Assembly: GCA_044225175.1 (NCBI GenBank)
Contig: JBGAJA010000001.1
Location: 206,114-270,113, forward strand
Length of the DNA stretch: 64,000 bases
Source of the DNA: Candidatus Omnitrophota bacterium
Lineage (GTDB): Bacteria; Omnitrophota; Gorgyraeia; Zapsychrales; Fredricksoniimonadaceae
Reading direction: 5' to 3'
Of this stretch, positions 1 through 64,000 are shown piece by piece (the stretch's first letter is position 1; each line of letters begins with the position of its first letter). Under the pieces are notes generated by a model that did not search any database, was not told the DNA's origin, and saw only the letters and a program-made list of their open reading frames with translations. The position numbers were made by a program, and so were the translations under genes.

Positions 1-162
1 TTTTGAGAATGGAAAGATTGTTGAAATGTGGGATGTGGGACAACAAGTTCCTGAGAAGTCTCCTAATAAGAATGGGATGTTTTAATAGGATGGAAGAAGT
101 TGATGACCCAGATCTAGTTGACTGCTCTGGATAAATACAAAATCTTCAAGAGGAGAGTGTCT

Positions 163-522
163 ATGAAATACGTTGATGGATTTATCATTCCTGTTCCAAA
201 GAATAAGTTAGAAGTATACCGTCAGATGGCCAAGAAGGCCTCCAAGGTTTGGATGGAACATGGTGCTTTAGATTACAAGGAATGTGTCGCAGATGATGTG
301 AAGGTAGGTAAACGGACATCTTTCCCACAAAGCGTGAAGTTAAAGAGTGGAGAAACAGTCGTTTTTGCCTACATTGTCTATAAATCTCGTGCGCATCGTG
401 ACAGTGTGAATAAGAAGGTTATGAAGGATCCTAGGTTAATGGCTATGTGTGATCCCAAAAACCCTCCTTTTGATATGAAACGCATGTTCTTTGGTGGCTT
501 TAAGGTGATTGTTGAAGTTTAA
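163..522 (+). CDS. DUF1428-family protein (YbaA-like)
   Basis: The ORF tracker's ORF starts at 118. I place the start at the internal ATG at 163, preceded by aggagag, so the product begins MKYVDGFIIPVPK as DUF1428 proteins typically do. ~120 aa. Confidence 0.55.
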   Translation: MKYVDGFIIPVPKNKLEVYRQMAKKASKVWMEHGALDYKECVADDVKVGKRTSFPQSVKLKSGETVVFAYIVYKSRAHRDSVNKKVMKDPRLMAMCDPKNPPFDMKRMFFGGFKVIVEV

Positions 523-537
523 AAATAACTAATTAAA

Positions 538-571
538 GGGACGCAATACTTGAGATAAGTATTGTGTCCCC
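538..571 (+). terminator. Stem-loop after DUF1428 gene (gggacgcaatactt-gagat-aagtattgtgtccc), possible terminator
   Basis: 14-bp stem with one G·U pair, 5-nt loop, located right after the stop. There is no clean T-tract. It is followed by a direct repeat ccggaatca x2. Confidence 0.3.
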
Positions 572-658
572 GGAATCACCCGGAATCAAAGGGTTGAAAA
601 TTTTCGACTTCCCGATATATTTACGCTATACTTGAACGACTAACGAAAGGAACTATTT

Positions 659-859
659 ATGACTACAGTCAAAGAAATAGAGAAAGCCATCGCGGCATTG
701 CCAGATGAAAAGTTTTCCATCATAAGAGAATGGATTAATAAAGTTGATGAAATGCGTTGGGATAAGCAAATAGTTAAAGATTACAAAGCAGGGAAGCTTG
801 ATGCCATGATGGCTAAAGCGAAGGAAGACTATAAAAAGGGCAAATGTAAGCAATTATGA
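659..859 (+). CDS. Type II antitoxin-like small protein (addiction-module component)
   Basis: 66 aa, charged and helical. It overlaps the downstream RelE/ParE-like toxin gene by 4 bp (ATGA), the classic antitoxin–toxin arrangement. Confidence 0.5.
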   Translation: MTTVKEIEKAIAALPDEKFSIIREWINKVDEMRWDKQIVKDYKAGKLDAMMAKAKEDYKKGKCKQL

Positions 860-1119
860 AGCACAGCACTAATCCTACCTTTTGGAATTATTACCACAAA
901 CTTCCCCATTCAGTCCAAAAATTAGCTGACAAGAATTTTAGATTACTTGAAATCGATGAAAAACATCCTTCATTGCGCTTTAAGAGATTAATAGAAGATT
1001 TATGGTCTGTAAGAGTAGGGCAAGGATATCGAGCTTTAGGATCTATACAAGAAGATGGAAATATATTGTGGTTCTGGGTTGGTACGCATGCGGAATATGA
1101 CAAATTAATTAGAAAGTAA
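856..1119 (+). CDS. RelE/ParE-family type II toxin
   Basis: 87 aa. The pattern LRFKRL...WSVRVGQGYRALGSIQEDGNILWFWVGTHAEYDKL matches the RelE/ParE toxin fold signature. Translationally coupled to the upstream small ORF. Confidence 0.6.
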   Translation: MKHSTNPTFWNYYHKLPHSVQKLADKNFRLLEIDEKHPSLRFKRLIEDLWSVRVGQGYRALGSIQEDGNILWFWVGTHAEYDKLIRK

Positions 1120-1129
1120 TGTAAAGAAT

Positions 1130-2458
1130 ATGCGAATTATAGAATCAGAAAGTAAAAAAGTCTTTCTCGAGACCTACGGCTGTCAGATGAATGAGTACGA
1201 TTCTGAGCTTGTCCGGTCTATTCTCAAGAAGGAGAACTATGAGTTTGTTCTTCGGGAGAAGGAGGCGGATATTGTGATGCTCAACACGTGTGCTATTAGA
1301 GAGCATGCGCATCGGAAGATTTATGGACGTGTGCACCAGCTTCGGCATGATCGTAAGGGGAAGCCGGTGATGATTGGCTTGTTGGGGTGTATGGTGACGA
1401 ATTTGCGGCAGGAGTTGTTGGAAGATAAGTCTTTGAAGATTGACTTTATTGCTGGGCCAGACTCCTATAAGAGACTGCCGGATTTGATTCGTGAGGCGAC
1501 TGATGATGGGGAAAAGGGTTATGATGTCACCTTAAGTGAGTTTGAGACTTACTCTGACATTACCCCTTCGCGTAAAGAAGGGATTAATGCTTGGATTGCA
1601 ATCATGCGTGGGTGTAATAATTTCTGTACGTTTTGCGTTGTTCCATACACGCGTGGGCGTGAACGTAGTCGGGATCCTAAAAATATTGTAGAAGAGGTCG
1701 AACGATTGGCAGCTGAAGGTTTCAAGCAGGTCACTCTCTTAGGTCAGAATGTGAATTCCTATAAGTATGAAGACTACGACTTTGCTTATTTGATGGAAGA
1801 AGTAGCCAAGGTCAAGGGCATTGAACGCATTCGCTTTACATCACCTCATCCTAAGGACTATCCTGACCGATTCCTCGACGTGATGGCAGGCAATCCTAAG
1901 GTTTGCAAAAGCATCCATATTCCGCTTCAAGCAGGAAACAATCGTGTACTTGGTCTTATGGATCGCTCCTATACCAAAGAAGAATTCTTAGCGCTGGCTG
2001 AGAAAATGAAGAAACGCATTCCTGGCGTTACCCTCACCACAGATATCATTGTAGGATTTCCAACTGAAACTGATGAAGAATTTGCCGATACAATCGATGT
2101 AGTCCAAAAGGTTGGATTTGATGTGGCTTTCACATTTAAGTATTCTGAACGTAAGGGGACAATTGCGTCTAAGAAGTATCCTGACGACGTTTCCGAGGAG
2201 AAGAAAACAGAGCGCATCATGAAATTAATTGAAATTCAAAGGGCAATAACTTTAAAGAATAATCAAGCATACATAGGGCAAATTTGTGATATCTTAATTG
2301 AACCAGCTCTTGGGGAAAACGTTCAGCAGAATGTTGTTGGGCGTACAGATGGGAATCACCTGGTCATCCTACCTCAAGGGCCGTATAAAATAGGGGATAT
2401 CATCAAAGCCCGTATTACAGAAGCCACCCCGCATGTTTTAAAAGCTGTGCCGATTTAG
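1130..2458 (+). CDS. miaB: tRNA-2-methylthio-N6-dimethylallyladenosine synthase (radical SAM methylthiotransferase)
   Basis: N-terminal ETYGCQMNEYDSE motif, radical-SAM cysteine cluster CNNFCTFCVVP and a C-terminal TRAM-like region. 442 aa. Confidence 0.85.
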   Translation: MRIIESESKKVFLETYGCQMNEYDSELVRSILKKENYEFVLREKEADIVMLNTCAIREHAHRKIYGRVHQLRHDRKGKPVMIGLLGCMVTNLRQELLEDKSLKIDFIAGPDSYKRLPDLIREATDDGEKGYDVTLSEFETYSDITPSRKEGINAWIAIMRGCNNFCTFCVVPYTRGRERSRDPKNIVEEVERLAAEGFKQVTLLGQNVNSYKYEDYDFAYLMEEVAKVKGIERIRFTSPHPKDYPDRFLDVMAGNPKVCKSIHIPLQAGNNRVLGLMDRSYTKEEFLALAEKMKKRIPGVTLTTDIIVGFPTETDEEFADTIDVVQKVGFDVAFTFKYSERKGTIASKKYPDDVSEEKKTERIMKLIEIQRAITLKNNQAYIGQICDILIEPALGENVQQNVVGRTDGNHLVILPQGPYKIGDIIKARITEATPHVLKAVPI

Positions 2459-2494
2459 TTTTATAGTTATTGAAACGATAACGTTAGGAGAACG

Positions 2495-2896
2495 ATGAAA
2501 GCAAGGCATGTGGGGTTAAAGGGATTCTCTTTAGTAGAAATATTAATTGTTATTTCAATTCTTGCATTGCTGGCTTCTATTGCAATACCCAATTTGTTAA
2601 GATCAAAAGTTGCGGCTAATGATGCCTTAGCTAAGTCTGTATTAAAGGCTATTTCATCAGCAGCTGAGATCTACTCCACTTCTAATGCAGGTAACTATCC
2701 TGAAGATCAAGATTCTCTAACAAATCCCATTCCAGCCTATCTAACACAACATTATTGTGGACAATCCATCTCTGGTTTTGATTATGAATGTAATTTCGGT
2801 GCATCTAATTACTCGATTGTTGCGACTCCTACAAAACTCGGTAGTTCAGGAACCACCACATATACAGTGACAACCGGAGGGGTATTAACACCGTAA
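2495..2896 (+). CDS. Prepilin-type N-terminal cleavage/methylation domain protein (type IV pilin or pseudopilin)
   Basis: KGFSLVEILIVISILALLASIAIP is the class III signal peptide G|FxLxE followed by a hydrophobic helix. Confidence 0.75.
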   Translation: MKARHVGLKGFSLVEILIVISILALLASIAIPNLLRSKVAANDALAKSVLKAISSAAEIYSTSNAGNYPEDQDSLTNPIPAYLTQHYCGQSISGFDYECNFGASNYSIVATPTKLGSSGTTTYTVTTGGVLTP

Positions 2897-2976
2897 TATA
2901 TCAATTAGCCCCATTAAGTATCTCTGCAATCCAATTCTTGCTAAACCAAATAATGTAATATATATTATCCCTTCAT

Positions 2977-4023
2977 ATGCTAAAAACAGTCATTACAGCC
3001 CAACAGCTTTTCGATAAGCTCAAGAATATCAAACTTGGGGGCCAAACTTGTGTGTATTCTTTGAAGAAATGCGAAGAATTTGTGCCCTTAATCAATGAAA
3101 TCAATGAGCTTAAGGAGCAAAAGAACGCCGTTATTCTGACTCACTCCTACATTTCCCCTGAAATTGTCTATGGAGTCAGTGATTTTGTGGGGGATTCCTA
3201 CAAATTAAGTAAAGATGCCCTTAGCACCACAGCTAAAACAATTGTCTTTGTAGCTGTGCGGTTTATGGGTGAAACCGCCAAAATCCTCAATCCTGAGAAA
3301 GAAGTTTTGATTCCCGCGGTCTTAGATGGCTGCACCTTGGCAGACTCAATTAATGCCCAACAAGTGCGTGATTTACGTAAACAATATCCAGATCATACCT
3401 TCGTCTGTTACATCAATACCTCTGCTGAAGTAAAGGCGGAATGTGATGTCTGTGTGACATCCGCAAATGTCTATACTATCGTTGAAAATATCCCTAATGA
3501 AAAAATATATTTCCTGCCCGATAAATACATGGGGGAGAACCTGAAAAATGAAATGGCCAAGCGAGGCGTTAAGAAAGATATCCAATACTACAGCGGCGTT
3601 TGTTATGTTCATGAAGAATACAATATTGAAGACATTTTGAAGATCCGCTTGGAATATCCAGATGCCAAGATTGTTAGTCATCCTGAATGCAATTCTGTGG
3701 TTGTAGAACACTCTGACTTTGTTGGTTCAACTGAACAAATGTTGGATTATATGCGTACAGCTAAGACGCAGGAATACTTGATGTTAACCGAGTGTGGGCT
3801 TTCCAGCCGTTTGCAGGTGGAGTTTCCTGACAAGAAGTTAGTGGGCAGCTGCACCATGTGCAAGTATATGAAATCTAACTCTCTTAAAGATGTCTTAAGA
3901 GTTTTAAAGAACCCAACAGATCGCGATCGTGTGATTATTGCTGAAGATGTACGCCTGCGTGCCCTTAAATGCATTGAGGCTATGTTTAAGTATAATGAAA
4001 CTAAAATGTCAGCCAAAGGCTGA
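2977..4023 (+). CDS. nadA: Quinolinate synthase A
   Basis: 348 aa. NadA-like three-repeat architecture with VILTHSY..., FVCYINTSAEVKAECDVCVTSAN and the conserved Cys ligands. Confidence 0.8.
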   Translation: MLKTVITAQQLFDKLKNIKLGGQTCVYSLKKCEEFVPLINEINELKEQKNAVILTHSYISPEIVYGVSDFVGDSYKLSKDALSTTAKTIVFVAVRFMGETAKILNPEKEVLIPAVLDGCTLADSINAQQVRDLRKQYPDHTFVCYINTSAEVKAECDVCVTSANVYTIVENIPNEKIYFLPDKYMGENLKNEMAKRGVKKDIQYYSGVCYVHEEYNIEDILKIRLEYPDAKIVSHPECNSVVVEHSDFVGSTEQMLDYMRTAKTQEYLMLTECGLSSRLQVEFPDKKLVGSCTMCKYMKSNSLKDVLRVLKNPTDRDRVIIAEDVRLRALKCIEAMFKYNETKMSAKG

Positions 4024-4050
4024 TCAGCCTTCGGCTGAAGTCAATAAACA

Positions 4051-5151
4051 ATGAATAATCAATTCATCGAAACCCAATATTTCACATTCAATGAACTTGT
4101 CCTCAAAAGCGGGGTCAAATTAGGCCCCATTACGCTTGCTTACGAAACATACGGTAAGCTCAATGCAGACAAGTCGAATGCCATTCTTATCTTCCATGCT
4201 TTAACGGGAGATGCTAATGCCGCAGGACAGCATAAAGATACTAAGACGCCAGGCTGGTGGGATCCTATGATTGGCCCTGCACGTGCGTTTGATACGGATA
4301 AATATTTTATTATTTGCGCTAATGTGATTGGCGGCTGCAAGGGTTCAACCGGACCATCTTCACCTAATCCCGCGACGGGAAAACCTTATGGAATGAGTTT
4401 TCCTGTAATTACAATTCAAGACATGGTTGAATCTCAAAAGAAGTTGATTGATCATTTAGGGATCAAGAAGCTGCTGTCTGTAGCTGGTGGATCAATGGGT
4501 GGGCTTATGGCCTTAGATTGGTCCGTACGTTTTCCAGATACAGTGGAATCAGCTATTTTAATTGCGGCCAATTATAAACACACCGCTCAGCAAATTGCTT
4601 TGCATGAAGTAGCGCGCCAAGCCATTATGTCAGACCCTAATTGGAACAAAGGCGATTATTACGGCAAAGAACTTCCCGCTCAGGGAATGGCTGTGTCACG
4701 GATGATTGGTCACATCACATATATGAGCGAAAAATCCATGGAAGAGAAATTTGGCCGTAAATTGCAGGGCAAAGAGAAGGTGGGTTATGACTTTTCGCAT
4801 GATTTTGAAGTAGAAAGTTATCTGCGTTATCGAGGTGCCAGCTTTGTTCAGCGTTTTGATGCGAACAGCTATCTTTATCTATCAAAGGCTTTGGATTATT
4901 TTGATCTAAGTGAAGATCAAGAGCTATCGAAGGTCTTTAAGGCAATCAAATCCAAGATTTTGATTATTACATTCACATCTGACTGGCTGTATCCTTCGTA
5001 TCAAAGTAAGGATATGGTCAAAGCGATGAAGGGTAATGATGTGGATGTCTCTTTCGTTGAAATCACGACTAACTATGGGCATGATTCATTTTTGGTTGAG
5101 ATTGAGGGTCAGTCGAAATTGGTGAGTCATTTTTTAAATAACGTAAGGTAG
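4051..5151 (+). CDS. metX: Homoserine O-acetyltransferase
   Basis: Alpha/beta hydrolase with nucleophile elbow GGSMGG. 366 aa. Immediately followed by metW. Confidence 0.85.
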   Translation: MNNQFIETQYFTFNELVLKSGVKLGPITLAYETYGKLNADKSNAILIFHALTGDANAAGQHKDTKTPGWWDPMIGPARAFDTDKYFIICANVIGGCKGSTGPSSPNPATGKPYGMSFPVITIQDMVESQKKLIDHLGIKKLLSVAGGSMGGLMALDWSVRFPDTVESAILIAANYKHTAQQIALHEVARQAIMSDPNWNKGDYYGKELPAQGMAVSRMIGHITYMSEKSMEEKFGRKLQGKEKVGYDFSHDFEVESYLRYRGASFVQRFDANSYLYLSKALDYFDLSEDQELSKVFKAIKSKILIITFTSDWLYPSYQSKDMVKAMKGNDVDVSFVEITTNYGHDSFLVEIEGQSKLVSHFLNNVR

Positions 5152-5160
5152 GGGCACGGC

Positions 5161-5775
5161 ATGCCGCGCCCGTACGGGAATGATATGCAAAATATCCGCA
5201 CTGATCACAAATATATCCTAGAAATGGTTGAACCCAACAGCAGTGTTTTAGATTTAGGCTGTGGGGATGGCACATTGCTTTGGTATTTAAAGACCCAAAA
5301 GGGCTGCCGTGTCACTGGTATTGAAATTGACGAAAAGCAGATCTACAGCTGTGTTGAACGAGGGGTGACTGTTTCTCATGGGGATGTGGATTCGGGATTG
5401 AGAGACTATTCTGACAAACGCTTTGACTATGTGATTTTAAATGAAAGTCTCCAGGAAATCTTGCATCCAGAGAAAGTCATTATGGAAGCGCTTCGTGTAG
5501 GCAAGAAGGTCATTGTAGGGATTCCTAACTTTTGTAACATCATAGCTCGTCTTCAGATTTTCTTCCTGGGAAAGGTCCCTGTGACTAAAGGCTTGCCGTA
5601 TACCTGGTACAATACGCCTAACTTGAGGTTCTTAAGTATTAAAGACTTCCGCGAATTTTGCAGTGCCCGTAACATCACCATTCAACGCGAACGTGCTATT
5701 GGCAACAACGGTGAAATTTTCGTTTGGCGAAATCTGTTTGCTAATACATCCATTTTTTTAATTAGTAAAATTTAG
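5161..5775 (+). CDS. metW: Methionine biosynthesis protein MetW (methyltransferase-like)
   Basis: SAM-binding motif LDLGCGDG. ~200 aa. Conserved metX–metW adjacency. Confidence 0.8.
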   Translation: MPRPYGNDMQNIRTDHKYILEMVEPNSSVLDLGCGDGTLLWYLKTQKGCRVTGIEIDEKQIYSCVERGVTVSHGDVDSGLRDYSDKRFDYVILNESLQEILHPEKVIMEALRVGKKVIVGIPNFCNIIARLQIFFLGKVPVTKGLPYTWYNTPNLRFLSIKDFREFCSARNITIQRERAIGNNGEIFVWRNLFANTSIFLISKI

Positions 5776-5862
5776 AAGATTGCTCACACCACTTTGATTT
5801 GCAAATCAAAACTTTTGCGTATAAGCTTTTAGTAGAAGAATTCCTTACTTAGAAAGGTCATT

Positions 5863-8800
5863 ATGAGAAATATATTAAGGCTTACTGTATCGATCTTATT
5901 TTATTTTGTTCTAATTTCTACTGTTGTCTATGCAGAAGATCTTACAAGGTTTGTTCTTTCCAGTAGTAAGCAATCAGAAATTCAAAGTCCTTTCGAAAAT
6001 AAGATAATCCCTTTCTCAAAAGCAATTGAACCTAAGTATCATGCCAATCGTGTGTTAGTGAAATTTAGAGATGGTAATTTCGATACTCGAACACAGATTG
6101 AGAATTATTTAAAACCTACCTTAAATGCAACGGTTAAGCGATTATTTGTTCGAGATGAGTCTACGTTGGCTGCCAAGAATTTCTTAATTGAGAAATCCAC
6201 CAAAGCATTAAAAAATAAAAATTTTTCTCCAATTGCTTCAATAAATGGACCAGAGGTCCTTGCTAACTGGTATATTCTAGAATTACCCAAGGACACGAAT
6301 GTTCAAAGTGTTATTAATCAATTAAAAAAGGATGCTAATGTTGAAGCTGTTGAAGTTGATCAAACAATGAAAGCTGCCTCTATTCCTAATGATCCGATGT
6401 ATCCTCAACTTTGGGCCATGCCTAAAATCCATGCAGATGCTGCCTGGGATATTACTCAAGGTGAGGGTGTTATTATTGCCGAGGTAGATATGGGAATTGA
6501 TTATAATCATCCCGATCTTGCTGCCAGTATGTGGACTAACCCTGAAGATGGAAGCCATGGATGGAATTTTATCGACAACAATAACATGCCTTTGGATGAC
6601 GGTAGTTATGGTATAGCTGGTCATGGTACCTTTGTTGCTGGAATCATGGCTGCAACTATCAATAATAATATAGGAGTGGTAGGGATTGCGCCAAAATCCA
6701 AACTTATGGCGATAAAGGCATTGGATACATATGGTCAGGGAGATGTTTCAAATATAGCTAATGGAATTGTTTATGCTGCCATGAATGGAGCTAAGGTTAT
6801 TAACAATAGCTGGGAATGCCCAAATGGATGTGAAAGTGCACATATTCCTGTTTTGGAAGATGCCATACGAGTGGCTTATGGGATGGGAGTGACGATTGTT
6901 GTTTCAGCAGGTAATCATGAATCCGACACCAAGAATTTTAATCCCCAGAACATGGTAGAAACAATAAAAGTGGCAGATACCGATATCAATGATCAAAGAG
7001 GTCTATATTCTAATTATAGTGACCAAATGGATGTTGCTGCTCCAGGAGAACATATCTTTTCTACCTTTCGTAATAATGGTTATACCGTTGGAGATGGGAC
7101 ATCTTTTTCCGCACCACTTGTATCTGGATTAGCTGCGTTGATTTTGTCTGTGCACCCAAATTTTACGAATGAGCAAGTTAGACAGGTGATCCGGATGTCT
7201 GCAGATGACATTTTGGCTCCTGGCTGGGATAAAGAGTCGGGATTTGGCCGTATCAATGCAATCAAGGCTCTTAATATTCAGGATATTTGTACAGCTCAGA
7301 TTCAGTCTATTACACCTGTCGATGGTTCAAACAATACAAAGTTTCAAATCAATTATTCTGTCACTGGACAGAATTTTTCATCGTATAAAATTTCAAAGAA
7401 GGGAGAGGGGGATTCAAGCTGGGTCGATATCTATTCATCTCATGCGCCAATCCTAAATGGAAAAACAACCCTACCTCTTTCTGCTAGTTTTATTGGAACT
7501 TTAATCAGAGTTCAAGGAGTAGGATCAAATAATCAAAAATGTGAAGATATTAACATGATACGACATCCAAGTGTCCGTTTTACCTACCCTTTAGATAAAG
7601 GATATATCACAAATGACACTGTAGACATTAGAGGTAAGATTACCGGGGACAATTTTTCTGAATATCAATTAATGGTTGATAACAATATTGTTTTAGATCA
7701 TCAAAAGACTCCGGTTAATGACGGCATCATTGGTCAGGTCAATGCTGCTCAGCTAGATCCTTCTGTCGCCCACACGCTGACATTAAATGTCAAAACTAAA
7801 CAAGGAACCGTCATTACTCAAAAGATTAATGTTAAAGTCATTCCAAATAATGTTCATGGATGGCCTATGCAATTAAGTTCTGAATTCTATGGATTACTAT
7901 ATCCTCACTTTGCTGTCATTTCTCCCATTGTGAGTGATATCGATTTAGATGGTAAGAAAGATGTTGTCACAGCAGGTTTAAATAATTGGCCTCCTTATGG
8001 GACGACGGTAGCTATTAATGCCGATGGGACCCTGCGTTCTGGTTGGCCTGCTCCACTACAGGGAACAATTGTAAGTGTTGGTAATGTTACAGGAGATGCA
8101 AAGCTGGAAACCGTGGTCGTTTCAATTCCAGATTGGAATCTTCCAATACATTTAGCTTCCTTGTATGTCCTTGATCAGCAAGGCCATGTTTTGCCGGGCT
8201 GGCCAAAGGATTTAGGCACTAGTCCATTTTTTAGTTCATTGATGGTTACAGATCTAGATAAGTCTGGCTTAAGTAAGATTATTGTAGGAAAAATTAGAAG
8301 TCCTTCTCAGGGCACCGAAGAGATTGATGTTTTTAATGGAGATGGGACAATGGCTCAAGGGTGGCCTAAGGTATTAACTACTCTTACTGGGTCGGTTAAT
8401 CTTGTATTGGCAGTTGGAGACATTCTGGGTGATGGTAATAAAGAAATAATATCAGCAGATAAAAACTCTCCTTATGATCCACCACCTCAGGAAATTATTA
8501 GGATTTTTGATGCTTACGGGAATCAATTAAATACGATTACTTTTGAAGGGAACTTACAGACTCAAATTGTATTAGGAGATATTGATCATGATGGCCATAA
8601 AGAGATTATTTTTGGGGCTCATACTTCTCCAGGGGTAGCCAAGATTTATGTATTAAGACCAGATGGCTCATCTTTGCCTGGTTTTCCAGTTCAACTACCT
8701 AATAATCTTAAATATCCTTCAGGAATAGCCTTAGGTGATTTTGATGGAAATGGAATGCTGGGAATTGTTATTCAAACACGAGATATTAGTTCTAATAGTT

Positions 8801-9273
8801 CTCGCAATGCGCTGATTGTATTTGATCATAATGGTCAAATCAGATCAGGATGGCCGTTTATTTGGCCAACGCAACCAAAGGCTTATGGAGGAACCCGCCT
8901 AGCCGTAGGGGATATTAATGGAGATGGTCGCACAGATATTTTGGCGTTACAAGATTACACTAATAGTGTAGGGCTTTATGCATGGGACGATCATGGTACA
9001 GTTTTATCAGGATTTCCTTTGTCCTTAGGTAGTCAATACGCACCATGGGGGCCATCATTAACTGATTTAAATAATGACAGAAAGATTGATATTCTTCTTT
9101 CTGATGCAAATGGTGAGATTTGGGCGTATAGTCCATTTAAAGCTAATTTCGATCCAAGAAAGATCTATTGGCCACAAGATGGTTTTGACGCCGGCCATAC
9201 ATATGATTTTGAATTACCCTCCAAGATTAAACCCATAGCTAGGAAACAAAACTGCCACGGCTCTAATTGCTAA
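5863..9273 (+). CDS. Secreted subtilisin-like serine peptidase (S8) with C-terminal FG-GAP/VCBS-like repeat β-propeller region
   Basis: Signal peptide. Catalytic triad motifs DMGIDYNHPDL (Asp), HGTFVAGIMAA (His) and GTSFSAPLVSGLAAL (Ser). The C-terminal ~500 aa carries repeated GDxDGDG/GDINGDG calcium-binding-like motifs. Confidence 0.8.
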   Translation: MRNILRLTVSILFYFVLISTVVYAEDLTRFVLSSSKQSEIQSPFENKIIPFSKAIEPKYHANRVLVKFRDGNFDTRTQIENYLKPTLNATVKRLFVRDESTLAAKNFLIEKSTKALKNKNFSPIASINGPEVLANWYILELPKDTNVQSVINQLKKDANVEAVEVDQTMKAASIPNDPMYPQLWAMPKIHADAAWDITQGEGVIIAEVDMGIDYNHPDLAASMWTNPEDGSHGWNFIDNNNMPLDDGSYGIAGHGTFVAGIMAATINNNIGVVGIAPKSKLMAIKALDTYGQGDVSNIANGIVYAAMNGAKVINNSWECPNGCESAHIPVLEDAIRVAYGMGVTIVVSAGNHESDTKNFNPQNMVETIKVADTDINDQRGLYSNYSDQMDVAAPGEHIFSTFRNNGYTVGDGTSFSAPLVSGLAALILSVHPNFTNEQVRQVIRMSADDILAPGWDKESGFGRINAIKALNIQDICTAQIQSITPVDGSNNTKFQINYSVTGQNFSSYKISKKGEGDSSWVDIYSSHAPILNGKTTLPLSASFIGTLIRVQGVGSNNQKCEDINMIRHPSVRFTYPLDKGYITNDTVDIRGKITGDNFSEYQLMVDNNIVLDHQKTPVNDGIIGQVNAAQLDPSVAHTLTLNVKTKQGTVITQKINVKVIPNNVHGWPMQLSSEFYGLLYPHFAVISPIVSDIDLDGKKDVVTAGLNNWPPYGTTVAINADGTLRSGWPAPLQGTIVSVGNVTGDAKLETVVVSIPDWNLPIHLASLYVLDQQGHVLPGWPKDLGTSPFFSSLMVTDLDKSGLSKIIVGKIRSPSQGTEEIDVFNGDGTMAQGWPKVLTTLTGSVNLVLAVGDILGDGNKEIISADKNSPYDPPPQEIIRIFDAYGNQLNTITFEGNLQTQIVLGDIDHDGHKEIIFGAHTSPGVAKIYVLRPDGSSLPGFPVQLPNNLKYPSGIALGDFDGNGMLGIVIQTRDISSNSSRNALIVFDHNGQIRSGWPFIWPTQPKAYGGTRLAVGDINGDGRTDILALQDYTNSVGLYAWDDHGTVLSGFPLSLGSQYAPWGPSLTDLNNDRKIDILLSDANGEIWAYSPFKANFDPRKIYWPQDGFDAGHTYDFELPSKIKPIARKQNCHGSNC

Positions 9274-9280
9274 GGACATA

Positions 9281-9336
9281 AAAACAGGGTCAACTCCCAT
9301 TTTCTAAAGAAAATAGGGAGTTGACCCTGTTTTTTT
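9281..9336. terminator. Bidirectional rho-independent terminator between convergent genes
   Basis: Perfect 14-bp stem cagggtcaactccc / gggagttgaccctg, flanked by aaaa and ttttttt. Confidence 0.8.
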
Positions 9337-9562
9337 AGGATTGGATTTTATTATGGGTGCCGTCGCAAAAGGGTTTTTTGCTGCTCATTTGGCAGCCGCA
9401 CCAGGAAATGACTTGCTCATCTTCTATATAGGCCATGATGGGGCGGATCGTAGTGGAAGCGTGGCTGCCATCACAAAAAGGGGCTTTCTTGGATAGCCCA
9501 CAGGCACACCACACGTAACTTCCAGGCTTCATCTTGAGGATATAGGGACCATTCTGTGACAT
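9335..9562 (-). CDS. CDGSH iron-sulfur domain protein (two CDGSH motifs)
   Basis: Contains CDGSHASTT and CDGTHNKIQS motifs. I trimmed the ORF to the internal start MSQNGPY, because the longer ORF-tracker ORF overlaps the lhgO start region. Confidence 0.7.
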   Translation of the reverse strand: MSQNGPYILKMKPGSYVWCACGLSKKAPFCDGSHASTTIRPIMAYIEDEQVISWCGCQMSSKKPFCDGTHNKIQS

Positions 9563-9620
9563 GGGTTGTATTATATATTTTCTCATTGCTTTTGCACGAT
9601 GAATCCTTAAAATAAGCCAA

Positions 9621-10814
9621 ATGAAAAAGTACGAATTTGTAATTATTGGCTCTGGAATCATCGGCTTGACGATTGCTCATGCCATCAAATCCCGCCTCCC
9701 AAATGCCAAAATTCTCATCCTAGATAAAGAAGCGCAGGAAGCTTATCATGCCTCAGGGCGTAACAGCGGAGTCTTGCACGCAGGTTTTTACTATACAGCA
9801 GACAGTTTAAAGGCCAGATTTACCGTAGAAGGTAGTCGGGCCATGAAGGCTTATGTTCGTTCCAAGGGTTTGAAGATGAATGAATGCGGTAAGCTTGTTG
9901 TTGCCCAGAATGAGTACGAGCAAGGTCAGCTTCAGGAACTGTTACGACGAGGAACTCGTAATGGATCGAATGTTCGCTTAATTGATGAATTTCAAGCTCG
10001 TGAGCTTGAGCCGAATGTGAAAACATATAAACAAGCGCTTTATTCCCCAGATACAGCAAGTGTAGATCCCAAAGAAGTCTGTCATTCTATTAGAAAAGAT
10101 CTGGAGACGCTTGGCGTTGATTTTGTCTATAACGCACGATATCTTCGTCGAGAGAATACGGCGGTTGTCACATCAGTGGGGGAATTCGAAGGAAATAAGA
10201 TCATTAATTGCGGTGGGCTTTATGCAGATAAAATAGCTTGGGATTTTGGATTCGGACAGAAATATACTATGATTCCTTTCAAAGGTCTGTACCTCAAATA
10301 CACAAAGAATAAGACAGACATCAAAATGAATATCTATCCTGTGCCTAACTTGAAGAATCCTTTTCTAGGAGTTCATTACACCAAGACTGTTGATGGTTCC
10401 ATTAAGATTGGACCCACTGCGATTCCAGCGTTCTGGCGGGAGAATTACGTAGGTCTTGAAGGCTTTAACATCACAGAAATGTCTCAAGTTTTATATTATG
10501 AATCCAAGTTGTTCTTTAAGAATGCTTTTGGTTTTCGTTCCCTTGCTTTTGAAGAGATGCAGAAATATAACAAAGAATACTTTGTGTCATTAGCACAAGC
10601 AATGGTCCAGAAGATAGATCCTAAAGGATTCACTGAATGGACCAAGCCTGGCATTCGTGCCCAGCTTTTGAATAAGGAAACGCTAACATTGGTCCAAGAC
10701 TTTGTGGTGGAAGCAGACAAGCAAAGTGTGCATGTTTTAAATGCTGTTTCTCCAGCTTTTACATGTTCTTTTGTGTTCTCTAACTACGTCGTGGATAAAT
10801 ACATTTTAAACTAA
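9621..10814 (+). CDS. lhgO: L-2-hydroxyglutarate oxidase/dehydrogenase (FAD-dependent)
   Basis: N-terminal FAD fold VIIGSGIIGLTIA. HASGRNSGVLHAGFYY... is collinear with E. coli YgaF/LhgO over the full length. Confidence 0.75.
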   Translation: MKKYEFVIIGSGIIGLTIAHAIKSRLPNAKILILDKEAQEAYHASGRNSGVLHAGFYYTADSLKARFTVEGSRAMKAYVRSKGLKMNECGKLVVAQNEYEQGQLQELLRRGTRNGSNVRLIDEFQARELEPNVKTYKQALYSPDTASVDPKEVCHSIRKDLETLGVDFVYNARYLRRENTAVVTSVGEFEGNKIINCGGLYADKIAWDFGFGQKYTMIPFKGLYLKYTKNKTDIKMNIYPVPNLKNPFLGVHYTKTVDGSIKIGPTAIPAFWRENYVGLEGFNITEMSQVLYYESKLFFKNAFGFRSLAFEEMQKYNKEYFVSLAQAMVQKIDPKGFTEWTKPGIRAQLLNKETLTLVQDFVVEADKQSVHVLNAVSPAFTCSFVFSNYVVDKYILN

Positions 10815-10836
10815 TAAAGCCTAACTAAGGGAGTGT

Positions 10837-11388
10837 ATGATAAGAAATATTTTTATGTTTATGTGTTGTGTTTTGATGATCTCTTCTTGTGCTCATTCAC
10901 CTAAGAAAAATAGAGTGATGGGAGAGACCTCCTCAGTATCTGGAGTCGTTTTAGATGAGCCTGTGTTATTTGAAGGTGGCAATCTCGGCCTTACGCCTTT
11001 TAAGGCGGGACCTTCAGCGGAAGCAACAGAAGAGCTTGATCGTCTTTCGGGCACGATCACTAAAGGTATTAAAGACACAATCGATGAACAAAGCACCTCT
11101 TTACATGTTATTGATGCAACTCAAGGTGAACCTAAAATGGTCCTAGAAGGATATGTTAAAGAATTTTCAAAGACTGGCCGTATGTCTCGCATGATGATGA
11201 GTCCTAATAGAGATAAGCTCTCCCTTGAAGGTGATGTCTGGCTTGTTTCTAATGGAAAACGTCTTTTAGGATTCTCAATTGAAAAGAAATTCGATCCTCG
11301 CAAGGAAAAGATCTTGGATGTGGCTTATATGATGGGCCGCGAAATAGGTCATTTTATTATTTCAAATTCACAAAAGGCAAAGCAATGA
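10837..11388 (+). CDS. Putative lipoprotein, unknown function
   Basis: Signal peptide ending in the lipobox-like MISSC. No recognisable domain. Confidence 0.5.
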   Translation: MIRNIFMFMCCVLMISSCAHSPKKNRVMGETSSVSGVVLDEPVLFEGGNLGLTPFKAGPSAEATEELDRLSGTITKGIKDTIDEQSTSLHVIDATQGEPKMVLEGYVKEFSKTGRMSRMMMSPNRDKLSLEGDVWLVSNGKRLLGFSIEKKFDPRKEKILDVAYMMGREIGHFIISNSQKAKQ

Positions 11389-12356
11389 TTGTTATTACAG
11401 GTGCAGCAGGATTTATTGGGAGTTGTTTGGTTTCCAAGCTCAATGAATTGGGAGTCACTGACTTAATTGTTGTAGACCATTACGATAATGATCAAGATCC
11501 TAAGAAAAAGAACTTGGCAGGTAAGAAATATGTGCGCTATTTTGATAAAGCAGAATATTTAAAACTTCTTCGTCGAGATGCGTTTGATTTTGATGTCTCT
11601 TGTATATTTCATATTGGAGCTTGTTCTTCAACAACGCTTCAGGATGCAGAATACTTTGAGAAGAATAATTATGAGTATTCCTGTCAAGTGGCCCAATGGG
11701 CGCTTAAGTATCAGGCGCGGTTGATTTATGCTTCATCTGCGGCCACTTATGGGGAAGGTGAGATGGGTTATAGTGATGATGAGTCGTTGATCCCAAAACT
11801 AAAGCCATTAAATCTTTATGGACTTTCTAAGCAAAAGTTCGATCAATGGGTATTAGATAACCATTATCAGGATAAGATAGCAGGGTTAAAGTTTTTTAAT
11901 GTGTTTGGTCCCAATGAATATCACAAGGATGATATGCGTTCGGTTGCAGCCAAAGCCTATGATAGGGTTGTTTCTGAGGGGAAAATCAGGCTTTTTAAAT
12001 CCTATCGGCCTGATTATAAAGATGGTGAACAAAAAAGAGATTTTATTTATGTGAAGGACGTCGTTGATGTTATGATTTTTTTGATGCAAAACCCCCATAT
12101 CAATGGAATTTTTAATGTTGGAACCGGACGTGCCCATACTTGGAATGAATTGGCGAATGCTTTATTTAAGGCTGTTGGTCAACAACCTGTCATTGAGTAT
12201 ATTGAGATGCCGGATATTTTGAAGCCACGTTACCAATACTTTACTCAAGCAGAAATGTCAAAGCTGAGGAAGGCTGGTTACACAAAAGCATTTACAAGTT
12301 TGGAAGATTCCATTGCTGATTATTGTGGATATTTGAAATTTAAAAGTTATTTATAA
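11385..12356 (+). CDS. hldD: ADP-L-glycero-D-manno-heptose 6-epimerase
   Basis: NAD-binding ITGAAGFIGS, YASSAATYG, and the HldD-typical FNVFGPNEYHKDDMRSV. 323 aa. Confidence 0.8.
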   Translation: MIVITGAAGFIGSCLVSKLNELGVTDLIVVDHYDNDQDPKKKNLAGKKYVRYFDKAEYLKLLRRDAFDFDVSCIFHIGACSSTTLQDAEYFEKNNYEYSCQVAQWALKYQARLIYASSAATYGEGEMGYSDDESLIPKLKPLNLYGLSKQKFDQWVLDNHYQDKIAGLKFFNVFGPNEYHKDDMRSVAAKAYDRVVSEGKIRLFKSYRPDYKDGEQKRDFIYVKDVVDVMIFLMQNPHINGIFNVGTGRAHTWNELANALFKAVGQQPVIEYIEMPDILKPRYQYFTQAEMSKLRKAGYTKAFTSLEDSIADYCGYLKFKSYL

Positions 12357-12370
12357 CCTAAGGAGCGGAT

Positions 12371-13450
12371 ATGATGTTATTTGTGATTCTTGGGATGATT
12401 GTAGTGGTTGCGACCGGCGTTCTAGGTTTTCTTTTTTATTTACTTAATAAAGAGTCTTCGGAAACTACACAGAAGGTAGTTTCTGCTCATGAATTAAAAT
12501 CTTTACAACCATCGATCAAATCACAATCTCAAGAAATTGTTTTAGGTGATTTTGTGGAAACTCCTAAAGAAGTCTTAGTCGAAGCAAGGCTTACCCAAGA
12601 GTTTTCTTTAAAAGAAGAAGCTTATGAGCAAAAGGTCAAAGAATTAGAGGGAGAGTTGAATTCTATAGCGACCAAGGCCCAAGAACAAAATCAACAAGCG
12701 ATAGCTTCCATTGACCAATTAAAAAAAGAAAATGAACAAATAAAAACACAAAGTACGATTGAGATTGTGGCTGCCAAAGCAGATTTGATTAAAGCAGAAC
12801 AGGCGATCGAAAGCATGAGAGAAGAACAGATTTCTTTGGGTAATCGTTTAAATGAGAGTCAGATCCAAATAGGTAAATTACAAGATGAAGCGCTCGCCAT
12901 ACGTCATCAAATGGGCCAAGAAATAAGTAAGACAAAAGAAGAAGCGGAGAATTTAGTTATTGAGAATGAAACATTGAAGAAATCTTTAGAAGCAGGAATT
13001 GAAGAGGCGGGAAGGACTTTTAAGGAGAGCATTTCATCGTTACAGGAAGAAAATCAAACATTAAGAAATGCAGCTCAAGATTTAACTATGACTAATCAAA
13101 AGCTCAAGGAACTCAATAGTCATCTGATTGAAAAGTCTGAAAAATTGCAGTGGGAATTGACTAAGGCCAGGGCGCAGATGACAAGCTTTGAGCGAGCTTG
13201 CGAAAATTATCAAAATCAACTTCAAGGTGCTTTTGATCGCAGTGGTTCAATTGAAAAGAATGTTTCTAGTTTAAGTGACACAAATAATCGTCTTCAGCGT
13301 TTCTTAGATGATTTGCAGAAACAAAATGAAGAACTCGCCAAGCGTGAGAAGTTGTTTGAGTATGAATTAGAAAAAAATCGTACCCAGATAGTTTCCCTTG
13401 AACGAGACAATGCCAGTTTAAAAGCAAGTATTCAAACTGACAAATCCTAG
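12371..13450 (+). CDS. Membrane-anchored long coiled-coil protein
   Basis: One N-terminal transmembrane helix, then ~300 aa of E/K/Q-rich heptad-like sequence. Confidence 0.55.
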   Translation: MMLFVILGMIVVVATGVLGFLFYLLNKESSETTQKVVSAHELKSLQPSIKSQSQEIVLGDFVETPKEVLVEARLTQEFSLKEEAYEQKVKELEGELNSIATKAQEQNQQAIASIDQLKKENEQIKTQSTIEIVAAKADLIKAEQAIESMREEQISLGNRLNESQIQIGKLQDEALAIRHQMGQEISKTKEEAENLVIENETLKKSLEAGIEEAGRTFKESISSLQEENQTLRNAAQDLTMTNQKLKELNSHLIEKSEKLQWELTKARAQMTSFERACENYQNQLQGAFDRSGSIEKNVSSLSDTNNRLQRFLDDLQKQNEELAKREKLFEYELEKNRTQIVSLERDNASLKASIQTDKS

Positions 13451-13459
13451 GGGCAGATA

Positions 13460-14131
13460 ATGAGAAAGATGAATTTGGTTTTAATAATTTTGGTTCTTGG
13501 GTTTTGTGGCTGTGCTGGATTGGTAGATCTTCCTAAAACTCTATGGGGTTCTTCGACGCGTGTCTTGGAAGAAGCTCGAAACAATGCTATTTCTAAAACA
13601 TATGATAAGGGATATTGGGATTGTATTAGATCAGCCGTCAATGTTTTAAATGAGAAGGGTTATATTGTTTTTAAGAAAGATGAAGTCAGGGGTGTTTTTA
13701 TTGTGATGGGAATTCCTGGTGCTGTGGATACGACGGAGGTTGGAATATTTTTTGTTGAAATCAATGATCATCAGACAAGAATTGAACTTGCTTCTTTGAG
13801 CACTAATGCCAAAAGGCTTTTATCGAGACCATTCTTTCATGCCATGGACATTGCTTTTGGTTTAGCTCCTCCTGATGCAGATATGATGGTTGCTAAAACG
13901 AAGTTCTTAGATTTGGGTCCTCGAGGAGAAGATATTTATAAATATTTAATCGAAAAGGGGTGTTTGGTGGAAGTTTCAACCACAGAAGCCCGTATTAAAA
14001 AGGATGCTAAATTTATCAAAGAAGATTTGCGTGAGAAATTCTCGGAAGATTTAGATAAGATTTTGTCTGTTTTTGAGAATGCCAAATATCCAGTAAAAAC
14101 AGAGGTTAAAACAATAGACACTAAGTTATGA
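13460..14131 (+). CDS. Secreted or lipoprotein-like hypothetical protein
   Basis: N-terminal signal peptide (LVLGFCGCAG). No recognisable domain. Confidence 0.5.
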   Translation: MRKMNLVLIILVLGFCGCAGLVDLPKTLWGSSTRVLEEARNNAISKTYDKGYWDCIRSAVNVLNEKGYIVFKKDEVRGVFIVMGIPGAVDTTEVGIFFVEINDHQTRIELASLSTNAKRLLSRPFFHAMDIAFGLAPPDADMMVAKTKFLDLGPRGEDIYKYLIEKGCLVEVSTTEARIKKDAKFIKEDLREKFSEDLDKILSVFENAKYPVKTEVKTIDTKL

Positions 14132-14637
14132 TTGAGAATGAGTTCTTATTCTTAGGATTACTCGCTGAAGGTCCCAAACATGGCTATGAGATTAAACGCC
14201 AAATCGAACAAGAATTAGTCCCTGCCATTGGTTTACAGATCAAATCAATTTATTATCCTCTTCAAAAAATGGAAGAAGAAGGTTTGATTGAAAATGAAGT
14301 AGGGCGCCAAGGACGTTTTCCTCAGAAAAATATTTATCGCATCACTCCTAAAGGAAAGAAGAAATTTGAAGATTTGATCAGTAAGAGTTTTGTTGCTGTG
14401 GAAAGGCCCTATTTTCAAATTGATTTGTCTTTGTATTTCTTACCATTGATTGATCCAGCTTTAGCTAAAAAACGTCTTAGAACACGACTAGCTATTTTAA
14501 AACGTATCCGCAAAGATTTACTCACTCTTCAGAAAAACTCTTCCCAAACAAAGCCCTTAGGTCTGATTTTATCCCATGATATTGATCTTGTTGAAGCTGA
14601 AATATCTTCAATTAACAAGGTGATTGTTCAAATTTAA
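14128..14637 (+). CDS. PadR-family transcriptional regulator
   Basis: GPKHGYEIKRQIE...IYYPLQKMEEEGLIE is a winged-helix PadR signature. Confidence 0.7.
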   Translation: MIENEFLFLGLLAEGPKHGYEIKRQIEQELVPAIGLQIKSIYYPLQKMEEEGLIENEVGRQGRFPQKNIYRITPKGKKKFEDLISKSFVAVERPYFQIDLSLYFLPLIDPALAKKRLRTRLAILKRIRKDLLTLQKNSSQTKPLGLILSHDIDLVEAEISSINKVIVQI

Positions 14638-14690
14638 AAGTGACCAACCTAAAGTAGCATTTATTTAATTTATATTGTATCCTTTCTTAA

Positions 14691-17600
14691 ATGTTAAATA
14701 GTATAAAGGATATCCCTTATATAGCCCTGGTGGTTCTCTGTGCCTTTATGGGCAATTTTTTGTGTCCTTTAGAGGCATATGCAGACGATGGACTCCATTT
14801 ACCTAGTCCAGGTCAAATATTAGAATCCAGTCCCAATTTTTCTCCTGTCTTGCTCAAGGGATTGACTATTGATCCCAAGAATCCATTTGCTTTTGATTTC
14901 ATTGTGGATTCGGGTGATTCTGGATTATCCGTAGAGACGCAAGATTTTGCGTCTCTACAAGACGAATCAAAGAAATTAATCAAATATTTCCTCGCCTCTT
15001 TAACGACCCCTGAAGATGATCTATGGGTGAATTTATCCCCTTATGAGAAGAACCGTATAGTTCCTGAGAACTTTGGCCAAACGCAAATGGGAAGAGATTT
15101 ATTGGCCCAGGACTATATTTTAAAACAATTAACAGCTTCTTTGATTTATCCCGAGAAAGATCTAGGTAAAAAGTTTTGGGAAAAAGTTTATAAAAAAGCC
15201 CAAGCCCAATACGGCACAACCCAAGTCCCTATAAATACATTTAATAAAGTCTGGATAATTCCAGATAAAGCCTCTGTTGTTGAATACAAAGGCACAATAT
15301 TGATTCAAGAAAGACATTTGAAGGTGATGTTGGAGGAGGATTATTTAGCAGTGGAGAAACATAATTCTGATAAGAATGGGGCGAATTCAATAGGAAATGA
15401 AATCATCCGCCAAATCATCCTCCCTGAAATCGAAAAAGAAGTCAATGAAGGCAAGAATTTCGCCAATCTCCGCCAGATCTACAGCGCTATGATTTTAGCG
15501 ACATGGTTTAAGGTGAGACTCAAAGAAAGTCTTTTAGGAAAATTTTATGTGAATCAAAATAAAATTAAGGGAATTGATCTAGGAGATAAAAGTGCAAAAC
15601 AGAAGATTTATGACCAGTATTTAGAAACTTTTAAGAAAGGTGTTTATAACTATATCAAGGAGGATCATGACCCTATTACCCACCAATCTATTCCTAGAAA
15701 ATATTTTTCAGGAGGATTTGAGGCAGGAAAGAATTTAGCCATGTTGATTAAAAATAATTCTAGGGTTGTGCCATCTATAGATTTTGCTTCATTGTCTAGG
15801 GCAGATAAGGCCAGTTTAAATGAAGTGGCAGAAAATCATCAGGGGAATGTCTCGATTGTTCAGGCAAGATTAGAACAGCCTCACCCAATAACAAAAGTAA
15901 AACAAATTGAAACCGCTCAAGTAATGGGTTTTTTATTATCCAAATGGGGGATTCGTCAAATACTTAAAGGGGGAAAAATTAAGCATCCTGATTGGTTTAT
16001 TGTTTTTAAAGAGGATCAAGAAGAGCTAAGGGAGAGAATGATCGCAGCTTCTACTTTTGGTCCATTATTAGATGATAGAGATGTTAGGGATTTTAGAGAA
16101 ATAGCCCAACAGATTGTCTCTGGAAATATTAATTTACCCGTTGTTTATAAACCACATTTTGGCTCTTTAGGTAGACGGATTTTTTACATTCATAAAGGCG
16201 AAGGATCTGATTTAATTATTACTTTTGCTTATACGGATTCTACAGGAGTTTCTCCAGGAACCCAAAGACAGGTTATAGGGTATTTTGAAGGATATGGAAT
16301 TCTTCCTATCCTTGATAAGGACAATCAAAATATTATGCAATTTGTCATAGATGCAGCAAATGCAAACGCGGTAGATGTTTTATGTGGATTATGGAGACTC
16401 AATTCTTCTGTTGAATCCCGATATGATTTAGGAGGAATGGAGTCCTATATTGATGCATTTAAATTGAAAGGAATGTCTTATGAAAGCCGATTTATATTTA
16501 GGGGTAATTTTCAAACAGGTCAATTCATCCCAACGCCCAATGATCCTGATCAAGATGCATCCTGGATCCAAGACACTCGTATAGGAAGTTCTGAGTTTTT
16601 TTCTAATAACCGGGGGCGCCCACGATCAGAGGCATTAGTTGGCTCAAACAGGTATGAAGCCGTATTACAAAAATATGACATAGACCCCAGTCGTTGGGAA
16701 GAGTTTCAAGCTTATGTCTATGAACTCATTGAACATGATTTTAAATTAATAGTTTCTCGTTTAAATGCTGTGGGAATTCATTTAAATATGAACGTGAGAG
16801 GAAATTTTGATCTGATGTGGCTTCCTCCAGAAAAGAGAGGAGAATTTCCGGTTCCTGTATTGATCGAGACTCATTTTTTCTTTGAACCATCTGAAAATTG
16901 GGAGAAATATTTAAGTGTTGACTCTAATTTTGATGGCAAGTGGCAGGATGCAGCCATGGCGAATAGGGAAATACATGCAAGGTTTGAGGTTTATAACGAT
17001 AATGACTCTTGGTTTATTAAACTACCTTGGGGAAATAAATTTAATTTGGCGGAGGGATCATTTAGAAGGTTTTTGAAAGAAATTGGTGTGGATGTCCTTA
17101 GCTATGAGAGTAATGATGTAGAAAAATATTTTCGGCTTAGCTATCAGGGAAAAGAAAGAATTATTAAGTATGGAATAAATGAGCCGGCTGAGAAAGTGGG
17201 TTTGGAATTCTCAAGAATTATTTCGCCCGCGTTAATCAATTTAAGATTTCAACAGTTTGCTGCCAATGGATTTGACAATATTACTGTGAAGCAATGGATA
17301 TTACTTGGGTATGAAGCATTGAGTCCTGATTTTATAGAATTGATTGATGTAGATATCATGGAATCCATGCTTAAAAAAATTTTATCTATGAAAGAGGATC
17401 CTCAAAGAAGAGGAGATGTTTTTTATTGGGCCCATCAATTGTATGAAAGGGTCTTTGCTTTAGATATTCAAAATATGCTAGAGGAATCTGAATTTGTTAA
17501 CAAAGAACACAATAAGAAATTGTTAAGAATCCGTCAAGAAGTCAGACGGTTATATTTAGGAATTAGTATTGCTAATGAAGAGAGATTCATCAAATCATTA

Positions 17601-19496
17601 CAAAATATAGAATCATTTCAGGGGATCGATCGTGTGATTTCACAATGGGTTGCAGATAGACAACAAGATACAGTGGAGCAGATTATTTTTAATATTAGAA
17701 AGATCTTTCTATATCATATTTTCAAAAGGACCTCACATGATGACATGTCACATTTACTTCAAGTTGTTGAATCTTTAAAGCGCGAGATTAATAGAGATCT
17801 TTATAAGTTGCAGGACATGAATGATATGTACGCTCTCGGTTTTATCCATGAACTCTTGGGCCGAGATTTATATGGAAATAAAGGTGATCTTTCATTGCAA
17901 TTATATAAAAACAGCTTGATTCTTACCACTGAAGAGAGGGAAGATTTATTAAAGTATCGAAAGAGAGTATTTTCTTCAATGTCTCGTTTGCGTGCAAATT
18001 CAGAACTAAGAAAAACTATTAAACAAGAGAAGCTTGATAAGAAAGAGGATCCACCAGAGACTTCATATGATCTTGAATTTGATGGGAAGATTGATATTTT
18101 TATGAATAACAATGACTTGAAAGTAAAGGTGCGCTCTACCGGAGATATCTTTGACCTTCAATCGGATGAGTTTGAAGCATATTTAAGTAAAAATGGTCTA
18201 TATTTTTCAGGAGAGTGGAAGTCGAATAATGAATTACATTGGGATTTAAGGCTCTATGGGGAAAATGAATCTCATTTATTGACTTGGAAAATGAATATTG
18301 ATGTAAAAGATTTAACAAATTTATTTAACAATCTGCTTAGCGAATCTAAGCCTATACTAGTTGTTAAGGATTTTATTTTGCATGGTTGGCAGGGTGATGA
18401 AATTAAATATGCTCAACGCCTGACATGGGCAGTCGAAAAACTTCTTCGTTGGCAAGGCAAAGACCAATCAGAGATTTTGGCGCACCTGACATTGATTGAC
18501 CAAGTATTCACTAAAATAAAAATGCTCGGTTCGAATAAAAGAGTTTTATTAAAGGGTAGAGCTATATTTTGGGATGAAATGAAAACTATTTTTACTTCTC
18601 CATATTATCTAGGCAGGACTGGAGAAATTGTTCAGGAAGAAGAAATGCCTAGAAATAGTGTTATTGAAGCTCTCAAACATAGCGACCGAAGTGTCAATTT
18701 AAAAATTCAGAAACTAAAGCGAAAAGCATTTAATGAATTCAATTTAGTGAAATTATTTCAATCTGGTTTGAGTCCTGATCGATTAGATCAAGAATTCCAT
18801 GAGCATTTGAAAGAGGCAAGTCCTGTAGATATGTTGAATATTTTGGAAAACTGGTATGTCAAGCAGCCATTAAAAGGCGTAGACTTAGTGATAGAGTTTA
18901 TTTATTATTCAAGAAAAGCAGTTGTCTTATCAGAGATTCTTAAAGAAATTTCATCTAAGGAGGAAGTCTGGGATAAATTTCATAATGATTATAGTCGTAT
19001 TATGCACGTCTTGTTAGATAATATTTCCCATCAAATTATTCGCTCAAATGACATTCCTACTTTTGAAGAAGCTTATGAACGGATGCACAAAGATATTGAA
19101 GACTTTCCTGATTCTATTTTTGCCAATAGCTATGAATATCAACAGCAAATGAAATCCATAGTAATTAGAATGGAGGATCTAAATACAAAATTCCAGACCA
19201 ATAAGGGTTTTTCTTCTAGTGAAAAAACTGATCAAGCTATGAGAGAATCCACAGTTGACCAATATAGGGAAAAGTTAAAGGAAGGGGAAGCTATATCAAC
19301 TAGAAGTCCTGGTGGTATTGACCTTAATGTCAAACATTTGGACCTTCAGATCAAACGCGATGATAAGGGCATTCCGCTTCCGATTTCCCAGAAACCCTTG
19401 GAAAGTATTCATATTGAGGGGTTTTTTCCTGTTATTATAAAAATTACCCCAGTGGATGATTTACCTGCTTATTTGGGTTTTTTGAGCTCTAAGTAA
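14691..19496 (+). CDS. Giant secreted protein (1601 aa) of unknown function
   Basis: Signal peptide and an uninterrupted 4.8-kb ORF. The central segment VVYKPHFGSLGRRIFYI loosely resembles an ATP-grasp nucleotide-binding strand. No other domain recognised. Confidence 0.6.
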   Translation: MLNSIKDIPYIALVVLCAFMGNFLCPLEAYADDGLHLPSPGQILESSPNFSPVLLKGLTIDPKNPFAFDFIVDSGDSGLSVETQDFASLQDESKKLIKYFLASLTTPEDDLWVNLSPYEKNRIVPENFGQTQMGRDLLAQDYILKQLTASLIYPEKDLGKKFWEKVYKKAQAQYGTTQVPINTFNKVWIIPDKASVVEYKGTILIQERHLKVMLEEDYLAVEKHNSDKNGANSIGNEIIRQIILPEIEKEVNEGKNFANLRQIYSAMILATWFKVRLKESLLGKFYVNQNKIKGIDLGDKSAKQKIYDQYLETFKKGVYNYIKEDHDPITHQSIPRKYFSGGFEAGKNLAMLIKNNSRVVPSIDFASLSRADKASLNEVAENHQGNVSIVQARLEQPHPITKVKQIETAQVMGFLLSKWGIRQILKGGKIKHPDWFIVFKEDQEELRERMIAASTFGPLLDDRDVRDFREIAQQIVSGNINLPVVYKPHFGSLGRRIFYIHKGEGSDLIITFAYTDSTGVSPGTQRQVIGYFEGYGILPILDKDNQNIMQFVIDAANANAVDVLCGLWRLNSSVESRYDLGGMESYIDAFKLKGMSYESRFIFRGNFQTGQFIPTPNDPDQDASWIQDTRIGSSEFFSNNRGRPRSEALVGSNRYEAVLQKYDIDPSRWEEFQAYVYELIEHDFKLIVSRLNAVGIHLNMNVRGNFDLMWLPPEKRGEFPVPVLIETHFFFEPSENWEKYLSVDSNFDGKWQDAAMANREIHARFEVYNDNDSWFIKLPWGNKFNLAEGSFRRFLKEIGVDVLSYESNDVEKYFRLSYQGKERIIKYGINEPAEKVGLEFSRIISPALINLRFQQFAANGFDNITVKQWILLGYEALSPDFIELIDVDIMESMLKKILSMKEDPQRRGDVFYWAHQLYERVFALDIQNMLEESEFVNKEHNKKLLRIRQEVRRLYLGISIANEERFIKSLQNIESFQGIDRVISQWVADRQQDTVEQIIFNIRKIFLYHIFKRTSHDDMSHLLQVVESLKREINRDLYKLQDMNDMYALGFIHELLGRDLYGNKGDLSLQLYKNSLILTTEEREDLLKYRKRVFSSMSRLRANSELRKTIKQEKLDKKEDPPETSYDLEFDGKIDIFMNNNDLKVKVRSTGDIFDLQSDEFEAYLSKNGLYFSGEWKSNNELHWDLRLYGENESHLLTWKMNIDVKDLTNLFNNLLSESKPILVVKDFILHGWQGDEIKYAQRLTWAVEKLLRWQGKDQSEILAHLTLIDQVFTKIKMLGSNKRVLLKGRAIFWDEMKTIFTSPYYLGRTGEIVQEEEMPRNSVIEALKHSDRSVNLKIQKLKRKAFNEFNLVKLFQSGLSPDRLDQEFHEHLKEASPVDMLNILENWYVKQPLKGVDLVIEFIYYSRKAVVLSEILKEISSKEEVWDKFHNDYSRIMHVLLDNISHQIIRSNDIPTFEEAYERMHKDIEDFPDSIFANSYEYQQQMKSIVIRMEDLNTKFQTNKGFSSSEKTDQAMRESTVDQYREKLKEGEAISTRSPGGIDLNVKHLDLQIKRDDKGIPLPISQKPLESIHIEGFFPVIIKITPVDDLPAYLGFLSSK

Positions 19497-19618
19497 GTTT
19501 GTAACCTTCAATTTCTGAAGTGTTTATCTCTCCAAAGTTTTCCTTGATAAATCCCAATCCTGTACTAAAATCACACTATTAAAATTTTACTAGTAGGGCA
19601 TGATTCATCATGCCCTGA

Positions 19619-21157
19619 TTGGGTTTGATGAATCAAACCCCTACAATTATGGACATTTACTCAATTCTACAACAATCGGCCAATCGTTTTGCCGGCAAAC
19701 CTGCGGTAATATTTAAGGATCAGACCCTATCCTTTGCTGACCTTAAATCCAAGGTTTTTCAGCTGTCCCATGGGTTGGCTGGTTTAAATGTTCAAAAATC
19801 CACCAAAATAGGCTTATTTTTACCCAATTCCCCAGAATACATTTATAGTTATTTAGCTTCCTTTTGTTTAGGGGCAACGGTTATTCCATTAGATTTTATG
19901 CTTAAAGCTGATGAGCTTATTTCTTGCCTGTCTCATTCTGAAACTGAAATTCTGATTGCCTGTAAGAACCCTTCCGTAGATTTTGCTCAACTCAAAGAAA
20001 ATATTCCCACACTACAGAAGATCATTGTTTTAGGAGAAACAGAAGCGGTCAATTGGCAAGTGCCGTTTTATGCTTTAATGACAAGTGAGGGCTTCACTAA
20101 AGCACAGGTTAGCCCAACAGACCCTTGTATGATTATGTATACTTCTGGTACGACGGGAAAACCTAAAGGCATTCTTCTCAACTACAGGCATCTCGATGGA
20201 TCTCCGGAAGCCATGCATCACTTTGTAGATTTAAGTGAACGAGATACGAAGCTTTGTGCCATTCCTTTTAGCCATATTGGTGGCTTTGTCTATATTCAAA
20301 ATTGCATTTTATTTGGGATCACTTTGGTTGTGATGGACAGGTTTCATCCGCTAGAGTTCCTCAAGAATGTTGTGCAATACAAAGTCACTTGCTTTCATAT
20401 TGTTCCCCCCATGTACACCGCTTTACTGACCCTTAAAAATATTGATCAATTTGATTTAACTTCTCTTAGATGGGTGGTTGTCTTTGGTGCGCCAAGTTCT
20501 CCAGATATCTTGGAGCGTTTTCATAAATATTGTCCTAATGCTAAGCTGCTCAATGGCTGGGGTATGACAGAAACATGTCCGCCAAACACAGTCACACCTT
20601 TGGATAATCCAAAGATTGAAAGTGTTGGAAAACCTGCTCCAAATTGTGAGATTAAAATTGTTGATGACAGCGACGGAGAACTTGCTCAAGGAGGGGTTGG
20701 AGAAATCGTCATTCGCGGCTGGGTTGTGATGCAGGAATATTACAAAGATCCAGAGGCTACAGCTTTAGCTAAACGAAACGGATTTTTTCATACGGGAGAT
20801 TTGGGACGATTTGATGAGGATGGACTGCTTTATATTGTAGGACGTAAGAAAGAAATGATTAAGGTGGCTGGACAAATTGTTTTTGCTCCTGAAGTTGAAG
20901 CAGCCCTTTGTAAACATGAAGCAGTTCTTGAAGTGGCAGTCATTGGGGTGCCAGACAAGATGCGAGGTGAAGCGGTTAAAGCATTTGTAGTGCTTAAGGA
21001 AGGATTTTCTTTAGATCCATTAGAAATCAAATATTTTGCTAAAGAACATTTAGCTAATTTTAAGGTTCCCCACACTATAGAAATTCGTTCCAGTTTACCA
21101 AAGAATAGAACAGGCAAGATTGATAAAGAATCGTTAAAACAAGAAGTCACAGTTTAG
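19619..21157 (+). CDS. AMP-dependent synthetase/ligase (acyl-CoA ligase family)
   Basis: AMP-binding motif YTSGTTGKPKG and C-terminal ...GKIDK. The start may instead be the ATG at 19631. Confidence 0.8.
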   Translation: MGLMNQTPTIMDIYSILQQSANRFAGKPAVIFKDQTLSFADLKSKVFQLSHGLAGLNVQKSTKIGLFLPNSPEYIYSYLASFCLGATVIPLDFMLKADELISCLSHSETEILIACKNPSVDFAQLKENIPTLQKIIVLGETEAVNWQVPFYALMTSEGFTKAQVSPTDPCMIMYTSGTTGKPKGILLNYRHLDGSPEAMHHFVDLSERDTKLCAIPFSHIGGFVYIQNCILFGITLVVMDRFHPLEFLKNVVQYKVTCFHIVPPMYTALLTLKNIDQFDLTSLRWVVVFGAPSSPDILERFHKYCPNAKLLNGWGMTETCPPNTVTPLDNPKIESVGKPAPNCEIKIVDDSDGELAQGGVGEIVIRGWVVMQEYYKDPEATALAKRNGFFHTGDLGRFDEDGLLYIVGRKKEMIKVAGQIVFAPEVEAALCKHEAVLEVAVIGVPDKMRGEAVKAFVVLKEGFSLDPLEIKYFAKEHLANFKVPHTIEIRSSLPKNRTGKIDKESLKQEVTV

Positions 21158-21169
21158 AAAGGGTTTGAT

Positions 21170-21949
21170 ATGTCAACTACAACAGTCGATCGCATGACAA
21201 GAGATGTTCATTTAAGCGGAAAAGATTTAATGGCTATGGTGCAATTAAGACCGCAAGATGTTGGAACTTATGCGATTGTTCCTGGGCCAAAAGAAAGGCT
21301 AGATAGCGTCGTAAAGAAGATGGAAAATCCTGTGAAGAATTTCACCTTCATGGAATACAGCATGTATACCGGCTTGATTAATGGAACAAAGATTACTGCA
21401 ATTAATGGTGGGCGTTTTGGTGCTGATACCGCGATCACAACAGAAATTTTGTGTAGTGCTCAAACCAAAGCTTTAATCCGTATTGGTAGCTGTGGTGCTC
21501 TTCGTAAAGATATTAAAATTGGCGATTTCATTGTTGCAACCGGATGCGTTCGTGGAGACGGTGTTTCTCCTTATTATGTTGAAAAAGATTTTGTCACTTT
21601 ACCTGATCCAGGGTTAACTGCAAAGTTAACAGCTATTGCTAAAGCTTCAGCTGCAACAGCTGGGATGAGTGTTCATGAAGGAAAAGTTTGGTCAACGGAT
21701 GCAATTCTCAAAGAAACCAAAGAAATTGTAAACGGTGTCATTGATCAAGGTGCAATTGGTGTAGACATGGTCAGCTCTACATTTTTAACAATCGCTCAAA
21801 CATATAAGATTCCTGCCGTATCCATCTTGGCAGTTTCAGATAATTTAATCACAGGTCAAATGGGCTTTATTAATCCTGACTATTACATGGCTGAGGGAAT
21901 GCTTATCCAAATGGCATTAGAATTAGTCAAGCAAATGGAAGGTAAATAA
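21170..21949 (+). CDS. Purine/MTA nucleoside phosphorylase, DeoD type (PNP_UDP_1 family)
   Basis: IVPGPKERL, IRIGSCGALRKDIKIGDFIVATG and GVDMVSS...ILAVSD are collinear with DeoD. Sits upstream of mtnA and mtnB. Confidence 0.7.
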   Translation: MSTTTVDRMTRDVHLSGKDLMAMVQLRPQDVGTYAIVPGPKERLDSVVKKMENPVKNFTFMEYSMYTGLINGTKITAINGGRFGADTAITTEILCSAQTKALIRIGSCGALRKDIKIGDFIVATGCVRGDGVSPYYVEKDFVTLPDPGLTAKLTAIAKASAATAGMSVHEGKVWSTDAILKETKEIVNGVIDQGAIGVDMVSSTFLTIAQTYKIPAVSILAVSDNLITGQMGFINPDYYMAEGMLIQMALELVKQMEGK

Positions 21950-22917
21950 TGTTTGAATCTCCGTTGTTCTGGCCAGCACACTGGCAAGATAAAACTTTAA
22001 TGGTTTTGGATGAAACTTTAATTCCAGGAAAATTGAAATACATTCCGGTCAAGAATCTTAAGGATGCGGTGGAAGTTATTAAGACTATGAAGACTAGAGC
22101 TTTTGGTCAATTCTTAGTCGTCTTAAATGCCTTTTCTTTAGAAATCCATCGAGCGGGTACTAAGTCGAAATTTGATCTAAAGCATGTTCAAGAAATTGCA
22201 GATGCTTTAAACAATTCGCGGCCCACATTTCCATTTTCGGAAGTAACTGCAATTATTGTGGGGTCAGCACAAAAAGCTTCCACACATGGTGCGGATGTGA
22301 AGACAGCTGTTCAAAAGACGATTGAAGGATTTTTACAAGGCATTCGTCATCGCCGTATGGAGCGTGTTCGACAATTGGCAGCAAGTATTCAAGATGGTGA
22401 TCACATTTTGACGCATTGCAATGTCTCGGGCGAACTTGCTATGGCATGTGCTATAGCTAAAGCAGAAGGCAAAAAAGTTCATGTTTTTGCGACGGAGACT
22501 CGTCCTTATTTGCAAGGAGCAAAGTTAACTGTATGGGAATTACAAGAAGCTAAAATAGGAGTCACGCTAGTTGCTGATAATGTGGTTGGGTCTTTGATGT
22601 CGGAGGGAATGGTCAATAAGGTTGTAATTGGTTCTGATCGTTCTGCTGCAAATGGAGATATTGCAAACAAAATTGGATCATACCAAATTGCATTATTAGC
22701 TAAAGAGTTTGGTATTCCACTCATTGCATTAACTCAACCATCTAACAAAGTTCCAAATGGAAAAAGCATTCCTATTGAACAACGTTCAGGTCATGAAGTT
22801 GTGAACTTTGAACGTAAACGTTTGTTTCCTGCAGGGGCAGAAGGATATTATCCTGGATTTGACATCGTCCCTCATGAATTAATCAAGAAAGCGATCTCGA
22901 TCAATGCTGGAATTTAA
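21949..22917 (+). CDS. mtnA: S-methyl-5-thioribose-1-phosphate isomerase (eIF-2B α/β/δ-like)
   Basis: THCNVSGELA...ATETRPYLQGAKLTVWEL...IGSDRSAANGDIANKIGSYQIAL matches the MtnA consensus. Confidence 0.75.
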   Translation: MFESPLFWPAHWQDKTLMVLDETLIPGKLKYIPVKNLKDAVEVIKTMKTRAFGQFLVVLNAFSLEIHRAGTKSKFDLKHVQEIADALNNSRPTFPFSEVTAIIVGSAQKASTHGADVKTAVQKTIEGFLQGIRHRRMERVRQLAASIQDGDHILTHCNVSGELAMACAIAKAEGKKVHVFATETRPYLQGAKLTVWELQEAKIGVTLVADNVVGSLMSEGMVNKVVIGSDRSAANGDIANKIGSYQIALLAKEFGIPLIALTQPSNKVPNGKSIPIEQRSGHEVVNFERKRLFPAGAEGYYPGFDIVPHELIKKAISINAGI

Positions 22918-23377
22918 AGATAACTCAATTGTGCTTCTTCATGGTGTTTTTACCGAAGGAGCATTAGCCAAAATTAAACATAAAGGTGGAGCTCGTTTAG
23001 TCATATCAGAAGGGCGACCAACTCTTCGTGCGGGCGAGCACAATAGCCGATATTTCTTATCAAAGAAGCTTAAGCCTATTATTATCTGCGACAATATGGC
23101 AGGATCTTTATTTTTTAACGGCTATGTTAAAGAAGTAGTTTTAGCCTGCCAGTATGCTGACAAAACGGGGGCATTATGTGATATGGGTGCACTTATTTTA
23201 GCTGTACTTGCTAAGAAACATAAGGTTGCAATCCGTCTACTTGAAGGTGAACATAAGAAGCATTTCTTAGGTAATCCAAAAGATTTGTTATCGCTCAAAG
23301 GTTCTCCTACGGCATCAGCTAACACGCATGCTTATGCACCGTTAGTGGAATGGGTTCCGATTAAGTATTTTAAATAG
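22904..23377 (+). CDS. N-terminally truncated eIF-2B/MtnA-like paralog
   Basis: 157 aa that align to residues ~150–270 of the adjacent MtnA (VISEGRP..., IICDNMAGSLF...). The N-terminal domain and the C-terminus are missing. Overlaps mtnA by 14 nt in a different frame. Confidence 0.45.
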   Translation: MLEFKDNSIVLLHGVFTEGALAKIKHKGGARLVISEGRPTLRAGEHNSRYFLSKKLKPIIICDNMAGSLFFNGYVKEVVLACQYADKTGALCDMGALILAVLAKKHKVAIRLLEGEHKKHFLGNPKDLLSLKGSPTASANTHAYAPLVEWVPIKYFK

Positions 23378-24405
23378 TGGGGATTATGAAAGAACAACTC
23401 AAACAAGAAATCATTCGTATCGGTAAATTGCTCTGGGATAAGGGGCTGGTTTTTGGGTTTAATGGAAACATTTCTCAGCGCATCGATGTAAATACTGTAC
23501 TCATTACAGCGACAGGGACTTGCTTAGGATATTTGACTGAAAAAGATATCATCACAATGGATCTTGATGGAAAGGTTATTGGCGAAGGGAAAGCATCCAG
23601 TGAAAGATTGATGCATACAGCGATTTACAAATCCTTGCCTAATATCCAATGCGCGCTTCACACGCATACGACATATACCAATGGTTTTTTCTTAAGCAAT
23701 GATCGCTTCACACCTAAAACATTTGAAGCCCAGTTTTATTTAGGAGAAGTTAAGGCAATTGCTCAGTCAACACCTTCTGTGACAGAGCCTGCTCCTGTTG
23801 TGGAGGCGTTGAAAGCAAACAACATCGTTGTTCTTAAGAACCATGGTGTAGTTAGCGTCGGGGACAATCTTTTTAATGCTTTTGTTTTGATTCAGGAATT
23901 AGAAGAGCAAGTTAAGATGGATTTGGTTGATGTTCATTATAGAGGAGAATCATCAAAACCTCTACAAAGCAGCGTGCACTGCGGAATGGCTGAGGACTTA
24001 ATCAATAAGGGAGCTTCAGCGTCTACGAAGAAATACAAATTATTCTCTAATGAACAGATCGCCGAGATCGTCAAATTAGTCAACTCTGATCCTCAAATGC
24101 AAGAACTTGGAACCAAGACAGCCATGAATATGGACTTAGCCGTATGTCTTCAGGAAACAGGAGACACGCATAGTTTTAAATTTCAAAATGGCAAGATCAT
24201 CGAGACAGCTCATGATGCCAATGCCGAATTTTTAATTACAGCCAATGAATCAATTTGGCGTGCCGTGTTTAATCGTGAGATCGATCCATTTGTCGCAACG
24301 ACTCAAAAGAAAATGAGTCTACGAGGAGATTTTGCCCGTATCTCTAAATGGTATGCGCCATGCAGCCGCATCTTTCAATTATGGACTAACGTCCCGGTGG
24401 AATAG
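23377..24405 (+). CDS. mtnB: Methylthioribulose-1-phosphate dehydratase-like class II aldolase fused to a C-terminal SCP2-like domain
   Basis: N-terminal class II aldolase/adducin motifs (FGFNGNISQRI, HTHTTYTNGF). The C-terminal ~110 aa resemble a sterol-carrier-protein-2 fold. Confidence 0.6.
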   Translation: MGIMKEQLKQEIIRIGKLLWDKGLVFGFNGNISQRIDVNTVLITATGTCLGYLTEKDIITMDLDGKVIGEGKASSERLMHTAIYKSLPNIQCALHTHTTYTNGFFLSNDRFTPKTFEAQFYLGEVKAIAQSTPSVTEPAPVVEALKANNIVVLKNHGVVSVGDNLFNAFVLIQELEEQVKMDLVDVHYRGESSKPLQSSVHCGMAEDLINKGASASTKKYKLFSNEQIAEIVKLVNSDPQMQELGTKTAMNMDLAVCLQETGDTHSFKFQNGKIIETAHDANAEFLITANESIWRAVFNREIDPFVATTQKKMSLRGDFARISKWYAPCSRIFQLWTNVPVE

Positions 24406-24581
24406 AGTATGTTTAATAAATTTATTATCATGGTGATCAAATGGAGTTTAAGAAGCAGATAAGAGGATTAGAAGATATCTTTTATATTTCCGATAAAGGC
24501 GGGCCGACAAGAGAGTTTTTAATTTGGGATTCAAAGTCGAACAAGGCTTTTTATTTTGAACAATAATAATTTTAAAGAAAA

Positions 24582-26075
24582 ATGAGCACAACAACTGTAC
24601 AACAATTTGAATTATTACTCGAAGGCAAAATCAGTGCGCCTATGTCGGGGAAGTATTTTGACTGTGTGAATCCCTCCAATGGAGAGGTGTTTGCGCGTTT
24701 GGCTGATGCAGGAGAGTTGGATGCTGAAATTGCTATTCAAGCGGCTCGTTTGGCTTTTGACCACGGAAATTGGCCCAAGTTGTCTTTGCAAGAACGTGGG
24801 GCTTTTTTAGTCAAGATAGGACAAGCGATTCGTGAGCATGCCAAAGAATTGGCTGATTTGGAATGTGCCTCTACGGGAAAAACGATTAAACATGCAACAT
24901 TCATTGATGTGCCTACTGCAGCGGAAACATTTGAATATTTTGGTTCTTTGAAAGATGCCCATTTAGGCAAGGAAACACTTAAGCTGAGTGCTCCTTTAGA
25001 CTCTGTGATTGAACGGGAGCCCATGGGTGTGGTGTCTTTGATTATTCCTTGGAACTATCCTTTGATTATGGCAGCCTGGAAAATGGCTCCCGCGCTTTTG
25101 GCTGGAAACACAATCATTCTTAAACCTTCTTCCACAGCCTGTGTGGCAATCATGGCGCTTGCCAAGTTGATTGCTCAGGTGGGATTACCAAAGGGAGTCA
25201 TCAACATTATTTCTTCCACATCTGCTTCTGTGAAGGACATGATATCAAGTGCCCCGTCGGTGGATATGGTTTCTTTTACAGGCGGGACAGACACGGGAAG
25301 TAAGATTATGGCCCAAGCAGCCAAGAGCGTTAAGAAACTGGGGCTTGAATTAGGCGGCAAGTCAGCCAATATTGTCTTTGCAGACTGTGATATGGATGTC
25401 GCAATTGGGGGAGCTTTATCAGGTATCTTTATGAATCAAGGACAGATGTGTACGGCTGGTTCCAGGCTTCTAGTTGAAGATAAGATTTACAAAGCTTTTG
25501 TAGAGAAGTTGGTTGAACGTGCAAAGTCCTTGAAGATTGGTCCAGCGGATCAATTCGAGACTGAATTTGGTCCTTTGGTGAGTGTGGCGCATAGAGATGG
25601 CGTGTTAAAGATGATAGAGGCTGCCATTAAAGCAGGAAATAAGCTAGCCTGTGGGGGTCAAATACCGACGGGGAACATGGTAGGAGCTTATCTGGAGCCG
25701 ACGATATTTGTTGACGTCAAAAACAATGCTGCTATTGCCCAGGAAGAGGTTTTTGGCCCGGTACTATGTGTTATGCCTTTTACTAGTTCGGATGAAGCTA
25801 TTCATCTAGCTAACGATTCTAAGTATGGCTTAGCCGCCATGATTTGGACTAAAGATTTGGACAAAGCCAATGCTGTTGCCCGTAAGCTTCGTTGTGGAAC
25901 AGTGTGGATTAATACTTATGGGGCTTTCCCTAATGAAGCTCCTTTTGGTGGATGCAAACAAAGCGGTTTCGGTCGCGATTTAGGTAAGGATGGATTGCTC
26001 GAGTTTACACAAGTGAAACATATTGCCATTGATCAGACGCCTGGAGGGAAGTCTCTTGTGACTTCATGGTTTTGA
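24582..26075 (+). CDS. NAD(P)-dependent aldehyde dehydrogenase
   Basis: ELGGKSANIVF (catalytic Glu) and GQMCTAGSRLLV (catalytic Cys). 497 aa. Confidence 0.85.
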   Translation: MSTTTVQQFELLLEGKISAPMSGKYFDCVNPSNGEVFARLADAGELDAEIAIQAARLAFDHGNWPKLSLQERGAFLVKIGQAIREHAKELADLECASTGKTIKHATFIDVPTAAETFEYFGSLKDAHLGKETLKLSAPLDSVIEREPMGVVSLIIPWNYPLIMAAWKMAPALLAGNTIILKPSSTACVAIMALAKLIAQVGLPKGVINIISSTSASVKDMISSAPSVDMVSFTGGTDTGSKIMAQAAKSVKKLGLELGGKSANIVFADCDMDVAIGGALSGIFMNQGQMCTAGSRLLVEDKIYKAFVEKLVERAKSLKIGPADQFETEFGPLVSVAHRDGVLKMIEAAIKAGNKLACGGQIPTGNMVGAYLEPTIFVDVKNNAAIAQEEVFGPVLCVMPFTSSDEAIHLANDSKYGLAAMIWTKDLDKANAVARKLRCGTVWINTYGAFPNEAPFGGCKQSGFGRDLGKDGLLEFTQVKHIAIDQTPGGKSLVTSWF

Positions 26076-26146
26076 CTAAGCAAGTTTGAAGCAGTAACGA
26101 TTTACATAGTAACGACATTTATTAAATGGATCAAAAGGAGAACAGT

Positions 26147-27625
26147 ATGATTAAAAAAGTATTATTTCTAACCCCACCATTGAAAGCTTGGGATTCTCAT
26201 GGATTCCATAGAGCAGCAAATCAAATGCATGCTCAAGTTGCTGCCTATGTACGTCAGCAAAATAAGGTTGAAGTTGAAGCTCTTGATTGCCGTGCGCTTG
26301 ATATGGACTGGGATGCGATGATTGCCAAGATTGGTGAGAGCAAACCTGATATCGTCTTTGTAGGCGATCAACTGTTTTCAACCCTTGGAGCTGCTGTTAT
26401 CTGGTATTTCAACGAAGCATTGCGTTTGATTAAGGCTAAATATCCGCAAATTACAACTGTTGCTAGCGGTCTTTGGTATTCTGCTGATTATGATCGTCAA
26501 ATGAGATTGAATCCTGCAATCGATTACATCTTAATCGGTGAAGGTGAACTTACATTAGAAGAGTTGATTAACAATCTCAATAACAAAACAAAAGATATGC
26601 GTGAGATTCCAGGACTTGTACACCGTCCTGATGCCAATACAATTGTCGTCGGTCCTCATCGTGGATTAATTCCAGATTTGAATAAGCTTCCAATGCCAGC
26701 CTATGAATTATTCCCAATGGATAAATATGTAGGACATACCTATTGGAAACCTTTCGCAGAATTGATGACATCTCGTGGTTGTCCAGGCAAATGCCATTTT
26801 TGTTATGAATGGGCTTTGTATGATAGTCGTTCTGCAACTCAAGACTTCACATCCTGGAGAGGTTTATCAGGAAAACGTATTGTTGATGAATTAGATATCT
26901 TGGAACAAAAATATGGCGTCGTGACTGTTGTTATGCAAGACGATGCATTTAATAGTGATACTAAGGCGATGATCGAATTCTGTGAAGAAAAAATCAAGCG
27001 CGGAAACAAAATCGGCTGGGTGTGTCTAGGTCGTGCGGATCAATGGATTTCTCAACAAGAGATTCTTCCTTTGATGAGAAAAGCAGGTTTATTTATGGCC
27101 TTAACTGGTGTTGAAGTGGAAGATGATAAAACTTTATCAAAGACAGGTAAGGGTGTGACTGTTGATCAAATTAAGAAAACTATTCAATTATTGCGTGCTC
27201 AAAATATTGGAACAGTAGGTACGGTTCTAATTGGTTTGAAAGATGATACCGAAGAAAAGATCAAGAAGCGTTTACAAACCGCTGATGAAATTGATCCAGA
27301 CGTATTTGCTTTGGATTATTTGACCCCAGTTCCTAACTCACCAGATTGGCGTTATGGAATTCAAAAGAAATGGTTTGATCCTGAAACAATCAATTTGAAA
27401 GACTGGGATTTTCAACATCCAGTTATTCCAACGGATCATTTATCTGTTGAAGATGTGGGTCGTTTAGGGGCATGGTGTATGCGTGAGTATTATTCCAAGC
27501 CAGAGAGAATTCATCGCATCATGGAAAGCGATTATGATATTCGCGTCAAATTGTGCGTAAAAGATTTCATGAATAATATTTCCAAATGGGAAGCTAATTC
27601 AAGAGTAGAAGCTTCAGCTAGTTAA
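26147..27625 (+). CDS. B12-binding domain radical SAM protein
   Basis: N-terminal cobalamin-binding Rossmann region. Radical-SAM cluster motif CPGKCHFC (Cx3Cx2C). The start is set at the ATG with RBS aaaggag; the ORF tracker's ORF starts at 26126. Confidence 0.75.
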   Translation: MIKKVLFLTPPLKAWDSHGFHRAANQMHAQVAAYVRQQNKVEVEALDCRALDMDWDAMIAKIGESKPDIVFVGDQLFSTLGAAVIWYFNEALRLIKAKYPQITTVASGLWYSADYDRQMRLNPAIDYILIGEGELTLEELINNLNNKTKDMREIPGLVHRPDANTIVVGPHRGLIPDLNKLPMPAYELFPMDKYVGHTYWKPFAELMTSRGCPGKCHFCYEWALYDSRSATQDFTSWRGLSGKRIVDELDILEQKYGVVTVVMQDDAFNSDTKAMIEFCEEKIKRGNKIGWVCLGRADQWISQQEILPLMRKAGLFMALTGVEVEDDKTLSKTGKGVTVDQIKKTIQLLRAQNIGTVGTVLIGLKDDTEEKIKKRLQTADEIDPDVFALDYLTPVPNSPDWRYGIQKKWFDPETINLKDWDFQHPVIPTDHLSVEDVGRLGAWCMREYYSKPERIHRIMESDYDIRVKLCVKDFMNNISKWEANSRVEASAS

Positions 27626-27641
27626 TCAAGGAAGGTAGAAC

Positions 27642-27905
27642 ATGGTTAGTGTACAAACAACAATGGCGTGGGAACCAACAGCATTAGCAAAATTTAATAA
27701 AATGCTGAATTTGATTCCTATTTTCCATAGAGGTATTGCAAAGGAAGTCGTCAACATCAAAGCTGAGCAAAATGCTAGAGAGAGAAAGAGTTCTCAGGTT
27801 GAGGAGAAGGATATTGTGGAAGCTTTCACCTCAGAAGTTCCAAAGGCATTTTATAGCTTGATGATTCGAATTATGGATGAAGTGGGATTGGATTATAAAA
27901 AATGA
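27642..27905 (+). CDS. PCP_red-like small protein (resembles the protochlorophyllide reductase BchB C-terminal domain)
   Basis: WEPTALAKFNKMLNLIPIFHRGIAKEVV resembles the PCP_red domain start (W.E.A...L.KIP.F.R). Confidence 0.4.
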   Translation: MVSVQTTMAWEPTALAKFNKMLNLIPIFHRGIAKEVVNIKAEQNARERKSSQVEEKDIVEAFTSEVPKAFYSLMIRIMDEVGLDYKK

Positions 27906-28924
27906 AAATCGTTGTTATTGGAGCTGGTGCAATTGGTGGTTGTGTCGCCGCTTATTTAAAAAAAGCGGGCGAAGACGTTCTTTTGATTGGTCATGAGGAT
28001 CAGGTGGAGGTGATTAATCGAAAGGGGCTTACAATCACAGGTGTTCGTGGCACAGAAACGATTCGTATTCCTGCAGCTTTGAAAATGATGGAATATGCAG
28101 ACTTGGTTATTTTTGCGGTTAAGACCCAAGATATGGAAGAAGCTTATGCGGCTAATGCCGATTTTCTTGATAATGGCTTAGTGTTAACAAGTCAAAATGG
28201 TGTTCAAGCGGATAATCTTTTGAGCTCTCATTTTGATCAAACGCGTCAATTATCAAGCATCGTCATGTTTGGTGCAACATACATTAAGCCAGGTGAGATA
28301 GTCTTTAATTTTGAAGGAGACTGGATAGTTGGAAAACCTTTTTCACCAGTTGATCCAACAACTCATAAGGTCATTGAAGTTTTAAACAGAGCTTTTAAAG
28401 TTATACTCAGTACTGATATTACAGGGATGAAGTATTTAAAACTCTTTGTGAATTTCAATAATTGTATCCCAGCTTTAGTTGGCAAAAGCATGCAAGAAAC
28501 CTTTGCTGATATGGATTTGTGTCGATTGAGCATTTTGCTTCTTCAAGAAGGATTAAGTATTATTAAAGATGCAAAGATAGAGCTTACCTCTATGCCTAAC
28601 TTTGAAAAAGAAAAACTCTTTGGTTTAGCGGCATTACCAATCGAGCAATCAGCTGCCATTATGAATAAAACATTAACTACATTAAGCAAGGAACCGCTCT
28701 ACGGTTCGATCTTGCAAAGTATTATGCGTGGAAAAACGAGCGAGATCGATTTTATTAATGGGGAAGTGGTTCAATTAGCTAAACATTTGCATTTGAAAGC
28801 ACCATTGAATGAAAAGATTGTGGATATGGTGCATGAGGTTGAGCGAACAGGGAAATATTTTACGATTGATCAGGTTAAAAATGCATTTAACGTAGGGGCG
28901 GGTTCTAAACCCGCCCTAACATAG
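27902..28924 (+). CDS. Ketopantoate reductase (ApbA/PanE)-family oxidoreductase
   Basis: N-terminal MKIVVIGAGAIGG Rossmann motif. 340 aa with the ApbA C-terminal helical domain. Confidence 0.7.
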   Translation: MKIVVIGAGAIGGCVAAYLKKAGEDVLLIGHEDQVEVINRKGLTITGVRGTETIRIPAALKMMEYADLVIFAVKTQDMEEAYAANADFLDNGLVLTSQNGVQADNLLSSHFDQTRQLSSIVMFGATYIKPGEIVFNFEGDWIVGKPFSPVDPTTHKVIEVLNRAFKVILSTDITGMKYLKLFVNFNNCIPALVGKSMQETFADMDLCRLSILLLQEGLSIIKDAKIELTSMPNFEKEKLFGLAALPIEQSAAIMNKTLTTLSKEPLYGSILQSIMRGKTSEIDFINGEVVQLAKHLHLKAPLNEKIVDMVHEVERTGKYFTIDQVKNAFNVGAGSKPALT

Positions 28925-28950
28925 GGGCAGGTTTAGAACCTGCCCCTACG
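28892..28950. repeat. Two tandem, near-identical palindromic units straddling the stop codon (REP-like)
   Basis: Unit 1 is taggggcgggttctaaacccgccctaac (inside the CDS end). Unit 2 is taggggcaggtttagaacctgcccctac (12-bp perfect stem), immediately 3' of the stop. No T-tract. Confidence 0.55.
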
Positions 28951-28966
28951 ATATGGGGGAAATAAA

Positions 28967-29431
28967 ATGGCCAAAACCGCTGAACAATTAGGATTTAAAC
29001 GTACCTCTTGGATTCCTGATTATTGGAATGACACACAAATTGAAATTTTTAAAGGCATTGATGAGCATTGGGATCTTTTAATCAACAAGAAGGTTGATGA
29101 GTTTATCAAGTACATTCATCCTTCGATGATTGGATATGGTCATGAAAGTCCTGTCCCGGTTGATTATGGCTGGTTAAATAAATGGGTTGGGTTTTGGACG
29201 AAGAGTACCAATATTGCAATCGCTGAGCTTCGTCCAACACAGATTGTTTTGCACGGAGATATTGCGATCGTTCAATATCTAATTTTCACGGTAGAGGTTA
29301 ATGCCGAGGGTGGCAAACGTGTCATCCGTCGCTATACCATGACATGGAAGAAAACCAATCAACCAGGATATCCTGCTTGGCAAGTCATTGGAAGTCATAA
29401 TAATTTGATGGACGAGACCCTAAAAGGTTAA
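28967..29431 (+). CDS. NTF2-like (SnoaL/DUF4440-like) protein
   Basis: ~150 aa α+β pattern with conserved W/Y/H residues typical of the NTF2 superfamily. Fold assignment is tentative. Confidence 0.4.
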   Translation: MAKTAEQLGFKRTSWIPDYWNDTQIEIFKGIDEHWDLLINKKVDEFIKYIHPSMIGYGHESPVPVDYGWLNKWVGFWTKSTNIAIAELRPTQIVLHGDIAIVQYLIFTVEVNAEGGKRVIRRYTMTWKKTNQPGYPAWQVIGSHNNLMDETLKG

Positions 29432-29494
29432 AAAGGGTCGAAGCCCGCCGAAGCCAAACGTGAAAACATTTTGGCGAAGGTGGGGGAAAAATAT

Positions 29495-30772
29495 ATGGAG
29501 TATAGTATGAATAAAAAACGTCGTGTAGTAATTACTGGAGTTGGAATTGTGGCTCCCAATGGAATCGGCAATGACGCCTGTTTTTCAGCCATGATTAAAG
29601 GTGTATCTGCGATTCGTCGTGTCACCGAATTTGACGTCTCCATCTTCAATACAAAGATTGCGGCACAAGTTTTGGACTTTGACCCAATTGCTTTAGGTCT
29701 ATCTTTCGAAGAAGCAATTCGTATGGATCGCTATGTTCAGTTTGCCTGCGTGGCAGCACGAATGGCGCTGGAAGATTCGAAGTTAAGCTTGAATGCTGTG
29801 AATAAAGATCGCATTGGTGTTTCTTTGGCGAATGCGATTTGTGGAACCAAGTATATGGAAGAAGAGTTTGCGCTTGTGACTGATAGCGGGACAAAGCCTA
29901 TTAATCCTGCCATTGTTCGTCCTGATCTTTATGATGCAGCGATGTTTAATACTCCATCAAGTGAACTTTCTGCTAAGTATGGTTTAAGAGGTGTTTGCAA
30001 TACGATTTCGACGGGCTGTACAGCTGGAACAGATTCTGTTGGATTTGCAATGGAGACGATTCTAGATGGAGATGCAGACATTATGCTCTGTGGAGCAGCA
30101 GAAGCGCCCATTACTCCGATCACATTTGGTGCCTTTGATACGGTGAACGTTTTATCTGTCCATAACGATGAGCCAGCAAAGGCTTCTCGTCCATTTGATA
30201 ATAAGAGAAATGGCTTTGTGATTTCAGAAGGTGCGGGGGTTTTAGTTGCTGAAGAATTAGAACATGCCCTTAAACGCGGTGCTCGTATTTATTGTGAGAT
30301 CACAGGCTTTGGGACAACATGCAATGCCTATCACATGACAGATCTTCCTCCAGAAGGTGATGCTATGGCAGATAGCATTACACTTGCAATGGATGATGCT
30401 GGAATTAAGGCAGAGCAGATTGATTACATCTCAGCTCATGGTTCTTCAACTCGACAGAATGATACCTTTGAAACAAGTGCTTACAAAATGGCATTAGGGC
30501 CCCAAGCGTATAAGATTCCGATCTCTTCTGTTAAATCCATGATTGGACATCCCCTAGCAGGTGCAAATGGGATCGAATTAGCTCTCAGTTCATTAATGTT
30601 TGAGCGTAATATTTTACCGCCAACGATCAATCAGGAAGAAAAAGATCCTACATGCGATTTGAATTACATTCCTAATAAGGCGATGGAAAAGAAGGTGGAT
30701 TGTATTTTAAAAACATCCAGCGGGTTCTCCGGAATTCATTCAGCTATGGTGCTGCAACGATATAAGGGGTAA
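29495..30772 (+). CDS. Beta-ketoacyl synthase (KS, catalytically intact)
   Basis: Active-site Cys in ISTGCTAGTDS, His in YISAHGSST and MIGHPLAGAN. The ORF tracker's ORF begins at a TTG at 29471. I use the ATG at 29495, which is preceded by aaggtggggg. Confidence 0.8.
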   Translation: MEYSMNKKRRVVITGVGIVAPNGIGNDACFSAMIKGVSAIRRVTEFDVSIFNTKIAAQVLDFDPIALGLSFEEAIRMDRYVQFACVAARMALEDSKLSLNAVNKDRIGVSLANAICGTKYMEEEFALVTDSGTKPINPAIVRPDLYDAAMFNTPSSELSAKYGLRGVCNTISTGCTAGTDSVGFAMETILDGDADIMLCGAAEAPITPITFGAFDTVNVLSVHNDEPAKASRPFDNKRNGFVISEGAGVLVAEELEHALKRGARIYCEITGFGTTCNAYHMTDLPPEGDAMADSITLAMDDAGIKAEQIDYISAHGSSTRQNDTFETSAYKMALGPQAYKIPISSVKSMIGHPLAGANGIELALSSLMFERNILPPTINQEEKDPTCDLNYIPNKAMEKKVDCILKTSSGFSGIHSAMVLQRYKG

Positions 30773-30776
30773 AACT

Positions 30777-31046
30777 ATGTGTTGTCCTACAACTCAACAA
30801 ACAGTTTCATTTTTTAAATCTGTTGAACCTTTGTTTTGGTTGTTTCAAATTCTTATTGTTTCAAACTTGGTTTTTCCAAAAATCTTCTTTGCAACTCAGT
30901 TGAACTGGCTTAATAAGCTTTTAAAATACCAGGGCTTTGAGGCGCATATTACCTTTAGTGAAAAGGCATATAAGATTTGGTATAGAGATTTATGTGTTTT
31001 GTTTTTTTTAAATTTGATTGTTATTGGACTTATACATTTAATTTAG
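30777..31046 (+). CDS. Small hydrophobic ORF between the two KS genes
   Basis: 89 aa with two hydrophobic segments. RBS-like aagggg sits upstream. No homology recognised. Confidence 0.3.
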   Translation: MCCPTTQQTVSFFKSVEPLFWLFQILIVSNLVFPKIFFATQLNWLNKLLKYQGFEAHITFSEKAYKIWYRDLCVLFFLNLIVIGLIHLI

Positions 31047-31057
31047 GGGCTTAATTA

Positions 31058-32290
31058 ATGGAAAAAATTGCAATTACAGGTTTAGGAGTCATTTCTCCTT
31101 CAGGGATAGATAAGCGTCAGTTTTGGGCTAATATCAAAGCAGGACGTTCAACGGTTGAGAAGATTGAGCGTTTTGATGCATCTTTATATCCTTCACGCAT
31201 TGCTGGTCACGTCAAAGAGTTGGATGCATACAGCAATGTTTCATCTCGGTTACTTAAAAAGATTGATTTGTTTTCTCATATGGCACTTGTTGCTTCCGAA
31301 ATGTGTTTAGCGGATGCCAAGATCAATCTTTCAGAAGAAGATTTGAAACGTGTGGGAATCTTTATGGGCAATGCTTTGGGTGGATGGTTGTATGCTGAAA
31401 CGGAGCTTCGGGATATGTATCTTGAAGGAAGAGAAGGTGTTAGTCCTTTCATGGCTTCCGCCTGGTTTCCAGCAGCTCCTCAAGGACAGATTTCTATTCA
31501 TTATGGAATCAAAGGGTACAGTAAGACTATTGTTGCTGATCGAGCGAGCTCTTTGATGGCCATTGCCTATGCAGCTAAGACAATTAATCGTGGTAAATGT
31601 GATTTTATCTTGGCAGGTGGTATGGAAGCGCCTGTTACCCCTTATGCATTACTATGTTGTGTCACGTCGGGGACATTGTCTTTGAATAACAATAATCCAC
31701 ACAGTGCTTACCGACCTTTTGATAAGAATCGTGATGGATTGGCCATTGCTGAAGGTGCTGGTGTTTTGACATTAGAACCTCAATCACGTGTTGCTAAACG
31801 TGGCGCTCATGTGTATGCCAATATTATTGGTTATGGAACAACGACAGATGCAACCAATCGCATTGATCCATCTGGCGATGGTCATCAATTAGCGCGTGCA
31901 ATTAAAATAGCTTTGGATGACGCAAAGCTTGCTCCATCAGACATTGATTACATTTGTGCTGATGGCGCAGGAACAATCCTTGGAGATATTACAGAGACCA
32001 AGGCAATCAAAGAGGCGTTTGGTCCCGTTGCTTATAAGATTCCTGTGTCAGCACCTAAGTCTATCTTTGGAAATATGCTTGGAGCCTGTGGAGCGTTAGA
32101 TGTGATTACAACCCTCTTGGCTATGGAACACAGTATGGTGCCGCCAACAATTAATTATCAAACACCAGATCCAGAATGTGATTTGGATTACGTGCCTAAT
32201 AAAGCTCAAGAGAAGACTATCAAAAATGCCATGATCATTAATCGTGGTCGTGGTGGGATTAATTGCGTTTTAATTTTACAGAAAGGTTAA
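31058..32290 (+). CDS. KS-like partner lacking all three catalytic residues (chain-length-factor-like)
   Basis: Aligned to the upstream KS, the Cys position reads IVADRASSL (C→R), the first His reads YICADGAGT (H→D), and the second His reads IFGNMLGA (H→N). Confidence 0.75.
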   Translation: MEKIAITGLGVISPSGIDKRQFWANIKAGRSTVEKIERFDASLYPSRIAGHVKELDAYSNVSSRLLKKIDLFSHMALVASEMCLADAKINLSEEDLKRVGIFMGNALGGWLYAETELRDMYLEGREGVSPFMASAWFPAAPQGQISIHYGIKGYSKTIVADRASSLMAIAYAAKTINRGKCDFILAGGMEAPVTPYALLCCVTSGTLSLNNNNPHSAYRPFDKNRDGLAIAEGAGVLTLEPQSRVAKRGAHVYANIIGYGTTTDATNRIDPSGDGHQLARAIKIALDDAKLAPSDIDYICADGAGTILGDITETKAIKEAFGPVAYKIPVSAPKSIFGNMLGACGALDVITTLLAMEHSMVPPTINYQTPDPECDLDYVPNKAQEKTIKNAMIINRGRGGINCVLILQKG

Positions 32291-32292
32291 TT

Positions 32293-32535
32293 ATGGAAAC
32301 ACAAACAGATTTAGAAAATAAAGTTAAGGGGATTTTAAAGAAGGTCTTGGATGTCAAGGACAGTGAAATTATTCCAGGCGCCAAACTAGATGAGTCGCTC
32401 GGAATTGATTCTACAGAAATGGTTGAGATTTCTGTTTCTATAAAGAAGGAATTGGGAGTTGCTTTAAAAGATAATGAGCTAAAGAAGACTCATTCTTTGA
32501 ATGAAATCGTTAGTATTTTAAAGTCTAAGGGCTAA
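32293..32535 (+). CDS. Acyl carrier protein
   Basis: 80 aa with LGIDSTEMVE, the phosphopantetheine-attachment Ser motif. Start trimmed to the ATG after the KS-like stop. Confidence 0.75.
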   Translation: METQTDLENKVKGILKKVLDVKDSEIIPGAKLDESLGIDSTEMVEISVSIKKELGVALKDNELKKTHSLNEIVSILKSKG

Positions 32536-32624
32536 GGGAGTATTAAGTGGACTTAATTAATTTTGATAAAAACAGGAATTTAGACGAGTTGGAGTTAGCG
32601 GGGGGAATAGAAAGACGGGGGTCT

Positions 32625-32984
32625 ATGATGTCCCGATCTACCAAGCTTAGACAAATACCTGTAAAGAAATTAACTACGGAAGAATTACGTCTGATGATTG
32701 TGCAAAATAGAAGTTTGAGATTTTTGGTTCCACTTGCAATTGAACGTTTGCTAGATGATTCAATGCTCAAAGGAGATCAATACGCAGGCGATTTGACAAA
32801 TGCAGTATTAACGATTGAGAAAAAGTTTTGGGCAGGTGATTTGAATGGCTACGTTCCTATGCTTAATTCTATTATTGAAAAAGCACAAAAAATAGCAGAA
32901 GAGAATCCAAAGGATTATGAAGGTTTCTTTCAGCACACCTCTCATGCGATTAAACTTTTTAAAGCAAACACGAGTGAGCTATGA
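32625..32984 (+). CDS. Hypothetical protein
   Basis: ORF with plausible start MMSRSTKL preceded by gacggggg. No domain recognised. Confidence 0.4.
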   Translation: MMSRSTKLRQIPVKKLTTEELRLMIVQNRSLRFLVPLAIERLLDDSMLKGDQYAGDLTNAVLTIEKKFWAGDLNGYVPMLNSIIEKAQKIAEENPKDYEGFFQHTSHAIKLFKANTSEL

Positions 32985-33352
32985 AGGGTCGAATCCAAGA
33001 TCTCAATTTAGTTGAACTCAAAGACATCAAGATTAAAGATGTTGTTCTTAATGAATTTAATATTGAGATTGTTTTCGAAGGTGATCACTCTCTTGTCATT
33101 GAAGAATATTGGGAATATGTGGATGAAAAAGAACAAGTGATCGATAGGCAGTTAAGCTCTAAGTTCAGAAAAGAATTTAAGTTGAAAGAAGTGGTGGGTA
33201 GCCAATTTATCAAATTGAGTAAAGTGTTAGAAACGTTTTATTTCGGTTTTAGTAATAAGAACTCTTTAAAAGTTTCTGCTCCCGATTTTGAATTTATGAA
33301 TTTAGATCATTATAAAGCCTTTGGTGATGATAGTGCGCCGTCAGGAGTTTAA
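32981..33352 (+). CDS. Hypothetical protein
   Basis: 123 aa, overlapping the upstream ORF by 4 bp. No domain recognised. Confidence 0.4.
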   Translation: MKGRIQDLNLVELKDIKIKDVVLNEFNIEIVFEGDHSLVIEEYWEYVDEKEQVIDRQLSSKFRKEFKLKEVVGSQFIKLSKVLETFYFGFSNKNSLKVSAPDFEFMNLDHYKAFGDDSAPSGV

Positions 33353-33354
33353 AT

Positions 33355-34158
33355 ATGACAATAATTGATTTAAGTCTTCCTATTGATGATAGCTTGATTG
33401 AAACGCATGCGGCTACAATTGAGCGTATCACTCATAAGGCTGGGGTTGAACATTTTAATTGGGTAGTCATGAAAAATCAGCCGGGTGGGCAGGAGCGTTT
33501 TGATAAGGGTGAACGTGTGGCCACTGCGCAAGAGATTCCTGATGGCGAGATGTTGTCATTAGAAATTGTGAATTCTTCTGTCCACATGGGTTCTCATGTG
33601 GATGCTCCTTTTCATTATGGAAGCACATGTGAGGGGAAACCTGCCAAGCAAATCATGGATGTTCCGCTCGAATGGTGTTATGGTCCAGGTGTTGTTTTAG
33701 ATTTCACTCATTTAAAATTTCCTGATGCAATCGGCCGCAAAGAAGTTGAAGGGGCTCTCACCAAAATTAATTATAAGCTTAAGCCAATGGACATAGTTCT
33801 TCTCTATACAGGAGGTGACAAGCTTCTTGGTACAGATGATTACGTAAATAAATATGTCGGCTGTACGCCTGATGCGATTGAGTTTTTGCTTGATCAAGGA
33901 ATTAAGATGATTGGCGTAGATACAATCGGTTTAGATCGTCCATGTTTTTTAATGTTCAAAGAATTTTTAAGTACTAAAGACAAGAGTAAGATTTGGCCGT
34001 GCCATTTCTTAGGTCGCAGACGTGAATATTGTCATATGGAACGTTTAGGAAATTTAGGTGCGATTCCTAAGCCTTTTGGATTTACAGTTTCATGTTTGCC
34101 TGTGAAGGTTCGTAATGCTGGTGCAGGTTGGAGTCGAGTGGTGGCTTTAATCAACTAA
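33355..34158 (+). CDS. Cyclase-family protein (PF04199, kynurenine formamidase / polyketide cyclase type)
   Basis: Metal-binding motif HMGSHVDAPFHY (HxGTHxDxPxH), the family signature. Confidence 0.7.
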   Translation: MTIIDLSLPIDDSLIETHAATIERITHKAGVEHFNWVVMKNQPGGQERFDKGERVATAQEIPDGEMLSLEIVNSSVHMGSHVDAPFHYGSTCEGKPAKQIMDVPLEWCYGPGVVLDFTHLKFPDAIGRKEVEGALTKINYKLKPMDIVLLYTGGDKLLGTDDYVNKYVGCTPDAIEFLLDQGIKMIGVDTIGLDRPCFLMFKEFLSTKDKSKIWPCHFLGRRREYCHMERLGNLGAIPKPFGFTVSCLPVKVRNAGAGWSRVVALIN

Positions 34159-34169
34159 GGGAGAAAATT

Positions 34170-34751
34170 ATGAGACATCTGATTTTAATTTTGGCAGTCG
34201 TTTTGGTTTCAGGGAATGTCTGGGCTGAGAATAACGAATTTAAAGGTTATAGAGTAGATCGAATAGAAAAAGTTAAGGCGCACCGTCTTGAACAAAAAGC
34301 TGAGAACAAAGACTTTCGTTCCACTCTTAAAGATAAAAGCAAAGAAGAGCGAATGGAGGCTGTTCATTCTCATCGTTTGAACCAACATACAGAAAATATT
34401 GAAAAGCATAAAATTATGCATGAACAACAGATGGCTAGATTAAAAGAAGAATTAGCTAAGAAAGAAAATCTCACTCAAGCACAAAAAGATGAAATTCTTA
34501 ACAAGCGTGAAGCTCAATTTCAAGAAAAGTTACAACATCATCAACAGCAATTCTCTGAGAATAAAGCTTTTGCAGAGAAAATATCTGCTGAAGACATGAA
34601 TTCTCAAGAACGCAAGGATGCTTGGAAGGCTCATATGGAGGAACAAAAGTCGGAAAATAAAACCTTTCGCCAAAACGCCATGTTAGAAATGAAAGCCAAG
34701 CGTCAGCAAATGCATAATGATATGAAAGCTACCAGAAAAGATGTGAAGTAA
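34170..34751 (+). CDS. Secreted K/E/H-rich coiled-coil protein with repeated HRL.Q motifs
   Basis: Signal peptide MRHLILILAVVLVSGNVWA, RBS aagggag. Low-complexity charged repeats with many His. Confidence 0.5.
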   Translation: MRHLILILAVVLVSGNVWAENNEFKGYRVDRIEKVKAHRLEQKAENKDFRSTLKDKSKEERMEAVHSHRLNQHTENIEKHKIMHEQQMARLKEELAKKENLTQAQKDEILNKREAQFQEKLQHHQQQFSENKAFAEKISAEDMNSQERKDAWKAHMEEQKSENKTFRQNAMLEMKAKRQQMHNDMKATRKDVK

Positions 34752-34767
34752 TATTAAAGGAGGAGTT

Positions 34768-35217
34768 ATGGGTCATACTGTTAATTCAATAGTCATTAAT
34801 GCGCCATACGAGTTGGTTTTTGATGTTTCTAATCATATTGAACGTTGGACTGAGTTGTTTGGTAAGGAATACGCAAGTGCAGATGTTTTAGAGCGTAAAG
34901 GAAATGAGATCACATTTCGTTTAACTGATGAAGATAAGAAATCTTGGGTATCTAAGCGTTGGTTATACAAAGATTTGAAGTTTGCTTATGCGCAGCGTCA
35001 TGATCCTTTGTTTCCTTTTATTTATATGAAGATTGTTTGGTTGTATCAAGAAACGCCAGAAGGAATCAAGATGACATGGATCCAAGATTTTGAAATGGAT
35101 CCTAAGTTTACAAAATTTACGGCCGAGCAAATTGAAGGGTTTGTGAATGAACATTCACAGCATAACATGAAAATTTTTAAGAAGGTGATTGAAGCAGAAG
35201 CCCATGCTGTTAAATAA
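34768..35217 (+). CDS. SRPBCC-superfamily protein (polyketide cyclase/dehydrase-like, TcmN ARO/CYC type)
   Basis: ~150 aa with pattern SIVINAPYELVFDVSNHIERW typical of Polyketide_cyc2/SRPBCC. Confidence 0.6.
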   Translation: MGHTVNSIVINAPYELVFDVSNHIERWTELFGKEYASADVLERKGNEITFRLTDEDKKSWVSKRWLYKDLKFAYAQRHDPLFPFIYMKIVWLYQETPEGIKMTWIQDFEMDPKFTKFTAEQIEGFVNEHSQHNMKIFKKVIEAEAHAVK

Positions 35218-36346
35218 CAATCGACGTTTGATTCTGTTTTATTTTTGTTGTGCCAATATTTTAATCTCGTTTAACATTTCAGCTCTGATTGCAACTGTTC
35301 CGGCCATCGCGCGCTCTTTGGATGTGGATGCAGGAGATGTGGCAGGTATTGTAACTTACTACATGATTCCTTATGGATTATGTGCGCTGGGATTTGTACC
35401 TTTAGCTTGCAGGTTTTCGATTAAATCGCTGTTGATCTTTTCTGCTAGTCTTTTTTCCTTAGGCAATTGGATATGCTTATGGTCAGATTCTTTAACAGTG
35501 ATCATGGCGGGGCGAATTCTATCGGGAATTGCGGCAGCTGCCGTTACTCCTTTAGGTTTAATTACCTTAGGTAAGATTTTTCCAACGCATTTGCGGGGGA
35601 GAGTCATTGGAATATTCTTTAGTTCAGCATTCTTTGGTTCGATCTTTGGCTTAATTCTTAGTGCCGTTGCTCATTGGCATTGGCAATTTATTATTCCCTT
35701 TTGGCTGGGGCTGATCTTAGCTATTGGTTTATTTTTTTGTCCCAAGGATGGAATGGAGGCGCATTCGGTTAAAGTTGATTATTTTGATGCTTTTCGTATC
35801 CCAGGATTACGTAGATTGCTGGTTCTCATATTCTTTATGAGTTTGTTCTTTCATGGTGTGGTTAAGTGGTATGGGGTTTATTTGGATAAGATCTATAGTT
35901 ACAGCCAAGTAACTATTAGTGGTTTGATAATTCTGACAGCTTTTGCTTCAATGTTGGGTCAATTAATTGGAGGGATCATTACAGATAAGCTTGGTCGTTT
36001 GTACTCTTGTTATATAGGAACTGGATTATTAGGTTTGTGTGTTGTGGCGTTGTATTGGCAATATTCTTTTTTGATTTTAAGTATTGTGTTTTGTTTAATT
36101 TCAGTTGGTTGGACGATAGCACATAACGGTATATCAACAGTGCTTACGGATTTCTCAGATAAGTTTCGCATGGAACTTGCAGCGCTTAATTCAGCGGTTA
36201 GATTTTTTAGTGGAGGTTTGGGGTTTTGGCTGAGCGGAAATTTTGTACAGCGTAATTTTGGTCTTACATTTTTAATGATTGGAATATTGATGTTGACCCA
36301 AATGTTGTTTATTTCGAAAATTGTTTCACAACGAAAGGAAAGTTAA
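35204..36346 (+). CDS. MFS transporter
   Basis: About 12 predicted transmembrane helices. Overlaps the previous gene end. Confidence 0.65.
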   Translation: MLLNNNRRLILFYFCCANILISFNISALIATVPAIARSLDVDAGDVAGIVTYYMIPYGLCALGFVPLACRFSIKSLLIFSASLFSLGNWICLWSDSLTVIMAGRILSGIAAAAVTPLGLITLGKIFPTHLRGRVIGIFFSSAFFGSIFGLILSAVAHWHWQFIIPFWLGLILAIGLFFCPKDGMEAHSVKVDYFDAFRIPGLRRLLVLIFFMSLFFHGVVKWYGVYLDKIYSYSQVTISGLIILTAFASMLGQLIGGIITDKLGRLYSCYIGTGLLGLCVVALYWQYSFLILSIVFCLISVGWTIAHNGISTVLTDFSDKFRMELAALNSAVRFFSGGLGFWLSGNFVQRNFGLTFLMIGILMLTQMLFISKIVSQRKES

Positions 36347-37131
36347 TGTCACATGTATCTGTTGATTTGAAGGGTAAGGTTGCTGTGATCACTGGTGCAA
36401 GCCGTGGGATAGGTAAGGCCATCGCAACGCGTTTGGCTGAGCATGGAGCTAGCCTGGTCTTAGCGGCGCGTTCACAGGGGCCTTTGGATGCGACGGTGAA
36501 TGAGTTAAAGGATAAGTATGGGGTTCAAGCGATTGGTGTTTCTTGTGATGTGGCTAAATTAGATCAACTTCAGAATTTGGTTGCTAAAGCTAAAGCGCAA
36601 TTTAAACAAATTGACATCTTAGTGAATGTTGCTGGTGTATCTAGTCAATATCCTTTTCATGAACAACCGATCGAAGACTTTGAAATGTTAGCTCATATCA
36701 ACTATTTGGGTTATGTGCGTTTGATTCGCTTGATTATTCCTGATATGGTGGCTCGTCGTGATGGTCATTTGATCAATGTGGTTTCTGGTTCAACCTTAGT
36801 CGACCCAATTCCTCGTGGATTTTTAACCTATAGTTCCTTGAAGATGGGTTTGCGTGCATTTCTTAAAGGTCTCTTTTGGGAAATGCGTGAACACAATATT
36901 AAAGTAACATCTTTGCTTCCTGGAGTTGTAGCCTCCGATTTGACTGACCATCTTAAGGATGTGGCGGTGACTCAGCGTGACCGTCTTATGGATCCAGTTG
37001 CGGTTGCAGATATGGTCAGCTTTGCTTTGTCAGTTCCAGCTAATGCTTGCCCGCTTGAATTGGCTGTAATCAATCAGTTGACGACTTGGACTAAGCCGAT
37101 TATTGATTATAAGCAAACCCAAGCAAAGTAG
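36346..37131 (+). CDS. Short-chain dehydrogenase/reductase (SDR, ketoreductase-like)
   Basis: VAVITGASRGIGKAIA cofactor-binding motif. 261 aa. Confidence 0.8.
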   Translation: MSHVSVDLKGKVAVITGASRGIGKAIATRLAEHGASLVLAARSQGPLDATVNELKDKYGVQAIGVSCDVAKLDQLQNLVAKAKAQFKQIDILVNVAGVSSQYPFHEQPIEDFEMLAHINYLGYVRLIRLIIPDMVARRDGHLINVVSGSTLVDPIPRGFLTYSSLKMGLRAFLKGLFWEMREHNIKVTSLLPGVVASDLTDHLKDVAVTQRDRLMDPVAVADMVSFALSVPANACPLELAVINQLTTWTKPIIDYKQTQAK

Positions 37132-37165
37132 GGCAGAACAACTTGATCTTGTAAAGGAGTGATGC

Positions 37166-37399
37166 ATGGATAAAACCGTTGCTACATTTCAAAAAAACAA
37201 GTTTCAACAAGTTCATGTAGGGATTAGAGAGTTTAAAGGAAATGATTTGGTGGATATTCGAGTGTTTACACAGCTGCAGGGATCGAATCATATGGTGGCC
37301 ACAGCTAAAGGAATTAGTATTAATGTCCATCTGGTGCCAGAATTAAGAAAAGCTTTGGAAGAAGTAGATCGTCTGTTAAGAGAAGAGAAAATGTTATGA
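37166..37399 (+). CDS. PC4-like (transcriptional coactivator p15 fold) ssDNA-binding protein
   Basis: VGIREFKGNDLVDIRVF...AKGISINV matches the PC4 C-terminal domain consensus. Confidence 0.6.
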   Translation: MDKTVATFQKNKFQQVHVGIREFKGNDLVDIRVFTQLQGSNHMVATAKGISINVHLVPELRKALEEVDRLLREEKML

Positions 37400-38304
37400 C
37401 CATTGATTCACACAGTCATTTTATGCCACCAGCTGTTGCTCAAAAGACCGCGTTCTTTAAAGAGCATTGGTCAGATGTTGATAAACATCTTAAGTTGATG
37501 GATGATCATCATGTTAATCAATCGCTGCTTTTATATCCAACCAGCGACGCGCATATCAATATGGGGGGATGGAAGAATCTTTGCGATGTTTATAATCGTG
37601 AGCTTTCTCAAATTGTTCATAAATATCCCAATCGTTTTATTGGAGCTGGAATTTTACCTATTGATTCTCCTGATGACATTCTCAAAGAATTAAAACGCAT
37701 TGAAGACTTGGGATTAAAAGTAATTTCATTGGCATCCAGTTATGATGGAATTTATTTGGATGATCCAAAATTCTTTCAGATTTATGAGTTCGCCAAGTCA
37801 AAGAAAATGCCCATCCATGTACATCCTCAAATCATGAACCCTATTGGGTTTGAACGCGTGCAAGACCCATTATTAAGTCCTGTTTTAGAGTATGTATTCG
37901 ATGTTTCTATGTGTATTGGAAAGATGATGATGTCAGGTGTCTTTTTAAAATACCATGACGTTAATTTCATTTTTGCTCATTATGGAGGAGTGCTTCCAAT
38001 TGTAAAGGAGCGCTTCGATGCTACGTACGCAATGCTCAGACGACGAAACTTTGTAAAAGACATTACTAAATTTCCAAGCGAATTTTTTTCGAATTTATAT
38101 TTTGATACCAGTGGTTCAAAATCCAAGGCCTCATTATTGGCTGCATTAGAGTTAACGGACTGCCACCATATATTGTGGGGGTCTGATTTTCCAGCGAATC
38201 AAAATTTCAAAGATTCCCTCGGTGTAATCAGTAATACCGTGCTTTCTGTGCAAGAACGTAACTCATTATTTGGCTATAATTTTGCACGCCTCATGGAAAA
38301 ATAA
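37396..38304 (+). CDS. Amidohydrolase-2 family metal-dependent hydrolase/decarboxylase (ACMSD-like)
   Basis: N-terminal IDSHSHFMPP metal-binding His pair. TIM-barrel amidohydrolase_2 pattern. Confidence 0.65.
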   Translation: MTIDSHSHFMPPAVAQKTAFFKEHWSDVDKHLKLMDDHHVNQSLLLYPTSDAHINMGGWKNLCDVYNRELSQIVHKYPNRFIGAGILPIDSPDDILKELKRIEDLGLKVISLASSYDGIYLDDPKFFQIYEFAKSKKMPIHVHPQIMNPIGFERVQDPLLSPVLEYVFDVSMCIGKMMMSGVFLKYHDVNFIFAHYGGVLPIVKERFDATYAMLRRRNFVKDITKFPSEFFSNLYFDTSGSKSKASLLAALELTDCHHILWGSDFPANQNFKDSLGVISNTVLSVQERNSLFGYNFARLMEK

Positions 38305-38333
38305 GATAAATAAAAAATAGTCAAAAAAAATTG

Positions 38334-38362
38334 TTGACATTAAAAATTTATCTGGTATCTTT
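38334..38362 (+). promoter_or_regulatory. Candidate rRNA operon promoter (TTGACA, 16–17 nt spacer, tatctt) with upstream A-tract UP-like element
   Basis: ttgacattaaaaatttatctggtatctt preceded by aaaaaatagtcaaaaaaaa. A second TTGACA lies at 38386. Confidence 0.4.
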
Positions 38363-38445
38363 ATGAAACCTTTTTTAGACGTTCTTTGACAATCTATTGT
38401 TCGATTCAAATTTAAACAAGCCAAAGATTTTTTTGAAGCCAAGAA

Positions 38446-39989
<1,544 letters not shown>

Positions 39990-40180
39990 TATTCTATTAC
40001 AGGATAGAAACGAAAATTTCATCGTCAACGAAATGTTTAAGCATAATAAGTAAATCAAGATCTTCTCTTTGAAGTTCTTGGCTTTCAAAAATTTTAGAAC
40101 TGCTCGTTGAAACAATGAGCGATCATTGTTTCAACGGGTTTGTTTTCCAAGTGGTCAATCCACTGGCTAAGCCGTATAAC

Positions 40181-40254
40181 GGGCCCGTAGCTCAGATGGT
40201 TAGAGCGCGTCCCTGATAAGGACGAGGTCAGTGGTTCGATCCCCCTCGGGCCCA
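40181..40254 (+). tRNA. tRNA-Ile (anticodon GAU)
   Basis: Cloverleaf GGGCCCGTAGCTCAG...CTGATAA... in the 16S–23S spacer. CCA is not encoded. One U·C mismatch in the T-stem. Confidence 0.85.
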
Positions 40255-40264
40255 TTTATTTCGA

Positions 40265-40341
40265 GGGGCCGTAGCTCAGTTTGGTAGAGCGCCTGCTTTG
40301 CAAGCAGGAAGTCAAGAGTTCGATCCTCTTCGGCTCCACCA
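40265..40341 (+). tRNA. tRNA-Ala (anticodon UGC)
   Basis: GGGGCCGTAGCTCAG...TTTGCAA... with the G3:U70 identity pair. CCA is encoded. Confidence 0.9.
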
Positions 40342-40472
40342 TTTTTTATACGGACTAAATGAATGAACAATAGATGTTAAGCATAGATTTGGATCTCGTT
40401 ACTGACGAGATCGACATGCTCTTTGACAATTATGAAATATAGGGTAATACAATTTCGAGTAGTTTTCGTGTT

Positions 40473-43431
<2,959 letters not shown>

Positions 43432-43488
43432 TATATTAAAATTTGCTTGGGTTGAATTATCCTATATTTCATAATTGTCGTTATCTAT

Positions 43489-43603
43489 TGCGGTAACATT
43501 ACTTGTGGGGCAACACCCGTTCCCTTTCCGAATACGGAAGTTAAGTCCACAGAGGTCGATGGTACTGTAGTCGCAAGGCTATGGGAGAGTAGAACGTTAC
43601 CGC
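43489..43603 (+). rRNA. rrf: 5S ribosomal RNA
   Basis: Terminal helix GCGGTAAC.../...GTTACCGC. Conserved CCGAATACGGAAGTTAAG and GAGAGTAGAACG. Confidence 0.9.
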
Positions 43604-43611
43604 TTTTCTTT

Positions 43612-43650
43612 AAAGCCCTGTAACCCATAAGGTTACAGGGCTTTTTTATT
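43612..43650 (+). terminator. Rho-independent terminator of the rRNA operon
   Basis: aagccctgtaacc-cataa-ggttacagggctt followed by ttttttatttc. Confidence 0.85.
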
Positions 43651-43661
43651 TCTTTCCTTGT

Positions 43662-43690
43662 TTGACAGCGTTATAGCATAATGTTATATT
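43662..43690 (+). promoter_or_regulatory. σ70-like promoter of the pilin operon (TTGACA, 17 nt spacer, TATATT)
   Basis: ttgacagcgttatagcataatgttatatt, 19 nt upstream of the first pilin gene start codon at 43709. RBS aggag present. Confidence 0.6.
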
Positions 43691-43708
43691 TGAATTAGGA
43701 GACTATTT

Positions 43709-44140
43709 ATGAAATCAAAAAATCATGGTTTTACATTGATTGAAATCAGTATTGTTTTAATCATTTTAGGTGCAATTGCTGTATTGGCATTTCCTGGTCT
43801 TTTTGCTCAAATTGAAAGACACCGAGGACAGGAGGCTCTTCAGTCTCTCAATCTTATTAAAAGTTTAGTTGAATCTTGTGGTTTACAAAATAGTGGGGAT
43901 TATACCAAATGTGATACTTGGGATGAAATTGGTATGACTAATCCATCAGGAACCAATTTCAAATATTCAGATCCATCCGATAGTACTGGGAATTCGATAA
44001 ATATTAAAGCTAACTTTGGAACTAATGTGTATAAACTCCAAGCAATTAGAATAACTTCAGGCGATACTATAACTATAGATAGGCCTGATACTGGTATTGC
44101 TACTTGTGCAGGCGTTGGGGCATATCGTGAGTTATGTTAG
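43709..44140 (+). CDS. Prepilin-type N-terminal cleavage/methylation domain protein
   Basis: HGFTLIEISIVLIILGAIAVLAF. Confidence 0.75.
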   Translation: MKSKNHGFTLIEISIVLIILGAIAVLAFPGLFAQIERHRGQEALQSLNLIKSLVESCGLQNSGDYTKCDTWDEIGMTNPSGTNFKYSDPSDSTGNSINIKANFGTNVYKLQAIRITSGDTITIDRPDTGIATCAGVGAYRELC

Positions 44141-44151
44141 AGAGGTATAGA

Positions 44152-44631
44152 ATGAATAAAAAAAGTGGATTTACTTTAATAGAGTTAGGTATTGTAGCTA
44201 TTATAGTAGGAATTTTGGTTTTAGTTGGCATACCCAATATGATCAAAGGCGTTAATCGTGGATATGCTCAAGATGGCCTTCGAAACTTAATGGCGATTTA
44301 TGCAGCGGAACAAAATTATGCACAAAATAATGATGGGAAACATTTTCCTGCTGTTGGAACGGCCCATTGTGATTTAAATTGTATGAATGGAGGCTTAAGT
44401 TTAAATATTGTTCAAAGCGGTTCCAATTTATATGACTGTAGTAACGCAGCAGAAGTAGTTACCTGTACGTTGAGTAATACCCCCGCTGCTTTTAAATTAG
44501 TATCCGTTTCTAATCTATCAATATCAGTTAATTCAAACCCCGTTTATTGTTTTAACGATCTTCCTAACAGTACCTACAATCCTTGTTGTCCTCTAACAGC
44601 TGGCCATGTCCCAGGGGATGCTTGTCCATAA
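44152..44631 (+). CDS. Prepilin-type protein, Cys-rich C-terminus
   Basis: SGFTLIELGIVAIIVGILVLVGIP. C-terminus ...NPCCPLTAGHVPGDACP. Start trimmed to MNKKSGF. Confidence 0.75.
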   Translation: MNKKSGFTLIELGIVAIIVGILVLVGIPNMIKGVNRGYAQDGLRNLMAIYAAEQNYAQNNDGKHFPAVGTAHCDLNCMNGGLSLNIVQSGSNLYDCSNAAEVVTCTLSNTPAAFKLVSVSNLSISVNSNPVYCFNDLPNSTYNPCCPLTAGHVPGDACP

Positions 44632-44633
44632 TT

Positions 44634-45137
44634 ATGAAAAATAAAGCAGCATTTACTATTATTGAAATTTTTCTCGTAATTGTAATATTAGGAGTCTTAG
44701 CTTGTTTTGCAGTTCCCAATTATATTTTAGGTTTAAGTCGAACATATGCTCGAAATGCAGTAGATAACTTAGTATCTATTCAATCTGCTCAATTAATTTA
44801 TATTCAAGCTAATGGCTCTTATTATGAGTCTAGTTATCAATCCAATAATCCTGCTGTTGATGATTCTCCTACTCTAAACAGTAGATTAAATTTAAACATT
44901 ACGCCCAATGGTGGGACTAAATATTATTGTGATTCTACTCCTGCTTGCCATGCTGTTCGTACAGATACGGGGGCTTTTGATATTCAATTAAATTTAAGAA
45001 TGCCAATTGTCAGTGTAGGAAGGCCTTTAATTTATTGTGATCCTGCAATTGCACCTGGTGGTCCTAGTCCTAATAATAATCCATGTTGTTTAAATACAAA
45101 AGGATATGCAAAAGACGCTCTCTGTCCAGCATTTTAA
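44634..45137 (+). CDS. Prepilin-type protein, paralog of the preceding gene
   Basis: AAFTIIEIFLVIVILGVLACFAVP. C-terminus ...NPCCLNTKGYAKDALCPAF shares the PCC...DAxCP motif with the previous gene. Confidence 0.75.
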   Translation: MKNKAAFTIIEIFLVIVILGVLACFAVPNYILGLSRTYARNAVDNLVSIQSAQLIYIQANGSYYESSYQSNNPAVDDSPTLNSRLNLNITPNGGTKYYCDSTPACHAVRTDTGAFDIQLNLRMPIVSVGRPLIYCDPAIAPGGPSPNNNPCCLNTKGYAKDALCPAF

Positions 45138-45140
45138 TCT

Positions 45141-45497
45141 ATGATTAAGAAAAACAATAAAGGCATCACTCTTTTAGAAGCATTTTTAGCTGCTTTTATT
45201 TTTATTATTTCTGTCTCTGCAATTTTTGTTACGATGACAAATTTACGTAAGCCTGCAGTGAATAATGAACAAGCCGTAGCGGCTGCTTTGACATTAAGTA
45301 ATATTCTAGAAGATTTACGTTCAAAGGTAGATAGCCGTGATTACGATACTGGAAAGCTTTCTATAAGACCAGAGGATAATCCTCATAAAATAAGTCTGGG
45401 GACTCAATACAAGATAGCCTATAACGTAACTGCAGACCCTTCTGGGTCAGGGGCTAGAAAAGTCGATGCCAGTATATTCTGGAATGATACCCTTTAA
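45141..45497 (+). CDS. Prepilin-like minor pilin or pseudopilin
   Basis: KGITLLEAFLAAFIFIISVSAIFV. Confidence 0.6.
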   Translation: MIKKNNKGITLLEAFLAAFIFIISVSAIFVTMTNLRKPAVNNEQAVAAALTLSNILEDLRSKVDSRDYDTGKLSIRPEDNPHKISLGTQYKIAYNVTADPSGSGARKVDASIFWNDTL

Positions 45498-45498
45498 T

Positions 45499-46275
45499 AT
45501 GAAAATTAATCAAATTCGATCTTTTACCATTATAGAAATTTTAGTCGCAAGTATTGTAGTGAGTATTATTTTACTAGGAGTTATTACGACGAGTATTTCG
45601 TTAAGTAATAGTGCCAGGTTTTCTTCTGGAAATTATTTTGTCACTCAAAGTACTCAAAGTACTTTAAATCATATACTCAAAAACGCAGCGTTAGCCATTG
45701 GTACGCCATCTAATCCTGGTTTTGTAGGAATGAATACTTTGTGGGATAAAGATGACTTAGGCAATCCTATAAAAGCTCCTGATGGAACTGTTTTGGAAGG
45801 AAATCCACCTTTGTCAGACCTTGTTGGTTCTGGAAAGCCATCCACTTTTTGTATCCATCAAAACCTATCTCTAAATGGAAGTTATAATATTCTAAATTCA
45901 AATGCATACCATCGATGGCTATGTTATACGTTAGATACAGCAACAAAGAATATTTATTGGTGTGCTAGAGCTTATGATGTTAATAATCCTCCTGGAACAG
46001 CTGGGTATCTTTCTAGTCAACCTGCTAATATAAATCATACAGGGGGGGCTCCCTGTTCTACAACAGATAATTTATTGGGAACGGCGACAAATATTTCTAC
46101 TTCTTTATCGATTAATGCCGCTGGAAGTTCTCAAAAGGTAGAATTTCAGGTAACTATTGATAATTGCCTTGACCCCAATGGTAATGTATTTGGCCAATGC
46201 GTGGCAGGCGGTTCAAATAATCCGTATGTTCAAAAAACAGGAACAATTTCTCCGTCAGGTCATGTGGGAGGTTAA
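45499..46275 (+). CDS. Prepilin-like protein with a large C-terminal domain
   Basis: RSFTIIEILVASIVVSIILLGVITT (Ser at −1). Start trimmed to MKINQIRSF. Confidence 0.55.
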   Translation: MKINQIRSFTIIEILVASIVVSIILLGVITTSISLSNSARFSSGNYFVTQSTQSTLNHILKNAALAIGTPSNPGFVGMNTLWDKDDLGNPIKAPDGTVLEGNPPLSDLVGSGKPSTFCIHQNLSLNGSYNILNSNAYHRWLCYTLDTATKNIYWCARAYDVNNPPGTAGYLSSQPANINHTGGAPCSTTDNLLGTATNISTSLSINAAGSSQKVEFQVTIDNCLDPNGNVFGQCVAGGSNNPYVQKTGTISPSGHVGG

Positions 46276-46285
46276 GCCTTTTAAT

Positions 46286-46314
46286 TTGACAGTCCTCGTC
46301 GGTTAAGCTACTAT
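46286..46314 (+). promoter_or_regulatory. σ70-like promoter (TTGACA, 17 nt spacer, TACTAT) ending 8 nt before the serS ATG
   Basis: ttgacagtcctcgtcggttaagctactat. No Shine-Dalgarno between the −10 and the ATG at 46323. Confidence 0.55.
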
Positions 46315-46322
46315 ATCGCCTT

Positions 46323-47600
46323 ATGTTAGATCTCAAATTTATTCGTGAAAATATAGATAAAGTTAAATCTAGTTTGGAAGCCAAAAGGGTTCAAGTTGAT
46401 CTCAACCGTCTTATGAAATTAGATGGGGACCGACGTGCTCTTATCATTGAATTAGATGATTTGAAAGCCCAAAAAAATATAGCCAATGAAGAGATTGGCC
46501 GCATGGTAAGAGAGAAACTAGATGCCAAAATGAAAATTGCTTCCATGAAGACCATAGCTACTCAAATTGATACTATGGATCCCGCCATTAAAAAAATTGA
46601 AGAAGAAATTAATCAGATTCTGTTAACAATTCCTAACATTGCTCATATTTCTGTTCCAGTTGGTGGGCCAGGCCTTAACAAAGAAATAAGAAAGTGGGGA
46701 GAAACTCCTCAATTTAATTTTAAGCCAAAGACGCACATTGAACTAGCTGAAGATTTAGATATTATCGATTTTAAGCGAGGAACAAAGTTAAGTGGTTCTA
46801 ATTTTATTCTTTACAAAGATCTAGGGGCTCGACTAGAGAGGGCTTTATATAATTTTATGCTTGATTTACATACTTCCAAGCATGGTTATCGAGAAATGTC
46901 GCCACCTGTTTTAGTTAATACAGCATCAATGACAGGAACTGGTCAATTACCTAAAATGAAAGAAGATATGTATCATGTCCAAACAGATGATTTGTATTTG
47001 ATTCCAACAGCAGAAGTGCCTGTCACCAATATTCATCGTGATGAAAGTTTAAATGAGGAAGATTTGCCAATTTATTATACTGCTTACACTCCTTGTTTTC
47101 GTAGAGAAGCAGGTTCTTATGGAAAAGATACTAGAGGATTGGTGAGGATACATCAGTTTGATAAGGTAGAGTTGGTTAAATTTGTCAAGCCTGAAAATTC
47201 TTATGATGAATTAGAGAAATTGTTACAAAATGCCACTGTTGTTTTTGAGCTTTTGGGAATTCCTTATCGTGTTCTTATGCTAGCTAGCGGAGATATGAGT
47301 TTTGCAGCTGCCAAGTGTTACGATATTGAGGTTTATGCGGCTGGTCTTGAAAAATGGTTAGAAGCTTCAAGTTGTTCAAATTTTGAAGATTTTCAAGCTC
47401 GTAGAGCTAACATTGCCTACAAAGGTAAGGATGGAAAGAAAAAAGGTTTTGTCCATACCCTAAACGGATCTGGTGTTGCCCTTCCTCGTACAATGATTGC
47501 TATCCTAGAGAACTATCAAACTAAAGAAGGCAATGTAATCATTCCTGAAGTTCTTCGCCCTTATATGGGTGGTTTGGATATTATTACAAAATATAAATAA
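46323..47600 (+). CDS. serS: Seryl-tRNA synthetase
   Basis: N-terminal MLDLKFIREN... coiled-coil arm and class II aaRS core motifs (FRREAGS...). 425 aa. Confidence 0.9.
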   Translation: MLDLKFIRENIDKVKSSLEAKRVQVDLNRLMKLDGDRRALIIELDDLKAQKNIANEEIGRMVREKLDAKMKIASMKTIATQIDTMDPAIKKIEEEINQILLTIPNIAHISVPVGGPGLNKEIRKWGETPQFNFKPKTHIELAEDLDIIDFKRGTKLSGSNFILYKDLGARLERALYNFMLDLHTSKHGYREMSPPVLVNTASMTGTGQLPKMKEDMYHVQTDDLYLIPTAEVPVTNIHRDESLNEEDLPIYYTAYTPCFRREAGSYGKDTRGLVRIHQFDKVELVKFVKPENSYDELEKLLQNATVVFELLGIPYRVLMLASGDMSFAAAKCYDIEVYAAGLEKWLEASSCSNFEDFQARRANIAYKGKDGKKKGFVHTLNGSGVALPRTMIAILENYQTKEGNVIIPEVLRPYMGGLDIITKYK

Positions 47601-47637
47601 AATTCTTTTGGAGCATCGACCAAACTTCTTGGTATTT

Positions 47638-47726
47638 GGAGAGGTGGCAGAGTGGTCGAATGCGGCGGTCTCGAAAACCGTTGTCCGGCGTAAGTCGGAT
47701 CCAGGGTTCAAATCCCTGCCTCTCCG
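47638..47726 (+). tRNA. tRNA-Ser (anticodon CGA)
   Basis: GGAGAGG acceptor stem, long variable arm, anticodon loop CTCGAAA, T-arm CAGGGTTCAAATCCCTG. CCA is not encoded. Confidence 0.85.
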
Positions 47727-47734
47727 TTGAAAGA

Positions 47735-48382
47735 CATATGGGACATATACGAAAAATTGGGGAAGTGTATTATATTGAATTTTTTGCTAGAGGATTGATG
47801 TATTCTCAGGTTGCAGGTCTAACTGAAGAAGGAGCCCGAGAGATGCTTGAAAAGATTGAGAGTAAGATCTCAGCAGGGGAAGCTTTAACGATTGTCAGGC
47901 AAATTAATTTAGATGTTTTTTTTGAGAGGTATCTAGAAGATGTTCATGATCAATTTTCTTCAAAAAGTATTGAGCGTTTTTCTTCGGCCTGGAGAAGTCT
48001 ATTGAATTTTCTAAACAAAAATTATCCGGAAGTTTATCAGTTGTCTCAAATCACGCCATTTTTAATTGAGTCGTATAAAGCCTATTTAATTCCATTAGAA
48101 ACGCCTAAGATTGTCAATTTCACTCTGCTTTTGTTAAGGGAAATTTTTGAGTACGGTATTAAGATTGGGTTTTTAAACGACAATCCATCCTTACATGTCA
48201 CATTGTTGAAAATGACACCATCACCTTTAAGAAAGGGTGCCCGTTCCCAGATAGCAAAAGAATTATTAACTAACGGAGTAATATTAGGAAAAATTTATCA
48301 AGTTCTAAAATTGAAAGATGTGGCTCAGGTCATGTTTTGGTCAAATTTTATTCCCCTGAAAAGGGAAGATGTGTATAATTAA
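47735..48382 (+). pseudogene. Truncated tyrosine-recombinase (phage-type integrase): N-terminal arm-binding and SAM-like core-binding domains only
   Basis: GEVYYIEFFARGLMYSQVAGLTEEGAREMLEKIESKISAGE is the AP2-like integrase N-terminal domain, and ...SQITPFLIESYKAYL the core-binding domain. The ORF ends at the start of the catalytic domain, so no RHRY catalytic residues are present. It sits 8 nt after the tRNA-Ser. Confidence 0.6.
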
Positions 48383-48403
48383 CGGCTTGTAACGCAATTT
48401 TGG

Positions 48404-48438
48404 GAGAGGTGGCAGAGTGGTCGAATGCGGCGGTCTTG
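48404..48438 (+). repeat. Direct repeat of the tRNA-Ser 5' half (att-like remnant)
   Basis: ggagaggtggcagagtggtcgaatgcggcggtct is identical to tRNA-Ser positions 1–35 and diverges at the anticodon loop. Confidence 0.7.
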
Positions 48439-48599
48439 AAATCCGAAAAAGCCCATTTTCTCAACCTCTTGAAATTGCTAAAAAGACCGCAGTTGTCGTC
48501 GACAAAATTGATTTTTAGGCCTTTGGATACTTTTGGATTTTTTAAGTATTTTTAATCTAAAACCGTCACGATTTCGACACCAAAAAAGGAGGTCAAAAA

Positions 48600-49010
48600 A
48601 TGACTTTCCAACCCATCAAAAGATTCATCACCCAATTTAATGACAAAACTTTTGCTACTCTATGGTTAGAGTCATTATTATTTTCTGTACTTTTTGGAAT
48701 AGGGTTTCATTCTTTGCTGGTATCTGTTTTGATGTTCGTAGGCTTAACATGGCTTATGAATAAGTGGAAAGGGACGCTCTATGCGATTCTCACGTTAAGT
48801 TTTCTGTGGGGATTTATTGTTTTCTGTATTTGTTATAGTGCTGGTGGATGGGTGTGGGGTCTTGGTTTAGGAGCGATAGTTTTTTATAAAGGAGTAAGAG
48901 TACATTTCCGTGAGTTAAAAGAGTCTTTGGATAATTTTAATTTTTTCACTTCTAATAATATTAGAGAGTGGCGACAAGATAATTATTGGGGTAGGCAGAA
49001 TTTGAATTAA
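48600..49010 (+). CDS. Small integral membrane protein (about 4 transmembrane helices)
   Basis: Strong RBS aaaaaggaggt. Hydrophobic segments. No domain recognised. Confidence 0.5.
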   Translation: MTFQPIKRFITQFNDKTFATLWLESLLFSVLFGIGFHSLLVSVLMFVGLTWLMNKWKGTLYAILTLSFLWGFIVFCICYSAGGWVWGLGLGAIVFYKGVRVHFRELKESLDNFNFFTSNNIREWRQDNYWGRQNLN

Positions 49011-49117
49011 TCATGGGACTCAATTTTTTATACCCTATGTGATTTAATAAATCACAGGAGGGTTCTTGTTTGAAGTAGAAAATAGTATTCAACACAATTG
49101 ACTTAAATGAGGATTAT

Positions 49118-50293
49118 ATGAGTGAGAATCAAGACATTGCTTTTAGTGCAGATTTAAGACCTGGTGGGAAAGAGGAATTGTTTGAGAATTTGAATGATTT
49201 TCAAATATGGCTAAATGTCGAACGAGAATTTTGGAACTGGATGGAAGTTCTGAGACAGAAGAATCCTAATGCTCACCACTACATTAATAGCTACTATCAG
49301 AGGTTAAATCAAATACAGGCTCATTTAGAAGCTACTCTTAATAATACAAATATTCCTCATCATCGGGGTCAATTAATTCAGGTTCTACAGAATTATTATC
49401 AAAAAAATCAATTAATTCACTCCTCACAACCCCGAGCAAAGTTTCTCAAAGAAATATTTGAAAAAGATCCAGCCCACGCTGTTTATACTTTGAAATTTTT
49501 TATTGATCGTAGATTTAATCAAGATACACCAGGAGAAATTGAAGGTTCTTTCTCTGCACTATTGTTTGAACATAATGTTAAGGATAGTAATAAAGGAGAA
49601 ACAAAAGCCCTGGAAGAACTTCGTGATTTGTGGCAAATACATCTAAATAATTCTAAGACAGATTTAACAAATATAACAAACGATTATGCGAACACTCTAA
49701 TAAAGCTTCAAGATCAAAAGAATGAAGAGAAGAAAAAATTTGAAGAATTATTAGGTAAAGCAGAAAAAGAACATGAGCAACGTATTGAAAAAGTGAAACA
49801 ACGCTTTAAAGAAATTGAAGACCTCTATGAGAAAAAATTAGCGCTTCATGCTTCAATTAAATATTGGGGAGAGAAAGCGAAAAGTCATTTTAGATGGTCG
49901 ATAGGGTTTACTATAGCTACTCTCGGGGGGTTTTATATTGCAGGGAATTGGTTATATAACATTATGAGATCAGTGATAGGAAATGCAACAATCAAAGACC
50001 TAGAAGTATGGAAAATAGGGTTGCTGTTAATTGCAGCGACAATAGGTGTTTGGATAACACGGGTTTTAATAAGATTGTTGTTAAGTAATGTTCATTTATG
50101 GAATGATGCCAATGAGCGAAGGACAATGATTCAAACATACTTGGCCTTACATAATGAAGGCAAAATGCCTGACCAATCACGAGAATTGATTCTTCAGGCT
50201 TTGTTTCGTCCTACAAGCACGGGTATAGTAAAGGATGATGCAGCTCCTCCTTTTATGGCTGAATGGTTAAAGAGAACAACAGGGGCCGACTAA
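49118..50293 (+). CDS. Hypothetical protein: N-terminal helical/coiled-coil domain, two transmembrane helices, short C-terminal tail
   Basis: 391 aa. Transmembrane helices near residues 255–275 and 290–315. Convergent with the TIR gene. Confidence 0.5.
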   Translation: MSENQDIAFSADLRPGGKEELFENLNDFQIWLNVEREFWNWMEVLRQKNPNAHHYINSYYQRLNQIQAHLEATLNNTNIPHHRGQLIQVLQNYYQKNQLIHSSQPRAKFLKEIFEKDPAHAVYTLKFFIDRRFNQDTPGEIEGSFSALLFEHNVKDSNKGETKALEELRDLWQIHLNNSKTDLTNITNDYANTLIKLQDQKNEEKKKFEELLGKAEKEHEQRIEKVKQRFKEIEDLYEKKLALHASIKYWGEKAKSHFRWSIGFTIATLGGFYIAGNWLYNIMRSVIGNATIKDLEVWKIGLLLIAATIGVWITRVLIRLLLSNVHLWNDANERRTMIQTYLALHNEGKMPDQSRELILQALFRPTSTGIVKDDAAPPFMAEWLKRTTGAD

Positions 50294-50342
50294 TGACTTT
50301 AAGGAATACAAGAATTTTATAGAAAATAAGCAATTTTGAGAA

Positions 50343-51695
50343 TTAAAAATGCTGCAATGAACTAAAAGGAGTGCTTCCTTCTCGAGGGGCATTTCCGTTT
50401 ATATAAACTTTCCACAAAACCACGTATTGAGCCCTATTCTGCCATTTATCAAAATTTAAAGAGTAAATGAGGTTGGATATTCCGTTTTCTCCAAATATTC
50501 GTATTTTCTTGCCTGGTAAAAGGAATTTATTAAATTCTTTTTTACCGCTATCTGGTAGAGCGGAATAGTCAAATATAAGATTTAAATAGCCAGGGTTATC
50601 CCGTGATTCACTCGACGTTAAATGAGGGTATTCCCATTTTTTCTTTTCCATATATTCACTAGGAAATTGAAGTTCAATAACAATATTTTTAAATTCTTCT
50701 TTTGTCTTATTTTCGATTTCAAGAAGGAAAGAATATTCGTGTAACTCTGAGGTTTGTTTCAAGGTTTTATAGGTTACTTCTACGTTGGCAGATGATGCGA
50801 TTGGAGAATATCCTTCTTTTAATTTGAGGAGTTCTGTTAATTCGTCTGGTTGCATAGTGTAGGTATTATTTGGAATTCCAAATTGTTCACATATTTTCTT
50901 ACAACTACTTAAAAGATCGGTTGAATCGAATAGTGTTATCCCTTGTGTAACTAAATTTAAAGGTGATCCAAATTCAGTTGGTGATATATTGGTATACATA
51001 GGATAGATTTTAAAACCTCGACCCCAAACGGCAGCGGATTCCCACCATACCCAAGAAGACTCCTGAGCCAATCGAGAGCAAATAGGAATTATAGCCTCTG
51101 CATTTTTTAAATTGGTTTCTAACATAATTTTTAGAGGGTCATCGCCAGGTTGTATACTACGTCTTGCGATAAATATCTCTGCCTTATCTTGAGTAAATTT
51201 TCTAAGTATTTTTTTTATGAAATCAGCTAAAGCGAGTTCTTCACTGGCATAACTGATAAAGATTATAGGGAGTTGTTGAATGGGGCACCTCTCTTTTATA
51301 TATCTAATTTTTTCTTCTGCAATTTCTTTTGTTTGTGAGGTTACACGTATTAGGCCCTCTTTCTTAAAGGGTGTATAAATGAAGGTGCATCTTGGGCTAT
51401 TATTCGTTGTTCCACTTATGCAAATATCATAAGTTAATTCTTGTTTGTATGCTTGAATAAGTTCAGCCAGGCTACTTACGGTGTGTTTAATGCCATCTGC
51501 GCTGTGCCAATAAGCAGTGATCCCACCAATAACATGTGGGTAACCAGGGAAGCCTTGAAACTCTTTACCCCAAGTTTGATCAAAAATTTCAAATAGTTGA
51601 TCTGAGGTTAGAATTTCGGGGGAAAATCCAATATAAGATAAGGTTACGCTGCTTTTCATTTTTGATAATATACTGCGCAAGACTTCAAAGGTCAA
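50343..51695 (-). CDS. TIR-domain protein with unknown N- and C-terminal domains (candidate defence or NADase effector)
   Basis: The central PIIFISYASEELALADF...AIIPICSRLAQESSWVWWESAAVW matches the TIR βA (FISY) and SxW...E motifs. The tracked start is TTG; an alternative ATG lies at 51659. Confidence 0.6.
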   Translation of the reverse strand: MTFEVLRSILSKMKSSVTLSYIGFSPEILTSDQLFEIFDQTWGKEFQGFPGYPHVIGGITAYWHSADGIKHTVSSLAELIQAYKQELTYDICISGTTNNSPRCTFIYTPFKKEGLIRVTSQTKEIAEEKIRYIKERCPIQQLPIIFISYASEELALADFIKKILRKFTQDKAEIFIARRSIQPGDDPLKIMLETNLKNAEAIIPICSRLAQESSWVWWESAAVWGRGFKIYPMYTNISPTEFGSPLNLVTQGITLFDSTDLLSSCKKICEQFGIPNNTYTMQPDELTELLKLKEGYSPIASSANVEVTYKTLKQTSELHEYSFLLEIENKTKEEFKNIVIELQFPSEYMEKKKWEYPHLTSSESRDNPGYLNLIFDYSALPDSGKKEFNKFLLPGKKIRIFGENGISNLIYSLNFDKWQNRAQYVVLWKVYINGNAPREGSTPFSSLQHF

Positions 51696-51795
51696 TGTAC
51701 CATTAGTAAACGAAGCGAACTTTATTTTTTACTACAAACAAACTACAAAAAGAACTACATCCGTGTAGTTGTTTTGTAGTAAATGTCTTTCCTAA

Positions 51796-51916
51796 CTCTC
51801 CCATTTGCAAGGGGTTTTTGGGGAAAAGCACCCAAAACTGTTCCCGACCCCACTCCCTCAACCATAGGTTAAGCGGAGGGACTGGGGTCGGGAACTACCA
51901 ATTGCAAATGGGAGAG
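51796..51916. repeat. Nested inverted-repeat structured element (perfect 15-bp outer inverted repeat plus 20-bp inner hairpin)
   Basis: Outer ctctcccatttgcaa / ttgcaaatgggagag. Inner gttcccgaccccactccctc–loop–gagggactggggtcgggaac. An additional ttttggg/cccaaaa hairpin lies between. Confidence 0.6.
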
Positions 51917-51987
51917 AGTAGAAGGGTGAGAAGATGTTGTATACTTGAGAAGGTGGTTAAGGAAGAATTTAAAAGGGAGGAATTATT

Positions 51988-52509
51988 ATGGAAACAGTAG
52001 GATTTTTTAACGGTGTATTAGGTGATGTATTTAAAACAGTAAGGCAAAGAATAGGAATTAAAGCTGATATTGATTTAGAAAAGATGAGGTTGATTGCAGA
52101 TAAAAAAGAAACACGTATTAAGGAATTAAAAGAGGCTCATAATATTTTGTTTGATCTGTCTAAGGAGTTCTCTCAGGACACTACTTATATCTTTTTTTCA
52201 TCAAAAATGAGCAGAGACCAATACAATAATCGATACCTAGATAAATGGACTGATCTCAATCGATTTATGGCCATAATAGCTACATACTTTCCCCAACTAA
52301 ATGATTTGGCGGAAAAGCTGGCTGGGAAGATAAATATTTATTGGGGTCAACAGCAGAATTTGTTATACCAAAAAGAAAAAGGTAGCGATCAGGTGGTTTG
52401 TATGGAAGTATTAAATAATGTTACTCAAGCAACGTTCAATATTGAAGAAACCATAAATTCTCTTAAGGTAGGTCTCAATAAAATATTAAATGAATTGAAA
52501 GAGGATTAG
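51988..52509 (+). CDS. Hypothetical protein
   Basis: 173 aa. RBS aaaagggagg. No domain recognised. Confidence 0.45.
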   Translation: METVGFFNGVLGDVFKTVRQRIGIKADIDLEKMRLIADKKETRIKELKEAHNILFDLSKEFSQDTTYIFFSSKMSRDQYNNRYLDKWTDLNRFMAIIATYFPQLNDLAEKLAGKINIYWGQQQNLLYQKEKGSDQVVCMEVLNNVTQATFNIEETINSLKVGLNKILNELKED

Positions 52510-52766
52510 TTTTAAATCTTTACCAACCGTTTTAATCAAATCCGCAGGTGGTTTGTCTCTGGTGCAGACAGGTTAGGCACATTCATTAGTTCAAGAGTTC
52601 GTATTCGTACGCTCCCGCATCCTTTCGATTGTTTTTTCGATTCTGTCATACGTATCAAGGACTACGCCCCACATAAAGCCTGTGAGGCTTGCAAGTGCTC
52701 CGCTCCGCTTCGCATCCTTGACACGTATGCCTTTAGATAATTAAAAAAATCGAAAGGAAACTCACT

Positions 52767-53285
52767 ATGCAAAACACACAAACAACACCAAAAATCTATG
52801 TAGCTTGTCTGGCAGCTTACAATAATGGTTTCTTACATGGTAAATGGATTGAAGCCAATCAGGAAGCAGAAGCTATCTATAAAGAGATACAAGAAATGTT
52901 AGCCAAAAGTCCTATAGCTGGTGCAGAAGAATGGGCTATCCATGATTATGAAGGCTTCATGGGTTTACAGTTATCAGAGTCTGAGGATATTGTTACTGTA
53001 GCAAGCATAGCGGTTATGTTAGAAAAGCATGGAGAAGCTTGGGCATTGTTTACGGAACATGATGGCATAGAATACGCCACAGAAGAGAGATTTGAAGAAG
53101 CGTATGAAGGTGAGTGGGATTCAGAAGAAGATTTTGCTGAAAATTTGGCTAGTGAGACTATGGAAATTCCGAAGCATTTAGAATTTTACATAGATTACGG
53201 GAAACTAGCCTATGATCTTTTCATTAACGATTATTTTTCTGCGGAAGGAAGTAGCCATAAGGTTCATGTATTTAGAAGGCTTTAA
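52767..53285 (+). CDS. ardA: Antirestriction protein ArdA
   Basis: KIYVACLAAYNNGFLHGKWIE...EEWAIHDYEGF and C-terminal LEFYIDYGKLAYDL are collinear with Tn916-type ArdA. Strongly acidic. Confidence 0.8.
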   Translation: MQNTQTTPKIYVACLAAYNNGFLHGKWIEANQEAEAIYKEIQEMLAKSPIAGAEEWAIHDYEGFMGLQLSESEDIVTVASIAVMLEKHGEAWALFTEHDGIEYATEERFEEAYEGEWDSEEDFAENLASETMEIPKHLEFYIDYGKLAYDLFINDYFSAEGSSHKVHVFRRL

Positions 53286-53386
53286 GCTATACGACCTAGA
53301 CATGTCGTAAAACTGTCTATTTTTTATTGAATTAGAAGTGGTAGTAAAAAATTTGACAGCAACATATAAAAGAGTATACTTAAAAC

Positions 53387-53767
53387 ATGAATAAGATTTT
53401 TACATCTTTTCTTGTTACATCCTTTCTTGCGACTTCTTTTCTTTGTTCTTGCGTAGGTAGTGCAGAGACTTTTTTAGATTCAGATGTTCATCATGATGAA
53501 TCAGACTGTCATTCCCATCAAGATAAAAGCGATCATTCATCTAAAAAAGATTGTGATTGCTGTGCGACTAAAATAATCAATGCCGATATTACTGCTAAAA
53601 ATGTTTTGGCAGTGCCTGGCAGTCTTTCTCAACAATCGTTTATTTTTAGTAGTACTTTTTTGAATAGAAATATTGATCTAAAGCAAAATCTTTCTTATGC
53701 CCATGGCCCTCCAGGGTCTGTAAGTCTAGTTCCTCTGTATATCCAATTCCACAGCCTTCGTATTTAA
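53387..53767 (+). CDS. Secreted or lipoprotein-like Cys/His/Asp-rich protein (putative metal-binding)
   Basis: Signal peptide ...FLCSC. HHDESDCHSHQDKSDHSSKKDCDCC cluster. Confidence 0.5.
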   Translation: MNKIFTSFLVTSFLATSFLCSCVGSAETFLDSDVHHDESDCHSHQDKSDHSSKKDCDCCATKIINADITAKNVLAVPGSLSQQSFIFSSTFLNRNIDLKQNLSYAHGPPGSVSLVPLYIQFHSLRI

Positions 53768-53840
53768 TCTTTTCTTCTTAAAATAGTGTCCTTTTCTATA
53801 AAGGGACGCAGTGTCTTTTTTTATTTTTAAGGAGGAAATT

Positions 53841-54221
53841 ATGAAATTATTATTTACTGTTATTTACATATTTTTGATTGGCACTGTTTCTGTTAATGCT
53901 TCTAGTAAAGTTAAAGAACACATGGCCATACATAAAATTCAATTTAATTCTAAATCTGATCGCATTAAATCATTTCATATGGAAGATGACGGCCAATTTA
54001 TTCATTTAAGCGGAATAATATCTAAAAGGCTGGGAGTGCCTTTTAGTAATTACTCCATTAAGACTGTTTGTGTTGATCAGAACGATAAAATTATTGATAA
54101 AGACAGCACACGTATAAGCGGAAGTTCAAGTTTTCTGCGTGGAAGAACAACGGCAAATTTTTATACAAGGATAAAGGATCATCAAGAAATAACAAAATGT
54201 GACATTAATGTTAGCGGTTAA
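53841..54221 (+). CDS. Secreted hypothetical protein
   Basis: RBS aaggagg. Signal peptide MKLLFTVIYIFLIGTVSVNA. Start trimmed from the ORF-tracker ORF. Confidence 0.45.
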   Translation: MKLLFTVIYIFLIGTVSVNASSKVKEHMAIHKIQFNSKSDRIKSFHMEDDGQFIHLSGIISKRLGVPFSNYSIKTVCVDQNDKIIDKDSTRISGSSSFLRGRTTANFYTRIKDHQEITKCDINVSG

Positions 54222-54235
54222 AAGGAGAAATCATT

Positions 54236-55630
54236 ATGCGAAATAAAGTTTTGATTGCCATCTGGTTATTAGCGCCAGGATTGGTATGGGCAGGAGACAA
54301 GGAGTCGGTATCTTCAGGGAATATGAAGAATTTATCTGAAGTGCAGCACATCGTTAAAGATAGAAGTGCCTACTCTATTAAAGAACAACCTTTAAGCGTG
54401 AAGGGGCCCCTAGATGAAGAGCAGGCCATTAGTTTATCTTTAAACAATAATTTAGTGCTTAAAGCATTATTTGAGAGATACGCAGTAGATAGGGCTGATA
54501 TCATAGGAGAAAGTTTATTAAAAAATCCTAAATTTTCTTATTCATCTAGAAAATCCAATGAGCCAGACACCAAAAGGGATACGGAATGGCAAATTAAAGT
54601 TGATGCTTTGGATTTATTATTGTGGCCTTTAAAGAAACAAGCACAACATCGTCAGATTAAATCCGCTGAATTTATGGTGGCTTCCAAGGTTTTGGATTTT
54701 ATCAAAGAGGTAAAAGTAAATTTTTATCATCTACAAGAAGCGCAGGCAGTAATGGATTCTTATGAAGATGATATGCAAGCCCAGCAGACCATCTTAGATT
54801 TAGCCAAAGGAATGTATGGAGCAGGAAACAGCAATATTCTTCAATGGCAAAAAGCACAGGTCGTATTTCATGAATCAAAATTAGGCTACTTAGATGCGAA
54901 ACGTGATTTAGCTATAGCTAGAGAAAATTTAAACTTGCTCTTAGGTTTACCTAAGGGGGAAGATGATTGGAAAATAAATAGCCAATTTAAAGATATTGCT
55001 TTTAGTGAACCTGAATTAACAAAACTTAATCAGATGGCACAAGAGAACCGTCTGGAAATTATTATTGCTAAAGCCCAGATTGGTATTTTAAGCAATAAGC
55101 TGACCATGGCTCGGGCTGGACTTTTGCCGTCATTCGAAGTCGGTTATGATCAAGAACGTGAAGCTAGTGGCAATAAACTCAAAGGCATGGTGTTGGAAAC
55201 GGACGTACCAATTTTTAATTTTAATCAAGCAGGAATGTTACGGTATGAATCACTTTTAAGCGAATCAAAGATTAACGTACCAGCAGTAGAAGCCTTGGTA
55301 ACTAAAGAAGTTAATGTGGCTTATCAGGAGTTAATTACAGCAAGGGCTAAAGTTGAAAATCTTCAAGAAGTCTTACCGCTCTATCAGCAAATGACTAGAG
55401 AGACGCTGTATCATTACAATTTTATGTTAAAAGATGTTTTTTCTGTGTTAGAAGCCAAAAGTGTACAGTTAAAAGCAAAGTCAGAATTTGCTAAAGCTAT
55501 GAGTGAATATTGGCAGGCACGGACTGAATTAGAACATGCGGTGGGGCATACTTTGTCATATACACCCTTAGTTCAAAAAACAGTTGAAGAACAAAAGACT
55601 AACGAAGCTGAACATCATCATGGAGGCTAA
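54236..55630 (+). CDS. Outer-membrane efflux protein (TolC/CusC family) with His-rich C-terminus
   Basis: Signal peptide. Two-repeat OEP-like helical/β pattern. Ends ...EAEHHHGG. Confidence 0.65.
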   Translation: MRNKVLIAIWLLAPGLVWAGDKESVSSGNMKNLSEVQHIVKDRSAYSIKEQPLSVKGPLDEEQAISLSLNNNLVLKALFERYAVDRADIIGESLLKNPKFSYSSRKSNEPDTKRDTEWQIKVDALDLLLWPLKKQAQHRQIKSAEFMVASKVLDFIKEVKVNFYHLQEAQAVMDSYEDDMQAQQTILDLAKGMYGAGNSNILQWQKAQVVFHESKLGYLDAKRDLAIARENLNLLLGLPKGEDDWKINSQFKDIAFSEPELTKLNQMAQENRLEIIIAKAQIGILSNKLTMARAGLLPSFEVGYDQEREASGNKLKGMVLETDVPIFNFNQAGMLRYESLLSESKINVPAVEALVTKEVNVAYQELITARAKVENLQEVLPLYQQMTRETLYHYNFMLKDVFSVLEAKSVQLKAKSEFAKAMSEYWQARTELEHAVGHTLSYTPLVQKTVEEQKTNEAEHHHGG

Positions 55631-55631
55631 T

Positions 55632-56834
55632 ATGTTTAAGTGTTTAATAATGTTTTTAATGCTTATAGTTTCATCAAGTAGTACATCATGGGCGCAGCCA
55701 TTGTCCTATACTCCTGTCATCACGCCTAATGGCAGTACAATGCCGTGGACATTGGCCAAGGATGGAGTTAAAGAGTTTCATATCACCGTTGGAGCATGTC
55801 AACATGAAATAGCACCTGGTATGACTATCAATGCCTGGTGTTATAACGGTCAAACGCCAGGGCCAACGATTGAAGTCGTTGAAGGAGATAGAGTAAGAAT
55901 TTTTGTTAAGAATGAACTACAAGAAGGTACGGCTGTTCATTGGCATGGAGTATTCTTGCCCAACGGTATGGATGGTGTTTCAGGTTTGACACAAAAATCC
56001 ATAGAACCAGGACAGACGTTCAAATATGAATTTACCTTAAAACAGCACGGAACGTTTATGTATCATTCCCACGGCGATGAAATGACACAAATGGGCTTAG
56101 GTACTATGGGCTTCTTTATTGTTCATGCTAAAGATGAACCCAAGGTTGATCGTGATTTTGCAATTTTCTTAAATGAATGGTTTGTTGAGCCAGGCACAAA
56201 AACACCCAATCCGAATATTATGACGGACTTTAATATTTTTACTTTCAATAGCCGAGCATTTCCTGGAACAGCTCCTTTGGTCGCTAAAACTGGAGATAGG
56301 ATAAGAATTCGTATAGGTAATGTTGGTCAAGAATCTCACCCTATTCATTTGCATGGGTATGCTTTTAAAGTAGTCGCAACTGATGGGGGAGATATTCCAC
56401 AATCAGCCCAATATCCAGAAACAACGGTTGTAACCTTTCCTGGTCAGACACGCACAGTTGAATTTGTCGCCAATGCTCCTGGTGATTGGGCACTGCATTG
56501 TCATCGTAGACATCATCCGATGAATGCCATGGGGCATGATGCAGCCAATGTACTAGGGGTTAATCAAGATAGCGTTAAAGATACTATCCGTAAACTTGTT
56601 CCTGGGTATATGCCGATGGGAGAAAACGGTATGGATGAGATGAACTACATGCAAATGAAAGGCCCAGCAAATACTCTGCCTATGATGGGTGGTCAAGGTC
56701 AATTTGGCCCCACAGGCATGGGAGGCATGTTCACAGTCTTTAAAGTTAGGGATAATCTTAAAGATTATGATAACCCTGGAGAATATCCTCATCCAGCGGG
56801 AACAGTTGCAAGTGTAATCGAAGATAAAAAATAA
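55632..56834 (+). CDS. Multicopper oxidase with Met-rich C-terminal region
   Basis: Copper-site motifs HWHG, HPIHLHG, HCHRRHHPMNAMG. C-terminal MPMGENGMDEMNYMQMKG...MMGG. Signal peptide. Start at the ATG after ggagg. Confidence 0.8.
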   Translation: MFKCLIMFLMLIVSSSSTSWAQPLSYTPVITPNGSTMPWTLAKDGVKEFHITVGACQHEIAPGMTINAWCYNGQTPGPTIEVVEGDRVRIFVKNELQEGTAVHWHGVFLPNGMDGVSGLTQKSIEPGQTFKYEFTLKQHGTFMYHSHGDEMTQMGLGTMGFFIVHAKDEPKVDRDFAIFLNEWFVEPGTKTPNPNIMTDFNIFTFNSRAFPGTAPLVAKTGDRIRIRIGNVGQESHPIHLHGYAFKVVATDGGDIPQSAQYPETTVVTFPGQTRTVEFVANAPGDWALHCHRRHHPMNAMGHDAANVLGVNQDSVKDTIRKLVPGYMPMGENGMDEMNYMQMKGPANTLPMMGGQGQFGPTGMGGMFTVFKVRDNLKDYDNPGEYPHPAGTVASVIEDKK

Positions 56835-56859
56835 CAATCATCAAAGAAAGGAAATACGT

Positions 56860-57204
56860 ATGAAAAATAGAACCATAACAATATTAGTTGCAGGTAGTAT
56901 TTTGATGTTAGGAGGCTATTCTTTTGCTCAAGAAGCAGATCATGGCCAGGTTATCAGTGATAAGCAGGCTATGGAAGATATTGCTGCAAAGAAGGCTGTA
57001 GAAGTTGGCAATACAATTTGTCCTGTAAGTAAAGAAGAGATTCCTGCACCGGGTAAAGAAGGCCCAATGGGCGGGGCTATTAAATATGAATACAATGGTA
57101 AGATTTATAATCTATGCTGCAAGATGTGTGTAAAGGATTTTAAAAAAGATCCTGAGAAATATAGCAAAATTGCAGAAGATCAAGCTAAAACTGTCCAGAA
57201 ATAA
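56860..57204 (+). CDS. Periplasmic YHS/TRASH-domain metal-binding protein
   Basis: Signal peptide. ICPVSKEEI...YEYNGKIYNLCCKMCVKDFKKDPEKY matches the YHS pattern. Confidence 0.6.
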   Translation: MKNRTITILVAGSILMLGGYSFAQEADHGQVISDKQAMEDIAAKKAVEVGNTICPVSKEEIPAPGKEGPMGGAIKYEYNGKIYNLCCKMCVKDFKKDPEKYSKIAEDQAKTVQK

Positions 57205-57264
57205 TTGTTAGTTGATTAGCGGGTGGGAAAATTTGATTCCCACTCGCTATCTAAAGGAGAATTT

Positions 57265-57690
57265 ATGTTGGAACAACTGTTTCCCATACATCCCAAGCTT
57301 GTGCATTTTCCTATTGCTTTATTTATGACTGCATTTGCTTTGGATAGTTTAAGCTGGATTTTTCGTAAGGAACATTTACATAACACAGCAATAGTTATTT
57401 ATGTATTTGCGGCGTTATTCACTCCTCTAGTTGTCTGGACAGGGTTGTTTGAGCAACAGAGACTTCATTTGAATCATCCTGTCCTTAATCAACATAAATT
57501 ATACGCTTTTGGGACGATGTGGATTTCTTTAGCTTCATTACCTGTTTTATGGTTTTTGAAAAAGTTTTTTTCTAGAAATTTTAGAATAATATTTACATTG
57601 CTGCTTTTAAGTTTGGCAATACTGGTTACAGTTACAGGGCATTTTGGTGGACGTATGGTTTATGAATATGGAGCAGGAGTACAGAATTAA
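57265..57690 (+). CDS. Membrane protein (DUF2231-like, four transmembrane helices)
   Basis: Hydrophobic helices. Start trimmed to MLEQLF. Confidence 0.45.
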   Translation: MLEQLFPIHPKLVHFPIALFMTAFALDSLSWIFRKEHLHNTAIVIYVFAALFTPLVVWTGLFEQQRLHLNHPVLNQHKLYAFGTMWISLASLPVLWFLKKFFSRNFRIIFTLLLLSLAILVTVTGHFGGRMVYEYGAGVQN

Positions 57691-57710
57691 GATAGACTGA
57701 AATTATTCTC

Positions 57711-57742
57711 TTGACTCTCCACCATACTGGAAGGTGTATAGT
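57711..57742 (+). promoter_or_regulatory. MerR-type promoter: TTGACT, 20 nt spacer, TATAGT, with a GGAAGGT half-site in the spacer
   Basis: ttgactctccaccatactggaaggtgtatagt. The over-long spacer is typical of MerR/CueR-controlled promoters. It sits upstream of the MerR-family gene. Confidence 0.5.
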
Positions 57743-57768
57743 TTTATTAGATAACAAGGGAGATAAAA

Positions 57769-58167
57769 ATGTTTATCGGTGAACTCAGTAAAGAGACAGG
57801 TATTCCAGTTAAGACAATACGGTATTACGAAGAGTTTGGGCTTTTACATAAGCCGAAAAGATCAGTGTCTCAATACCGTATTTATAATCATAAAGACCTT
57901 GAAAAACTTTTATTTATCAAGAAGTCTAAAGATTTGGGGCTAACCTTAGCTGAAATAAAAAAAATCATCAAACGTAGCAGTAGTGGAGTTGAGGCAACGT
58001 GTTGTTTAGTCCATGAAGTTTTTGAAGAAAAAATAGCTGATTGTGAACAAAGAATCAAAGAATTAAAAGAAACTAAGAAGCGCTTAAGCGAACGGCTTCA
58101 CCATTGGATAACAACCAGTGAAGCTAAGAAATTAAAATTTACAATTTGTCCTCAAATTGATAAGTAA
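57769..58167 (+). CDS. MerR-family metal-responsive transcriptional regulator (CueR-like)
   Basis: N-terminal MFIGELSKETGIPVKTIRYYEEFGLL HTH, dimerisation coiled coil, C-terminal Cys-containing tail. Confidence 0.75.
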   Translation: MFIGELSKETGIPVKTIRYYEEFGLLHKPKRSVSQYRIYNHKDLEKLLFIKKSKDLGLTLAEIKKIIKRSSSGVEATCCLVHEVFEEKIADCEQRIKELKETKKRLSERLHHWITTSEAKKLKFTICPQIDK

Positions 58168-58313
58168 GATGGTTCAAATGAGGCTAACAGTATTTAAAAT
58201 TAAGTAGTTTTACTTAGATTTGCGAGTATGTTTCCGTACAGTATTTTTTTGTCTGTAGTGTTATTTTAGTTAAATAAAAATTTAAGGGTAATCTTTTATA
58301 AGGAGGTGGTTTT

Positions 58314-58964
58314 ATGCATGGAGATGAATTAGGGAGTTATGCCTATGGTATGTGGCCTGTGGTAATTTTTAACATACTTATTTTTTCTTTTTTTATCATT
58401 AGTTTTGTTAAGCCTCAAGGCAAAGTCGAATGGGCTTCTATGGGTGCTTTCATAGGATTTATCGTCGCTTTATTTACAGAAATGTACGGCTTTCCGTTGA
58501 CGATTTATCTCTTGTCAACCTGGATGGGGAAATCATATCCAGTTTTAAATCCATTTTCTCATAATCATGGTCATTTATGGCTGGTTTTGTTGGGGTTGGC
58601 TGATTCTGCATGGGCGATGACTCTTCTACATATAGTGAGCAATGGCATGATTCTTATCGGTTTTTATATAATTCAGAAGGGCTGGGTGCTTATCCATGCC
58701 GCAGCCGGCAAACGTTTGGTAACAGAAGGTATTTATGCTCATATACGACATCCTCAATATAGTGGGATGTTTTTGATAACCTTAGGTTTTCTTTTGCAAT
58801 GGCCTTCGATATTAAGTCTGGTGATGTGGCCTATTTTGATGTTCGCCTATTATCGTCTGGCTATGAAGGAAGAAAAAGACGTTCAGAAAATATTCGGGAA
58901 ACAATATGAGGAATACAGGAAGACAGTTCCTGCATTTATTCCTAAATGGGGAGGTACAAAATGA
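58314..58964 (+). CDS. Isoprenylcysteine carboxyl methyltransferase (ICMT/PEMT)-family membrane methyltransferase
   Basis: LVTEGIYAHIRHPQYSGMFL... is the family signature. Confidence 0.65.
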   Translation: MHGDELGSYAYGMWPVVIFNILIFSFFIISFVKPQGKVEWASMGAFIGFIVALFTEMYGFPLTIYLLSTWMGKSYPVLNPFSHNHGHLWLVLLGLADSAWAMTLLHIVSNGMILIGFYIIQKGWVLIHAAAGKRLVTEGIYAHIRHPQYSGMFLITLGFLLQWPSILSLVMWPILMFAYYRLAMKEEKDVQKIFGKQYEEYRKTVPAFIPKWGGTK

Positions 58965-59113
58965 CAAATACAATGTTTATTCTTATTGTGTTTATAGTTC
59001 TAATTGCTTTCATGATGATGAGAAAAGGCGGTGGAGGTTGTTGCGGTGGTCATCATGATGAAAAATCTGAAACAGATAAAAAAGAGGATGATAGGAAGCA
59101 CGGGTGTCATTAA
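58961..59113 (+). CDS. Small membrane peptide (50 aa) with GGGGCCGGHH and C-terminal HGCH motifs
   Basis: Not in the ORF track (under 60 aa). ATG overlaps the upstream stop (ATGA). One transmembrane helix then the Cys/His tail. Confidence 0.5.
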   Translation: MTNTMFILIVFIVLIAFMMMRKGGGGCCGGHHDEKSETDKKEDDRKHGCH

Positions 59114-59157
59114 CGGGAATTATCTAAAGATTGTAAAACTTGGAAAGGAGGATTGAA

Positions 59158-59409
59158 ATGAAAAATCATAATCATGGTTTATGGATGATGCTCTGTTGCA
59201 TTTTGCCTTTATTGGCAATTTTTCTGTTGCCGGGCTTTGGAGCTAGGGGTAATTCTTCAATTCTATTCTTTGTCATTATGATGTTTGCTTGTCATTTTAT
59301 GATGATGGGTGGTCATCAGCATGGTGAAGAGAATACTGACAATAAGACAGAGAATGAAGAAGATAAAAATAAAGAACACAAGGAAGGGGGTCATCATGGG
59401 TGTCATTAA
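59158..59409 (+). CDS. Small membrane protein with CC and C-terminal GGHHGCH motif, paralogous tail to the 58961 peptide
   Basis: RBS aaaggagg. MKNHNHGLWMMLCCILPLL... ending ...GGHHGCH. Confidence 0.55.
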   Translation: MKNHNHGLWMMLCCILPLLAIFLLPGFGARGNSSILFFVIMMFACHFMMMGGHQHGEENTDNKTENEEDKNKEHKEGGHHGCH

Positions 59410-59686
59410 TATTAAAAGATTCGGACTAGCGGTTGGTTTAACTCTGGTTTTTTTACGTCTGGGGTGCATCATTGTGTTTTTAATGACAACTAGGGAACAG
59501 GCAGTAGTTTTTTTTAATACTCTTTTGCATGGGATCGATGTTAGTTCGATATTAAAGACTGAAATGTCTGTCTTAGAGATGGTATTTGGACTGATTCAGA
59601 TATTTATTTTAGGGTGGTTAACAGGAGCAACAATAGCTAGTATTTATAACTTTAGTTTTAATAAAAAGAAAGGGTGTTGCATATGA
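59396..59686 (+). CDS. Small membrane protein ending in KKKGCCI
   Basis: ATG at 59396 preceded by ggaaggggg. Three hydrophobic segments. I rejected the ORF tracker's N-terminal extension at 59309, which overlaps the upstream gene. Confidence 0.4.
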   Translation: MGVINIKRFGLAVGLTLVFLRLGCIIVFLMTTREQAVVFFNTLLHGIDVSSILKTEMSVLEMVFGLIQIFILGWLTGATIASIYNFSFNKKKGCCI

Positions 59687-59820
59687 AAAACAATATTATA
59701 GGTATCATAGTATTTGCTATTTTAATAGTCTCAGGATTAGCCTTTGCTCATACGATGGGAATGGGTGGCGGTTGTTGCGGTGGTGCTCATCATACCTGTA
59801 GTCTGCATCACGCTCAGTAA
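59683..59820 (+). CDS. Small membrane peptide (45 aa) with MGMGGGCCGGAHH motif
   Basis: Not in the ORF track. One transmembrane helix plus a GGGCCGG.HH tail like the 58961 peptide. Confidence 0.5.
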   Translation: MKNNIIGIIVFAILIVSGLAFAHTMGMGGGCCGGAHHTCSLHHAQ

Positions 59821-59886
59821 TAAGAAAATGATAATGTATAATAGACAACAAATGAAGCTGTTGTTAACTAGAGAAAGGTAAAGTTT

Positions 59887-60309
59887 ATGAAAAACAGTAT
59901 CGCAGTATTCACAGCAATTGTAGTTTTAACCGTTTCAGGATTGGCCTTAGCCCAAATGAATGATAAGGGCAAAGAAATGATGGGGGACAAAACAGGAATG
60001 ATGGAGGGTAAAGGCGGCATGATGGGAATGATGGGTGGTAAAGGGATGATGGGTATGATGGGAATGTGTCAGTCCATGATGAACAAACCGTCTGTGGTTG
60101 CGGTTGGTGATGGAGTGGTTGTTTTATCAGGTAAAAAACTCTATAAATATGATGCCAATCTCAATTTAATTAAAGAAGCTGATGTTAAGGTGGAAGAGAT
60201 GGGAATGATGGGTGGGGATATGATGGGCAAAGGTAAGATGGATGCTGATGATAAAGAATCAGCAGAAGAGGCGGCTAAACATGCATCACATCATCCAGAA
60301 CAAAAATAG
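59887..60309 (+). CDS. Periplasmic methionine-rich copper-binding protein
   Basis: Signal peptide, then repeated [10 protein letters not shown] motifs and a His-rich C-terminus. Confidence 0.7.
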
Positions 60310-60326
60310 TCAAAGAGGGCTTATTT

Positions 60327-62600
60327 ATGGTTAAGGACCCCGTATGTGGAATGATGGTTGATCCATCAAAAGCGATCCATGCCTCTGTTGGGGGCATGGA
60401 TCACTATTTCTGTAGTACACACTGTAAAGAGAAGTTTCTAAGCAAGATTCAAGTGCCTGTGCCTGAAGCTAAATTTAATGGGAAAGCCATTTACACTTGT
60501 CCCATGCACCCTGAAATTAAGCAAGATCATCCAGGCGATTGTCCAAAATGCGGTATGCATTTGGAGCCACTCAACCCCACAGGTGGAGGAAATGAAGATC
60601 AAAAAGAGATTCATTCATTATCTCAAAAGTTTTGGATTGGCCTTACACTAACAATACCTTTGGTATTGTTAGTGTTGGGGGATATGATTCCAGCTGTCAA
60701 TCTTCAAGCATTCCTGCCTCAACATTTATTACCATTTTTACAATTAGCTTTAGCTACTCCTGTAGTTTTATGGACAGGGTGGATGTTTTTTGTTAAAGGC
60801 TGGCAATCTGTAATTAATAAAAGTCTTAATATGTTTACACTGATTGCTATTGGTGTTGGTGCAGCTTATGGGTACAGTACCATCGCAACTTTGTTTCCTC
60901 AAATTTTTCCTGAATCGCTTAAAAAAATGGGCAAGGTTGATCTCTATTTTGAAGCAGCAGCCGTCATCACAGTTTTAATTATTTTAGGACAATTATTAGA
61001 AGCTAAGGCTCGTAGTCAAACAGGTCAAGCTATCAAAGCACTTTTGGGGTTAGCTGCTAAGAATGCTCATCGCATTCAAAATGGAGTTGAGCAAGAAGTA
61101 GCTATTGATTCTGTTCAAAAAGGAGATTTGCTTAGAGTCCGTCCTGGAGAAAAAGTTCCTTTAGATGGTGTTATTACTGAAGGTCATAGTAGTATTGATG
61201 AATCGATGATTTCAGGTGAGCCAATTCCAGTTGAGAAGAATATTGGTGATCGAGTGATTGGTGCAACTGTTAACCAAACTGGCAGTTTTGTCATGAAGAC
61301 AGAAAGGGTGGGGGCAGAAACATTGCTGTCTCAAATTGTTCACATGGTTGCTGATGCTCAACGCAGTCGTGCTCCTATTCAAAAACTTGCTGACACTATA
61401 TCTGGTTATTTTGTTCCTGTTGTTATTTTGATTTCCGCTTTAACTTTTATTATTTGGTTGAATTGGGGGGTAGAGCCAAAGTTAGCATATGCGATTGTTA
61501 ATGCTATCGCAGTATTGATTATTGCTTGCCCGTGTGCTCTTGGCTTAGCTACACCTATGTCTATTATGGTTGGTGTTGGTCGTGGCGCACAAGCAGGAAT
61601 TTTAATTAAGAATGCTGAGGCTATTGAAAAATCTGAGAGAATTACCCATGTTCTAACCGATAAAACAGGAACACTGACCGAAGGTAAACCAAGGGTTACA
61701 ACTTGTGTCCCGAGTCGGGGCATAGATGAACAGCAACTTATAGGCATGGCTGCATCTATAGAACAAAGTAGCGAACATCCGTTAGCTCGTGCTGTGATTG
61801 ATTATGCAAAAGAAAGAAAAGTCAATTTGCAAGCTGTGCAGGATTTTGAATCGATTACAGGTGGTGGTATTAAGGGCAAGATCAATGGACAAGTGATTAT
61901 TTTGGGAAAGCAAAAATTTATTGAAGATCAAAAGATTACAATACCTGATGATTTAAAAAATAAAGCTGAACAATTACAAGAGAAGGCGCAGACTGTGGTT
62001 TGGTTAGCTGCTGATCAAAAAGTGATGGGAATGCTTGGAATTTCTGATCCTATTAAAAAATCAACTCCAGAGGCAATCGAAGCTCTTCATAAAATGGGGA
62101 TTAAGGTTGTGATGTTAACAGGAGATAATCAAAAGACAGCGGAAGTTATTGCTAAGGAACTTAAAATTGATGATGTTCGAGGGCAGTTAGAGCCAAAGAG
62201 TAAACAAGAGATAGTTAAAGAATTCAAATCCAAAGGTGCTGTAGTCATGATGGCAGGAGATGGTATTAATGATGCTCCAGCTTTGGCGCAAGCAGAGGTT
62301 GGTGTTGCGATGGGGACAGGAACAGATGTTGCTATTGAAAGTGCAGGAGTAACCTTGGTTAAAGGCGATCTTAACGGTATTGTTAAAACTTTACGATTAA
62401 GTAGAGCTGTTATGAAAAATATTCGTCAGAACTTATTTTTTGCATTTATTTATAATGTGTTGGGGATTCCTGTAGCCGCAGGTATTTTGTATCCTATTTT
62501 TGGCATTCTTTTAAGTCCCATTATCGCTGGCGCTGCGATGAGTTTCGGTTCAGTATCTGTTATTGGTAATGCTTTAAGGTTAAAGCGGTTGAGTTTTTGA
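60327..62600 (+). CDS. copA: Copper-translocating P1B-type ATPase with N-terminal TRASH/YHS and CPxH-type metal-binding domains
   Basis: DPVCGMMVD...YFCSTHC (TRASH). [26 protein letters not shown]. Transmembrane CPC motif. [21 protein letters not shown]. Confidence 0.9.
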
Positions 62601-62871
62601 TCTCAAGATAGATATTTGTTAAAAATATAGTATTTGAAAAAATATCAAATACTTCTTGACATTTAATAAAATATTTGTTGACAAATATTTTTGATCTGGT
62701 AATATTGTTTTCAGCAATTAGGAATAGTTGATTGCTACCGATTTCCCCGATCGGTTTAAGTAGTAGAAATTCCCCGAAGTTTGTTTTTATAGTTTAATTC
62801 AATGCTCAATTTCTTTTACCCCAAATCAAAGAAGTTGAACTCACAAGGTGCATTTTTTGTAAAAAGGACGC

Positions 62872-63642
62872 TTGTTTATGCGTGCGATTCCGCAAAAAAT
62901 TCAAATCTTGAAGTTCATAGGGGAACAGGGAATTGTTACTCTCTCTGATGTATCCCGCCATTTATTTAGTGAAGATAAGCTTTCTTATGTACGGGTTACT
63001 ATGTATGAGCTAGGTATAGCTCACAAAAAATACCCAGATGTAGCTAATGGTGTTTGGTTTATTGATAATCCAAAACTTTATGAGCTATTGAGTCTTTATT
63101 TTCCTGATTTTCCGCAATTAGAAGTCAAACCCTTTACCCTACATAAAATCCCACATAGTTTAGAAATAAACCGTATCCGCAGTACATTTACTCAATCCCA
63201 TCTTATTACAATTGATGAATGGTGGTCAGAAAGGTTGATCTGGGCATTGCCTGTTTCCCATCGTGAAGATTTTTGTAGCGATAAAGTCCCTGATGCTATT
63301 TTTTGGCGTAGACGTAAGGATGGTAGCCGACAAAAATATTTTCTTGAATATGAACGCACTTTAAAGAGTAAAGAGCGTTACGAAGAGATTTTTCGCTCTT
63401 ATGCCAAGTGTAAAGATGTCAAAGACCGCAATGTCATCTACATTTGCCAGACTCTGCGTATTAAAGAAGAGCTTCAAGACATAGAAGAACGCTTAGTCAA
63501 AGCAGGTCGATTAGCTGATGTTGCTCTCTATTTTCAATTCATTACCCTCGAAGGCTTTTATAAAACACATTCAAACCACAATTTAAAGGAGGAAGTAAAC
63601 CATGAACAAACTCAAAAAGTATACGCAAACGTATCTGTTTAA
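62872..63642 (+). CDS. Hypothetical winged-helix-like protein (possible mobile-element replication, relaxation or regulatory protein)
   Basis: N-terminal ILKFIGEQGIVTLSDVSRHLF is wHTH-like. Preceded by an inverted-repeat-rich intergenic region. Confidence 0.35.
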   Translation: MFMRAIPQKIQILKFIGEQGIVTLSDVSRHLFSEDKLSYVRVTMYELGIAHKKYPDVANGVWFIDNPKLYELLSLYFPDFPQLEVKPFTLHKIPHSLEINRIRSTFTQSHLITIDEWWSERLIWALPVSHREDFCSDKVPDAIFWRRRKDGSRQKYFLEYERTLKSKERYEEIFRSYAKCKDVKDRNVIYICQTLRIKEELQDIEERLVKAGRLADVALYFQFITLEGFYKTHSNHNLKEEVNHEQTQKVYANVSV

Positions 63643-63898
63643 TTGTTTATTAATGACATTTTTGTTCTTTATTCTTTTTAATACACCTGCTTTTGCTGAT
63701 TTAACTAGCAGTATGGAAGACTTGCAAAGCAGGGTAAGGAGTATTTGCACACCTTTAGCAATAATCTTTCTTGTCATTGCAGGTATGCAAAAGGCAATGG
63801 GGAATAACCAGATTTTTGTTCTGGCTTTGGTTGGAACAATCATCATGTTTGGGGCCCCACAAATTGTTTCTTTTATTAGCGCTGCCTTTGGAGGGTAA
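63602..63898 (+). CDS. TrbC/VirB2-like conjugative type IV secretion pilin
   Basis: 98 aa. Signal peptide ...NTPAFA|DL, then two hydrophobic helices separated by a short polar loop. Confidence 0.5.
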   Translation: MNKLKKYTQTYLFNCLLMTFLFFILFNTPAFADLTSSMEDLQSRVRSICTPLAIIFLVIAGMQKAMGNNQIFVLALVGTIIMFGAPQIVSFISAAFGG

Positions 63899-63903
63899 GA
63901 CTC

Positions 63904-64000
63904 ATGCGCCTTTACATGGAAAAATGTTTAAGGAATTTACAAGATAGGATGATTGTCTTTGGATTTGAAGGCTGGGACATATTCATTGTCCTAGGAGCTG
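63904..64000 (+). CDS. Partial ORF at the window edge (possible VirB3/TrbD-like small membrane protein)
   Basis: MRLYMEKCLRNLQDRMIVFGFEGWDIFIVLGA..., truncated by the window end. Confidence 0.25.
   Translation, partial: MRLYMEKCLRNLQDRMIVFGFEGWDIFIVLGA

Follow-up and report, generated by a model that had tools for sequence, protein, structure and literature searches.

Repressor-controlled transfer promoters are known from conjugative plasmids, for example the trb promoter of RP4, which is controlled by KorB and TrbA, and the trwA promoter of R388. In F-like plasmids the traJ leader is under antisense control by FinP, and single-strand signals are also known in conjugative DNA. The site TTGAT-N4-ATCAA, the FNR box, belongs to the FNR/CRP family. 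Relaxases of the MOBC class, such as TraX of the Enterococcus faecalis pAD1 oriT2/TraX system and MobC of CloDF13, combine a winged helix with a PD-(D/E)xK core, and TraX binds five direct repeats located 70-120 bp from nic (PMC12857230). Origins that overlap promoters, among them the IncA/C oriT, which overlaps the mobI promoter, and elements with two origins have also been described (PMC5587640). In a pAD1-like plasmid of E. faecalis (L073), repeats with an 11-bp period (1880-1923) and a nested inverted repeat (1945-2084) sit between the coupling-protein gene and a traX-like gene.

The window, i.e. the whole stretch of 64,000 nucleotides that was analysed, differs from pAD1 and CloDF13 in its host, an uncultured Omnitrophota-like bacterium with a Gram-negative-type type IV secretion system (T4SS). 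Close to its end, a spacer of 28% G+C (Table 1) lies between a heavy-metal P-type ATPase gene (copA, ending at 62600) and the start of a conjugation operon. The spacer is best explained, with a probability of roughly 0.7, as the transcriptional and post-transcriptional control region of this operon, which would begin with a MOBC-like relaxase gene, continue with trbC/virB2 and virB3/4 and extend to virD4 in an integrative conjugative element (ICE). According to this explanation, a near-consensus sigma-70 promoter lies within an array of TTGA and TCAA half-sites that are ~11 bp apart; a DNA-binding protein, probably a dimer or oligomer, would occupy the half-sites and block RNA polymerase, and the transfer genes would stay silent until induction. 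Transcripts would begin near 62712 with a leader of ~166 nt predicted to fold into three or four hairpins, two with C-rich (UCCCC) loops, together with a further C-rich repeat, and this leader would probably exert its effect as RNA, be it on translation, stability or termination. No published description of the element family was found in the literature. A control region, a probable relaxase and a probable oriT are thereby located for conjugative elements of an uncultured phylum in which hardly any conjugation has been described.

Table 1. Features of the candidate origin of transfer and of the putative control region of the conjugation operon, in window coordinates.
Feature	Start	End	Strand	Remarks
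Repeat array, probable relaxase-binding part of the oriT candidate	51731	51780	+	ACTACA at 51731, 51742 and 51754; TGTAGT at 51764 and 51775; period 11-12 bp
Compound inverted repeat, probable oriT core	51784	51928	+	matches covariance model R1
ardA antirestriction gene	52767	53285	+	same element as the spacer
Spacer	62601	62877	+	from the copA end (62600) to the relaxase-like gene; putative promoter-operator region and ~166-nt 5' leader
IR1	62629	62653		AGTATTTGA-aaaaata-TCAAATACT, perfect 9-7-9
Upstream TTGACA	62655	62660	+	supplies the -22 half-site (TTGA, 62656) of the array
IR2	62668	62691		AAAATATTTGT-tg-ACAAATATTTT, perfect 11-2-11, centred on the -35 hexamer
Predicted sigma-70-type promoter	62678	62705	+	-35 TTGACA 62678-62683; 16-bp spacer; -10 TAATAT 62700-62705
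Predicted leader hairpin 0	62713	62736	+	AGCAATTAG / TTGATTGCT, two G·U pairs
Predicted leader hairpin 1	62737	62755	+	ACCGATT-TCCCC-GATCGGT; C-rich loop conserved, stem covaries
Second TTCCCCGA copy	62770	62777	+	inside a weak hairpin, 62767-62782
Predicted leader hairpin 3	62806	62838	+	TCAATTTCTTT, 11-nt loop with CCCC, AAAGAAGTTGA
Shine-Dalgarno sequence and start codon	62864	62880	+	AAGGA 62864-62868; ATG 62878
254-aa relaxase-like protein	62878	63642	+	N-terminal winged helix; C-terminal PD..ExERTxK..RY nuclease motif
TrbC/VirB2 pilin gene	63602	63898	+	followed by VirB3/4, which runs off the window

About 70 related loci were collected and their upstream regions read. A near clade of 37 loci has an upstream layout like that of the window, and a far clade comprises more distant relatives with another layout. 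The window ends 1.1 kb past the start of the operon. The nearest relative whose locus could be retrieved (L001/L002, 75% identity) has the relaxase-like ORF as the first gene of a long operon, which also comprises genes for TrbC, VirB4, TrbL, VirB8/9/10-like proteins and VirD4, an excisionase-like HTH gene, a MerR-like gene and an integrase gene. Upstream of it are ardA and two giant ORFs, of 1145 and 1794 aa in L001; in the window, heavy-metal cargo takes the place of the giant ORFs. The gene content points to an integrative conjugative element as the setting. The first-pass annotation had read the spacer as a candidate operator array or oriT/nic region of an ICE and had let this depend on a relaxase or T4SS in the element. 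Both were found: a MOBC-like relaxase gene lies directly downstream of the spacer and, in L001, a T4SS with a coupling protein follows it.

The gene after the spacer had been labelled a wHTH gene, and its product does carry a winged helix; comparisons with NF041423 and by hhalign indicate that the gene itself is a MOBC-like relaxase gene and not merely a wHTH gene. Judged from its sequence, the 254-aa protein is a distant homologue of the MOBC-type relaxases (pAD1 TraX / CloDF13 MobC) and a candidate relaxase. It has 90 homologues, the named ones all from Candidatus Omnitrophica/Omnitrophota MAGs. The NCBIfam model NF041423 (MobC_subf, "MobC family replication-relaxation protein") matches all 36 aligned family members (best E 6e-18), and Pfam Replic_Relax matches 15 of the 36. 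A Pfam search with the window protein alone gave no match, and the family assignment became apparent only through profile comparisons and scans over the whole alignment. The window protein reaches E 1.5e-9 and 37.5 bits with NF041423, far below the curated cut-off of 200, and 13.3 bits with Replic_Relax against a cut-off of 25.3; these sub-cut-off scores suggest a distant relative rather than a member of the curated subfamily. Aligned by hhalign with Acinetobacter MobC and a pAD1-like TraX homologue of E. faecalis, the family gave 97.3% probability (E 1.8e-11, 145 columns), with the H…PD…ExERTxK…RY motif in register. D139, E157, E159 and K163 are invariant in the family, and P138 is present in at least 90% of sequences. 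The AlphaFold model (pLDDT 88) has an ArsR/MarR-like winged helix at the N-terminus, which dominates PDB fold searches; matches to restriction enzymes and nucleases are weak. The published description of MOBC relaxases (PMC12857230) matches the winged helix and the motif, and a winged helix followed by a PD..ExERTxK..RY core is what the protein has in common with pAD1 TraX and CloDF13 MobC. The related elements yielded no further relaxase domain.

All of the repeats that the first-pass annotation had listed in the spacer are present, at or within 1-2 bases of where it had placed them. The two perfect palindromes are placed upstream of (IR1) and on (IR2) the -35 box and have the half-site TATTTG/CAAATA in common. 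The repeat described around TTGACA is real, its parsing was slightly off, and it is better given as the 11-2-11 palindrome IR2, the longest inverted repeat of the spacer. The promoter hexamers match at 10 of 12 positions and are accompanied by an extended -10 TG at 62697-62698 (TGgTAATAT); the predicted transcription start falls at ~62712, and the centre of IR1 at about -71 relative to it. A near-consensus promoter of the form TTGACA-16/17-TAnnnT, mostly preceded by TG, is present in 37 of 37 near-clade loci, down to a protein identity of ~43%.

This promoter lies in an array of half-sites of alternating orientation and 11-bp period. Counted from the start of the -35 hexamer, TTGA occurs at -44, -22, 0, +18 and +39/40, and TCAA at -33, -12 and +50; each position is occupied (within 1-2 bp) 7-35 times in 36 loci, four times at +18, against ~0.28 expected. 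Pairs of half-sites often form 15-bp palindromes, TTGAT-N5-ATCAA (TTGA-N7-TCAA), at -44, -23, +18 and +39. The window has TTGA at 62634, 62656 and 62678 and TCAA at 62645. IR1 holds the first TTGA and the TCAA, which are the -44/-33 half-sites, and from their positions IR1 and IR2 are read as the window's copies of array sites, at -44/-33 and on the -35 box. The array sequence is conserved and does not covary, a pattern typical of operator sites that proteins bind on double-stranded DNA. With palindromes at the -35 of a conserved promoter and half-sites phased by 11 bp around it, the repressor-operator reading of the first-pass annotation is supported. Two observations count against the control-region explanation here: IR2 survives, imperfectly, only in a handful of relatives (L002, L044), and the window itself has a degenerate +39 palindrome.

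The TTGAT and ATCAA half-sites are identical to those of the FNR box; the spacing in the array is N5 (15 bp) and not N4, i.e. there is one extra base. Moreover, and again unlike the FNR box, multiple phased copies extend over both promoter boxes, -35 and -10, and over the beginning of the transcribed region, an arrangement that suggests repression rather than class I/II activation. The locus resembles the RP4 trb, R388 trwA and IncA/C mobI promoters in that a strong transfer promoter is overlapped by palindromic or repeated sites next to a relaxosome gene, although the operator sequence and the alternating 11-bp-phased array are not theirs. As such the promoter-operator region is otherwise ordinary, and resembles repressor-controlled transfer promoters in kind, not in sequence.

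The protein that binds the array could be the relaxase itself, whose winged helix would then autoregulate the operon without a separate repressor. This sub-variant of the control-region explanation would fit a relaxase-like gene that is the first of its operon and encodes an ArsR/MarR-like winged helix, and the MOBC relaxase TraX binds repeat arrays of 11-bp period (PMC12857230; compare L073), the same period as that of the TTGA/TCAA array. Indeed, an 11-bp-phased array beside a MOBC relaxase gene also looks like a binding site of such a relaxase, which tells against the control-region explanation as a whole. Nevertheless, we consider autoregulation unlikely. The array is palindromic and not direct, and its half-sites are invariant between elements, whereas the repeats of the oriT-like module described below, which presumably match each relaxase, vary. 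Because of this constancy against that variability, a separate regulator is somewhat likelier than the winged helix of the relaxase. Clustering of ORFs within the available flanks revealed no near-clade-specific regulator.

The second reading of the first-pass annotation, that the spacer is an oriT/nic region, is unsupported, and a separate pAD1-type module, ~11 kb upstream of the spacer, is, by analogy alone, quite probably the better oriT candidate (51731-51928). Loci of the far clade have five short repeats with an 11-bp period, typically three direct and two inverted and of element-specific sequence, followed directly by a conserved ~130-nt compound inverted repeat and then the relaxase gene. 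This inverted repeat has compensatory changes at 20 of 50 pairs and no bias of G·T over A·C. A covariance model of it (R1) matches 51784-51928 in the window with 73.9 bits (E ~1e-16), where outer arms (51796-51815 / 51897-51916) enclose two inner hairpins (51816-51837 and 51840-51895); in seven near-clade loci it finds a match 4-5 kb before the relaxase gene, and it has none in 62601-62877. The repeats beside it differ between elements (ACTACA, GTACA, CTTCA, GCACAA). In the window the module is followed by an unassigned ORF and then ardA, and it corresponds to no Rfam family. Its layout is that of the pAD1-like origin in L073, with about five short repeats of 11-bp period beside a compound inverted repeat of ~130-140 nt. 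In contrast to pAD1 oriT2, the spacer has just short palindromes, a promoter and RNA-like hairpins, and the module is found at 51731-51928 instead. The pAD1-type MOBC origin layout, phased repeats with a large compound inverted repeat, would thus reach far beyond Firmicutes plasmids.

It could still be argued that the spacer is an oriT or a second oriT, in which the relaxase binds the phased or the TTCCCC repeats and nicks near an inverted repeat or hairpin loop. The spacer lies directly upstream of the sole relaxase candidate, ends at the start codon of that MOBC-like gene, and combines inverted repeats with short repeats. Furthermore, IR1 and IR2 are ~50-150 bp from the TTCCCC copies, which can be compared with the 70-120 bp between the TraX repeats and nic in pAD1 (PMC12857230), and promoter-overlapping and dual origins exist (PMC5587640). 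We nevertheless regard this as improbable. The same element has the full pAD1 layout, five repeats of 11-bp period and a ~130-nt compound inverted repeat, at 51731-51928, and far-clade loci have that module immediately ahead of their relaxase gene; the spacer contains neither a match to R1 nor a large (~130-140 nt) compound inverted repeat. Its hairpin stems show a G·T bias on one strand (see below), which the far-clade inverted repeat does not. The constancy of the TTGA half-sites, set against the variation of the oriT-module repeats, also argues against the same specificity-determining protein acting at both. A cluster of palindromes beside a relaxase gene alone is therefore no proof of an oriT. 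As a separate observation, a hairpin resembling a terminator, AAGCCATCCCAGA…GGGGTGGCTTTTT, separates the oriT-like inverted repeat from the relaxase gene in several far-clade loci (L019, L021-L023, L025, L027, L059, L060 and L062), in the region 100-250 nt before that gene; it is possibly an attenuator.

In the control-region explanation, the palindromes that the first-pass annotation had placed downstream of the promoter are most simply the stems of an mRNA leader, as the pattern of base changes suggests. Its repeat AGCAAT-N12-ATTGCT is found at 62713-62718 and 62731-62736, the extent of hairpin 0, which in turn occupies the place of the TTGAT-N5-ATCAA palindrome (+39/+40) of other loci. The palindrome CCGATCGG at 62747-62754 is present too, and is not a feature of its own: homologous loci have AATCGG or AGTCGG there, which makes it a by-product of hairpin 1. 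Both copies of the direct repeat TTCCCCGA were found, the first at 62743-62750. In related leaders, a hairpin at the +39 site 3' of the -10 is followed by a hairpin whose loop of 5-8 nt contains CCCC (CCC in two closely related loci). More C-rich repeats come next, after which the closest relatives have a third hairpin whose loop is again C-rich; altogether, related loci have 2-5 C-rich motifs of the TTCCCCGA type. The leaders contain 23 C-loop hairpins in 4 kb, compared with 64 in 320 kb of flanking sequence counted on both strands, a ~57-fold enrichment. They occur nowhere else in the elements consistently, the module being present once per element. Two loci, L005 and L063, keep the third leader hairpin and a conserved ACTTGCAAGATGCATTTTTTG box without the promoter-operator part, and their relaxase gene may be co-transcribed with upstream genes.

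The stems of these hairpins vary in a manner consistent with RNA. Across 25 loci, hairpin 1 takes 22 distinct stem sequences, with 147 Watson-Crick pairs, 16 G·T pairs on the sense strand and no A·C pairs. In an (imperfect) MAFFT alignment, seven of seven pairs show compensatory change, and none of 500 shuffles reaches the covariation score. In hairpin 3, A and G replace each other in the 3' arm of relatives where this faces a T, so that the pairing is U-A or U·G. Folding of the window leader gives -34.8 kcal/mol for the sense strand (z ~ -2.1) and z +0.3 for the antisense strand; across 30 loci the mean z is -1.84 for sense and -0.24 for antisense. The non-Watson-Crick pairs of hairpin 1 are all sense-strand G·T (16 against 0 A·C), which points to RNA, although G·T pairs are tolerated in single-stranded DNA hairpins too. 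The leader resembles that of traJ in placing structured 5' stem-loops before a conjugation regulator or operon; it differs from the traJ/FinP system in that no antisense promoter was found in a promoter scan of the spacer and the antisense strand folds no better than shuffles, and also in that the window leader has no Rfam match.

We tentatively propose that the hairpins with UCCCC-type loops and the extra C-rich repeats are an undescribed cis-regulatory element of the conjugation operons of Omnitrophota-type ICEs, read by a dedicated partner. This partner could be a G-rich small RNA, an RNA-binding protein, Rho or an antiterminator; a factor that acts on the single strand during transfer is a less likely partner. 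If this is true, expression of the transfer genes would be gated after transcription start. The C-loop leader hairpins are a candidate new regulatory RNA motif and the sole part of the locus that is possibly new in kind. Other readings of the leader were considered and rejected. A CsrA-type or antisense-RNA reading would have to use the minus strand, which would have A·C mismatches and folds no better than shuffles; the lack of an antisense promoter in the scan also speaks against it. Pairing of the C-loops as anti-Shine-Dalgarno sequences is unconvincing, with at most ~4 complementary bases by eye. A Rho site was discounted, the leaders being only mildly richer in C than in G.

The C-loop hairpins have a slim chance of being single-stranded DNA signals on the transferred strand, such as a priming site or a promoter that acts on single strands in the recipient. 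Their strand-specific folding and their occurrence once per element would suit such signals. However, with a strong conserved promoter directly before them and a ribosome-binding site after them, they are placed as an mRNA leader would be; they also resemble no known single-strand origin and match no Rfam family.

Chance formation of the palindromes in AT-rich intergenic DNA, to which the 28% G+C of the region and the poor conservation of IR2 itself might point, is extremely improbable, as it is contradicted by shuffle tests and by positional conservation across dozens of loci. Compared with 500 dinucleotide-preserving shuffles of 62601-62877, the spacer has four inverted repeats (nested counts) with a stem of at least 9 and a loop of at most 14 nt against 0.11 expected, a count reached by none of the shuffles; a stem of 11 was reached in two of the 500. 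In a DNA search against plasmids only the end of copA was matched, with no match in the spacer, and Rfam 15 gave chance-level matches only, with no described RNA family.

Several further observations concern the surroundings of the spacer and the distribution of the element. Between ardA and the transfer operon, 54236-62600 is a heavy-metal resistance block. Besides the CopA-type ATPase it encodes a MerR regulator and an efflux protein of the outer membrane, and it also contains small ORFs rich in Met and His. A conserved inverted repeat, CATACGTATCAAGGA-N53-TCCTTGACACGTATG, lies ~40 nt upstream of ardA (52647-52729 in the window, 112-198 in L002), for which an operator, an RNA structure or a single-strand promoter are possible roles. 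Further upstream, a tRNA-Ser gene (47637-47727) is directly followed by an integrase-like fragment (to 48382) with homologues at the ends of related elements, and 47637-48382 is probably either the edge of the island or left over from an earlier integration event. Two genes situated between this tRNA gene and the oriT-like module are possibly defence cargo; one, on the + strand, encodes a DUF6161 protein (49118-50293) and the other, on the - strand, a TIR-domain protein of 450 aa (50343-51695). The region ~38000-43600, with higher G+C (0.46-0.47) and genes for tRNA-Ile and tRNA-Ala (40181-40341), presumably represents an rRNA operon immediately before the island. Lastly, the same element family is found on contigs binned as Phenylobacterium (L024, NZ_JAUSCJ010000031.1) and on several 'Planctomycetales' MAG contigs, which could reflect either mis-binning or a broad host range.
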